Source of the DNA: Paragordius varius
Lineage: Eukaryota > Animalia > Nematomorpha
Assembly (NCBI GenBank): GCA_964247055.1
Contig: OZ176057.1
Location: forward strand, 4,092,001 to 4,156,000
DNA: 64,000 bases
Direction of reading: 5' to 3'
Both the position numbers and the translations under genes were made by a program. The notes under the pieces are model-generated. The model was not told the origin of the DNA. It saw only the letters and a list, made by a program, of their open reading frames with translations, and searched no databases. This document shows positions 1 through 64,000 of this stretch, piece after piece. Numbering within the stretch: the stretch's first letter is position 1; each line of letters opens with the position of its first letter.

Positions 1-794
1 CTTGTATATAAAATAAAACAAAAATTTTATATTTTATTTTAGCATTTTTTGTCTATCTGGTTTATGAGTGTATAAAAAATTTATACTGTTTTATTTTGGA
101 ATTTTAGATGAGAGGTAATTTTAAAGTATATAATTTTGCAAAATAGGATTTAAAATAATGGAAAATTAATCAACGATCCGTACAAATCACAATACAAATA
201 TTAAAGACTTGTTACAAGAATTTGTAAGGATCGTTGGTTAATAATCCACTAATTTAAATCCTATTTTTCATTATTTATATATTTTATAAATCGCATTCAT
301 GTAAGATTCCAAATAAAACAGTTTAATTTTTTAAACACTCACAAACCAGATGACAAAAAATGTATAAAAAACAATATTTTTTGGTTTTATTTTAATATAT
401 AAGTTTTTTACTGAATAAATATGGGTGTTAAGATTTTAATAGTGAGTTTAGCTAGTAAATATATATTAATATATTTTCATTAAATATTTTTTGTCTTTTA
501 AGAGTGATAAAAGAAAAACGCCATCTTTTGACCTAAAATTTTATATATAGAAACCCAAACTATATGATTAGGCTATATATATTAAAAATATAATAATAAA
601 CGATAAAATTTCAGATTTTATCATTATTTTTTGAATTATCCTTAATTATCTCTAATTTTCACTTTTGCCCGATTTCGATTTTCTCTCAATATTTCAAAAA
701 CTAGGTTGTCAAATAATTTTTTTACGGCAAATGAATACGCATAAGCTATCTCATGAAAAAAATTTTTTTTTTACCCTGTTTTTTGTGCACAGTG
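1..794. mobile_element. Foldback (near-palindromic) non-autonomous DNA transposon, right ~800 bp of a ~1.2-kb family member
   Basis: Self-complementary about ~200 (gatccgtacaaat...atttgtaaggatc). 1-770 is a diverged copy of 30850-31650. Ends ...gtgCACAGTG at 794 followed by TATATA. Confidence 0.8.
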
Positions 795-874
795 TATATA
801 TATAAATATGTATATAAATAAATATGTCTATATATAGTAAAATTTTATATTATACATACAAAATGTAAAACAGC

Positions 875-876
<2 letters not shown>

Positions 877-906
<30 letters not shown>
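877..906. repeat. (TA)n microsatellite; similar tracts at ~1735, 3731, 23230, 30406, 34688, 50388, 51966, 52214, 54785, 61461
   Basis: Direct reading of sequence. Confidence 0.95.
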
Positions 907-910
<4 letters not shown>

Positions 911-1537
911 CGGATAAAAAAGAAACTCAATAAAAAATATTTCAAAATCATAATTATTTGGTTAATGTAGAAATTAAACTTTAATTAAGTATGGTTCCTA
1001 AAAATATTTGTCGCTCGGAAAGTTCATTAAATGTCTGAAAAAATATAAATTTATTCACAGTTTATGTTCACAATTTCAATTTTTTTATATTTTATATGTA
1101 TAATAAAATCGCTTTGGCGTAGTTAACTGTAAATATAATCGAGTAAGGGTAGCCAAAATTAATCTTACTTTTGTACCACCTATAAATTTCAATAATATCT
1201 CCCACTAAATTTATTATTTTAAATCTAAGTTTACCAAAAATCTCTCTGTTTTATAGATAATACGCATTGTGAAAATTATTATAAAGAGCCAAATTTTAAA
1301 ATAGTTTATTTTTTTTAACCCAATCTACATACATAGTTCTATGGACTACCTCCAATTTTTATACGGTAACGAGAGCTTTTGTAGCCCATTTTGGTATTCT
1401 TTTTCAAAAATGTAACTAATAACAATGAAAAATGTCATACATGGTATTATATTTGAATAATCTTTTATCCATTCACACTATCGTTATGGCTTAGATTAGT
1501 GCTAGTTACTGTAAAAAATAATTCGTATAAGTAATTA

Positions 1538-1720
1538 TCAAATCAAATCAAATCAAATGCTCCTTTTTTATCACAGATGTTACCCAGAACCACCTCCTGA
1601 CGCTATGTTAGTATGCCTAGTTCGAGGTTGTTCGCACTGTGATGTTGTCGTTAGCAATGATGGAATTCCACTAACCTGCTTTTCAACTCTCCTACCTTAA
1701 CCAGCATAAAATCGGACGCA
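1538..1720 (-). mobile_element. Probable 5'-truncated LINE/SINE 3' end with (TTTGA)n tail
   Basis: atcaaatcaaatcaaatcaaat at ~1538-1559 is a (TTTGA)n tail on the - strand, adjoining ~160 bp with markedly higher GC than the surroundings. No TSD found. Confidence 0.4.
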
Positions 1721-2110
1721 TTTCATATTTTTTGAATATATATATATATATATATATATAACTAATAAATTATAGCTAATACATTATTGATCGATCGGCA
1801 AAAATTATCATTTTAATAAATCAAACCGTTTAACTAAATCCAGCTTTCACACAAAAAGAAAACCGATTTAGGATATATTATTAAAACATCGGCTAATCCT
1901 GTACTAAACCCAAATGCATATTTTAGTTCCAAGATTTGTTTTATGCATAAATTGATATATATATATATAAAATATTTTGTAGTAAACTTGTAAAATTTTT
2001 AAAATGATTAATCCACTGTCTGTTTTTTTGTGATTTGCTGTATATGAGCTATGACGAAATTTCTGAATATAGTAATAAATTAATGGAAATTTTTGTTTTC
2101 CTATAATATA

Positions 2111-2390
2111 CAATAAAATTCTTATACGGACAAAACGTAAAAATATAAAGATAATTATTTTTTTCTAAAAGACAAGTCCATACTTTTTTAAACCCTAATT
2201 TTCCTAAATAAGATATTTAATAATAAATGTAATATATTGAATTGACTGAGATACCAATATACATCTTAATTATACACCCATTTATAATTTATATTTTAAA
2301 AGATGGAGTTTAAAAAAGTGTGGTTTTCTTTTGAAAAAAAATTGTTTTAACATTTTTACGTTTTGTCCGTATAATATTAATTTTTATTTT
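2111..2390. mobile_element. Tc1/mariner-like MITE (family shared with 22802-23065)
   Basis: TA|CAATAAAA start; inverted tacggacaaaacgtaaaaat / atttttacgttttgtccgta; homologous to 22802-23065. Confidence 0.6.
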
Positions 2391-3728
2391 AAAAGAAATA
2401 ATTACATAAAAACCATCTATTGCTGGTAATGATTTATGCATAACATATTAATTAAAGCTATTATTGGTCATTTCATTTTAATTGGGTTAATTTTCATATC
2501 TATTGCCATGTATAAGATTTTTTGTTTTTTACCTATTAAAATGTTGAGAAAAAAACTTAGTTATTATTTATCTAATTCAATTAAAAATTCATATATGACA
2601 ATAGACATACAATTTAAAAAAAATAGCTCAGAAACACCGTAATAACTAAATAATAGACTTTAATGTATTTGAGTTTTAGCTAATAATTAGGTACTTTAAC
2701 TATTTCCATAATTTTTGATATGTCACCTTTGGGTGATTATCTGAGAGTAAAATTTAAATAGATTTAACATTTGGTACATATGCAGGTACTTTTTAAATAC
2801 GTATATATCCAAAAAAATTGAGGGAAATAATTTAGGACCACAAAAATAAAAGAAAGTAATATTGAATTTTGAATGTTACCCTTATTAGCCCACAGTATTA
2901 ATTTGGAGTTGTGCGTTGGAATTTATTTTATGGTCTAGTTTAATAAACACAAACGCTTTGTCTATTATTAGAGGGGGGATTGCAAATTGAGATACTGACA
3001 AAAATACCCCTTTAATGTAACTTCTAGGCCAGAAAATAAATTTTGATTAATAATAAAAAACTTATTCAAAGCCTTTCGTTTTCCATATGATTGTAAGTTA
3101 TTACCATAAAACAAGATATAACTGTTACGGGTTGAATATCTAATTATATATAGTCTATTCTGCAAGTCCGTAAGTTAATCTTTAGAATAGTTTCGAATTT
3201 TCATTTGCTATACTTTTTTAAACAATTATATTTCAACATCATCATTATCATCAAATAATTTATTTATTGATTATATTTTTCGTATATTTAAGATTTAAAA
3301 TTTTTTATGTTACATAATATATAAATAAGACAATCAAATTTTGTAGATTTCTACCAAATATAAATTATAAAATATATGGGAAAATTAAATTATATTAACC
3401 AATACATCTCCCAATAATTCCACTTGATTTATGGATTACAGTTAGCTATTATAATTATATGCCATAATTAGTTTAATAAATATTTATGGAATTTTTATGC
3501 AAATAATTCAAAAAATGTGTTTAACTTTAATATTTCTTCTTGTTTATTCAAACCTTTTTTTACAAAAAAAATATTTCCCAGACCTCATTTTATATATGCC
3601 TTTTTAATAGTTTGCTTATTATGGTGGCTGGCTTGTGAAATTTGAGTTAATCTTTTGCAATAAATTAGGTTTCACTTTTAATCTGTAACAAATATTTAGA
3701 TTTATTATTATTATAAATTTTAATTAAA

Positions 3729-3759
<31 letters not shown>

Positions 3760-5393
3760 AGTATTCTTGAAAAGTATAATAAACTTTAAAAAATTATGTG
3801 AATTTAATTTAAGTAAAAAAACTAATGAAATACAGAAACTGGTTAGAGATTTATATCGATTTTTGCGATATATATATATAAATTGTATGCTAAAGTAATG
3901 TGGAAAAGTAATTTTAAAGTTAATGAATGATACATAGGAAAGGTTTTACAAGTAGATTTTGGATTCGTTCGTCTAAAAAATAAATGTACTACCTAGGGTT
4001 GTGCATTTGACTGCTTTTTCAAAAAAGTCCGGTTAGACTCGGTCAGACCATGGCCATGACCACGGTCATGACCACTTTACCTAAGTAAATACATGTGATA
4101 TTGGATTGTAAAATAATGTTCGAACAACACTTGGGTTTTACTAATAGTGTCAAGTTTTTTCTTAATTATATATAATACATTTTTTTATATTTACATTATT
4201 TTCAATCAAATTTAATCAAAATTTTTTAAATAAATTTGCCACATTCTTGTGGCCTCCTGAATCTTCAAATTTATAGCTTTTGATATAGGATATTTCAGAT
4301 AAAATTTTAATTGTTTTACACTTTCTTTCATCATTGAAATATCCAATTATAATTTCTTTTTACATTTTATTGGTTCATATATATAGAATAATCGCATATT
4401 TGAAAAATGCTTGATTGTTTTCAAAATAGGATGTGCTAAATGTTAATGCTATAAAAATGCATGTTTAACAATTTTATATTGCTAAATATATATATTTTAA
4501 CTTATATTATATACTTGTGTGAAATCAACTCAACAAACTAGGCTCAGAATACCTTTTATAGTTAAATAAAAAGTATTTGTTTGTATGTTTCCAGAAAATT
4601 AGGTTGAAATACAATATTTTTGAATCAAAAATATAGCTGACTAAATAGAATAATATATTTTAATTATTAATTTTGACTGGGTATACAAGTTGTTTTTAAA
4701 TTGTTGACCGACTTTTACAATTTTTATACAGATGAGTGCGATTGCTAAATAATGCATTACGAAAAACATTTAACGATCAAATTAAAGATATATAGAATTT
4801 TTCACATTATTAATCGAATTTAGATAGAATGAATATTTTTTGCTTAAAACACACTTGTACTGTGTAGTTATGGAAGCATGCATCCCCTACGACCGGTGTT
4901 TATTGTCGTTTGAAGCCATAATTGAAATTAAGTGGTTATAATTACCTCATAAATACATTGTTTAGTCTGGAATCATTTAGATGGGATAATCCAAGGGTTA
5001 ATTTTTATAATGTGCGCTTAACTATAATTATTTACACAAACACATAAGACTATTTATGGATTCAAATGTTCATATATCTCTTCTAAAAACTGAAATTTTT
5101 AAAATTATTTAGATAACTTAATTTTTCTTTTGCGAAAAAGTTTTCACGGGAGAAGCGCTTAAACAAAGGAGACATGTTGGAATGCTGAATGTTTGGTAGA
5201 TATTAAAATAATAGAAAATTTCTTATATTAAGAGTCAGTAATATTGTATTACGGAAAATGACTTCCACATAATCACGCTCGCCGCTTTCATAAATGAAAT
5301 ACAAAATCATTATTAAGCTTAAATGAGCTTACACAATTCCCCAAAAATAAGCCAACATTACATTATTAAAAACATGTATATTTATATCTAGAT

Positions 5394-5640
5394 CAGGGGT
5401 GTCTAACACAAATGGCACGGGGCTGCTATATATTCATAGGCATTTATAAATAATTTATTAGGTTTGTAACGTATTACTGATTTAAACATAAAACAATTTT
5501 CACTAGTTTTTGCCTATTAGGTAGGCTTATGAAATAATTATTTAAGTAATATCAATTTTAAGATGTTTCAAACATATTTTTGCAATTCATGGGCTCCCAA
5601 TTTTTTTCCAGGCCTTACATACAGTCTCAGACGCCGCATG
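5394..5640. mobile_element. hAT terminus/MITE remnant of the same family as 61391-63814
   Basis: CAGGGGTGTCTAACACAAATGGC matches the left end of the 61391 element (CAGGGGTGTCCAACACAAATGGC); preceded by ATCTAGAT. Right end not confidently located. Confidence 0.45.
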
Positions 5641-6985
5641 TAACCCTCCAAAAAAAACGATATTTATATACAATGTAATTACAAAGAAACTCATAAACTA
5701 ATCAAAAATAAGGGGCTAAATCTCGATTAATTTACAAGCGAAATAATACCATGTGCAATTTTTCAGGCCATAAAAAGTTTTTCGTATTGTTAAAAATAAC
5801 TTATATTAGCATTTTTAAAGAGATTGAGGTTTTACCCAGAGGTAAAGAAGTATTATAGGAGTATTACACTTAACTAAACCATTATTGAATTCATATTGTT
5901 TGATAGGCAGATTCTTAACCCCCGCTTTGTTATATGGTGCGCAACGGCTTATAATCAATAGAAAAAGCGCAAAAGATAATTTTAAAACAAAAACGTATCC
6001 AAAATTTATCAATGAATCCATGTTCTCTCATTTTTAATATGCTCATCAATTTATATTTTGTGACTTAGTTCTTATTCAAAAGGTGACTTACACGTGATGG
6101 GAAACAAAACACCTAGTTCATTAAAAAACTTGCTCACCGTCGCTAAGCGCATTAAAGAAAAAAATATACACACATTTTCCGGAAAAGCTTGCCAGAATTT
6201 CGTTTTGATAAATATATGTATATAGGAGGTAAATAGGGCATCACTTAATGACGAGATCATAAAATATTTAGGATTGAGCATAATCGGTTCATTATTAATG
6301 GGAAATGTAGAAGGCTGCTGGAAATAGCGATATAGCTTAGACCTGCGTCTATAATAAATACATGAATTTGAAGAAATAGTGCATAATTTGTGGGAACTTA
6401 GTTTCTTGCAAAATAATTTTACAGGGGAAGCATTTAATACAAAGGCTGATTCACAGTAGCTCGGCTGTGTTCGGTGCATCCATAAACAAACTATAAAATT
6501 TTTTGGAATGTGAATAATCCCCGTTTCGGAGAAAATTGTGTGAGAAACACGATCATTTAACATTTTTTTAAGTAAGATCAAAATTTTTTTTTAATTTTAC
6601 AAATATATTAAATTTACAGACCAAACGTAATAATATAATTACAAACACAGAGAAGCATACTTTTTGAACTTTTATTTTTTGTATTGTATGTTAAAAAACG
6701 TATATATTTCCATCACCAATTTACCCTTTTATTTTCATAATCTGTAAATGTGTTATATTTTGAAAAAAAAAAAATTATTTGTCTTATTTTACGTAGTGTC
6801 TGTAATTTTTATTTTTATTTTACCATGTATTTTACAGAATAGACAATAATATTAAATTTTGTCGCCTTTCTTTCCTTTTCGTTTTTAAATAGGCTATCTA
6901 TTGATTACACAATAACCCCTCATCAGATATCATGTGCTTAAAAATATATAAAAATGTTAATTGCTTTAAGCATATTCGATTTTAA

Positions 6986-7289
6986 AACTTCGATTTAAAT
7001 TGGGGTATATAAATACCCCAGACTAAATTTTAGTTAGGATTTTTAAAAACTGCTGAAGGAAACGGTCCAAATTAAAATTTATTTTTACCTTTCCGTTTAG
7101 CTTAAAATAAGTGATATTTTTGATTATTTTTTTTTATATGTTTGGTTAATAATGTTATATAAGTGCAAATATTTGCCATGGTTTCGATATTTTCCATTTT
7201 TTTAAATTTAATTTCAAACAGGCCTGGGGTATCCAACTACCCCAATTTGAATCGAAAGACTGAAATGAATGTGTTGTACATTTGTTGTG
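6986..7289. mobile_element. piggyBac-like MITE, internally deleted copy
   Basis: Homologous to 19513-20081 (ttggggtat..aataccccagac; aggcctggggtatccaactaccccaatttgaatcga); TTAA at both ends. Confidence 0.6.
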
Positions 7290-8028
7290 TTAAAGGCTAG
7301 AAGTTAGGTCAAAAATTATTATCATTAATTATTATACATACAATTTTTCCATAATCACTGTCAGCCCGGGCAGGAGAGTGTTAAAGCCTTCACATATCCA
7401 GAAACAATTTAAATCCTTACCCTTTAATAAAAAGAAAAAAAGAGACTCTAAACTGTATTTTTTTTAATTATTATACACGACACGTTAAGGTGTTGTATAT
7501 ATAAATAGATAAAACGAAAAAATATATAGGATATAATATTTATCCAAAAAATTAAAATTAATTGGATAATCTATTGCAATGAAAAATCTCTTCCATTCTG
7601 TTTTTCCATAAAGCACAATCTCTATTTTTTGTCTCCCTCTAAAAATCTTTTTTACGATAGGTTTTTCCTCCCTCATTATTTTTTTTATTAAAAATGATAA
7701 GTTTTATATGTTTTAAAAGTTTTATTGTTATTATTAGTATTGTTATAACAAAATATAAAATAGATAATATTTACATACACACATCTTATCGATTCTCTTA
7801 AACACTGTATGTAATAAAGTACAAAAAAATTGATTTTTAGTTTTTTCATAATTTACTTGACTAACATAAAAAACTCTTTATTTTTGGCAATATTAATAAA
7901 CATATTATGGTTGTAATAAAACCACAAATGGCGAAACACGAGGAATACCAATTCGAGATTTATGTTTATAAGATATCCTTGCACATGTCTTGTACGCAAC
8001 TCAAAATGATTAGTTAATTTAATGTGCA

Positions 8029-9149
8029 ATGCAAAAGAATACGCCAGCCCAAAATAATTCTGAAGGCCTGAATAAGTTTCCATCAAATAATCATGCTGTT
8101 TCAAGCTCTGATAGATCCCCTTTTTGGAAAAACTTAAGAGAGGAAATTAAAAAAATCGGGGAAGATGTATCAGGAAAATCTTTAACGCGCGAAAGCAAAC
8201 GGTCAGAACCTGATATTGCTATAGATGGTTTACAATACGGATTCAAATCACCCCTCCAAATGTTAAACCAAAACAATGGTCAAAATATTTCCAACGTATC
8301 GCTTTCTTCCGATAGTACCGATTCAAAATATGATCATACGCATGAAAAAGATGTGAAAAGTAGCGAAGATAGTATAAATGAAACAGATCCTATGTTATCC
8401 GCTAATACCTGTACTATTAATGATAACAACAACAAACAGATTGATAGGCAAAGAACATCACTCGAAACTCGAAAAACACATAAAAATGGCAACAACCTCA
8501 ACACTTTGTCATCTCGTACGAGTTTTCCCTTTTTAGGCGTCACTATTGGTAAAGGAAAACAAAATTTTGCTATGTTACGGAAATCAGATACTATCCGTAA
8601 AATACCCAAAAAAAGAGTTTTTACCTATAAGAGGGGAAGCAAAAATGATAAGGACTCTGTGACATATCAACAAACGCATGAACCAAGAACTTGGACCCCA
8701 GATTCTTATAATGATTTTGACGGGAATACAAGAAAATCAGGTGATGCAGAAACAGTAGACTCCATATCTATCTCAAAAACATTAGGTGCTATAAAAATGA
8801 ATCCATTACTCCATAACAATAATCATTTAGTTCATACAACTAGTCAAAACAGTTTATCCAATAATCCCAATCTCAATGCCAATATCAATTCCAAATATGG
8901 GAAAGCATCCCACATAAATTCGGGAAATACCAATAACACAAACAGTAATAGTAATTCAACGCTTTACATGATGTCCCACCATGATAAGAATGTGGCAACA
9001 GTCAAAACTTACATTAAATCCGTCTTCCAGCCTGCGGATAATAAGCTTGCGATCAAACTTTTTGGGTCTAAAAAGGCCGTCATGCAAGAACGAATGAGAC
9101 AAACCCAGTCTGGGCACAGTTGGGTCATACACCCCTGTTCACATTTCAG
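8029..9149 (+). CDS. HCN: HCN exon 1A: long low-complexity N-terminus plus HCN domain
   Basis: ORF ends [41 protein letters not shown](R); donor AG|GTAAAT at 9150, phase 2, matching the acceptor at 24221 (AG+A=R, then FYWD). In-frame stop just upstream of ATG 8029. Confidence 0.92.
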
Positions 9150-12100
9150 GTAAATTTTGTATAATATATGTTACATAAACGCTAAAACTGAATTATATAC
9201 AGTCGTGCTTGTCTTCAAATAGTGTTAATACCTAATGTTCAAAATCACTAAATTTATATATACAATTTCTATTCTACAGATTGCTTTAAATTGTCAATTA
9301 GGTTGTCTATTCTTCATTCTACACTTGATATCATTATTTCAAGGTTACTTAATTACTGATAATTAACATAAAAATTTTACCATTTTATTACATGAGTAAG
9401 TGAGAAATCATAATTCTCACGGGATTAATGATTTTTGCTCCATAGAGCTAACGTAGATGATCAATATATTAACTTATAATTAATTAGGAAATAGTAGATA
9501 AGCGAACCCAATTATTATAAAGAATCGACATCGTTAACATATTTGAAATATAATTTTAATTTATTTTTGCGTTAAACATATATTTTAACACTAATTTAAT
9601 ACACCCTATCTTCTTAGTAGCAAAATGCAAAGTAGACTTAAAATTCAATATATCCATTTACACTTTGGAATCACCCTAAAATAAATTATGGATTGTTTAA
9701 GATAAAAAATTACCTAGATTTTTATGTATTCTTAAAAATTTGTTTAAAATCAAAATAGTACTGAAAAAATAATAAACAAAGCCATAAAGAATTTTATATT
9801 AATATTATTGTAGCCTGAAAACACATAATTTATTTTTAGTGGATTTGAATTGTTCAACGGTGAATTTGAATGAGGGGGAAATTGAATAATAAATGGTATA
9901 TTTTAGGGGGAAGCAATATATTATTTTTTCTTAAATTTATATGGTCTATTTTGGTATAAAGAATTTTTTTGGCTTAAACAATATGTCGGTTATATTTGAT
10001 CAAAAAATTATTTATTTCTAAATAGCTTTTTTAATCGACAAGTTTCTCATCCAACATAAATTATTATTTTTTATATAAAAGATTTTGTCAACCTATATCT
10101 GTGTATAGTAATTAATAATTACAGTTATAAAAAACGGTCAAATTTAACCATTCTTAAATGTAAAATTTTGATGTTTTTAGTTTTGATATGTGCACTTACT
10201 TATTTATTTTAACTATTGTTTTGCTTAATACTGCATTAATTTTTATTTTTTACGAAAGAACATTTTGGGGTATTTTTTACCCCAGTTAAAATAAAAAACA
10301 AACTACTGTTTTGAAATTGTTGTGGTCAATATTTTATCAAAGCCTGTTCTTCTGTTTTAAATATACCAGTTTTTCTTCTACAGTATAAGATAGCTCCAAT
10401 CGAAATAAACTACCTTGATATCAATGAATATCAAGTCTTTGCTGGTGCTACCTGAAAGCTTTCTATAGTTAGTTTCCAGTTTCTAACCATAACATACATT
10501 TATTTACCAGTTATATCAATTTCAAAAAATTTATGGTGGCATAAATTTGAGGTGATTTTATTTACAATTTCAAGTTTATAAAATAAAATTTTGTATCATG
10601 AGCCCAAAAGCCAAAAAAGGCATATTTTTAATTTTGCCTCAATGATGAAAATATGAAGATATTTAAATTTTAAATCGCTCCGTATCAAACTACCCCAAAA
10701 AGTCATGTGTTTATCTGCCAAGATAGCATTTGTGAGAATTGTTCTTTAAAAAAAGATTCAAAAACCATTTTTTATTCCAGTTACACAGTTCAAATACCTT
10801 TCATATATTTTTATTTTAATAATGGAGATTAAGAGAAAACGATTATCTTATATTTTTGATGTGTTAATTATATTTAAAAAATTTGACGTATACGCTGCTA
10901 TCTGTTTAGACGCCCTATATAAGTTCTAATTAAATATTTTCTTGACAAATGTGATAATATATAATAGAGATATATAAACTTTACTACGTTTCATATTATC
11001 ATCATGCATTCGGATATTATGATCATTGTCCGATAATTATAAAAAGAATTTGGGAAAAATTCAACAACCGATACCAATAAAATATTTGGCTAGGTTAAAT
11101 TTGAACCAAAAAATGCAATTTTGCGGTATACGATCATATTTATCGATAAATTTATCCATATAATATTCACTAATTTGTATTAATTTATACAACGCTGATT
11201 ATGAACTTTTCCATAGAGTTCGATGAAAAAAAACGTCAAAAAATCATTTTTTTAGATTTAGGAATTTTTAAACCCCGCTAATTTTGGCTATTTAAAATAA
11301 AATGGAAAAAAAATTATATAATTATATATTTTGTCAATTATTATTGATTAGCATTAAAATCAAAAATCTTACTCTGAAAAAAGCGGTGCCAAATTTTTTA
11401 TATAAAAGAGCTGAAATGGCAATTTTGGGGCTACTAAACCTATATTTATCAAAAATTCTATTTTTTGATCATTTTTTTCGTGTGGATCTGCATATACTTT
11501 ATTAAAATTTAAAAACTTCCAATGATTTAGATCAGAGGTGTTCACTACAAATAGTTTCACGGGCCGCAGTTTCAGCTCAAAAATATGGCAGCCATAGAAA
11601 AAAATTATAACAAATAACCACAGTTGAATATATTTCTGTGGGATGGAAAACCATTCAAGAAGTTAAGTTTATCATCGTGTCAGGTACCCTACCTGCCACA
11701 TCATGACCCTTTCAGAATGTTAATTAAATTAAATAGATATAATTCCAAATATATCATTTAAAAATAATATTATAACGTAAATCATGTAGATTATTTTACT
11801 ATATTCATTTAAGTTAATTTGTTTAATTATAAGCCGACAAAAAATTTTGGAGGGCCGCATGTGGCTTTCTGGCTGTGTGTCCGGCGCCCCTAGATATTAT
11901 AGCTGTTTACGATAAAAATTTTATAAAAAACTATTCTGTTAACCACTTTAAAAATTTTATTTTTTAAAGGTGTTGTTAATGGTCTAAAAAAATATTTTTT
12001 TTAGGAAGTTTTAAATAGTCATTTAAGAGATTCACCGAAAATATCGCGGGAAGGTTTGACCGCATACTACTTTTATTCACTTTTGGTTTTGGCCCTTACG

Positions 12101-15100
12101 GGTATTTTATAAAAGTTATCAAAAATTTTGTCAGCTTCATCTCAGAAAATGGCATAATTTGCTCACATCTTGTTAAATTTATTTGGTGAAAACTAAATGC
12201 TTCATTCCTAAAAATATCACTAAATTATATAATAAACCACACATTAAAAGCATGGTAATATTATAAAATTTTTATTTTTAGACGTAGGCCCTATCCTTAT
12301 TTATTGCCCTTCTAAAATAGGCTAGTTCTGGTGTAAATAATTACTAAATGGTTTGTAGAAGCTAAAACCAAAAAGACCATGATTATTCTGATACATTTTT
12401 CATCAGAACAAATTTTAAATTCACCGTTCGGACGCAACGCTATGCAAAGTTTTTGATTGACTATATTTACCTGAATTGTATTTAATATATTGATTGAAAT
12501 ATTGAATGTAATGGCTGGTCAATAGTTTTAACGCTGTTTTGATTAAATTAAAGCGTTTAATGTGAATATTTATTGGTTATTGGATATGGTATATATTCAC
12601 AGAGAAAGTGAATATAATCGAGATTCTCGATAGTATTTTGTTGCAAATACTATTAATCATGATAAAATAAAACAAACAATTCTGATTTGGCAAAATTATT
12701 ATTCTAATGAGCAATAAACAATTTATGACATAAGAAAAAAAATGCATAATTTGTTATATTATATATATGTATAAATTTACATAATTTTGCCAAATCTATT
12801 TTACATTATGCATAAGTTATACATTACTTAGTTGTGAAGCATCAAACCAATATTCCAAAAATCAGAGAAGCTATGAAGTTTTTGAAAAGTCATAACTGTT
12901 TAAAACAGACATGTTTATAAACTTGATGTTGCACCAAAAACAAATTTTGTACGATTTAAGAAAAGAAACAGAAATCAGATAAATTTGATTAAGAAATTCT
13001 TAGATATAAAGAAATATTCAAAGATGTATCTCTTAAAATATTCCTAGCAACCTGAAAATTGGAGAGGCAAAAAATTTGCCAAGCAAAAAAAACCCAAATT
13101 GATTTGCACACAGCCGTTTTTTTGTAAATCTTTATGTGTGATAACACTTTTATGTATTGATTCTCAGATACCTTATTATTTTCTTTTATAGTATAAAATT
13201 AAATTAGAGACTGCTAATTAAAATAGGTGGGTGTGTATTTGGAATTAATCCAGCTATCAAAATTAATACACTTAATTAAATGGCTGATTTTTATTAAGAT
13301 TAAGATTATAATGTATGGTAAACTAATTTTCTGATAAGAAACCACGCTATGATATCAAACGAATATTTTAGCAATATCCCAACTTGGACTCATTTCCAAT
13401 CGCAAAAACAAAAATTTAAAGTTTCACCCACCGATATTTTCTATGCCGTCATTTATAACATTAAATCAATACCAGATTAATTTATTGATTTTATCTTTTG
13501 ATAAATATATGTTTTAACTTTTAGCATTAACATCATAATGTAAATAATAATTATTTATCGTTGTTAGATAAATATTTCGATACATTTTGTAATAAAAACA
13601 ATTAATGTATAATGTTTCATAAAATATTACATGATTTATGTGTGATTTTATGGTGGCATCATTTATTATTGATTTCAAATTATACCATTAATATGTTCTT
13701 TAACTTGTGACATACGTTTTGATAAAAAAATATTTAGCATGTGGATCGTTTTCATAGCCATTTAAAGGCCCTAATAATTCAACTAAGTAATTTGTTTCAC
13801 AAAGCCAAATAAACCAAAAAAACGTTTTCCAAACTGTATGTTGAGTTAGCCTAAATCAATACACCCCATCATGTACAAGATAACTAACAAGAACTTTAAC
13901 GATTCTAATTCTAAAATGAATATCAATACAAATATCCCTTCCAACATAATGAATAGTAGTGATAAAAAATACAATTCTATAATCTATTCCAAAGGAGCTA
14001 ATTGTAGTTTTAGCAGTAACAGTAATAATCCAAAATTTCAATTTAAAGATTATTTGCACAATCTTTTTATCCCAGACTCCACGTCCCGTGTTACCGTTAA
14101 ACTTTTTGGGAGCCAACGGGCCTGTCAACTCGAACAGGAAAGGCAAACAGCTTCGGGTTTTAAATTCATAATCCATCCTTTGAGTCGATTTCGGTTTCCA
14201 TTTTTTTCTTTATAATTTTTTTATTAAATATATATGTACATATTGATCTAATTCGTATAAACTCTGAAAGTATTCTATCAGATTATTTTTAACCTTTTGG
14301 GGATATTTGCGGTATTATTTTTTAAATGCAAATCGGCTCAACAAATAATCCAAACAGCTTAAAACCAATTACTTAAATATTACATGATCGAATCTGTATA
14401 ATTATTTTCAAAATTGGTAATATGATCAGATAAACACATTTAAAATTTCTTAATTAATGTAGGAAATATCGGTTTAATATATGTGTTTTTTTGACACTTT
14501 GTGACTTTTTGGGGTTAGTTTTATACCCCAGAGCTATATAATTTTAAAATTTTTATTGGGCCAAATAATACAGACTCTTTAACCTTTTAGGCGCATACAA
14601 AAATTTTTTCTTAACTAATATAAAATTATTAAAAAATATATCCTAATTCGCCGCCATTTTTTCTTTTATTATTTTCTTTGTATTGTGGATACAACACATA
14701 AAGGACTGTATATTGGTTGAAGAATATAAATAATTAATTTTGGAAAGCATTCAAATTTCAATTTAATAGTAAATTTTTGGTATTTATTTTTATATCAGTT
14801 TTTCAATAGTGCTTTGGACCTATCTGAACTTAGGACTTTAGAAGTTAAAAACTGTTAGAATTAAGTATCTAATACATAAGAAGAGGGTTTGTTAATTAAA
14901 TTTCCATGCAACCTGCAAAACAGTAGTGTATTTACTAATTAAAACTCTGAGATCGAAATTACCCAAAAATATCGTTGGGGACAAAAATATAAAATGAAGT
15001 TAAAGTATTTGCTTTATAAGTTTTACGATTTATCTCTATAAATTTAAATTTTACCGTAATTGAACCTAAATCTGTTAATTATGAAAATATTATAGTTTTA

Positions 15101-18100
15101 AACTAATTTGGAGCTTTCAGTTTGACAAGAAATTTTTATGTGTTTATTTAACGATTATGATTTGAAATTATTATTATTATTAAATGACATAATTTTCAAT
15201 TTTCCAGCCATCATTGTTAATATTTTATGTTTATAGAACCGTAATTGGTTTTAATACACAATATACATACAAACTGCTGGTGAAAATTCATTGTACAAGA
15301 ATCCTAAAAGAGTTCATTTTTTGGCAATAACTTATATGGCTTTCCTTGTCATATTTTAGGTATACTTAAGAACCAGTACAAAAACCTTTTTATTACTAAT
15401 ATATTGAATTTAACGTATATTTTATATTTTTAAGGCAATAGCTTGTTTCTTAGGTTTGTCTTAATTTTTTACTTTGACGGTGTTTATTTTATCGATTTTA
15501 GCAACGAAATTACAGAAAATGATTATCATTAACCAAAATTGATATGAATTTTATTTTTTACAAATATATTGTTAGAATATAAAAACTTTAGTTACATCAC
15601 TAATAACTATAATTAAATCATTTATAATAGTTGCTCTTTAAAATAATCATTTTACTAGAATTATATAAAAAAATTTAACTTTGATGCTATTTTTAATATA
15701 TAAATTGTTGTTTTTAAAATTAAATAATTTAGCTAAAAACTTAACCTTAAATTAAAATATTAAATAAAACATGGATACAATTTAAGCAACCAAAAATTAA
15801 AACCATTTTTTAATGTAAACTATGTTATAAAAAATATAAATATTAAGCAAATTTGGTTTAAATATAAATAAAATATAGGGTGTAAAATTTACCGAATTGT
15901 ATAGCTTCCCACCATCTAGAGCAGTGGTACTTGCCAAAAAAATTTGACGGGCCAAATAAAACATATTTTTTTTCGATATGAACCTTATAATGGCAAATAT
16001 TCCATAGCTATTTGGACACATACGCACATATTTTTACTCTAAATCAGCACAATGAATTTTTTGCGGGTCGCATGTAAATCCAGCTAAAAATTCGTGCACC
16101 ATTTATTTAAAAATTAAAATATTTTGATAACAACATTTATTTAGATATTAACCAATATTTTTTGACAAATTTGGTTTCGCCTCATGGCAGGCCAATCTTA
16201 ATACGCCGTCCATATGATCATTAGTTAAGCGATTTCGGTATGTATTCTTGAGAGACTTCATTTTTGATATGCCGTCTCACACGTGTAAGTTGATGGAAGT
16301 TAAGATAACTTGAGCACATTTTTTTATATTATATTTATTTGGCACAACTTGCCAAAACTCTACATATTTTTCTTCTCTTTGATTTTCCTTATAAATAGCT
16401 TAAATTGGAATTTAAAATCAACGAATTCTTCAATGATAAGCGCCTGATCAAAACCGAAAAGCTCAAGTTGCTTAATGTTGGAAATATCCATATGCCATGG
16501 ATCTTCAACGAGTTTTAAGCAATTTTTAATATTTTTTAATTCTTGAAATCTGAATTTCATCTCATTAGATAAAAATGTTAAATGATTGTCTATTATTAAA
16601 TTAATATCCGCGGTAAAATCCATATTTTCTTTACAATTGTTTTAAGTGTTGGAAAATGTAGGAGTGTTTTATCTATAAAATCTTGTTTATATATTATTAA
16701 TTTTTCTTCAAAAGCAAATATATGATTAGCAAATTGGGTTATTATTTTGCTCCCTTGAAGACTTGTATTAAAAGTATTAATTTTATAAGTAATGTCGCAA
16801 ACGTAGGCTAATAAAACCCACCATTTGTCACTATTAATTTCCTCGTCAAACTTTCTGTTATCTTTTATAAATAATAGAATATGTCTTAAATCAAAAAATC
16901 TATTCAATACTTTGCTAAGACTTAGCCATCTCATAGCGGTGTACAAATATCATCAAACTCACTGTATCTTTCAGAAGGTTTTTGAATTTACGGCGATTGA
17001 ATTCGCTGCCACGGATGTAGTTAACTATATCCACAACCGTTTTAATTACTAAATTTAGTGATTCATCTTTTACAAGCGAAACCAAATTTTGCTGATGAAT
17101 AAAGCAGTGAAAGGATAAAATAGTTTGTAAACTATATTTGTTTTTAAAAAGAGGAATAAATTCTTTTATTCCAATCATAGAGGGACAGCCATCGGTGCAG
17201 ATCGAAACTTTTTCATAAGTATACCATTACTATCGAAAAAAGAGCATTATTTTGAGACAATCACTTCTTTTTGTGGTATTATTCATTGGTAAAAATTTCA
17301 AATATTCCTTGTTTATGTTGTCGTTGCGAAATCTCACGAAGAGCGCACATTGAGGTGTTGAGCTTATATCAGTGCTAGAATCAATTGCAATACTGAAGTA
17401 TTTGCAGTTTAGAGCCAATAATGTTTTGTTAAAAATGTATTTAGACATATCTTCAATGCGTCGATAACATGTTGAATCCGAAAGTTGAAGTTTTTTAATT
17501 TGCCTCATGATTTGATCATTTATCAAATAAAAAAGTGCAACCATTTATTAGACATTCTTTTATTAGTTGGGAATCAGTAAACGGTTTCATATTTTTTCCT
17601 AAAATATAGCAAATTTCATACGAAGCTAATGTTACAGCATTTTTCTGAGAAAAAGCTATGCAATAATGGATTTTTCTTTCTCTTGTAATTCCTTAAAATT
17701 TTTATATTTTTCGTTTCTTTCCTCATGATTTTCTGGTAATTTATGAGAATGATGGATTTTAAAATATCTTTCAATATTGTATTTTTTTATAATTATGTTA
17801 TTCTTGCATATAAGGTAGGTAGCAACATTGTTATTTAAAACGACAAAAAAATTATTTTCCCATTCTTTTTTATAGGAGCGATTTTCATCGGATAATTTAC
17901 GTTTTTGGGCATTAGATGTCATCCTTTGAATTTATGTTTAAATATGTAAAAAAATAGGAATATAAATTGAATTATGCTATAAAAAACAGGTCAAAATTCA
18001 ATGGTGTCGAAATGAAAAATATTTTATGGGAATGAGTTATAAAAATGATGCAGGATAGCAATGAAATGTATGTGCAATGGGTGAAAACAAAAAAAGAAAT

Positions 18101-21100
18101 GCAATAATTTCAAACAGAAAAGAAAATAGAATAGAGAAAAAGAAACAACGTGTGCCCATAAATCATAAATTTAAAATCATTTTAATGTAGGAAAATTTTT
18201 CTACATTGCACATTGGGTAAAAAATAAATATTATCAATTAAAAAAATTTAAGTATCAAGGTCATAGGGCAATTTTAAAGCACACTTAGGGCCGCGGTTTG
18301 AGTATCACTGATATAGATCAATGCTCACCAAAATTTAAAGAAAATTTTTCATTTTTAAGTGTCATAATACCGAAGAATAATAATAATACCATTTAACTCA
18401 TTTGCGGATATTTATCAAAATGCGCATTTGCGTCAGAAAAATTAAATATTTGAAAAGAGAGTATGATATTTTTTAAATATTTAATTAGTGGATATCATAC
18501 TATAGCATACATTATTTTTATCTAACTGTCCTGGTATTTTTTCGTCTCAATTAAAAACCTAGCCAATTTTGAAGAGCAAAAAAATTTGGGACTTTCGCGA
18601 CTACCCATCTAATAATTATTTTCAAAAATAAATGTATATCCTTTTATTTGTAGTTTATAATTTTTAATATGAAGCATTTAGCTTTCAATAAATATATTTA
18701 TTTAAAAATATGCGCAATTGCCATCTTCTAATATGGAATACATATCACAAATGTGTAAATAACTTTTTAATTACTTAGGGCATGATAAGCTTCATACATT
18801 TCCCCATCAGAATATATATTTATGTATATTATTAACCAGTCATCACCCTTAAACAATTCAAATTCACATGTTTTTTAAGATTTAAAATTACCTATATTTT
18901 TAGAAAATAAAATTTTGTTTTTAATTAAAATAATAGTAAAAAAATAATCTATGCAATAAATATATTTCATATTAATAATGAGTTATATTAGTTCGAAAAT
19001 AGTTCAAGGGTCAATTTGAATAAATCGAGGGTGAATTTGAATTGTTAAAGGATGAATTTGAACTGTAAATACTATATTATTTCAACAGGATATTATTTTG
19101 TGCAAACTATGTAAATCAGCAATAACCCGATCAAGGGTATATTTTCGATTTTTAGTTTTTAGCAACTAAAATGATTCAGTTTTAAAATATGTAGTTTGCA
19201 GCATCTATGCTACTTTAGCCGCTCAATTTAAGTTAAATGAGCATCATGACTATGAGTGAGACAACTCTGCTTGAACTTATAATTTAACCAATATATAAAA
19301 TTTAGGTTATTAAAATAAAAATGGTGACTATTTAAGTCTTTACAATTAATATCGTTAACTTTCCCAAAATGCAAGTGAGTTCTTGTTTTTTGATGGTATT
19401 TTTTATTTTTAAAAATCCTTGTTGATATTTTAAATTACAAGTATTTACAAAATATCTGTGTCGATACACTTCTAAAAAATACAGATTGATTGTCTTAAAC
19501 ACATATAATTAACACTTCGATTCAAATTGGGGTATCTAAATACCCCAGACAAAATTCAAATTCTAATTTTTAAAATACTACTGAAGGAAACGGTCCCAAT
19601 TTAAATTTATGCTTCTATCCTGATAAATATTATATAAATATGCTAAAATATCTTGATAAAATTTTGTTTTGAAAAAAACTACTTCGACGCCATTTTTATT
19701 TTACAAAAATTTTGCAAAATATCGTCTTCATTCAATTTTAAGGGTAAAATTAAAGCTAATTTTTAATTTAAATTACATCTAACATTGATAGAAATAGAAA
19801 GAGCGGTTTATTTTGTAATATTTTTAATTTTACAATTTGACACATGTCACGTTGACTAAATTATTTTTACTTTCAGTTTTACCTCAAAATAAGTAATATC
19901 AAGTGTTTTTGAATAGAATTATTTATATATTTCGGTTTATTAATGTTATATAAGTGCAAAATTTTGCCATGGTTTTGATTGCTTTCATACTTTTTAAAGT
20001 ATTTGATTTTAAACAGGCCTGGGGTATCCAACTACCCCAATTTGAATCGAAGGACTAAAATGAGTGTGTTGTATCCAAGTGTTAAAAAAACCCGTAAACA
20101 CATTTTTCAATTTTACCCTGAACAAAAATTTTTTCAGCCACTCGGGGTTTTTTGCATTTTCTGATATTTAATGTCATTTTAACAGTTAATCCGAAATAAA
20201 AATTATAATTTCTACTAATAATTTTGTATAATTTATTGATTTTTCGATTATGCGCCATACTTTATTAAAATTTCACAAACAAATGCCAATTTGTAATATA
20301 TCATTCGAAAGAGTAATGATAACACTATAAAATGCATACTAATATGTTTTATATTGATATTGGACATAGAAAGCGACAAACCCGCGGAGCGAGAGCGTTT
20401 TTCATAATTAAAATATTTTATTAACTAATGGATGAATAACTCAAACTTTGTCTATATGGCATTGAATGTCCAAAAAGATAACACAAGAAAGTTTTTTGAA
20501 TTAAACACATATTTATTGTTTTTATGTCATTCAACGCTATTTTTAAGTTTTTTGTTTTTTAAAAAATTACCATGTCATCAATTTTCTTTGGGAGGCTAAA
20601 TTTAAAATTTTAAGACTTAAAACAAATTTTAAGATTAATCTTTTTAGCGATTGTGTAATAAATTTACAGCTATTACTATGTATTTTAGTATCCCCTTTAT
20701 AAAATCATTATGATAATAATGATTTTTATTAAAAAACAACAAAAGCTTTCTCAAAGTTTTTTTAATTTATTACTAATGTAACCCTAATTATATTAAAATT
20801 TATATGAATATTAAATTTGTTGGTATGTGAAATTTTTGATCTATTTATGAGTTAAAAATTTTGACCATATAAACTCAAATAAATTTTTACTTCAATAGTT
20901 CAAATAACCAACGATAATTTGTAAGATAGAAAATTTCGATTTTAATGTTAAATCGGGGCCAAAAATCAATTCTTTGCTGTTAGACCTATTTTTTTCAGAA
21001 ACACTTACAATATAAATTGATAAAATAAATTTTTAATTCACGAGAATGGCATTAAAAAGTCACAATTTGTTGTCTGGTATTATTCACATTTCATAAAAAA

Positions 21101-23226
21101 GCTTTAACTTCAAATTTGTTGAGAAAAACTTAAAATTTTTTTTTCTATTTTGTAAGCGAGAGTGTTTTGGTTGGCAACATGTTTGCATTTTATGTTTTAC
21201 AGCTTTACAAAATATTTGCCATTATTAATACTAAATGACATTTATTATTAATACATGCTATTAAATCGAAATGTGTCCGCATAAATGGTTTCCATATTAC
21301 GAAAAAACATTGTTACAAAATAAAATTAGCTTTTATATTTGAATCTATGTCATTTCACTACGCACAACATGATTTTTTTAACAAAAACGACTAATATAAA
21401 ATTAATAATTTATAGATACCATATATTCATATTTTGTCAATGTGGTAAACTCATTTTTCCATTAAAATAAGTGTTTTCACATTATCTATTAATTTTTTAA
21501 AATTTGTCGAATTTTTAGTTAAATAAACGGTCATTTTTTCCATATTAAATTTTATATTGATCTTAATTCATTACAGAATATTAGTAATCATTTATTTTTA
21601 TATTAATATCGATAATTTACATTTAATAACGGAGTGGACACAATCGGGTCATATAAAAATATTTGTATTTATTATATAAATTCTGAGAGTCTTTTAAAAA
21701 TATATACTTCTAGTAATCGCTCCATAAAAATTGCAAAATTTGCACACAATGAGCTTTTCTGAGAGATGGCCCACTCTAAAATGAGCTAGTTTTTTCAAAA
21801 TAAACCCAATAATTACGAGGCCCGATTATTTACATTATACCAGATTATAAGTATTGTTAAAAAATAATTTTCAGAAAAAATTTGTTGAGTATTTAATGGT
21901 ATTTACAAGCATTATGGAAACGGTATAATAACTTTTAAGACATTATAAAAACACTTGTCTGTATAAATAAATGGCGCTAAACATTATTATCTCCTAAATT
22001 AATTGTGTTCATTCCAAGCAGATTATTTCAAACACATTTTAAATATAAATTAAATTTGAATGAGATTTTTTTCAAAATTCTGTATTAATATATATTAACA
22101 TCATCTTATATATATTGTTGTTATAAATGTTTTATTCTGTTTCTACATCGATATACCATAAAATACGTGTCAAGAAAATGTTGCGTAAAATTATATTTAA
22201 AATGAATCTTTGTAAATAATTTTTTTGACGCCATAATTCAGCATAAATAATAAATTATTATCAAGCATTCTCAGCATTTTTGCATTTATTTTTGCAAATT
22301 AGCCCAATGTGCCACAACTTTAACAATTTTCTCATCTACTTCGAAAACTTAAAATATGATTTTGATTTTATATACAGTTGCTTTTTATTTTTTTATAATG
22401 TAGTATTAACATTCGCTAAAAATATTTAGCAAAGGATGCGCAAATTATGCCACTTTTTGATGTAGCGCTATTATCACCAGTGAAAATATTATATATGCAT
22501 TTTAATCATAAAATATATAATTCATTTTAAATTTCTTTGTGTGCACTGAATAAATAAAATAGATATTTTCCAGGCGGCCTATCCATAATTTCTTTCACAT
22601 AGGTTTATAATACAAATGTATCCTTACACTATTTTTCAGTGAATTAGATTTATTAGACACCTTGTTGAAATAAAATTTAATAAATGTAATATATGTTGAT
22701 GTAAAAAATCATTTTAAACTGAAATAATAAATGAATTCTAAAATTCTTTTTTATAATGATTAAAAGTGCGATATTTCTAGAGATAAGAGTATTAGTAAAT
22801 ACAATAAAAATTGTAATACGGATAAACGTAAAAATATAGAGACAAATATTTTTTTCCAAAAAACAACCATACTTTTAAACCATAATTTTTCATATTTAAG
22901 CTATTTAATTACGATTGGAATTTATAAAATTGATTGTGTTAATATATATTTAAATTTTACAGTTTTTATTAAATAATGAGTTTTATTTAATAAATATAAT
23001 TATCTATGGTTGTCTTTTGGAAAAAATTTTGTCTTTATATTTCACCGTATAATTAATTTTTACTGTAGTTAGACAACAGCCACTCTTTACCTTTTCTGAT
23101 TTAGTCGCATAGTAATAAAGGTAAGATAATTAAACCTAAAAATTTTAAAACATTATTTTTTAATGCACCCCTTTAAAACATTACGAAAAAAATTTTAATT
23201 ACTCAAATTATATACGACAATTGTCC

Positions 23227-23270
<44 letters not shown>

Positions 23271-26200
23271 TTTGCAACCTTAATCTATAAAATGCAAAAA
23301 TATATGTCGTATTTTAAGTTTTTTAGAGATATGAGGCGACAAATCAGTAAAACCAAACATTTAACAAATAATTGTAAGCGACTAGATATCTTTTAAAAAT
23401 AGTATTTACATATCCAATAAAATAATGATAATAGAAATTCCCAGAATAAAATGACATCTAACCAAAATTTTTAAACATTGCAACCTTATATTATATATAT
23501 ATATAAATATGATTTTTAAAAAAGATATATTGTAATGCTTTGTTTTTATATTTGATACTTTTATATTTAGCCATGAACTTTCAAGAAATTTTGCAAAAAA
23601 AATCTCTTTTGTGGTTAATATAGTGGTACTTAATAAGATTTAGTATTATTAGATGTCATTGTCGTATTTTTTGAGTGTATAAATTTGGATTAATATCTTT
23701 GAACGTTTTAAAAAGCAGTTAATTTAAAAATTAATATTCTAATCGAAAAAATGTCGTAACTATTGAAAAAACAGTATGTTTCAAATTATTTTGGTAACAT
23801 TATTTACAATAAACATATAAATTGATATTTTATTTTACTTTGTTTTTCGATTGACTTTAACTTTTACCATTGTTTAATATTTAATGGTATCGCCTGACAG
23901 TAATAATTTACGAGATTTCGCTGGAATAATCTTCGGTATAATTGTATTTTAGACCTGTTAGCTAACGATACTGCCCTTTTTCATACTATAATTATAAATT
24001 TGCATTGGTGGTTATTTAAAACGTGCTTACCAAAAATTTTTTGAAGGGTAAAAAAAGTATATTTTTATTGTTTCAAGGGCCGCGTACCACATATTACCGA
24101 TACATAACTCCTTTTACTTGCAGATATTTATAATCCAAATAAATACATATAAAAAATAAAAATGAGTTCAGGTCTTTTAAAACCACGACAGAAATTTACA
24201 CATATATAAATAAATTTTAGATTTTATTGGGATGTATTCATGCTATTCCTACTTGCCGCAAATCTCATCATACTGCCAGTTACTATAACCTTTTTTAACA
24301 ATGACCTCAGCATTTATTGGCTTGTTTTTAATTGCTTTTCTGATACAATGTTCCTATGCGACATAGTGGTTAACTTTCGTACAGGTAAGAATTATGTTGG
24401 GAACTAGGGGGGGGGGGTTAAAATTATTTTTTTTAAAAAAATTTATTTTTCATAAAAGTGTTAAATAAATTAATGAAACAAAACGATATATATCAAATAA
24501 TATTTAAACTATATTTGCGATGAGCGTGAAACAATGCTAAAAAGTTAATTTGATTTTTGACATATTAATTATTTTGTCAAATGTTTTTACAAATATTAAA
24601 ATAATTTTTAATTATTTTTGTTCATAAAATATTAAATGTTAGATAGCCAAAATGTGTTGGAAAAAATATGTTTTTTCTATTAAATAAGTATGATTAACTT
24701 CCAGGACCCTAAATATAAAAACTAGAATTTGAGATAGAATAATTGAAGTAAACGCTATATTAATTTTATAAAAAATAAAAAACACCAAACATATTGTTTA
24801 GTGTGTAGGATTACAAAACTCTTCAAAAAACATAAACTCTTATTTATAAAATTATAAAATATTATAATTTCATATGAATATAAAATTTAACTTTTTTGAC
24901 TGAAAAATCAGATTTTTGCGATTTATATAAAGAAATGGAAAGTTTGGCAGAAAGTTTTATGATGAGGATTAATTTTTTTTTTAAATTATTAAAATATTAT
25001 ATGATAAGTGCGCCTAGAATCCATATTTTAAACTATAATCCAATAAAATAATTTTTTTTAAGTTATTTATATTTGAATTTCTTGGAGCCAATTATTGCCA
25101 AAACAACCAAACTGTAATCCTATTTTACATGCTTTTGGGTTTTGTCTTACTTTCTGAAATCAAAATTTTTATCAAGCTAAAATATTAAGTGGGAACTTTT
25201 CAATCCTTAATATATGTTAACTTATTCTATACAGATTATTTAAAAAAACTATTTGTAATAACGAAACCAATGTCTTATCGATATTTATCTCATTCACAGG
25301 TATAATGCCAGAAGATAAAACTGAACACATAATATTAGATCCAAAAATAATAGCACGTCATTACGCTAAAACATGGTTCATACTTGATTTTTTAAGCTCG
25401 TTTCCTTTCGATTACTTTTTGCTCATTTTCAATCCATACCTCATCCAAACGGATGGCCACAAATTCCAAATGATACAAGCGGGCCGAGCCCTTCGTATCC
25501 TACGCCTAGCTAAATTGCTTAGCCTACTTAGGCTTTTACGGGTTAGTCGATTAGTCCGTTATGTTAGCCAATGGGAGGAAGTCTATGTAAGGCTTATAAT
25601 ATTGTGATTTTGATTAAACAAAAGTAATTAAATATTTTTACAGTAATAGTTGTTTATAAAGCTAACCATAAGATTAAATTGTTTATATTAGAAGTATTTA
25701 GTTAGCAAAGATTCTAATCATCTAGAATAGGGGTGTCGTCTAACGGCCCTCCAAAATATTTATCCAGTCTGTGAAAATTCAATATATACCAAACACCAAA
25801 TCTTATAATTAATAAAGGGTATTAAAATCTTAGTAAAATTGATATTTCTTGAACAAGTTTTCTGGATAACGCTTTCCAGATTTCGGAAAAAAACGTACGA
25901 AAATTGTTTTTACAAATAGCAAATATATTGGATTCTTAATATTTACATTAGCTTGAAATGTCATAATTTTAATGCTCATATATTTATCAAATGCGAAGTG
26001 CTCACTAAGCGATTTGAGTTGGACACCCTTGTTTTAATATATAAAAAAATCCAGGACCAAAAAATATGTTTTAAATGTATAATATTAGTTTTAATGTATA
26101 AAAATCTGATGCTTTTTCAGTTTTTGAACCTGGCCACAGTATTTATCCGTATCTTCAACCTCGTAAGCATAATGTTACTCGTGGGTCATTGGAGCGGATG

Positions 26201-29200
26201 TTTGCAATTTCTTGTGCCCCAAATGCAAGGTTTCCCTCATGATTGCTGGATAGTCATAGCTAATATAGAGGTATATCTTTTAAACTCCATTTCAATTTTA
26301 TGAAATTTTAAACGAATAATACAAGTGGTTCTGAGTTTGATAAATATTATTTTCATTTGTGGTTTTCTGTATTTTTGAGGAAATGGAATCAATTTTTTAA
26401 CAACTATACGATATATTCGCCCCATAAATTATATAGAAATACTAAAAATATTGTTAAAATTCTACCAAAAAAATGCTCAAACGCCTTTTTTAATTCCCTG
26501 GACATATTTTTTATAATCGCAATTTAATTATCCTTTGGCTCTTAAGGAAAAAATCAGCCCCCAATGTTTTTTTCTAAAATTTACAATTCTTAACTTAAAT
26601 AAATTTTATTTGGGACATATCCCATGTTTCTCCTGTATTTACTTATACCTGTTTCCGATGATTACATATTTTCCAAGTATCATTTAATAATGCTTAGAAA
26701 TCCGATTGGTTCGAGCAATATTCCTGGTCCTTTTTCAAAGCCATGTCACACATGTTATCAATTGGTTATGGACGTTTTCCACCCCAAAATTTGACTGATA
26801 TGTGGCTTACGATATTCAGTATGGTATCTGGGGCAACGTGTTACGCACTTTTTATAGGACATGCCACAAACCTTATACAATCACTTGAATCAGCAAATCG
26901 CCAGTATAGAGAATTGGTATGAATGTGCATAACATTTTTTTTTCATAATGATTCGTTTTTAATAACCTTGAAAGAGAAAGTTCATAGGCAAAAAAACACA
27001 AAGTTACCCTCTTCACAATAATTAAACACAAGGCTTGGAACCGGAGCCTGCATGGAACCGGAACCCTGTTCCTGGGATTTTAATAAGAACTTGTTCCATT
27101 GGTATGAAACCAACGCGGTTCCGGTTCCACTTGTTCAGGAACCAACCCGGTTCAGGTTCCACTTTTTTTAAACCGGTTCCAAGCCCTGATTAAATAACAT
27201 ATTTTATTGCATAAATTTCGTTACTTAATTACTTTTTTTGACTACCTATTTATTACTTTTTATCTTTAGATGAAACAGGTGGATGAATATATGGCGTATA
27301 GGAAGTTACCCAGATCGCTAAAAGTTAAAATCCAAGATTACTTTGAACACAAATACCATGGGAAGATGTTTAATGAAAGCATGATATTACGCGAACTCTC
27401 AGACACTTTAAGGCGGGTAGGGTTATATATATATATACATGATTACAAATTTGTAAATTGAAAATCATTATATAGTAGGTATATCGAAATTCAGTATACA
27501 TAATATAATGATTTATTACATTCATATCTCATTTATTATAAAGTATAGCATAATTAATACCGAAACACATATTTTTTTCTCAATAAAAGGCTGTAGTTAA
27601 TCACAATTGTCGCGAATTGGTAGCAAGTGTCCCCTTCTTCGCAAATGCCGATGAAAACTTTGTTAATGCCATCATCGGTAATTTGGAATATGAGGTTTTC
27701 CAACCCGGAGATATTATTGTTAAAGAAGGCGCTCTTGGTGACAAAATGTATTTTATACAAGAGGGTGTCGTTGATGTTATTACAGGAGGGGAAATAAAAA
27801 CGTCGCTTTCGGAGGGTTCATATTTTGGAGGTATTATACATGATAAAAATTAACATTTATACGAATATAACTTAATTTGTTAAGGGCGGAAACGCAGAAT
27901 ATATTATTAAAAAAATGCCCCATGACTATAAGGTATTTGTGTAGGTTAACGAATTTACTTAAGAACAAAATATATTTTTCCAAAATATGTAATAATAAGA
28001 AAATCTTTTTTTATAACCTATTTTGTAATTTAAATTAATATAACATAAAAAGATTGTTTTATCATTTTAAATAGCGATTTTGTCTAAGTTTAAACCTGGG
28101 GCGCTAAACGCAAATGACTTCGCAACCGCATTTGAAACATATATGGATTCATACATATAATAGATATTTAACATTTGACTAAAGAAAATATAATATTTTT
28201 TTTCGTAGGCAAAGTCATTTAGAAAATTTTTTTAAGATATATCAATTTTACCAAGATTTTGTGAGCATTTTGCAAATTATGGATTTTCAATTTTGGCGGG
28301 CGCACAAGAAGTCTCGGATCACCCCTGATTTAAACAATAAAAGGAACTGATTTATACAATAAAAGAAAGTGTAAATGGTTAAAAAAGGTTGCTTAGATCA
28401 TGTATTTTGGGTTGTCTAGAAATACTAATATTTGTTTTTAATAAATCATAGTAATAATTTAACAATATACTACAAATATAATTTTTTCCAGAAATTTGTC
28501 TCATGACAAGTGATCAAAAACGCCAAGCCACCATTCAAGCAGCTAGCTATTGTCATTTGTTTTCGCTTTCACGTTTACATTTCAATCAAGTCCTTGAAAA
28601 CTATCCCATGATGCGAAAAACGATGGAAAGTATAGCTGCTGAAAGGTTAACTAAAATAGGACGAGATCCAACTATAGTATCTCCTCGTGAAGATTTAAGC
28701 AGTTACTTAGAAACCGTTCATGAAGTTCTTAAAGCCAAAGAGAAAGAAATTTTAGCATTACAATCGGCAGCTGCAAGCATAAATTCATCCAATCATAATA
28801 CATTCTCTTTTGCATCCAAAGGCAGTACCGGACTCATTATACCTAAAAATGAATTATTAGTCGGGGGAAAATCACCTTTCACCAGCAACGCAGGAATTGT
28901 TAGCAACTCTGGTCTACTTTCAGCATTAAATTTGAATCACTATCTTAATATAGGAAGTATTGGGAAAACGCCCCTTAACAATATAAACAATCCATACCTC
29001 AAGCATAAAATGAGTCATAATTTGACCGCCCCATCGCTAGCTCTTCTAATGTCCAATGCTAATCATGGTAATGATGCTTTAGGTTTTCACAAATTATTTC
29101 CTTTCGCAAATTTCGATGCCGTATCACAGCAAAATTTAGAAGGTGAAGATAAGGAATTGATGGCGGATACCAGAAAGTCACAATCATCCACAAAAGAGGA

Positions 29201-29948
29201 AAACAACTCGGAACATTCTATATTTTCTTTGGGAAAGCTAAAAACAGGCAAGGATAAAAGTAAACGATTTGGAGATACAAATAAAACTTCTTCATCTGGA
29301 GCCAATCTTCCAAAAAATCTATTGACCGTACTTCGAAAGGGTACTTCGGGTTCCATTAAGCGAAGTTCTAGAAAATCTTCGCTTAACCCAAGACATTCGA
29401 CAGTCTCTAGCTCCGTGATTGAATGTATTGGCTCGGGCAAAAATTATGATGAAAGCTCTCAAATTGTTAATAATTTCAGTCAGAATTATGAATCACCTCA
29501 GGACTTTGCAGAATCAAAGACGAATTCAACACTGTTACTCGCAAATGGACCAAAAAACGATACATTTATATCTGGTAAATTTTTTAAGGCTTCATTATTT
29601 AATCAACAACCGCTAACCAAGAATCTGGTGAATGTATCAGCGTCCGCCTTATTTCCGCTCCTTATCTCTACGTCTAAAGAACCAGCCATTCAGGATACAC
29701 AAAAAACCGGAATCACAGAATGTTATAACAAAGATTCCGAAAAATATATTACGGGACAAAATTTAACGCTTGAAAAAAGTATGGAACATCATCATTTTTG
29801 TTCCGAAAATAATTTATATAATCTTAACACAAACAATGAGAATGCTAACAATGCAAACAAGTCATTCGCTAACCAAAGCATTATAAACCCTTGTGGTATT
29901 CAAATTATATTTTCACCACCAAGCACTGAGAAATTAGTCCAAAATTAA
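8029..29948 (+). CDS. HCN: HCN / Ih hyperpolarization-activated cyclic nucleotide-gated cation channel (spliced; ~1261 aa with exon 1A, ~995 aa with exon 1B)
   Basis: Exons 8029-9149 (or 13871-14193), 24221-24384, 25300-25586, 26121-26270, 26698-26916, 27270-27416, 27590-27830, 28492-29948 join in frame via GT-AG (3786 nt). They give the HCN domain (KLFGSKK...[12 protein letters not shown]), S1-S3, S4 ([26 protein letters not shown]), pore ([11 protein letters not shown]), C-linker and CNBD (SYFGEICL...AAERLTKIG). Confidence 0.96.
9654..9896. mobile_element. Small foldback-type MITE with ~20-bp tandem GGGTGAATTTGAATTG repeats (family of 34708-51610 and 18836-19062)
   Basis: CCATTTAC...AAATGG termini in TA context; interior matches the reverse complement of 34810-34980. 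Confidence 0.6.
11533..11892. mobile_element. Degenerate hAT (Charlie/Buster-like) MITE
   Basis: CAGAGGTGTTCAC left end, GGGCCGCATGTGGC subterminal motif, ...GGCGCCCCTA right end; no clean TSD. Confidence 0.45.
13871..14193 (+). CDS. HCN: HCN alternative exon 1B: second, divergent HCN-domain exon
   Basis: Encodes [43 protein letters not shown](R), colinear with the end of exon 1A. GT donor (CG|GTTTCC, 14194) at the same codon position and phase 2; the donor is weak. Confidence 0.75.
15922..18310 (-). mobile_element. Decayed full-length hAT transposon (Buster/Charlie/SPIN-like, GTF2IRD2-type transposase) in HCN intron
   Basis: TIRs CAGTGGTACT / AGTATCACTG; flanks ATCTAGAG / ATATAGAT (6/8, nTCTAGAn-type target); 2.39 kb. 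Confidence 0.85.
16200..17922 (-). pseudogene. Frameshifted hAT transposase
   Basis: Fragments: [24 protein letters not shown] (BED-like), [62 protein letters not shown], and [25 protein letters not shown] near 16200-16310 (dimerization domain), split over several frames. Confidence 0.88.
18836..19062. mobile_element. Foldback-type MITE, same family as 9654-9896 and 34708-51610
   Basis: cacccttaaacaattcaaattcac left; gggtgaatttgaattg...aactgtaaat right; shared interior. Confidence 0.6.
19513..20081. mobile_element. piggyBac-like MITE (~570 bp)
   Basis: TTAA|CACTT ... AAGTG|TTAA, with subterminal inverted ttcgattcaaattggggta / taccccaatttgaatcgaa; copies at ~6986 and ~55604. Confidence 0.75.
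22802..23065. mobile_element. Tc1/mariner-like MITE
   Basis: TA|CAATAAAAA ... TTTTTACTG|TA; homologous to 2111-2390. Confidence 0.65.
24221..24384 (+). CDS. HCN: HCN exon 2 (S1-S2)
   Basis: ttttag|A TTT TAT TGG GAT = (R)[54 protein letters not shown](G), donor g|gtaaga. Missing from the ORF track because of its size. Confidence 0.95.
25300..25586 (+). CDS. HCN: HCN exon 3 (S2-S3 loop, S3, S4)
   Basis: cattcacag|GT ATA ATG...; [28 protein letters not shown]...[14 protein letters not shown]; donor gtaagg. Confidence 0.95.
25728..26031. mobile_element. hAT MITE in HCN intron
   Basis: TAGGGGTGTC... left, ...GTTGGACACCCTTG right; TSD not matched. Confidence 0.5.
26121..26270 (+). CDS. HCN: HCN exon 4 (S5)
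   Basis: tttttcag|[50 protein letters not shown]|gtatat; 150 nt. Confidence 0.95.
26698..26916 (+). CDS. HCN: HCN exon 5 (pore helix, selectivity filter, S6)
   Basis: cttag|[73 protein letters not shown]|gtatga; 219 nt. Confidence 0.96.
27029..27188. mobile_element. hAT MITE with GGAACC subterminal repeats (family of 35010-51542)
   Basis: TIRs CAAGGCTTGGAACCGG / CCGGTTCCAAGCCCTG; flanks ATTAAACA / ATTAAATA (7/8 TSD). Confidence 0.8.
27270..27416 (+). CDS. HCN: HCN exon 6 (C-linker)
   Basis: ctttag|[49 protein letters not shown]|gtaggg; 147 nt. Confidence 0.95.
27590..27830 (+). CDS. HCN: HCN exon 7 (end of C-linker, CNBD beta-roll)
   Basis: aaaag|[24 protein letters not shown]...[11 protein letters not shown]...KMYFIQEG...SYFG(E)|gtatta. 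Confidence 0.95.
28096..28327. mobile_element. hAT MITE in HCN intron
   Basis: CTGGGGCG... / ...CACCCCTG ends with flanks GTTTAAAC / ATTTAAAC (7/8 TSD). Confidence 0.65.
28492..29948 (+). CDS. HCN: HCN terminal exon (PBC, B/C helices, long disordered tail)
   Basis: ttttccag|AA ATT TGT = (E)[26 protein letters not shown]...[20 protein letters not shown], then S/N-rich tail to TAA 29948. Confidence 0.94.
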
Positions 29949-30403
29949 TAACCGTACATGTGTGCCAATAATATTCACATAGAATTCAAGCATCACCAAT
30001 AAATGATTATCATAAATATTAGGGGAATTGGTATAATATACCGTTCCTAAAATATGAAATGAAACAATCTTACTATTTTTATTTTGATTGATATATAATG
30101 GCCAAATTCCAAATTACTATTGGGCTGCATTTTTTTGTAAACCTAAAAAAATATTTATTTCTTTCATTACGTTTAAGCGAGTCACACATGAAATTTTCTA
30201 GTCACTGTTTTATATTTATATTTGGAATATCGCGCAAAAATAAATTATTTATCTTCAATATAATTTGTAATTAAGCTGCTTGTGATATAAAGTATCCATA
30301 ATACTCCGAAATATATTATTATTTATAACCATATGAATTATATAAATAGATTAATAATTATTATTATTTTAAGGCTAAAAAATACTATCCTCCCTCTCTC
30401 TCG

Positions 30404-30433
<30 letters not shown>

Positions 30434-30436
<3 letters not shown>

Positions 30437-31665
30437 TGTGTGAAAAGAGGGTCATTTTGATTTAACGAAAATTTTTTTTATGAGATAGCTTATGACCAGC
30501 GTATTTATTTGCCGCAAAATTTTTTATTTGTTGACAACCTAGTTTTTGAAATATTGAAAGAAAATCAAAATCGCGCAAAAAGTGAAAATTAAGGATAATT
30601 CAAAAAATAATGATAAAATCTGAAATATTATCGTTTATTATCATTTTAGGAGATATTTTCAATAAAAGAGCCTAAAATCTTATAGTTAGGGTTTCTATAA
30701 AATTCCAGGTCAAAAGATGGCTTTTTTCTTTTATCAGATTTAAAAGACAAAAAAAATTTAATGAAAACATATTAAAAAATTTTTTTTAATTATTTACTAC
30801 CTAATCTCACTATTAAATCTTAACAATCACATTTTATTGGAAAATAAACTTCTATATCAAAATAAACCAAAATTATTGTTTTTATTTTTGCATTTTTTGT
30901 CATCTGGTTTATGAGTGTAAATTTATACTGTTTTGTTTTGGATTCTTACATGAGTCGGAATTTTTAAGTATATAATTTATGCAAAATAGGATTGAAAATT
31001 AGTGGAATATCAACCAACAATCCGTACAAATTCCAATACAAATATTAATTTGTCATAAAACAGACTTGTTACAGGAAATTGTAAGGATTGTTGGTTGTTA
31101 TTGGTCTACTTTTGAATCGTATTTTGCATAAATTATATACTTAATAATCACTAATCATGTAAGAATCCAAAATAAAACAGTATAAATTTTTTACACATAA
31201 ACCAAATGACGAAAAAATGCAAAAATAAATAACAAAGTTTTTGGTTTTATTTTGACTTATAATTTTTTCCTGAATAAAATATGAATGTTAAGATTTTAAT
31301 AGTGAGTTAAGGGAATAAATAATTAAAAAAATTATTTAAATATAGTTTCATAAATGTTTTTATCCTTTTATCTTTCAACAAGGAAAACGCCATCTTTTTA
31401 CTTGAGGTTCAATAGAAACCCTAATATATGATTTTAGGCTAATTATATATTGTAATATTTACTAAAATGATAATAAACCATAATATCTAAAATTTTTTCA
31501 TTATCCTTAAATATCCTAATTTTCACTTTTTGCCCGATTTCGATTTTCTCTCAATATTTCAAAAACTAGGTTGTCAACAAATAAAAATTTTTGCGGCAAA
31601 TGAATACGCTGGTCATAAGCTATTTCATGAAAAGAAAAATTTTTCGTTAAAAATTTTTGCACTTA
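30434..31665. mobile_element. ~1.2-kb foldback DNA element (whole element a near-palindrome)
   Basis: 30450-31030 is the reverse complement of ~31085-31650 (e.g. gagatagcttatgaccagcgtattt / aatacgctggtcataagctatttc); inserted at the end of a (TA)n tract; same family as 1-794. Confidence 0.85.
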
Positions 31666-31750
31666 AAAATTTCCGTTTTATAAAAATAATTATTAATTAT
31701 ATTTATTCACTATTACATAAATTTTAAATTAATGACTTGGGATAGTTAAA

Positions 31751-32613
31751 TTATTTTTCAACCATTTTTAGCTCATAACGTTGGAGTATGAAAACTAATT
31801 CCTTTAAACGGGGTTTTATAGTTTCATTGTATTCGGTGTGCAATTGTTTCAACACGGCTTGCGCCTCCAGCGTTTGACATTTATAATTTCCGATATTTTG
31901 TTCCAGGTCCGCATTCCAAATCTCGTAATCCTGTTTAGAGCGTTGAGTAAGCTCAATATTCTTATGGATTTGCTCTACTTCATTTTTATAATCCTCATAT
32001 TCAGACCGGAGTTTTGAAGCACCCTTAACTCTATCCCGTGCAGATATTTTAAATCGATCTAACCTGTTGTTACAAAATATGAATAAAGGTAAAAAAAGAA
32101 ATAATATGAGACATTTGTATATATGGATATACTTTTCTTTCAACAGTTTATTAACGTATAAATCATTGGCTATAGCCTTGTTCAATTCAATCACATCTCT
32201 ACTGTAATCAATACAATCGGCATTGGGATTAATGAATTCTAGGGGGATACTTTTATCTTTGTTATCACCGACCCCTTTTTCCTTCCTATTCATCCTAAGA
32301 ATATCGGCATTATCGTTACCTTTGGCTGTTAGATCGCGGTTTAACACCTGAGATACACTTGATTTATCTGGGCAATTGCAATCATTATTGCTATTTTTAT
32401 TATTTGAAGAATCCACAATATTAGAGCCGTTTATGTAATCCTTGGATAATGTTTTTATTCCCAAATAACATGTGCATTCGTAAGGCTCGCCTTCATGAAT
32501 CATCGTTTTCTTCTGAAGTTCTTCGGTTGATTGATTTTGACAATTTTCGATAACAGTAGACTCTATATTTTCTTCTGTTAGGTTAAACCCATGATTTTCC
32601 TTCCCATTGACTT
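31751..32613 (-). CDS. Unidentified protein with C-terminal coiled coil (last two exons; 5' exons not resolved)
   Basis: Exon 32613-32133 (acceptor ttattag, phase 1; EVNGKENHG...NDLYVNKLLKEK), 69-nt GT-AG intron 32132-32064, exon 32063-31751 (LDRFKISARDRVKGASKLRSEYEDYKNEVEQ...YELKMVEK*), with heptad-like E/K/L/Q composition. Candidate upstream exons near 32755-32652 and ~33515-33580 are unproven. Confidence 0.7.
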
Positions 32614-35600
32614 CTAATAATAAAACGAAAGGAAATTGTTATAAATTTAACCCGTTTTCAAAGTGAATATTGAACAAACTAGCATATTGCTTCTATGATA
32701 GTTAGCGTCTTTTACATGCCTTAGGTAATTACTTTTGGAATATACCCGGAAGTCCTGTTGTAATACAAAACAAGTTAATGGCAGATTAACAACGAAAAAT
32801 CAAAGTTTGTGGTAATATAAAATCCCTTTATATTGATTTGTTTACAAATAAATTAATATCCACTCACTTATCATTTATTGGTCCTTATTTACCCGATTCG
32901 AGAAAATCCGCACTTTTTTAAGAGCAAAACCTCCCAGTTTTTCCTTAAATATTTTACACTATCATTACTATTCTTTAATTAAAATTTGTTTTTGTCCCCA
33001 AATTAAGACAAATTATGTTAAGCTTCCCCACAGGTCTTTGATGAAAAGGACAAATAATCTTTCCAGTCATTAATTATTGCAAAGTGCTTTTTTTAAATTT
33101 GGATCCAAACAAGCTTAAAATCTTCTCCTCAGAGTTAAACCTTTTTTTATTGATTAATAAGGGACATGTTTAGTGTAATGACATTTATAGAGTTACTGAA
33201 AATGAATGAAAATTGGTGGTGAATTAAGTCATTTTAAATAATGTATTAAAAATTTTGACTAGTTGCTTCAATTATATTCCACACTAAATATATAATATCA
33301 GCCCGGTATATTTTTGATGAAGTAACAGACATGCTAAATCTATTTTTTTCAATTCAAGAGTTGGGTTTAAATTAAACACTTTTTACATCAAAAATAATAT
33401 TAAAGTTTGGTGTTAAAATTATAAATTTGATCGTATTCGACATAAGGAGATATAAAAGTCTTTTAAACTGGTGTTCATATTTTTATATAATTTTATATAT
33501 TCATTCAAGGAACTAACCTTTAGACCTTCCAAATTTTGGGGTGCTGCTCGTGAATAAAGGCATAATCATTGGTAAATTACAAATTCGGATTCTAATGTTG
33601 AAGTAGTATAAAAAATATCATTATGGCTCATAAACATACATAATTTAAAATTGATGTGTGATATGGCAAAGTTTAGAATGCACTTTTGATAAAATTTAGA
33701 ATTATATATTACATTAAAAATATATATCTAATGGTAGGCCGTCAGCAATTGCTATCATTTATCCAGCTTATGACCGTTCATCTTGGTGGTATCCTCTATA
33801 ATTAACTGTAACTTTTATCTTAATTTATTGTTATTAATACCTTCTCAGTTATCGACTTTAGCATATCCTTTTAAGTAGTTTAGTTTGTTATCCTTTAAGC
33901 CTAATTTAAGATTTTCGCCCTTATTTTTGATTAACCTACAGTGTGGCTATGCGAAGTATGAAGGTAACTTAAGCGATCGCCAGTATTATAAAAATAAAAA
34001 AATATTATCTCAAAGGGAGATACAGGTCTAATTCCATATATAGCCAAAAGTTCAAAAATCACGTTTTCCTGTTATGTTAAATTAAATCAGAAATTTCAAA
34101 CATATGGCCCCCATGGTACATTCTGTCCGCTCAGAAAAATACCAAATAAATTATTTTGCAACTTTGAAATTATAATCTACCTTTTCCTTACAAATTATTG
34201 TTTTTGAATATTCATATTTATATATTTGGAAAAATAATAACTATAGCTTGAATTACCTTATCATTGATTAAATGTTAGGCCGACCATATTTTCCTATATA
34301 AATTATTAAATTACAACTTTCAATTTATAATTGATTTTAAATAACATTTTCATACTTTGCAGTTTAATAAAATCGAGTAAAAAAGTATAGCGGTCTTTTA
34401 ACAAAATTAGTCTATATGTTTTTACGTTTTCTATGTATTCCAACTTTTAATATGGATCATTTTTAAGAAAATTTTGGCCTTTAAGACACAAATATATGAA
34501 ATTATTGATAATTAAAAATATTATTTGAAAAATATATTTTAAGCTCTGTGATTTAATACCCGACAATTCAAATTATTAATTTATAAAATTTTTAAAATCC
34601 TAAATAAAACCTAAACATATCCCAAAATTTTTTATGATGTTAGGAAAGGGACCAATATTTATATCAGAAAGGGATTCAAAACAGTATTATATATATATAT
34701 ATATATACCATTTACAGTTCAAATTCACCCTTGAACAATTCAAATTCCCCCTTGAAAAATTCAAATCACCCTCCAATAATTCAAATTCACCCTCCTTAAA
34801 CAATTCAAATTCACTCTAAAAATAAATTATGTGTGTTTTCGAATTAATATAACTCATTATATTAATATAAAATATATCTTAGGCATAATTTATTATTTTT
34901 TTAGTATTATTTTAATTTAAAAGATTAATTTTATTTTTTATATAAAAATAGAGGTAATTTGTAATCCTAAAAAAATAAAATGTATTTGAGGGTGAATAAT
35001 TGTTTAAGGCAGGGAACAGGAACCACGCGGAACCGGAACCGGTTCCTGGGATTTTATTAAGAACCGGTTCCATTGGAATGGAACCGACGCGGTCCCGGTT
35101 CCACTCTCCGGGAACAACGCCGGTACCGATTCCAAAATCTCAGGCCCTGGTTCTATCTATAAATGTGAACCAAACCGGTTCCGGTTCCAACCGTTCAGGA
35201 ACCAAACCGATTCTGGTTCCACCCCCTTAATTACTGTTTCCCATATGATTTTCATAAAAATTTTATTTTATTATTTAAATTAGATTGTACCACTACACAT
35301 TACAACATACCTCAAACCTAAAACTAAGCGGCTAATATTAGCGATATTCCTCTCCAAATTTTAGACGATCCTGCTCTTCTGTAAAAACTAAGTCATAATT
35401 CAAGTTTATTTATAACACAGTGCGCCCAAAAAAATAAACAAACGTGATTTTTATCTAGAATAATAAGATATCCCTTGGAAAAGGAGACCCCAAAAATTTT
35501 GGGGCAAAAATGCGCCCCAAAATGGAAATATTCCATTTTTTCATTTTTGACTAGAAATAGATTTTTGTCCATATTTTTAATACTTATTGAGCAAACATGA

Positions 35601-35726
35601 TAGAACTTTTATATATTATAAACCTAATATATTCTTAAGAAAAATTCGTAAAATTATTTTAGAGTATCAATAATTCTTTTTATTCCACAAAAATAGAAAT
35701 TCGTAAATTTTATGACATTGTCGAAA

Positions 35727-38700
35727 TCTATATATTTATAAAAATGGAAAATGCTGGCTTTGTGATCTGGTACAGGAAAATTGGTAGACCCAATCTAATC
35801 CAAATATCGAAAAAATATAATCAATAATGAATGCCCCGACAATAGCTTCGCCCTTTTTTTGAAATAGGCCCCCAGTTCGGGCCCACCCCGTATGAAAAAC
35901 GGTTTTTTTTGAAAACAGAAGTCCACAAAAATCGTGTCTTTGAGACAATTTTCCGGATAACGTGTTGGACCATTCAATTTCAAATATGATTTTTGTTTAC
36001 TTATTTTCGATTGCGCCGAACATAGCCGAGCCACTTTTTTGATTTAGGCCCTCTTTTTACCCGCTCCCCCCGTAAAATGCCACCTTTTTCAAAAAACAAA
36101 GTCCACAAAAATAATTTTTTAAATCGATTTTTCGCCCTAGGTATGAGACCGTAAAAATTCTATATGGATTCCACGTATTCCCTGTTAAAAGGCAAAAATT
36201 TTAGTCTACCGTTTATTTGATGATAGCTGCTGGGTAAGGAGCTACCCGCTAAAAACTGATTTTTCATATAACTTTGTGATCTGTTTCCGGAAAACCGGTG
36301 AACCCATTCAAATCCAAACATCGAAAAAATTTAATCATTAATGAAAGCCCCGACAATAGCTTCGCCCTTTTTTGGAATTAGGTCCCCAGTTCGGGCCCAC
36401 CCCGTGTGAAAAATGGGTTAAGTCAATTTTTTGGAGAACGTGTTGAACCATTCAATTTCAAATATGATTTTTGTTTACTTATTTTTGATCGCGCTGAACA
36501 TAGTCGACCCACTTTTTTGATTTAGACCCTTTTTTTACCCGCTACCCCCGTAAAATGCCATTTTTTTCAAAAAAAAACAAAGTCCACAAAAATATTTTTT
36601 TGATTGTATTTTTTTGTCCACGGTATGAGACTGTAAAAATTCGAGAAAGATTTTTCGTATTGCCTGTTAAAAGGCAAAAATTTTAGTCAAGCGTTTCTTT
36701 GATGATAGATGCTGAGTAAGGAGTATCTATCATATGTATAGCATGTTAAAAGATATATGGATATTAATACATTATTTATCCTCATCTATATATTTATAAA
36801 AATGGAAAATGCTGGCTTTGTGATCTGGTACAGGAAAATTGGTAGACCCAATCTAATCCAAATATCGAAAAAATATAATCAATAATGAATGCCCCGACAA
36901 TAGCTTCGCCCTTTTTTTGAAATAGGCCCCCAGTTCGGGCCCACCCCGTATGAAAAACGGTTTTTTTTTGAAAACAGAAGTCCACAAAAATCGTGTCTTT
37001 GAGACAATTTTCCGGATAACGTGTTGGACCATTCAATTTCAAATATGATTTTTGTTTACTTATTTTCGATTGCGCCGAACATAGCCGAGCCACTTTTTTG
37101 ATTTAGGCCCTCTTTTTACCCGCTCCCCCCGTAAAATGCCACCTTTTTCAAAAAACAAAGTCCACAAAAATAATTTTTTAAATCGATTTTTCGCCCTAGG
37201 TATGAGACCGTAAAAATTCTATATGGATTCCACGTATTCCCTGTTAAAAGGCAAAAATTTTAGTCTACCGTTTATTTGATGATAGCTGCTGGGTAAGGAG
37301 CTACCCGCTAAAAACTGATTTTTCATATAACTTTGTGATCTGTTTCCGGAAAACCGGTGAACCCATTCAAATCCAAACATCGAAAAAATTTAATCATTAA
37401 TGAAAGCCCCGACAATAGCTTCGCCCTTTTTTGGAATTAGGTCCCCAGTTCGGGCCCACCCCGTGTGAAAAATGGGTTAAGTCAATTTTTTGGAGAACGT
37501 GTTGAACCATTCAATTTCAAATATGATTTTTGTTTACTTATTTTTGATCGCGCTGAACATAGTCGACCCACTTTTTTGATTTAGACCCTTTTTTTACCCG
37601 CTACCCCCGTAAAATGCCATTTTTTTCAAAAAAAAACAAAGTCCACAAAAATATTTTTTTGATTGTATTTTTTTGTCCACGGTATGAGACTGTAAAAATT
37701 CGAGAAAGATTTTTCGTATTGCCTGTTAAAAGGCAAAAATTTTAGTCAAGCGTTTCTTTGATGATAGATGCTGAGTAAGGAGTATCTATCATATGTATAG
37801 CATGTTAAAAGATATATGGATATTAATACATTATTTATCCTCATCTATATATTTATAAAAATGGAAAATGCTGGCTTTGTGATCTGGTACAGGAAAATTG
37901 GTAGACCCAATCTAATCCAAATATCGAAAAAATATAATCAATAATGAATGCCCCGACAATAGCTTCGCCCTTTTTTTGAAATAGGCCCCCAGTTCGGGCC
38001 CACCCCGTATGAAAAACGGTTTTTTTTTGAAAACAGAAGTCCACAAAAATCGTGTCTTTGAGACAATTTTCCGGATAACGTGTTGGACCATTCAATTTCA
38101 AATATGATTTTTGTTTACTTATTTTCGATTGCGCCGAACATAGCCGAGCCACTTTTTTGATTTAGGCCCTCTTTTTACCCGCTCCCCCCGTAAAATGCCA
38201 CCTTTTTCAAAAAACAAAGTCCACAAAAATAATTTTTTAAATCGATTTTTCGCCCTAGGTATGAGACCGTAAAAATTCTATATGGATTCCACGTATTCCC
38301 TGTTAAAAGGCAAAAATTTTAGTCTACCGTTTATTTGATGATAGCTGCTGGGTAAGGAGCTACCCGCTAAAAACTGATTTTTCATATAACTTTGTGATCT
38401 GTTTCCGGAAAACCGGTGAACCCATTCAAATCCAAACATCGAAAAAATTTAATCATTAATGAAAGCCCCGACAATAGCTTCGCCCTTTTTTGGAATTAGG
38501 TCCCCAGTTCGGGCCCACCCCGTGTGAAAAATGGGTTAAGTCAATTTTTTGGAGAACGTGTTGAACCATTCAATTTCAAATATGATTTTTGTTTACTTAT
38601 TTTTGATCGCGCTGAACATAGTCGACCCACTTTTTTGATTTAGACCCTTTTTTTACCCGCTACCCCCGTAAAATGCCACCTTTTTCAAAAAACAAAGTCC

Positions 38701-41700
38701 ACAAAAATAATTTTTTAAATCGATTTTTCGCCCTAGGTATGAGACCGTAAAAATTCTATATGGATTCCACGTATTCCCTGTTAAAAGGCAAAAATTTTAG
38801 TCTACCGTTTATTTGATGATAGCTGCTGGGTAAGGAGCTACCCGCTAAAAACTGATTTTTCATATAACTTTGTGATCTGTTTCCGGAAAACCGGTGAACC
38901 CATTCAAATCCAAACATCGAAAAAATTTAATCATTAATGAAAGCCCCGACAATAGCTTCGCCCTTTTTTGGAATTAGGTCCCCAGTTCGGGCCCACCCCG
39001 TGTGAAAAATGGGTTAAGTCAATTTTTTGGAGAACGTGTTGAACCATTCAATTTCAAATATGATTTTTGTTTACTTATTTTTGATCGCGCTGAACATAGT
39101 CGACCCACTTTTTTGATTTAGACCCTTTTTTTACCCGCTACCCCCGTAAAATGCCATTTTTTTCAAAAAAAACAAAGTCCACAAAAATATTTTTTTGATT
39201 GTATTTTTTTGTCCACGGTATGAGACTGTAAAAATTCGAGAAAGATTTTTCGTATTGCCTGTTAAAAGGCAAAAATTTTAGTCAAGCGTTTCTTTGATGA
39301 TAGATGCTGAGTAAGGAGTATCTATCATATGTATAGCATGTTAAAAGATATATGGATATTAATACATTATTTATCCTCATCTATATATTTATAAAAATGG
39401 AAAATGCTGGCTTTGTGATCTGGTACAGGAAAATTGGTAGACCCAATCAAATCCAAATATCGAAAAAATATAATCATTAATGAATGCCCCGACAATAGCT
39501 TCGCCCTTTTTTTGAAATAGGCCCCCAGTTCGGGCCCACCCCGTATGAAAAACGGTTTTTTTTGAAAACAGAAGTCCACAAAAATCGTGTCTTTGAGACA
39601 ATTTTCCGGATAACGTGTTGGACCATTCAATTCCAAATATGATTTTTGTTTACTTATTTTCGATTGCGCCGAACATAGCCGAGCCACTTTTTTGATTTAG
39701 GCCCTCTTTTTACCCGCTCCCCCCGTAAAATGCCACCTTTTTCAAAAAACAAAGTCCACAAAAATAATTTTTTAAATCGATTTTTCGCCCTAGGTATGAG
39801 ACCGTAAAAATTCTATATGGATTCCACGTATTCCCTGTTAAAAGGCAAAAATTTTAGTCTACCGTTTATTTGATGATAGCTGCTGGGTAAGGAGCTACCC
39901 GCTAAAAACTGATTTTTCATATAACTTTGTGATCTGTTTCCGGAAAACCGGTGAACCCATTCAAATCCAAACCTCGAAAAAATTTAATCATTAATGAAAG
40001 CCCCGACAATAGCTTCGCCCTTTTTTGGAATTAGGTCCCCAGTTCGGGCCCACCCCGTGTGAAAAATGGGTTAAGTCAATTTTTTGGAGAACGTGTTGAA
40101 CCATTCAATTTCAAATATGATTTTTGTTTACTTATTTTTGATCGCGCTGAACATAGTCGACCCACTTTTTTGATTTAGACCCTTTTTTTACCCGCTACCC
40201 CCGTAAAATGCCACCTTTTTCAAAAAACAAAGTCCACAAAAATAATTTTTTAAATCGATTTTTCGCCCTAGGTATGAGACCGTAAAAATTCTATATGGAT
40301 TCCACGTATTCCCTGTTAAAAGGCAAAAATTTTAGTCTACCGTTTATTTGATGATAGCTGCTGGGTAAGGAGCTACCCGCTAAAAACTGATTTTTCATAT
40401 AACTTTGTGATCTGTTTCCGGAAAACCGGTGAACCCATTCAAATCCAAACATCGAAAAAATTTAATCATTAATGAAAGCCCCGACAATAGCTTCGCCCTT
40501 TTTTGGAATTAGGTCCCCAGTTCGGGCCCACCCCGTGTGAAAAATGGGTTAAGTCAATTTTTTGGAGAACGTGTTGAACCATTCAATTTCAAATATGATT
40601 TTTGTTTACTTATTTTTGATCGCGCTGAACATAGTCGACCCACTTTTTTGATTTAGACCCTTTTTTTACCCGCTACCCCCGTAAAATGCCACCTTTTTCA
40701 AAAAACAAAGTCCACAAAAATAATTTTTTAAATCGATTTTTCGCCCTAGGTATGAGACCGTAAAAATTCTATATGGATTCCACGTATTCCCTGTTAAAAG
40801 GCAAAAATTTTAGTCTACCGTTTATTTGATGATAGCTGCTGGGTAAGGAGCTACCCGCTAAAAACTGATTTTTCATATAACTTTGTGATCTGTTTCCGGA
40901 AAACCGGTGAACCCATTCAAATCCAAACATCGAAAAAATTTAATCATTAATGAAAGCCCCGACAATAGCTTCGCCCTTTTTTGGAATTAGGTCCCCAGTT
41001 CGGGCCCACCCCGTGTGAAAAATGGGTTAAGTCAATTTTTTGGAGAACGTGTTGAACCATTCAATTTCAAATATGATTTTTGTTTACTTATTTTTGATCT
41101 CGCTGAACATAGTCGACCCACTTTTTTGATTTAGACCCTTTTTTTACCCGCTACCCCCGTAAAATGCCATTTTTTTCAAAAAAAACAAAGTCCACAAAAA
41201 TATTTTTTTGATTGTATTTTTTTGTCCACGGTATGAGACTGTAAAAATTCGAGAAAGATTTTTCGTATTGCCTGTTAAAAGGCAAAAATTTTAGTCAAGC
41301 GTTTCTTTGATGATAGATGCTGAGTAAGGAGTATCTATCATATGTATAGCATGTTAAAAGATATATGGATATTAATACATTATTTATCCTCATCTATATA
41401 TTTATAAAAATGGAAAATGCTGGCTTTGTGATCTGGTACAGGAAAATTGGTAGACCCAATCAAATCCAAATATCGAAAAAATATAATCATTAATGAATGC
41501 CCCGACAATAGCTTCGCCCTTTTTTTGAAATAGGCCCCCAGTTCGGGCCCACCCCGTATGAAAAACGGTTTTTTTTTGAAAACAGAAGTCCACAAAAATC
41601 GTGTCTTTGAGACAATTTTCCGGATAACGTGTTGGACCATTCAATTTCAAATATGATTTTTGTTTACTTATTTTCGATTGCGCCGAACATAGCCGAGCCA

Positions 41701-44700
41701 CTTTTTTGATTTAGGCCCTCTTTTTACCCGCTCCCCCCGTAAAATGCCACCTTTTTCAAAAAACAAAGTCCACAAAAATAATTTTTTAAATCGATTTTTC
41801 GCCCTAGGTATGAGACCGTAAAAATTCTATATGGATTCCACGTATTCCCTGTTAAAAGGCAAAAATTTTAGTCTACCGTTTATTTGATGATAGCTGCTGG
41901 GTAAGGAGCTACCCGCTAAAAACTGATTTTTCATATAACTTTGTGATTTTCCGGAAAACCGGTGAACCCATTCAAATCCAAACATCGAAAAAATTTAATC
42001 ATTAATGAAAGCCCCGACAATAGCTTCGCCCTTTTTTGGAATTAGGTCCCCAGTTCGGGCCCACCCCGTGTGAAAAATGGGTTAAGTCAATTTTTTGGAG
42101 AACGTGTTGAACCATTCAATTTCAAATATGATTTTTGTTTACTTATTTTTGATCGCGCTGAACATAGTCGACCCACTTTTTTGATTTAGACCCTTTTTTT
42201 ACCCGCTACCCCCGTAAAATGCCACCTTTTTCAAAAAACAAAGTCCACAAAAATAATTTTTTAAATCGATTTTTCGCCCTAGGTATGAGACCGTAAAAAT
42301 TCTATATGGATTCCACGTATTCCCTGTTAAAAGGCAAAAATTTTAGTCTACCGTTTATTTGATGATAGCTGCTGGGTAAGGAGCTACCCGCTAAAAACTG
42401 ATTTTTCATATAACTTTGTGATCTGTTTCCGGAAAACCGGTGAACCCATTCAAATCCAAACATCGAAAAAATTTAATCATTAATGAAAGCCCCGACAATA
42501 GCTTCGCCCTTTTTTGGAATTAGGTCCCCAGTTCGGGCCCACCCCGTGTGAAAAATGGGTTAAGTCAATTTTTTGGAGAACGTGTTGAACCATTCAATTT
42601 CAAATATGATTTTTGTTTACTTATTTTTGATCGCGCTGAACATAGTCGACCCACTTTTTTGATTTAGACCCTTTTTTTACCCGCTACCCCCGTAAAATGC
42701 CATTTTTTTCAAAAAAAAACAAAGTCCACAAAAATATTTTTTTGATTGTATTTTTTTGTCCACGGTATGAGACTGTAAAAATTCGAGAAAGATTTTTCGT
42801 ATTGCCTGTTAAAAGGCAAAAATTTTAGTCAAGCGTTTCTTTGATGATAGATGCTGAGTAAGGAGTATCTATCATATGTATAGCATGTTAAAAGATATAT
42901 GGATATTAATACATTATTTATCCTCATCTATATATTTATAAAAATGGAAAATGCTGGCTTTGTGATCTGGTACAGGAAAATTGGTAGACCCAATCAAATC
43001 CAAATATCGAAAAAATATAATCATTAATGAATGCCCCGACAATAGCTTCGCCCTTTTTTTGAAATAGGCCCCCAGTTCGGGCCCACCCCGTATGAAAAAC
43101 GGTTTTTTTTTGAAAACAGAAGTCCACAAAAATCGTGTCTTTGAGACAATTTTCCGGATAACGTGTTGGACCATTCAATTCCAAATATGATTTTTGTTTA
43201 CTTATTTTCGATTGCGCCGAACATAGCCGAGCCACTTTTTTGATTTAGGCCCTCTTTTTACCCGCTCCCCCCGTAAAATGCCACCTTTTTCAAAAAACAA
43301 AGTCCACAAAAATAATTTTTTAAATCGATTTTTCGCCCTAGGTATGAGACCGTAAAAATTCTATATGGATTCCACGTATTCCCTGTTAAAAGGCAAAAAT
43401 TTTAGTCTACCGTTTATTTGATGATAGCTGCTGGGTAAGGAGCTACCCGCTAAAAACTGATTTTTCATATAACTTTGTGATCTGTTTCCGGAAAACCGGT
43501 GAACCCATTCAAATCCAAACATCGAAAAAATTTAATCATTAATGAAAGCCCCGACAATAGCTTCGCCCTTTTTTGGAATTAGGTCCCCAGTTCGGGCCCA
43601 CCCCGTGTGAAAAATGGGTTAAGTCAATTTTTTGGAGAACGTGTTGAACCATTCAATTTCAAATATGATTTTTGTTTACTTATTTTTGATCGCGCTGAAC
43701 ATAGTCGACCCACTTTTTTGATTTAGACCCTTTTTTTACCCGCTACCCCCGTAAAATGCCACCTTTTTCAAAAAACAAAGTCCACAAAAATATTTTTTTG
43801 ATTGTATTTTTTTGTCCACGGTATGAGACTGTAAAAATTCGAGAAAGATTTTTCGTATTGCCTGTTAAAAGGCAAAAATTTTAGTCAAGCGTTTCTTTGA
43901 TGATAGATGCTGAGTAAGGAGTATCTATCATATGTATAGCATGTTAAAAGATATATGGATATTAATACATTATTTATCCTCATCTATATATTTATAAAAA
44001 TGGAAAATGCTGGCTTTGTGATCTGGTACAGGAAAATTGGTAGACCCAATCAAATCCAAATATCGAAAAAATATAATCATTAATGAATGCCCCGACAATA
44101 GCTTCGCCCTTTTTTTGAAATAGGCCCCCAGTTCGGGCCCACCCCGTATGAAAAACGGTTTTTTTTTGAAAACAGAAGTCCACAAAAATCGTGTCTTTGA
44201 GACAATTTTCCGGATAACGTGTTGGACCATTCAATTCCAAATATGATTTTTGTTTACTTATTTTCGATTGCGCCGAACATAGCCGAGCCACTTTTTTGAT
44301 TTAGGCCCTCTTTTTACCCGCTCCCCCCGTAAAATGCCACCTTTTTCAAAAAACAAAGTCCACAAAAATAATTTTTTAAATCGATTTTTCGCCCTAGGTA
44401 TGAGACCGTAAAAATTCTATATGGATTCCACGTATTCCCTGTTAAAAGGCAAAAATTTTAGTCTACCGTTTATTTGATGATAGCTGCTGGGTAAGGAGCT
44501 ACCCGCTAAAAACTGATTTTTCATATAACTTTGTGATCTGTTTCCGGAAAACCGGTGAACCCATTCAAATCCAAACATCGAAAAAATTTAATCATTAATG
44601 AAAGCCCCGACAATAGCTTCGCCCTTTTTTGGAATTAGGTCCCCAGTTCGGGCCCACCCCGTGTGAAAAATGGGTTAAGTCAATTTTTTGGAGAACGTGT

Positions 44701-47700
44701 TGAACCATTCAATTTCAAATATGATTTTTGTTTACTTATTTTTGATCGCGCTGAACATAGTCGACCCACTTTTTTGATTTAGACCCTTTTTTTACCCGCT
44801 ACCCCCGTAAAATGCCACCTTTTTCAAAAAACAAAGTCCACAAAAATAATTTTTTAAATCGATTTTTCGCCCTAGGTATGAGACCGTAAAAATTCTATAT
44901 GGATTCCACGTATTCCCTGTTAAAAGGCAAAAATTTTAGTCTACCGTTTATTTGATGATAGCTGCTGGGTAAGGAGCTACCCGCTAAAAACTGATTTTTC
45001 ATATAACTTTGTGATCTGTTTCCGGAAAACCGGTGAACCCATTCAAATCCAAACATCGAAAAAATTTAATCATTAATGAAAGCCCCGACAATAGCTTCGC
45101 CCTTTTTTGGAATTAGGTCCCCAGTTCGGGCCCACCCCGTGTGAAAAATGGGTTAAGTCAATTTTTTGGAGAACGTGTTGAACCATTCAATTTCAAATAT
45201 GATTTTTGTTTACTTATTTTTGATCGCGCTGAACATAGTCGACCCACTTTTTTGATTTAGACCCTTTTTTTACCCGCTACCCCCGTAAAATGCCATTTTT
45301 TTCAAAAAAAAACAAAGTCCACAAAAATATTTTTTTGATTGTATTTTTTTGTCCACGGTATGAGACTGTAAAAATTCGAGAAAGATTTTTCGTATTGCCT
45401 GTTAAAAGGCAAAAATTTTAGTCAAGCGTTTCTTTGATGATAGATGCTGAGTAAGGAGTATCTATCATATGTATAGCATGTTAAAAGATATATGGATATT
45501 AATACATTATTTATCCTCATCTATATATTTATAAAAATGGAAAATGCTGGCTTTGTGATCTGGTACAGGAAAATTGGTAGACCCAATCAAATCCAAATAT
45601 CGAAAAAATATAATCATTAATGAATGCCCCGACAATAGCTTCGCCCTTTTTTTGAAATAGGTCCCCAGTTCGGGCCCACCCCGTGTGAAAAATGGGTTAA
45701 GTCAATTTTTTGGAGAACGTGTTGAACCATTCAATTTCAAATATGATTTTTGTTTACTTATTTTTGATCGCGCTGAACATAGTCGACCCACTTTTTTGAT
45801 TTAGACCCTTTTTTTACCCGCTACCCCCGTAAAATGCCACCTTTTTCAAAAAACAAAGTCCACAAAAATAATTTTTTAAATCGATTTTTCGCCCTAGGTA
45901 TGAGACCGTAAAAATTCTATATGGATTCCACGTATTCCCTGTTAAAAGGCAAAAATTTTAGTCTACCGTTTATTTGATGATAGCTGCTGGGTAAGGAGCT
46001 ACCCGCTAAAAACTGATTTTTCATATAACTTTGTGATCTGTTTCCGGAAAACCGGTGAACCCATTCAAATCCAAACATCGAAAAAATTTAATCATTAATG
46101 AAAGCCCCGACAATAGCTTCGCCCTTTTTTGGAATTAGGTCCCCAGTTCGGGCCCACCCCGTGTGAAAAATGGGTTAAGTCAATTTTTTGGAGAACGTGT
46201 TGAACCATTCAATTTCAAATATGATTTTTGTTTACTTATTTTTGATCTCGCTGAACATAGTCGACCCACTTTTTTGATTTAGACCCTTTTTTTACCCGCT
46301 ACCCCCGTAAAATGCCATTTTTTTCAAAAAAAACAAAGTCCACAAAAATATTTTTTTGATTGTATTTTTTTGTCCACGGTATGAGACTGTAAAAATTCGA
46401 GAAAGAATTTTCGTATTGCCTGTTAAAAGGCAAAAATTTTAGTCAAGCGTTTCTTTGATGATAGATGCTGAGTAAGGAGTATCTATCATATGTATAGCAT
46501 GTTAAAAGATATATGGATATTAATACATTATTTATCCTCATCTATATATTTATAAAAATGGAAAATGCTGGCTTTGTGATCTGGTACAGGAAAATTGGTA
46601 GACCCAATCAAATCCAAATATCGAAAAAATATAATCATTAATGAATGCCCCGACAATAGCTTCGCCTTTTTTTGAAATAGGCCCCCAGTTCGGGCCCACC
46701 CCGTATGAAAAACGGTTTTTTTTTGAAAACAGAAGTCCACAAAAATCGTGTCTTTGAGACAATTTTCCGGATAACGTGTTGGACCATTCAATTTCAAATA
46801 TGATTTTTGTTTACTTATTTTCGATTGCGCCGAACATAGCCGAGCCACTTTTTTGATTTAGGCCCTCTTTTTACCCGCTCCCCCCGTAAAATGCCACCTT
46901 TTTCAAAAAACAAAGTCCACAAAAATAATTTTTTAAATCGATTTTTCGCCCTAGGTATGAGACCGTAAAAATTCTATATGGATTCCACGTATTCCCTGTT
47001 AAAAGGCAAAAATTTTAGTCTACCGTTTATTTGATGATAGCTGCTGGGTAAGGAGCTACCCGCTAAAAACTGATTTTTCATATAACTTTGTGATCTGTTT
47101 CCGGAAAACCGGTGAACCCATTCAAATCCAAACATCGAAAAAATTTAATCATTAATGAAAGCCCCGACAATAGCTTCGCCCTTTTTTGGAATTAGGTCCC
47201 CAGTTCGGGCCCACCCCGTGTGAAAAATGGGTTAAGTCAATTTTTTGGAGAACGTGTTGAACCATTCAATTTCAAATATGATTTTTGTTTACTTATTTTT
47301 GATCGCGCTGAACATAGTCGACCCACTTTTTTGATTTAGACCCTTTTTTTACCCGCTACCCCCGTAAAATGCCACCTTTTTCAAAAAACAAAGTCCACAA
47401 AAATAATTTTTTAAATCGATTTTTCGCCCTAGGTATGAGACCGTAAAAATTCTATATGGATTCCACGTATTCCCTGTTAAAAGGCAAAAATTTTAGTCTA
47501 CCGTTTATTTGATGATAGCTGCTGGGTAAGGAGCTACCCGCTAAAAACTGATTTTTCATATAACTTTGTGATCTGTTTCCGGAAAACCGGTGAACCCATT
47601 CAAATCCAAACATCGAAAAAATTTAATCATTAATGAAAGCCCCGACAATAGCTTCGCCCTTTTTTGGAATTAGGTCCCCAGTTCGGGCCCACCCCGTGTG

Positions 47701-48960
47701 AAAAATGTGTTAAGTCAATTTTTTGGAGAACGTGTTGAACCATTCAATTTCAAATATGATTTTTGTTTACTTATTTTTGATCGCGCTGAACATAGTCGAC
47801 CCACTTTTTTGATTTAGACCCTTTTTTTACCCGCTACCCCCGTAAAATGCCATTTTTTTTAAAAAAAAAACAAAGTCCACAAAAATATTTTTTTGATTGT
47901 ATTTTTTTGTCCACGGTATGAGACTGTAAAAATTCGAGAAAGATTTTTCGTATTGCCTGTTAAAAGGCAAAAATTTTAGTCAAGCGTTTCTTTGATGATA
48001 GATGCTGAGTAAGGAGTATCTATCATATGTATAGCATGTTAAAAGATATATGGATATTAATACATTATTTATCCTCATCTATATATTTATAAAAATGGAA
48101 AATGCTGGCTTTGTGATCTGGTACAGGAAAATTGGTAGACCCAATCAAATCCAAATATCGAAAAAATATAATCATTAATGAATGCCCCGACAATAGCTTC
48201 GCCCTTTTTTTGAAATAGGCCCCCAGTTCGGGCCCACCCCGTATGAAAAACGGTTTTTTTTTGAAAACAGAAGTCCACAAAAATCGTGTCTTTGAGACAA
48301 TTTTCCGGATAACGTGTTGGACCATTCAATTTCAAATATGATTTTTGTTTACTTATTTTCGATTGCGCCGAACATAGCCGAGCCACTTTTTTGATTTAGG
48401 CCCTCTTTTTACCCGCTCCCCCCGTAAAATGCCACCTTTTTCAAAAAACAAAGTCCACAAAAATAATTTTTTAAATCGATTTTTCGCCCTAGGTATGAGA
48501 CCGTAAAAATTCTATATGGATTCCACGTATTCCCTGTTAAAAGGCAAAAATTTTAGTCTACCGTTTATTTGATGATAGCTGCTGGGTAAGGAGCTACCCG
48601 CTAAAAACTGATTTTTCATATAACTTTGTGATCTGTTTCCGGAAAACCGGTGAACCCATTCAAATCCAAACATCGAAAAAATTTAATCATTAATGAAAGC
48701 CCCGACAATAGCTTCGCCCTTTTTTGGAATTAGGTCCCCAGTTCGGGCCCACCCCGTGTGAAAAATGGGTTAAGTCAATTTTTTGGAGAACGTGTTGAAC
48801 CATTCAATTTCAAATATGATTTTTGTTTACTTATTTTTGATCGCGCTGAACATAGTCGACCCACTTTTTTGATTTAGACCCTTTTTTTACCCGCTACCCC
48901 CGTAAAATGCCATTTTTATCAAAAAAAAAACAAAGTCCACAAAAATAATTTTTTAAATCT
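35727..48960 (+). repeat. Higher-order tandem array of 26 ~480-bp monomers (types A and B) in 10 units
   Basis: Unit starts at 35727, 36785, 37844, 39380, 41393, 42927, 43983, 45520, 46541, 48078 (spacings 1058, 1059, 1536, 2013, 1534, 1056, 1537, 1021, 1537). Each unit is A + 1-3 B + a ~70-100-bp linker; copies are nearly identical. Confidence 0.95.
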
Positions 48961-49106
48961 ATTTCTCCCCCAAGTAAACAATAAATTAGTATGAATGCAC
49001 CGTTTTAAGATTCCTATGAAATCATAGCTATTAAATAATTTTTCGAAATAATCCACATATGTAGATCATTTTATTGTCCCTTTTTTCAAATAACCCCCTC
49101 CCCCCA

Positions 49107-49157
49107 GAAGTCCGAAGGACTTCCTCGGGCTGCGTAGCAGCACGAGATTTACGCTAG
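49107..49157 (+). terminator. Helitron 3' terminator: two adjacent hairpins plus CTAG
   Basis: GAAGTCC-GAA-GGACTTC (49107-49123), CTCGGGCTGC-GTA-GCAGCACGAG (49124-49146), ATTTACG, CTAG (49154-49157). Confidence 0.85.
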
Positions 49158-49884
49158 TATATTATAAAAAAATTATTTGTTCCATATTGTTATTATTATT
49201 TAAGTTTCTGACTTATATATATACCAAAGAGCTGGTATATATAATAAAGGCTATGCATCTTTTTAATCCCTCAAAAAATTTGTATTTTTTAAAAAATTTC
49301 GCGATTTTTGTTGCATTTTCCTCACATGCTTCTCACTGTTTCATAAATACATTAATCCGCAATTTTCAAATGCGAATAGTGAAAAAACCAATAAAATTTC
49401 ATTATGAATTTCCCTTTACTTTGGATAAAAGTATATATATATATATTATTTAATAACATAATTAATAAATATTCAATTGCAAAATGAATAAAGACCTTTT
49501 CTGCTATATATATGGAAGGTATCATCGCCCTACAAATTTGATTAAATTAACTGAACAAATAATTACCTATTACAACATGTGCTGAGAAATTAGTTTATTA
49601 AAAGGAAATATGAGCCCACAGCAAGGTAATTATACTAATTCCGTTGGAGGGCTACAGACCAGAATGGAGAACGGTTCCATCAAACGCTCAAACATATAGA
49701 AAAAAACTATACAAGTTCCAATAGTTGGTGACTACTATTGGAATCATTTTATGTCTGACTATTATATTCATTGTGTATAAATAAATTTAAATTCATATAT
49801 GTATTTGAAGTGTTGTTGTTACTATCTTCAGATTTGAAGCTTATCGTATTATTTTCTTCAAGAAAGGCGATCGAGAGCATCATT

Positions 49885-50110
49885 AATGTTTATTTTATTA
49901 TTTGTTTGAGTGTATGGTAGCTTTTCCATGTTTGTGTGATTCTATCTATGATAGCCTCAGTTACGCCACCGTTGGCAGTAATAATGTGACCTAGTTGTTT
50001 GAATTGAACAACTGTTTTATAATCAAATTCATTGTGTATCGTATGGTTGGGAGTGTTAGAAGAGATGTTGCAGGAGCAATTGCAAACGAAGTTTGTATTT
50101 GACAATATCT
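49885..50110 (-). pseudogene. RTE-type LINE reverse transcriptase C-terminal fragment
   Basis: VVQFKQLGHIITANGGVTEAIIDRITQTWKSYHTLKQII resembles the post-RT V..FKYLG..I..NG.....I..RI..AW..F..L motif of RTE-clade LINEs; lies in the core of the foldback element. Confidence 0.65.
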
Positions 50111-51986
50111 AGATAAGACCGGAACATTTTTATTTTAAAATTTTGTAGAAACCTAATTGAATATTCCTATTGTAAAAGAATGCTAAAAATTATATCGAAT
50201 AAAATTAAATCCATTTATTATCAGTTTTTCAATATATATAATTGTAATAATTGTTTGATTTATAATTTGGCAATAGAGTTTCTGGAAGTAGATTATTTAC
50301 AAATGTCAGAATAATTTTGGTGCAAGGAAAATTCTATATTATGATCAAAAGGTCGTTAATTAAATTTATTATCTATAGATTAAATAATATATATATATAT
50401 ATATATATACTTTTATCCAAAGTAAAGGGAATTTCATAGCTTGAATTTTTTTTGGTTTTTTCAGTATTCGCATTTGAAAATTGCGGATTAATGTATTTAT
50501 GAAACAGTGGGAAGCATGTGAAGAAAATGCAACAGAAATCGCGAAAATTTTTTAAAAAATACAAATTTTTTGAGGGACTTAAAAAGATACATAGCCTTTA
50601 TTATATATAAACTCTTTGGTATGTTATATATAAGTCATAAACTTAAATAATAATAACAATATGGAGTTCTTACAAATAATTTTTTTATAATATATTTCGA
50701 CAATGTCATAAAATTTACGAATTTCTATTTTTGTGGATAAAAAAAATTATTGATACTTTAAAATAATTTTACGAATTTTTCTTAAGAATATATTAGGTTT
50801 TATATAATATATAAAAGTTTTATCATGTTTGCTCAATAAGTTTTAAAAATATGGACAAAAATCTATTTCTAGTCAAAAATGAAAAAATGGAATATTTCCA
50901 TTTTGGGGCGCATTTTTGCCCCAAAATTTTTGGGGTCTCCTTTTCCAAGGGATTTCTTATTTATTATAGATAAAAATCATGTTTGTTTATTTGTTTACCC
51001 CCCTTTTTTCGCACAGTGTAATAGATATGTTCGTATACATAGGTCTCAGTTAAAAATTTTCACCCTTAACTTCTATTTCAGACTTGAGAAGCAGTTTGAT
51101 CAGCTAATTGCTTGGTGCAATAATTTTTTAATAAAAATTAATCTCATTTTATACCTTTGTACTTATATATTTTCCTATTATATTATTATAACTTGTTTCA
51201 TTTATTATGCTCCACTATATTTCTTTCACTATACATTTGACAATTCATATTTAATTTGGTTGTATTATTATAATAATAATTTTGTGAATTATTTAATTAA
51301 AAGTCAGGAACCGAAATTGTAACCGGTTCTAATTCCACAGAACCGGTTCCAGAACCGCTTTTTATGGAATCAAGCGGTTCCGGTACCATTTGTTTAGGAA
51401 CCTCCCCGGTTCTGGTTCAAAAATTTCAGGAACCGTCCGGTTCTATTTTTAAATTCTTCAGAACCAACGCGGTTCCTGTTCCACTTGTTCAGGAACCGAC
51501 CCGGTCCCGGTTCTACTTTTTTTGAACCGGTTCCAAACCCTGGTTTAAGGGTGAATTTGAATTGTTCAAGGGTTTCGAGGTGTTTAAGGGTGAATTTGAA
51601 TTGTAAATGGTTTATATATACATATCCAAGGAGTGGTGCTCAACTGCTTTTTATGGCCCTAAATTATTTATTATATTTTTTGATGTACATTTTTTGAGTA
51701 TAAATATCTGCCAATATATCTAAGAGCTCAGAAATTTTTCATTGATATTATTAATTTACGGCTTTTGCGACAAGATAATTTTATTTGCTAAAATATTTTT
51801 TTCAAATATTTAGCCATTTAAATTGTTAAACATTTTTTACTGATTAAAATAAATTGTTTATAATATGTGCAACATTCACTCCAAATTTCGGATTCCGAAA
51901 GCTGGGGAGCTTCCCCATCCATAAAAAAGAAAACTACATTTTTGACCCAAAATTCCTTAAACTATGATATATATATATATATATAT

Positions 51987-52121
51987 CAGGGCTTCAAACC
52001 GGAATCACATAGAACAGGAAGGTTCCTAATATCTGTGCAGGAACCGTTGTTTGTTCTATATCCTCAGTAACCAGCCGGTTCCGGTTACCGAGGAACGTCG
52101 GATTTGGTTCCACCAAAGCCT
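51987..52121. mobile_element. Degenerate hAT MITE of the GGAACC family
   Basis: CAGGGCTTCAAACCGG left end after (TA)n; GGTTCC repeats; ...GGTTCCACCAAAGCC right end. Confidence 0.55.
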
Positions 52122-52212
52122 TCCGCACTTTTAATGCACATTATAATCTAGGATTAAAATGTGTTTAATGAAAAAAGGAATATTAGACATTTTTTTATTT
52201 TAAAAACAGTAT

Positions 52213-52243
<31 letters not shown>

Positions 52244-52474
52244 TAGAATATTCTAAAATCGTGTGTATATAATTAAATTTATCAAAATTTATAAAAAATT
52301 ATCATTTTTTACAACTATCATTTTCTATGGGTTAATCTATTCCCTTTGGTTATCATACTGATTCTCAATTTGAGACATTTATGGTTTTTAAAATATATAC
52401 TATTATGCCTAAAAAATTTGGCAAATATATTGCAAGAGTATTCTACTTAAATTATCCATAATGTTATTATTTAA

Positions 52475-54785
52475 ATGTTTATTAATGCCGAGATGGAAAT
52501 TCTAACGTTTACATTTTATCGATTCGCAACGCTTTTATTCTTTTTATGTAGAATGACAACTAATTCGAACATAATAAATGATATTAAATCTAAATCCCAC
52601 CAGCATTCACTTAAATTGCGTAGAGGCTTATTAGATTTTTTGAGGCCCAAATCAAGTTCACCATCTAGCCCAAAACCTCCATTATATTATGCCACATTAG
52701 TTAACTCCGGACTCCAGAATGGTGATAATGGTAGAAATTATTTGTCAAACATAATTCCTCCAGCACAACCTGGGATTAAAAATGAACTATATGACATAAC
52801 TGAGTTAGAAAACAATGCTCGGAAAAAGGCGAAAAGTCAACTCCTATTAGGGTCCTATAATGTAGATGGAAATTTTACCATTGACAAAAAGGGGTATGGT
52901 AAATGGTTGATTCCCAAAGAGATATCCAATAATGCTATAACTTCATTATCACCTTTTGGGAAGAATAATGAGCAGCCATTTTCTGGCCAAAAACGGTAAA
53001 TTGATATTTTTTATTAATTTAAAAATTAATTGAATGTTTAGATATGGATTGATATCGAATCCAGAAATACCTCTCGACTATTCTGATCTAGTGGCACACT
53101 CATCTAAACACCCTATACGAAAACAAGTCAGACCTCAAACACTCCTTTTTAATCTACAAAATAAAGATGAGGATTCAATACTTTACAGTGAAGATAATAT
53201 TCTTACTGGAGTAAAAGCATTTGAAACGAATCATAAACCAGCCGTCGAAAAAACAAACAGGAAGCAACCCATAATAAAAAAGTTGCGCCTTAAAAATATG
53301 TATATAACATTATAATTATATACATTTTTAATTTTTAATTATTTTATAGAAAAAAGGGTAGAAACAAACATAAACAATCTCATAAAAAAGGCAATTATAA
53401 AAAAAAACTGGCACATTTGCGCGAACCATTAAATGTTAATACATTTATTTACCCGAACGTTACAGTAATAGAACTATCGACTTTCGGTCAATATAACTTC
53501 TCTTTAAATATGCCGGTCACTCCATCAATAAAACCGACTCCTATCAAACACATCGGTAATATCAATTATTATTATTTTTTGAATGGAAACAATATAAATT
53601 CTTTGGAATCCCAAAGTCAGACAATACCCTTAAAAATTTCGCCAAGCATACAGCATGACAATGTAGCTGCTTTGACAAATTTGAATGACGCAGAAATACA
53701 CAATAAACTAGGTGACCGAGGAAGTCTCGTTGCACAATTCCTTATTCAATTGGGTCATTTACTACAGAATGAACTAAAAATTTTAAAATCAGAAAACATT
53801 TCAATTGTGTGGGAAACGGCCATAAATAACTTCCAAAAAGTCATAAATAACACTTCAGAAAATAACGAAACTTTTGGTAAATTCCAAAATAACACACATG
53901 CTGTAATTAATAAAGATGGAGCAAACAACTTAAACAATAACGTATTGATAGCTTGGTTATTGCAGGAGAATAAAGCTATGATAGAAGAATTGATTGGGCT
54001 CCAACGTTTTACTTATGGGAAAAATATGATAAGTAAACTTTATCGAAATTATGCGCGAAGATTGAAATGGAAACAACATTTAGAGAGGCTTGCGAGAAGA
54101 AAAACCAACATTATAAGAAAATTGGATTACTTAACAGCCATGAAAAATGCTTTGGATTATGTGGACGAAAATACATATCTATATGCAAACCAAAAAAATT
54201 TAACTAATAATATTAATCTTTTACCAGTTGACCCGAGCAAAATATTAAAGATAGAATCAAACAATATGTTCAACCGTATCTTGAACCCAGACACTCAGGC
54301 AATCAATGGCAAATTTATTCATGGTTTAAATCGTCTGCCAATATTGTATAAGGAACACAAAGCAGATATATATAATATTAAAAACACACTAAACAAAAAT
54401 TTTGATCAATTTAAATCTAATGAAGTATTAGTTAAAAGAGATACCAAATTGGTTAAAAGTCGACATCGATTGCTTACAAGGCGTGAAAAGGATATGGACG
54501 GACTCGATAATTATGATTCAGTAAACGATGGAAGAGATGCAAAACAGGATAGTATTACAGTCCCATTATTCCATCGTATGCAACAACAATTGGGTCGGAC
54601 CCAAAATACATGGAATGCTGATAGTGCTGCCATTTATGAACAAAATGCTAAAAATGGAGTAAACCTTGATGCTATTATCAAAAATTTTTTGGACACACAA
54701 AAACAGATTGAAACTATAAAAAGTGAACTTGAAAGCCTTCGAAACAAAAATAAAGGTACATATTCAATGCTAATACATACACATG

Positions 54786-54835
<50 letters not shown>

Positions 54836-57800
54836 TTTAAACATTTTAAATTTTATCCCTGTGTACAGTTTGTGTTAGTAAAATATTAAAAATAAGGTGT
54901 TAATTAGTTTTGTGTTAATATTTTTTAATATGTGTGGCATTTTATATTGGCAAAGTTGCCTCAATGGTGTATCATTAATTACATGTACATATTTATATAC
55001 AGTTACGGTAATTTCATCAATTACATCTTTACAATATGTCCTTTCTCGTATTCTCGTATATCTTTAATATATTTAACATCGCATATGGGCGCAATAAAAG
55101 CCTTGTGAAAAAATATAATTATACAAATCATTGTTTTGATTTTGCTTACTATTTTATGGAATCACCTAAAATTAGTTAGACTGAGAAATATTATAAAAAT
55201 TGGTAATCTAATATAATATTTATAATTATTTGTTTAAATGGGAGTTTTTCGAAAGATATATTTACGATTTTTTTGTTATTAAGATTTAATATGATGAATG
55301 TGCTGATATTTTCAGGAATTTGAGTTAAGTTTTAAATCAATTCTTTCACATTGTTAAAATGGCATCTTTCCTGTCTTTTTTGGCAAAGAAATTCTCAATT
55401 GGATTTAATTGGGCACTATAAGGATGCATACATAGTAAATTTGTTTTATATAGATTTCGCATGTGGGGCGTTATTTAATACAATATTATTATCCGATAAA
55501 ATCACTTTCCTATCATCTATAAGTAAACTGCCGAAAATAGCAGCATCATATTTTTTATTTTTCAAAATAACTAAACATAATTAAAAAGTTTCTCCTTTCT
55601 TAACACTTCGATATAATTTGGGGTATCTAAATACACCAGATAATATTCAAGTTGAAATTTTTAAAAACAACTGAAAAAGGTTCCAATTTAAATTAATGCT
55701 TCTATTCTATCATAAATTATATATATAAGTCAAAATATCTAGATAAAATTAGTTTTGGAAAAAGAGTTCGGGATCATACTACTGGACGCCATCTTTTTTA
55801 CAAAATCGCAAAATATCTCGTTTATTAAATAAACCTAAAATTAAATTTACTTTTTTATTAAAATCACATTTAACATTGATATAAACAGAAAAAGTGGTAT
55901 ATTTTGCATTATTTATAAATTTATTTTCACACATGTCATTTGGCTAAATATTTAGCTTTGGGTATCTCTGAATAAGTAATATCAAGTATTTTTAAATGAA
56001 TTTTTTAATTTATTTCGGTTACTCATATATAAGTGCAAACTTTTGCCATGGTTCAATTTATTCAATATTATGTAATTTTTTTAGCCTACTATTCCAATTT
56101 GAATCGAAGGACTGATAATGTGTTGTATCCATGTCCATACATTGATTAAAACATAACTATTTCACATTTAAGGGATTTTTATGAAATATAAAAAAAATAT
56201 ATCTAACCTAAAAAATTAATTATCGAAGTAGGCACAACACATTGTAATATTACAGTTCTGTAATGAGATATGTAGCGAGAGGGGACATATTGCAATGTTA
56301 TTATATCTCTATATATGTACCGAAAAGGGACATATATAGAGATATAAATATAAAGATATATGTAATTTTTGATACCCACAGAGGCAACTTTTAAAGATAA
56401 TAAAAAATGCCACACATATTAAAAAAAATTAACGGTATTTATTCTATAAATTACAGTATTGACTAAACTTTTAATCATAATTACCAACTAGGCTTCAAAA
56501 TATTAAAAAATTTGGAAAAAGTTTGGGTTTTATTTTTCAACAAAGATTACAAAGATCGGAAATGCGTCCGTTGGAAAATATAAATTTAACTTGTAGTGTT
56601 AATTAATGTCAAATTTATCGAATGTCCCAAATTATTTACATTTTAAAGTTGATGTCAGCAATATAGGTGATAGGCCAATATAAACCAAAATTTATGTATT
56701 TAAACGTATATTTTACTGTTTTTATGAAGTGTAATTGATAGTTACTTTGGAGTATGTACGGTTCAAGTCTATTATTTGAAAAAGATCAAAAAAGTCGAAG
56801 AATAAAAAGAAAAAGATATTTTTAGAATAATGAATCATTTTATAAATTTTAAAATTTTATGATCATTTATATTATTAAAATTAATGCTTAAAAAAAGTCT
56901 CTACATATAATAAAAGTTCAAGCCTTATACTTAATGTATATAAATGATAATCAGCTGTTTGAGTTTTTGTTTGGTATTTATTCGTTTGACAATCAAAATT
57001 ATTGGATTTCGGACTCATTCAAAAAGGTTGAGTCATCCAATCTAAACGGCCTCAGAAATTTCATATGCTATGATATATTGAATTACATTAAATAGGCAAA
57101 TTTTCAGAAACATAAATTCATACCCATATAATAATAAAATAATACATAAATAATGATATATATAGGGTTAATAATACTATTTATGATTGCGGTTGCAATA
57201 TATTTACAGCTAGTCATTAATGTTTATATAAAATGGTATACAGTGGGACGCAACAAAATATATAGTGCCGCATATAATATATTTATTGTCTCAAAGGCCA
57301 TGCACCATAAAATACCGAGACAAATATTGTCTGGCTGTTTGACACATATGCAATATTCAAAATAAGAAAAAATTAATTTAAAAATTTAGAGGTATAAAAA
57401 CAACTTTTAGCGCCGCGATTTTAATACCACTGATTTATAGATTGATTTTATATATGGTTTAGCTAAAATGAGCAAACAACAGCTTTCTGGTAGAGCCGAG
57501 GCCCTTAAAATGCCATCATCAATTTTATTGGACAAAAACGATAATGCTGATGACGGATCTTCACTAAAAATATTTAGGGACAATATTCTCTTGAAGGGTA
57601 AACTAATGGCATCTTCTTTGTACTCAAATTTTTCTGCCATTGTAACAACAGTATCCATGCAACCTATTTCATCTTTTCAGAATAAAAATATGGTTAATAT
57701 GTCGTCTCCAAATTTAAATAGCCCTAATTCAGCCCCAAACAATGGGAATGGAAAGGCAAGTAATCAAAGCGCTAAACCATACATACCTTCTAACCCAATG

Positions 57801-60800
57801 ACCAAAGATATGCGAATTTATACTTCGAATCACAACATTTTAAACTCCACAGTTACAACATCAAATAAATTGGATTACACAAATCAAACAAATAAAATTG
57901 TCTCAAACAATAAGAGCTTGACAAAATATTTTACACTCGTGACTAATTATGATAAAAACAATACCGGTAAAATAGATTACAATTTAACTCGTAAATATAG
58001 AATTTCCACAACTCCATCATCCTTCATAGCGGAAGTTGGACAAGATTTGTCGGATTTGTTTGCCGATTTGTCCCAGTATTTTAAGTCTCCAAACTTTACA
58101 GACCATCTTAAATTAAATGGGGTTAAAAGTTCTTTCTCCACCAACACATCGGTGTTAAACGTAACTAACCCAAATAAAACCCTTGAAAAATATCTAAAAA
58201 ATGTTTATTACAATGCAAAAAGTTATAAAACAAACCCATTTGTCAAAATGCGCAGGGCACAGGCTTTATTAAAATCTGCTATTTCTCATGGATTACATGC
58301 CTCCGATTCATTAGGGCTATTTTCTAATAAAAGTTTTCTCAAAAATTCTACCATAGAAAATAAAGTTAAATATACGTCGTTATATTCTAATGCACGGCCT
58401 CTTGAAAATTGGAATGACACAAAAGCACCATATAGTTTTAATAATTTGAATCCCAATTTTAATTTTACTACTCGCTCGATACAATATTCACCATACACTT
58501 TGTCTAACACACGCAAATCCATTTTATCCTTAACGCATAAAACATCTTCTCTTTCACTCTGTATTCAATTACCTTTATCTGTAGCCCGATTACTACAATC
58601 CGTCCCAAAAGAAAGATTTGCCAAGAATGTTTACATATCCCCTAACAATACTGCAAACTACAGTAGGGGTGATCCTAATTATCTGGAAAATATATACAAT
58701 AGTAAGGATTTTTTTGAAATGGAACCATTTTTGAGCCGAACAGATATTCGAAAGATATTGTATGCCCTTGCCATCTCCCAAATAGAAAACGAAGAGCCCG
58801 AAATAACCAAGTAATTTGATTTAAATTATCATATATTCGTTCAGAATTTTTTCACTTTGATCCTGTTATTAGTTTAGGATTACAATTATTTGGCTATAGT
58901 AGGAATGGTTTCAGATCTGTTACAGTATGATTTAATACACATTGCTAGTTTTTGATTATTACCAGCTGGCATATACCACAAAACGATTAATTTAGGTTAA
59001 TAGCAATAAAATGCGTAAAATTTTGAGACAATAATACTGTCTGTTTTATATTATCTGGCAATAATAAATAAAAATATGCTCTTGCATATTTGAATTTAAA
59101 TACAATTTACAAAAGAACATTACAGTAACGAAAGCTATTATTACGGTGGTTAGATTGAGTAAAAGAATTTTTAGCGTGTTTCTCAAGTATTAGGTTCTTT
59201 TTAAAATTTATAAAAGCGATAAATTTTGAATTTTTATGCATTAAACTTTATTATTTTTTGTTTAAGGCAAAAAAACATAACAGAGCAATATCAACAACTT
59301 AATATGAGGAAAAATGAATCACAAGCAAAAACATCTTTAAATGCTCAATATGTAATCCCAGCAGTTGATATGGGACATTTCATAGTTGCCCGACAAACTA
59401 AAACCAATATCTATGATAATTTTAACAATAATAATTTAAAATATGGACAATATGGCAATCTTTCTAATCTAACCATACCGAATTTGCGTAAGGCTAGCGC
59501 AAATTCCACTCTTGATGAAGGATTTCGATCAAAAGCGACCATTTTAGATGCCCCTATGTCCTCACTTGAAAATGATATTGTAATTATGAATCAAATTTTA
59601 TCTCCAAACCAAAGCACAGTAAGTGCCATCAAAATGTCAAATAAAAATATTGTAAGCGTAACGTCACCAGCGAAAACTAATCAAACCGTAATTGTAATTC
59701 TAAAGACAACGGCAAGTAAAATTGAAAAATCAACAGTTAGTACACCTAAAGTTCATTTTTGGCATATGAATAAAAATAGATTCAACAATGATTACAAGAA
59801 AAACCAAAAGGTAAAGAAAGAAATATACCGAAGGAATATACGACATATGCCTAAATATAAAAGATATGTGCCAGAAATAATCAAAGAAACAAAAAACCAC
59901 GCTAAAGACACCTGGTCAAATCAGCAGGGTAGTAAATTAGGGATGGAACCACCGGAAATATGCCTTAAATATGAAACTGTAGCCCACTACAAAGATTGCA
60001 TAGGAGACGATATTTTGGGTAAGATATTTGAAGCTAAATTGGCTGAAGATGCTGCCTTGCCAAAAGTTATGGAGAACGGGAGTAAATCGATTCCGAATGG
60101 TTCTATAAACAGTTTTAACACCAATAATAATTATATCACAATCGATGATTTGGTCAAGATTTTGGTCTGTTTCCTCAAACCGACAATTTTTTACTCTCCA
60201 AGAAAGGAAGAAGAAAAAACAGGTATGATTATTGAATATCCATACGTTTGTTAACCTTGTAAAAAATGGTGAATCCCCCAGAAAGTAATAATAAAGGGTT
60301 GGCTCTAAAAGTTTTGTACCGCAATTAGAATGATAATATTTTTTTTTCTAATCGCTAAGTATATTGGGTCTGCTTCAGGTCTAAATTTAATATAACTTTC
60401 CGTTATTATTTATATTTGAAATGGCTATCGTTTTTACATTAACCTTTTGTAAAAATTATGAGGTTTTTATTTGATAATATTTAATTAAAGGTGCATATGT
60501 ACCCAATATAAATGGCTCCTCAATATCTATGTTATTGAATACCATAAATACTACCATTTTGGCAAACACAAAAATTCCAATTAACAATACATTACCTATG
60601 CAACAAGTCCTACCACATCAAAAGATAATTAAACGACATATTGTTCATCCAAAACGCTTTGCGAAAAGGAGTTTAGTTGCTATCCAACATCATGAATATG
60701 GTCCTAATATCCAATTGAGGCCTGGTGAACATTCACAACAATTGGATGAACTTGAAGGAATTGCTATTCCCAAATCTAATGCACCGAATCTCACCCAATC

Positions 60801-60987
60801 TTTACTAAAGCAATTACAAAAAACTGCTAAAGAAAAATCAGAAAATGTTAGCAAGCCAATCCCTACCAATGATGATAATAATAAGCAGCAAACATTGAAG
60901 AAACAAAAAACAGCTATTCAAATGAAACGAATCCACGTTATGGCTCAAACATTTACCCCATCTCATTCGTCTCTTGTTGTCCCGTAA
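52475..60987 (+). CDS. Large orphan protein (~1661 aa), probably secreted, N/T/S/K-rich, with multiple dibasic sites
   Basis: Six exons 52475-52995, 53042-53299, 53350-54755, 57463-58810, 59267-60222, 60491-60987 join in frame through GT-AG introns of 46, 50, 2707, 456 and 268 nt (phases 2,2,1,2,1; 4986 nt). No recognisable domain. The start could instead be an acceptor at 52551 with further upstream exons. Confidence 0.8.
55604..56150. mobile_element. piggyBac-like MITE in the long intron of the orphan gene
   Basis: TTAA|CACTTCGAT start, homologous throughout to 19513-20081; right end degraded. Confidence 0.65.
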
Positions 60988-61455
60988 AACTATATAATCT
61001 ATTTTTTGTAAAAATATTAATATAATATAAACAACGACTAAGATTGATAAAATTCAAAGAAAAAGAACAAATAAAGTTTGTTATTGTTATGGCTTAAAGT
61101 AGATGGCTTGTAATTTAAGTTAGCCCTATATATAGATTCTCTTATTTATCACATTAGGGGCGACCTAGCTTGTTTTGCGAAGTAAATCGAAAAATTCGAC
61201 TTATTTGATGTTAGAATCTCAATATTTAAGAGTTAAGATAATTTTTAGACTATTAAACTTCAATCATATTAATATAAAATATTATAATTTTCGAAATTTA
61301 AAATACTTGAATGTAGTAATAAATTTAAATCTAATATTTTTGCCAAATTTTGACTCATATGCACCAATTTTATAATATGAATATTTATCTCAGGGGTGTC
61401 CAACACAAATGGCTTTAAGAGCCACCTTTTCGACCACAAAATTTCAAAGAGCCAC

Positions 61456-61486
<31 letters not shown>

Positions 61487-61829
61487 CAAGACATTGGTAA
61501 CAAATAAATTTATTATATTAACATATAGATAGATGTGTTAATTTTCATATCAAAAGGAAAATAAACAGTATAAATATAATTATGCGTTGCAAATTAAATT
61601 ATATCAATGCGTAAAAAAAGATAAAAATACATATATATGGTAAACTTATTGCATGATAGTATGACTAGAGTAGACTGTGGCGAATTTAATCGCCAAAATG
61701 TAACCTTTTTTTATCTAATAAAAAGAAAAGAAATAAATTTTTCATTGCATAATTAAATTATTAATGGGATATTTGTTTTGTAATTTTTTTATTAATTTAT
61801 TCATATTATATCAATATTTGATACAGCAC

Positions 61830-63175
61830 ATGTCAATTCATTCTCCAATTTTCAAAGAGATTTTGTGTATTTCATTTTAGAAAAAAAACTTCCACATAGA
61901 TAAGTGGACCCAAAAGCACAAATTAATCTTTGTGTAAAAATTTTTAAATTAGGAAATTTATTAAACGTTATATATTCTTTATAAAATTCAATTTTATTTG
62001 TTTGCCCAAATAATAATTTTAATTCATTATTGGATTGCAAATCTAGTAATTCCATTTGTAAATTAATAGGAGCGTTGATAGCTTCAACGTAGAACCAACA
62101 AAATAATTCAAATATTTTTCATATTTTGTCATATCCCCGTATCGATTATTAAAAGCTTTTGATAATATGTTAATTCGATCTGCATATTTTAAAAAATAGT
62201 TAGTTTTACCAGCTTTAAATCTATTCTTTGGAAAATGTTTAGCATTATTTATTTTTAAATGGCATTCAAATAACGTTAATTTTTTACAAAACGCTTTAAT
62301 ATGGTTATTCGCATCAACAATTAAATTATCTTGCTTTTGCAAGGATTTATTTAATTTTAGTTTTTCGGTAATATCTACGGAAAAACATAAATCTGACAAC
62401 CAATCTTCATTGGTTAATTCATTTACCAAATAATTATTTAATAAAAAATAAAAGCTTTTTAGACATTTCCCTCGACTAAGCCACCTTACATTTGAAAAAA
62501 TAAGATCTCCATATTCTGAACGAATTTTTTTTAATAACTCCATAAACTGCCTATGCTTCACTTTAATAACAACGGTCATAACATTGTCCATTGTCAGGGC
62601 ATGTGCGCATAGATTTTCATGAATCATGCAATGCATTATATATATATGGTCAATATTAATACCATCGGATTCCATCTTATTTAACAATAATTTCACGGTT
62701 CCCTTGTCCCATCATAGTTGGGGCACCATCTGTTGTCAAACAAGATAGCGCCCTCAATTTATTGTCCTTAATACATTTTAAAACTGCATGAAACATATCA
62801 TCTCCCTTAGTTGTATTTTTCATTGGAAGTAAGCCTAACATATCTTCTGTTATATTAAAAAATTCATCTATCCCTCGAATAAAGACTACCCATTGTGATA
62901 TGTTGCTTATATCTATGCTTTCATCAAATGACAAGGAAAACGCCACTAAATTTTGAAATCTTTTTTTAGGGAAAGTTGAATATCTTCTGCGATGTCTGCA
63001 ATTCGTCGACACATAGTATTGCGCGAAAGACTTATACTGGATATTAATTCAACTTTATTAGAAAACACATTTTATAATTTCCAGTACGCATTCCTTTACA
63101 AACTCACCATCAGAATAAGGCTTCATTTTTTTGGCGAGTAAATTGGCAACAATATAATTTGCCTTTACTATCGGA
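61830..63175 (-). pseudogene. Frameshifted hAT transposase
   Basis: KKMKPYSDGEFVKEC..ISLSRNTMCRRI, FSLSFDESIDISNISQWVVFIRG, LTTDGAPTMMG, HCMIHENLCA, VRWLSRGKCL, FGSTYLCGSFFSKMK spread over several frames. Confidence 0.9.
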
Positions 63176-63234
63176 AAGGTTGCGTGAATTAATTCCCAAT
63201 CGGGATTGTATTTTCTTTAGATTTATGCATATTG

Positions 63235-63540
63235 AAAGCTAAATAAATTAGTTTAAATAACTATTTTTTTCAAGTAATTTAATGTTTCAATGGACCCAAA
63301 TATAATTCACAGTATTGGTATAAAAAATAAATTATTTTAAATACCTATTTTTTGCAACAATGTTTCAATTAACCCAAATTATAATTCCCAGTATTGGTAT
63401 GAAAGTTAAATAAATTATTTATACCTATTTTTTGCAAGTATTTCAATGTTTTAATGTACTCAAATTATAATTCCCAGTATTGGTAAGAAAGCTAAATAAA
63501 TTATTTTAATTACCTATTTTTTGCAAGTAATTTAATGTGA
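63235..63540. repeat. ~80-bp minisatellite, about 4 diverged copies, inside the hAT element
   Basis: Recurring aaataaatta..tacctattttttgcaag..caaattataattcccagtattggta. Confidence 0.8.
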
Positions 63541-64000
63541 AAGTTATCATCTTGAAGTTGGAAATAACATGCAGGAAAAAATGTGTTTTATAAATGATTA
63601 AATGAATGCGATGATAGATATTCATAATAAGGAATTTTATAAAGTTTCTGAAATTAATTTAAATGTAGAAATAAAAATGCATAATTTACATATAAAAAAT
63701 TAAAAAAATTAGAAATAATTTTTTTTAAAATTTTTTTTTCAAAATTTTCAAAGAGCCACTCAATATTTTCAATGACCCACTAGTGGCTCGCGAGTACCCT
63801 GTTGGACACCCCTAATTTATCTATTATTTCTTATGGTGAATTTATGAACATAGTTAAAATATGAAACACACGATAACCACTGATTAATTATAAATGTCGC
63901 ATTTAAAGAACAAAAACAAATAAAGTGAAAAATAAATATTTTTATAAAATTTTTTTAAAAACTTCCAAATGAAATGCGCTATTTTTGATAAAAATGGAAA

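Follow-up and report, generated by a model that had tools for sequence, protein, structure and literature searches.

The locus analysed here raises the question of whether a single HCN channel gene can provide one and the same channel body with two different HCN domains, each encoded by its own first exon. In HCN channels, this domain forms a link between the voltage sensor and the C-linker that senses cAMP, and surface expression depends on it (PMC6894927). Two open reading frames encoding such a domain, referred to as exon 1A and exon 1B, were located on the plus strand of a 64-kb stretch of the Paragordius varius genome (hereafter the window), together with all further exons discussed below.

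The window contains the single HCN (Ih) channel gene of the genome. Pfam Ion_trans matches on three exons identified the voltage-gated body, which begins with a shared S1-S2 exon (24221..24384) behind the acceptor ttttag at 24215-24220. The end of this exon, placed at 24387 in the initial annotation, was corrected to 24384, where the boundary reads G/gtaaga. It is followed by an S2-S4 exon (25300..25586, Pfam Ion_trans and sequence reading), in which S4 carries Arg or Lys at every third residue, an S5 exon (26121..26270, sequence reading), an exon for the pore with the motif SIGYG and for S6 (26698..26916, Pfam Ion_trans and sequence reading), a C-linker exon (27270..27416, sequence reading), an exon encoding the cyclic-nucleotide-binding domain's first part (27590..27830) and a last exon (28492..29948, sequence reading). 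The cyclic-nucleotide-binding domain was recognized by a cNMP_binding match at 27617-27850, with 31.2 bits against a cut-off of 27.5. The residue ahead of IGYG is a serine here, while it is usually a cysteine.

Exon 1A (8029..9149, within an open reading frame at 8029..9153) starts with an ATG and encodes an Asn/Ser-rich N-terminus of ~324 aa, followed by an HCN domain at 9001..9149 that was assigned to the canonical arthropod type from its conserved columns and its identity to arthropod-type exons. It ends two bases into an Arg codon (phase 2) at the donor GTAAAT (9150..9155, AG/gtaaat at 9149/9150). Exon 1B (13871..14193, within an open reading frame at 13871..14215) is situated 4.9 kb downstream of exon 1A and has its own ATG at 13871 with an A at -3, as well as additional in-frame ATGs at 13916 and 13949. 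Its short Asn/Ser-rich N-terminus precedes a divergent HCN domain (14042..14193), and it likewise ends two bases into an Arg codon, at the putative, non-consensus donor GTTTCC (14194..14199, CG/gtttcc at 14193/14194), behind which a T-rich stretch follows.

Both exons were recognized by the Pfam family PF08412 (Ion_trans_N), which corresponds to the HCN domain, with 75.4 bits (E 2.6e-21, residues 329-373) for 1A and 44.7 bits (E 1e-11) for 1B at a cut-off of 27. In BLASTP the two share 43% identity across 51 aa (E 3e-13), and judged by these scores their likeness is far beyond chance. Both align to residues 98/101-142 of the human HCN1 structures. The short length of 1B and its low-complexity N-terminal half might be taken as signs of a chance open reading frame or an assembly artefact; given the Pfam and BLASTP E-values of 1B, and the presence of the 1B stretch in independent DNA runs from three studies, the probability of such an origin is negligible. 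The proposed kinship of the two domains was likewise recovered. The best identity of 1A is 64%, to arthropod-type HCN-domain exons from metagenomes (L007, L015 and L053), and 1B has the pattern FGSQ.A...EQER in common with the vertebrate type that it had been said to resemble.

The frames of the exons were analyzed next to their positions. The S1 exon opens with A TTT TAT TGG GAT, of which the first A completes AGA or CGA to an Arg codon, followed by FYWD, and both first exons thus fit the single S1 acceptor at 24221. Using them in tandem disrupts the frame. As had been predicted, splicing of 1A to the AG at 13848-13849 leads into a frame with a stop after about 10 codons. Given this frameshift and the ATG that 1B itself possesses, 1B would be a first coding exon, if it is used. 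Within the 64-kb window neither a second S1 exon nor another duplicated HCN exon was found; Pfam, BLASTP and the frames agree with the initial annotation in describing two homologous, same-phase HCN-domain exons in front of one S1 exon. Exon sums are multiples of three both ways and predict a product of ~1261 aa for the 1A form and one of ~995 aa for the 1B form, lengths that were obtained by adding exon lengths and not from a joined spliced sequence.

The initial annotation had also considered that 1B might belong to another transcription unit. The whole 110.5-Mb assembly has no Ion_trans_N matches besides 1A and 1B and contains one HCN body; therefore, 1B is no part of a second HCN gene, and such a gene is ruled out as its source.

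Taken together, we favor, with a probability of roughly 0.55, the reading that 1A and 1B are alternative first exons, from which isoforms with a long or a short N-terminus and with differing HCN domains arise. Exon 1A would provide the long N-terminus together with an HCN domain of the canonical arthropod type, and exon 1B, probably transcribed from its own promoter, the short N-terminus together with an HCN domain that has strongly diverged. In each case the phase-2 donor within the Arg codon would be spliced to the one S1 acceptor.

To what extent 1B has been maintained as coding sequence was assessed by comparison with 1A and with other animals. Between 1A and 1B, synonymous sites are saturated (pS 0.90) at a pN of 0.45 and a nucleotide identity of 45%, indicating that the split of the two is old. 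As a reference, 53 unique animal HCN domains were used, derived from ~110 genuine HCN-domain exons in metagenomes that were fetched by a hand-made IUPAC pattern from short contigs. Where a column of this set is conserved to at least 90%, 1A keeps the residue in 15/15 cases. Exon 1B keeps 12 of these 15, compared with 9 of 35 less conserved columns (Fisher p = 0.00055), and this sparing of the conserved columns argues against neutral decay. The domain segment of 1B has a GC content of 42%, its flanks 25%, and upstream of the domain the frame is open for 64 codons, for which the local chance is 0.0013 (0.13% of neighboring intron positions). From this pattern of substitution, 1B bears the mark of long purifying selection, and over most of its history it has clearly been a coding exon under selection.

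The same data bear on the main rival explanation, according to which 1B is the relic of a formerly working alternative or duplicated exon that is now unspliced, so that only the 1A isoform is made; the proper donor, for example, could have been lost, and stops would not yet have been gained for lack of time. In a tree of the domains, the branch of 1B reaches an extreme length of 2.63 changes per site, where the median branch measures 0.04; this would suit a relic, and 1B is placed beside 1A with a support of 91/74, which is not firm. Several near-universal residues are gone as well: the NK within DNKLAM has disappeared from 1B, as have the Trp and the Cys in HPCS, residues that almost all of the other sequences retain. 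Against a relic stand the retention of conserved columns far above variable ones described above and the open frame itself, which spans 121 codons in DNA of 25% GC and would be expected to decay fast, so that the death of 1B would have to be very recent relative to its divergence from 1A. We consider the relic rather doubtful, and its assessment depends further on the donor of 1B and on the reads.

The donor at 14194 is the only GT that keeps 1B in frame into the S1 exon. As an alternative in-frame donor, any further GT was sought from 14186 up to the stop at 14213, and none is present. The initial annotation was right in calling this site weak. After TCG, GTTTCC would pair with U1 only at -1 to +2, and it fits the consensus at GT alone, while the seven other donors of the gene (GTAAAT, GTAAGA, GTAAGG, GTATAT, GTATGA, GTAGGG and GTATTA) all have an A at +3, which is in line with a relic. 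However, the phase-2 Arg boundary coincides with the end of 79/79 unique metagenomic HCN-domain exons, indicating that the intron is ancient, and the CG/GT of 1B lies exactly at this ancestral intron position, which is not what would be expected of a relic. Equally poor donors occur at the HCN-domain/S1 intron of other animals, again speaking against a relic: T or C is found at +3 in 36 of the 79 metagenomic donors, and the hexamers include the poor GTCTTC, GTCTCA and GTTTTA as well as GTTTGC and GTTTGA. GTTTCC is therefore not disqualifying, and compared by its letters the 1B donor is unusual for its own gene, not for the HCN-domain/S1 intron. U-rich-binding factors of the TIA-1 type can aid weak donors, and the T-rich run behind GTTTCC could help its use by way of such factors. 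A U12-type intron was tried as well and rejected, since GTTTCCAT does not match RTATCCTT at positions +3 and +7, and a branch site resembling TCCTTAAC is absent within 30 nt of 24221.

The poor donor would also be compatible with 1B not being joined to the channel body at all and instead giving a free HCN-domain peptide of 114 aa (ORF 13871-14215) or a separate short transcript. The open reading frame is complete from ATG to stop, and an ATTAAA is found shortly downstream. Such an ATTAAA is, however, expected by chance in AT-rich DNA, and the domain stops precisely at the ancestral phase-2 Arg boundary with a GT. Moreover, the tail beyond 14193 is not conserved within the species, as run X5 has an additional C after 14200 that would shift its frame, and we know of no free-standing HCN-domain protein. 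We therefore regard a free peptide or separate transcript as very improbable.

The runs in which the 1B stretch occurs are all DNA and none is recorded as RNA, which is a further point in favor of a relic; the RNA-like runs of the species contain none of the sequence words of the 1B stretch. One RNA-like run (X7, its RNA type being guessed) has zero coverage over 8600-14400, 1A included, and is hence uninformative on 1B. A second haplotype was encountered in run X5, in which 13794-13936 (143 bp) is replaced, and the ATG at 13871 is lost together with the first 22 codons. The 5' part of 1B, including its first ATG, is thus polymorphic within the species, again as might be seen in a relic, and in the X5 haplotype the in-frame ATGs at 13916 and 13949 may take its place. 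Two runs labeled as other organisms (X3 and X4) contain near-identical sequence and hence offer no cross-species test.

Relatives of the two-exon arrangement were searched for in metagenomes and protein databases. Two HCN-domain exons on the same strand were seen in 0 of 107 metagenomic loci, of which just 7 extend 5 kb downstream and 9 extend 5 kb upstream, so that this negative result weighs little. A metagenome search with the alignment of 1A and 1B returned no relative, and proteins with a 1B-like N-terminus were not found in a search whose power is limited by database size and length filter. Word searches among proteins with the 1B ORF, with the domain region of 1A and with the stretch of the last exon that closes the cyclic-nucleotide-binding domain yielded no candidates either; given the length filter and the scarcity of shared 5-mers, these negative outcomes carry no information. 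An exhaustive search with 1B in 1.8 billion proteins (50% cluster representatives, in which isoforms are hidden) gave only three repeat proteins, a blank that weighs little because a domain of 45 residues cannot gain significance among 1.8 billion proteins.

If the preferred reading of alternative first exons holds, the question arises how the two isoforms would behave. The HCN domain is wedged between the voltage sensor and the C-linker, and therefore the isoforms would be expected to differ in gating or delivery, be it in their voltage range, in how they couple to cAMP or in their delivery to the surface, beyond the disordered tail. In HCN1, the domain is held at the voltage sensor and at the C-linker by the anchoring residues F109, R112 and I135 (PMC6894927), and these contact positions were taken from that work and mapped by alignment to HCN1. 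The equivalent of F109 is Leu in 1A and Val in 1B, that of R112 is Lys in both, and that of I135 is Ile in both, so that, compared with vertebrate HCN channels, both copies retain hydrophobic character at F109, basic charge at R112 and the Ile at I135. The changes at the contact residues of 1B are conservative, and its domain is predicted to fit to the voltage sensor and C-linker. Compared with vertebrate HCN1, 1B has Val at F109 and Leu at Y138, and it does not have the NK of the VNKFSL export motif. Because Val occupies the F109 anchor, the NK of the export motif is gone, and neither Trp nor Cys is found near the S1 loop, a 1B isoform would be expected to differ from 1A. That a gating module is swapped by promoter choice, and that the 1B isoform has a different voltage range, cAMP coupling or traffic, is a tentative proposal to which we assign less than an even chance.

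Variation of the HCN domain in vertebrates exists among four paralogous genes, whereas here it would lie between exons of one gene; so far it has been studied between such paralogs or with engineered mutants. In vertebrate HCN1/2/4, the same segment of ~45 residues is located directly before S1 (Lee and MacKinnon, 2017; Porro et al., 2019, PMC6894927). If 1A and 1B are both used, they would constitute a natural pair of HCN domains that differ greatly while the channel body stays identical, in effect a natural domain-swap experiment on voltage-ligand coupling, in which the contribution of the domain to voltage range, cAMP shift and trafficking could be tested cleanly. It would further show a route by which Ih is diversified in animals that have just one HCN gene.

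A comparison with Drosophila melanogaster is instructive, as its Ih gene (DmIh, FBgn0028428) is a single HCN gene as well. Splicing of Drosophila Ih yields long (125 and 170 kDa) or short (71 and 73 kDa) N-termini (PMC4382183), and the S1-S3 exons 7 and 8 are common to all isoforms (PMC3344876). Similarly, the long 1A form and the short 1B form predicted here would share the S1 exon. For the Drosophila isoforms there is support from cDNA and Western blots, while the 1B isoform is predicted from the DNA sequence, and the two Drosophila papers (PMC4382183, PMC3344876) do not state that separate HCN domains reside on alternative 5' exons. The novelty suggested by the initial annotation is thus narrowed: long and short N-terminal Ih isoforms were already known from Drosophila, and no description of alternative HCN-domain exons was found in the papers searched. 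Should flies and bees have the same duplicated exon, the Ih isoforms known in long and short form would have to be reinterpreted as variants of the HCN domain.

Mutually exclusive homologous exons are also familiar from arthropod sodium and potassium channel genes, and N-terminal Ih isoforms and homologous alternative exons are accordingly both kinds of variation that are already known. Like the arthropod channel exons, 1A and 1B are tandem homologous copies of the same phase, of which only one is usable without breaking the frame. In contrast to them, they are first coding exons with their own starts, so that the choice between them would be made by promoter and not by internal selection, and they share only 43% identity and differ greatly in length.

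The intron that precedes the exon encoding S1 of the HCN channel was compared among animal HCN-domain exons retrieved from metagenome loci (L003-L120). Its phase-2 position within an arginine codon was identical in all 79 unique exon ends, and 36 of these 79 carried T or C at position +3 of the donor, a share far above that common for donors. Two unusual arrangements were found among the loci. In one group of metagenomic contigs (L013, L045, L081 and L103) an extra intron divides the HCN domain itself, with profile positions 2-22 and 15-51 lying on separate open frames. In L088 (4698-5886), an HCN-domain exon is located on the minus strand, and the end of the contig harbors on the plus strand a partial copy that is 90% identical and has the same intron start. 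Either an inverted duplication gave rise to this pair of exons on opposite strands, or the pair is an artefact of the assembly.

A second haplotype at 1B, the putative second HCN-domain first coding exon of the window, was obtained from DNA run X5, which shares the species label of the window but derives from a different sample (divergence 1-3%). Here, 143 bp (window positions 13794-13936), spanning the DNA directly 5' of the 1B ORF and the start of this ORF, are replaced by about 75 different letters, and one additional C is present after 14200. Near-identical DNA of this organism was also contained at low depth in runs X3 and X4, which are labelled as two other organisms; this occurrence would be consistent with a parasitic, parasitoid or commensal way of life.

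Two ORF runs resembling pieces of a hAT-type transposase were detected on the minus strand, one at 16360-17922, within the 10-kb intron that separates 1B from the S1 exon, and the other at 62043-63012.

In the channel body of the HCN gene, the pore reads SIGYG by eye (26743-26760) instead of the usual CIGYG. The RTA motif in the cyclic-nucleotide-binding domain contacts cAMP; in the window, RQA is read by eye in its place (28500-28560), with one additional residue close by. The cAMP affinity of this channel may be changed.

Follow-up and report, generated by a model that had tools for sequence, protein, structure and literature searches.

A composite Helitron of Paragordius varius with ten 5' termini and one 3' terminus, probably expanded as a satellite at its landing site

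We analyzed a 64,000-nt stretch of Paragordius varius DNA (contig OZ176057.1; hereafter, the window). It contains a tandem array of 10 units, each of which begins with the same Helitron 5' terminus (i.e., the head), and a single 3' terminus. The features of the locus are listed below (a slash within a motif marks an insertion boundary or a unit junction).

35727..49157, + strand: whole composite non-autonomous Helitron (13,431 bp) with 10 head-bearing units and one 3' terminus, between A35726 and T49158; in silico excision leaves continuous sequence
35727..37843, + strand: units 1 and 2 (1058 and 1059 bp), each head, A, B and tail
35769..35794, + strand: array-private two-base variant (AATTGG), GGAAAATTGG versus family GGAAAACCGG; one per unit
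36724..36784, + strand: 61-nt tail (…TTATCCTCA/TC) linking a unit to the next head; repeated at the ends of units 1 to 9
37844..39379, + strand: unit 3 (1536 bp), head, A, B, B and tail
39380..41392, + strand: unit 4 (2013 bp), head, A, B, B, B and tail
41393..45519, + strand: units 5 to 7 (1534, 1056 and 1537 bp), ABB, AB and ABB
45520..46540, + strand: unit 8 (1021 bp), hybrid A-B monomer, B and tail (query 1-173 joined to 547-894)
46541..48077, + strand: unit 9 (1537 bp), head, A, B, B and tail
48078..49157, + strand: unit 10 (1080 bp), head, A, partial B and 186-nt 3' region; same form as the dispersed solo element
49107..49146, + strand: two terminator hairpins, GAAGTCC-gaa-GGACTTC, then CTCGgGCTGC-gta-GCAGCaCGAG
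49154..49157, + strand: 3'-terminal CTAG, followed by host T49158
50694..50695, - strand: intact unoccupied target A/T; the insertion lies in one arm of an inverted duplication and this site in the opposite arm

The 5' terminus (TCTATATATTTATAAAAATGG) has 10 exact matches in the window (0 mismatches, all on the + strand; chance expectation, 0.01), starting at 35727, 36785, 37844, 39380, 41393, 42927, 43983, 45520, 46541 and 48078. The first head is preceded by gtcgaaA and the other nine by ttatcctcA, while the 3'-terminal 29-mer ending in CTAG occurs once (49129-49157). These exact-match counts (10 versus 1) agree with the original prediction, made from this sequence alone, that the 5' terminus recurs after an A at all 10 units and that the 3' end is present once. 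A unit consists of a 31-nt head, one A monomer, one to three B monomers (478 bp) and the 61-nt tail; in unit 10, the 186-nt 3' region stands in place of the B end and the tail. Unit 8 is 96% identical to the other units, and its hybrid monomer is the product to be expected of an unequal A-B exchange. Being composed of homogenized head-to-tail units that are themselves built from sub-monomers, the array has the form of a higher-order satellite. An Rfam search of positions 34500 to 51800 returned no match. A Pfam search of six window open reading frames outside the array gave a sole match, to the HCN channel N-terminal domain.

Canonical Helitrons (i.e., Helitron1) begin with TC, end with CTRR, carry a GC-rich hairpin approximately 10 to 12 nt upstream of the 3' end and insert between host A and T without target-site duplication. 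Helentrons (i.e., Helitron2, DINE-1-like) have a T/T target and subterminal inverted repeats. The array starts with TCTATA at 35727 and ends with CGCTAG at 49157, and essentially the same terminal letters are found in 20 other copies. The terminator hairpins (-15.3 kcal/mol; z = -5.1; none of 200 shuffles folded equally well) stop 11 nt short of the 3' terminus. When the 300-nt left flank was joined to the 300-nt right flank, the alignment to 50694/50695 was unbroken across the junction; the insertion thus lies between a host A and T, without target-site duplication. An A before and a T after the element were also found at copies with unrelated flanks. The element is a genuine Helitron1-type element (A/TC...hairpins-CTAG/T), and the termini, the hairpins and the intact target bear out the initial identification of a Helitron with an A/TC start and a hairpin-CTAG/T end. 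Membership in the Helentron/Helitron2 group was ruled against, given the A/T target in all copies read.

The original prediction had proposed a search for other genomic copies with the same termini. An exact-match pattern search recovered 1,627 heads and 585 3' ends genome-wide (lower bounds, since only exact matches were counted; 0 in controls). The positional census that follows was made among the first 100 matches listed for each search, mainly on contigs C1 and C2. The solo element resembling unit 10 (1.08 kb, non-autonomous) has 20 full-length or near full-length genomic copies (92 to 99% identity); about 12 follow unrelated flanks, nearly all as A/TC...CTAG/T, and six follow the tail of another unit. 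These dispersed copies of approximately 1.08 kb substantiate the view of the last unit as a complete minimal Helitron. Composites with two heads and one 3' end were found at at least six loci (L022, L033, L034, L035, L037 and L008/L027) with unrelated flanks. On this sequence evidence, elements that combine an outer and an internal head with a single 3' end have moved to many unrelated sites. Because they sit at such sites, an upstream head can pair with the shared terminator. Similar arrays are present at dozens of loci, head-bearing units reach an amplification of at least 15 copies, and the unit-length order differs in each of the long arrays seen on C1 and C2. Internal monomers range from 478 to 515 bp, and the same monomers also form pure arrays (C8:865056-872267). 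CTAG/TC junctions are nearly absent (one genome-wide), in keeping with the earlier remark that the junctions of this array differ from those of rolling-circle concatemers.

The proposal of ten alternative starts sharing one terminator fared differently for the two kinds of head: use of the outer head is supported by the dispersed two-head composites, but use of internal heads is not. Stand-alone 150-bp "mini" elements, sought as proof of innermost-head use, were found at none of the seven candidate ends on C1. A variant tail precedes four of these ends, and the remaining three represent different deletion forms.

A Rep/Hel element with the same termini, also named in the original prediction as something to look for, was found in a decayed state. 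This 11.2-kb Rep+PIF1 element (C8:2816973-2828141, - strand) lies 1.27 Mb from the array, has an exact 21-nt head after an A, and ends with the same hairpins and CTAG/T. It carries PF14214 (160 bits) and PF05970 (146 bits) on the same strand; since both domains contain stop codons, this copy is dead. No intact RepHel gene was seen in the genome search, which yielded the decayed copy only. A Rep locus at C1:10590000-10599999 was rejected as a partner, having no matching termini and short open reading frames only.

The tail links the units to one another. In nearly all matches listed genome-wide, a 16-mer from the tail leads into GGTAA, CCTCA or GCTCA and then a head; a head comes after the tail in 98 of the first 100 matches listed, and the other two do not exceed the control rate. 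All three variants end in A, and the internal 5' end accordingly adjoins an A, as at a Helitron target. The same tail/head junction, in these three close variants, is seen at all loci among the matches listed. This shared junction points to a single ancestral one rather than to independent truncations. The tail is absent from the autonomous C8 copy and has no convincing alignment to the 3' region of the solo element. It is missing from solo elements, so it cannot be regenerated anew at each site. No "parent" with a tail that continues into other sequence was found among the matches listed.

Within the array, the units are 99.4 to 100% identical, versus approximately 97.5% identity to the array at 8.32 Mb on C1, and nine of the window units form one clade (support, 100/96). 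Some variants are common to subsets of units (i.e., units 1 to 3, and units 4, 6 and 7), which indicates several rounds of duplication. A search of the 110-Mb genome for the private AATTGG variant gave exactly 10 occurrences, one per unit of this array. Because it is confined to these units, no sub-element of the array has moved elsewhere in the assembly, and there is no donor array. The original prediction had envisaged a satellite array that moves as a transposon, with sub-elements of 1.1 to 13.4 kb being mobilized. The absence of the private variant elsewhere speaks against the mobilization of sub-elements and, together with the clustering of units by locus and the subset-shared variants, the movement of the array.

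On the basis of these results, we consider it likely that a small composite with two 5' ends landed at this site and then expanded locally and stepwise to ten units, and that the array has never been a donor in this genome. The founder would have been a small composite, of inferred size, with two 5' ends and one 3' end, in which a 3'-truncated unit (head-A-B-tail) met a full-length element of 1.08 kb at an A/TC junction; a comparable copy of 2.1 kb lies at C6:6000811-6002929. The transposase would start at the outermost 5' end, pass the internal 5' end and terminate at the first hairpin/CTAG. Such read-through, suggested by the Helitron mechanism, agrees with the existence of dispersed composites. 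Once inserted, the founder would have grown stepwise to ten units through its directly repeated head and monomer segments, probably by unequal exchange or replication slippage, and the same process may have varied the number of B monomers per unit (one to three) and produced the hybrid unit. The ten 5' ends would therefore mostly be a by-product of satellite-type local amplification.

It is improbable that the ten-unit array arrived whole, in one Helitron transposition that began at the outermost 5' end and stopped at the sole 3' terminus. The exact A/TC and CTAG/T bounds with an intact target site are what such an arrival would give, and multi-head composites do insert as units elsewhere. However, a transposing Helitron should leave its donor copy behind, and no other locus in the genome carries the private variant. 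Additionally, the subset-shared variants imply stepwise growth, and no two of the long arrays seen have a common unit-length order. In principle, an array that had arrived whole could also have come to carry a private variant in every unit through gene conversion, provided that its donor was then lost.

Equally doubtful is a single burst, in which a terminator-less circle is copied by rolling-circle replication and the concatemer is integrated, following the model for plant arrays (Xiong, Dooner, Du 2016, as summarized in PMC12628747). The architecture (i.e., many 5' ends, one 3' end and truncated units) and the near identity of the units fit this model. The variants common to subsets rather than private to single units, the unequal unit lengths within the array and the tail/head junction shared by loci among the matches listed, indicative of one ancestral junction, speak against a one-burst origin, although the first steps could still have been of this kind. 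The model also leaves the attachment of the single genuine 3' end unexplained, and only a decayed RepHel copy was seen, yet units are up to 100% identical.

We give still less credence to the 5' ends as active agents of growth. The transposase would then cut at two successive internal 5' ends and free terminator-less unit circles (tail/TC) that replicate or recombine back, such that the Helitron enzyme drives satellite growth and launches sub-elements from any head. An assembly artefact, with near-identical repeats mis-joined or expanded, is very improbable as the source of the array length and order: the units are 99 to 100% identical and 13.4 kb is in the size range where assemblers can err, but heterogeneous unit lengths and variant patterns provide anchors, both flanks match one continuous target and similar arrays are present at dozens of loci.

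Plant Helitrons form tandem arrays of few to many copies, in which several 5' ends share one 3' end (Xiong, Dooner, Du, Plant J 2016, as summarized in PMC12628747). Like those, the array here consists of 3'-truncated units in tandem that all carry a 5' terminus and are closed by a single 3' terminus; unlike them, it has a truncation junction (tail/head) that is constant across arrays, and it points to stepwise local growth without a single rolling-circle burst. FoHeli elements of Fusarium oxysporum also have multiple 5' termini and one 3' terminus, for which self-insertion followed by nicking at the leftmost 5' end and stopping at the first 3' end was proposed (Chellapan et al. 2016; PMC5148889). 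That model fits the internal A/TC junction and the dispersed two-head composites described here. However, the duplicated 5' piece in Fusarium is <200 bp and repeated once or a few times, while the repeat unit of the present family is 1 to 2 kb, monomer-bearing and repeated up to at least 15 times, and a self-insertion parent of the type of Chellapan et al. (2016), with a continuing tail, was not found among the matches listed. In Drosophila DINE-TR1 and oyster Cg170, which are non-autonomous Helitrons/Helentrons, central tandem repeats seed satellites (PMC7492417, PMC8268682). The present family likewise has internal monomers inside a rolling-circle element and the same monomers as pure arrays. 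In contrast to those Helentron/Helitron2-type elements, in which only the central repeats expand, it has an A/T target, Helitron1 ends and a 5' terminus within the repeat unit.

Published work already covers arrays with many 5' termini and a single 3' terminus, along with both models of their origin; the value of this locus is that of a well-documented case and not of a new principle. It provides a clean and fully bounded animal example of a rolling-circle transposon turning into satellite DNA. One family is represented in four forms, i.e., solo elements, two-start composites that still transpose, long head-bearing arrays and pure 478-bp monomer arrays. The test based on the private variant resolves this conversion into two steps: the composite moves, and the array then grows at the landing site.

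Exact searches of the 64-kb window bore out the layout of the original prediction (i.e., ten Helitron 5' ends with one hairpin/CTAG 3' end). The 21-nt start TCTATATATTTATAAAAATGG has 10 matches, all on the + strand and with 0 mismatches (chance expectation, 0.01), and the 29-mer 3' terminus ending in CTAG has a single match, at 49129 to 49157. The first head (i.e., the Helitron 5' terminus) is preceded by ...gtcgaaA and the remaining nine by ...ttatcctcA. A unit opens with a 31-nt head, continues through an A monomer (~515 bp, including a linker) and between one and three B monomers of 478 bp, and closes with a 61-nt tail leading to the next head; unit 8 is a hybrid of the A and B monomers, and a 186-nt 3' region replaces the B end and tail in unit 10. 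Two hairpins lie in the terminal 68 nt and end 11 nt short of the terminus (-15.3 kcal/mol; z = -5.1).

Window 35727-49157, + strand: units 1 to 10, with lengths of 1058, 1059, 1536, 2013, 1534, 1056, 1537, 1021, 1537, and 1080 bp

The array is a Helitron on every testable feature. When joined, the left flank (300 nt before 35727) and the right flank (300 nt after 49157) give a continuous alignment with the opposite arm of an inverted duplication located in the window, where the A|T insertion junction maps to 50695/50694. Thus, the 13,431 bp represent a single exact insertion between A and T, without target duplication. Across the genome (110.6 Mb, 44 contigs, AT-rich; the window is C8:4092001-4156000), the head has 1,627 exact matches and the 3' end 585, versus 0 for reversed-pattern controls. 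For unit 10, 20 copies that are full length or nearly so (92 to 99% identity) are spread over ten contigs; six sit directly after another unit's tail, and about a dozen have unrelated flanks and are nearly all bounded as A|TC...CTAG|T, which upholds the view of the last unit as a complete minimal Helitron. The array itself lies within one arm of the inner inverted duplication (35427-35726 plus 49158-49750 versus about 50410-51000). Around this is an outer element whose inverted ends consist of 21-bp tandem repeats (ACAATTCAAATTCACCCTTGA and the complement; window 34714-34814 and 51543-51604) and which has subterminal GGAACCGGTTCC-rich blocks (window 35000-35220 and 51300-51540); the arrangement is a nested transposon stack.

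A decayed autonomous-type partner with the array's termini was found on the same contig:

C8:2816973-2828141, - strand: decayed autonomous-type Helitron (loci L046 and L047) with the shared head and hairpins, and with Rep and PIF1 matches containing stop codons

This assignment follows from the combination of a shared head, Rep, PIF1, and shared hairpins with CTAG|T. The genome has few matches to PF14214 (Rep), mostly short or with stop codons, and the best is C8:2823927-2824424 (-). An exact 21-nt head with an A before it is located 3.7 kb upstream of this match, and after the head comes an A monomer 88.7% identical to that of the window. Farther along the Rep strand is the strongest PF05970 (PIF1 helicase) match of the genome (146 bits; 3 stops), and the twin hairpins and CTAG|T follow at 11.2 kb from the head. 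An inverted Rep fragment is located near the 3' end (C8:2817195-2817719, +). At the thresholds applied, no second locus in the genome had both Rep and PIF1 matches, and no intact RepHel gene was seen among these matches.

Elements with several heads do move. The tail and B end are missing from solo elements (i.e., the dispersed 1.08-kb form), and an element having them therefore cannot stem from a solo insertion. Composites with two heads and one end occur at six or more places (L022, L033, L034, L035, L037, and L008/L027), with distinct flanks and always as A|TC...CTAG|T, and longer arrays have the same bounds (e.g., the L031 array at C1:8.32 Mb, with seven heads). Of the 86 exact 3' ends on contig C1, 19 lie downstream of exact tail junctions (1 to 14 each), and a variant tail occurs at four additional 3' ends. 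Most multi-head forms belong to a lineage with a 150-bp "mini" last unit, consisting of 85 nt of the 5' end, a C-tract, and 64 nt of the 3' end. The C-tract before the terminator hairpins measures about 9 to 20 C in "mini" copies (L022, L031, L021, and L038-L043); a deletion form (L041, C1:13922480-13922950) lacks the internal head, with its C-tract and 3' hairpins fused directly to the tail's first third. Canonical CTAG|TC concatemer junctions are nearly absent: the only one in the genome joins two different two-head composites head-to-tail (L032, C1:9227550-9231250), consistent with insertion of one composite exactly at the other's 5' boundary. The proposal of many starts sharing one terminator stands in part, since the dispersed two-head composites indicate that an outer start can use the shared end, but sub-elements of the array in the window were not recovered.

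The evidence says that this array did not move as a block. The most decisive test is a private variant: all window units read GGAAAATTGG, whereas GGAAAACCGG is the reading in the 49 other copies of the family that were taken from different loci and align well, and the variant-bearing 26-mer has exactly 10 matches in the 110-Mb genome, one per unit of the array and 0 elsewhere. Replicative Helitron transposition should leave a donor behind. The confinement of the 26-mer thus means that a donor array is absent and that no sub-element from any of the ten heads landed elsewhere in the assembly. Over their first 546 nt, nine units (without hybrid unit 8) share 99.4 to 100% identity, versus ~97.5% between these nine and the units of the array at C1:8.32 Mb. 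A maximum-likelihood tree places the nine ordinary units in a single clade (100/96 support); closest to this clade are the solo copies L001-L003, together with the first head of L008, a two-head composite. Variable sites are few, and their variants are common to subsets of units (units 1 to 3; units 4, 6, and 7; units 4 and 8), which requires several successive duplications and not one burst.

Founder insertion followed by local unequal exchange or slippage is the most likely history of the array. The founder would have been a composite of ~2 kb made up of a truncated unit and, attached to it, a complete element of 1.08 kb; a composite of this kind exists at C6:6000811-6002929. Unequal exchange or replication slippage among the directly repeated head-plus-A segments may then have produced ten units, and a similar process between B monomers would account for one to three B copies per unit and for the A/B hybrid. 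Among the 342 genomic matches of a tail 16-mer, 98 of the first 100 listed lead into GGTAA, CCTCA, or GCTCA and then a head. All three variants end in A, as at a Helitron target, and so fit the Fusarium self-insertion model (PMC5148889); a parent element with the tail continuing past the junction was not found among the tail matches listed or in the autonomous copy. Among the places listed, GCTCA occurs only in the C2:6627128-6634940 array, at all seven listed junctions, a further sign of locus-specific homogenization.

In 2016, Xiong, Dooner, and Du reported arrays of many Helitron 5' ends with one 3' end from 27 plant genomes (summarized in PMC12628747; cited in PMC5148889 and PMC5876387), with rolling-circle replication of terminator-less circles as the model (PMC12628747). 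In Fusarium, too, Helitrons combine several 5' termini with a single 3' terminus, and a model of nicking at the leftmost start and stopping at the first terminator was proposed (PMC5148889). In Drosophila and oysters, Helitron/Helentron elements carry and spread satellite monomers (PMC7492417, PMC8268682, and PMC12628747). The B monomer also exists as a pure satellite, with at least 15 consecutive 478-bp copies without heads between them (C8:865056-872267). The original idea of a satellite array travelling as a transposon or seeding sub-elements is not supported at this locus, where the private variant is found in the array alone; the Helitron reading of the array is supported, as is the ability of an outer start to share the single 3' end, and the array is a further example of the known many-starts, one-end Helitron layout.
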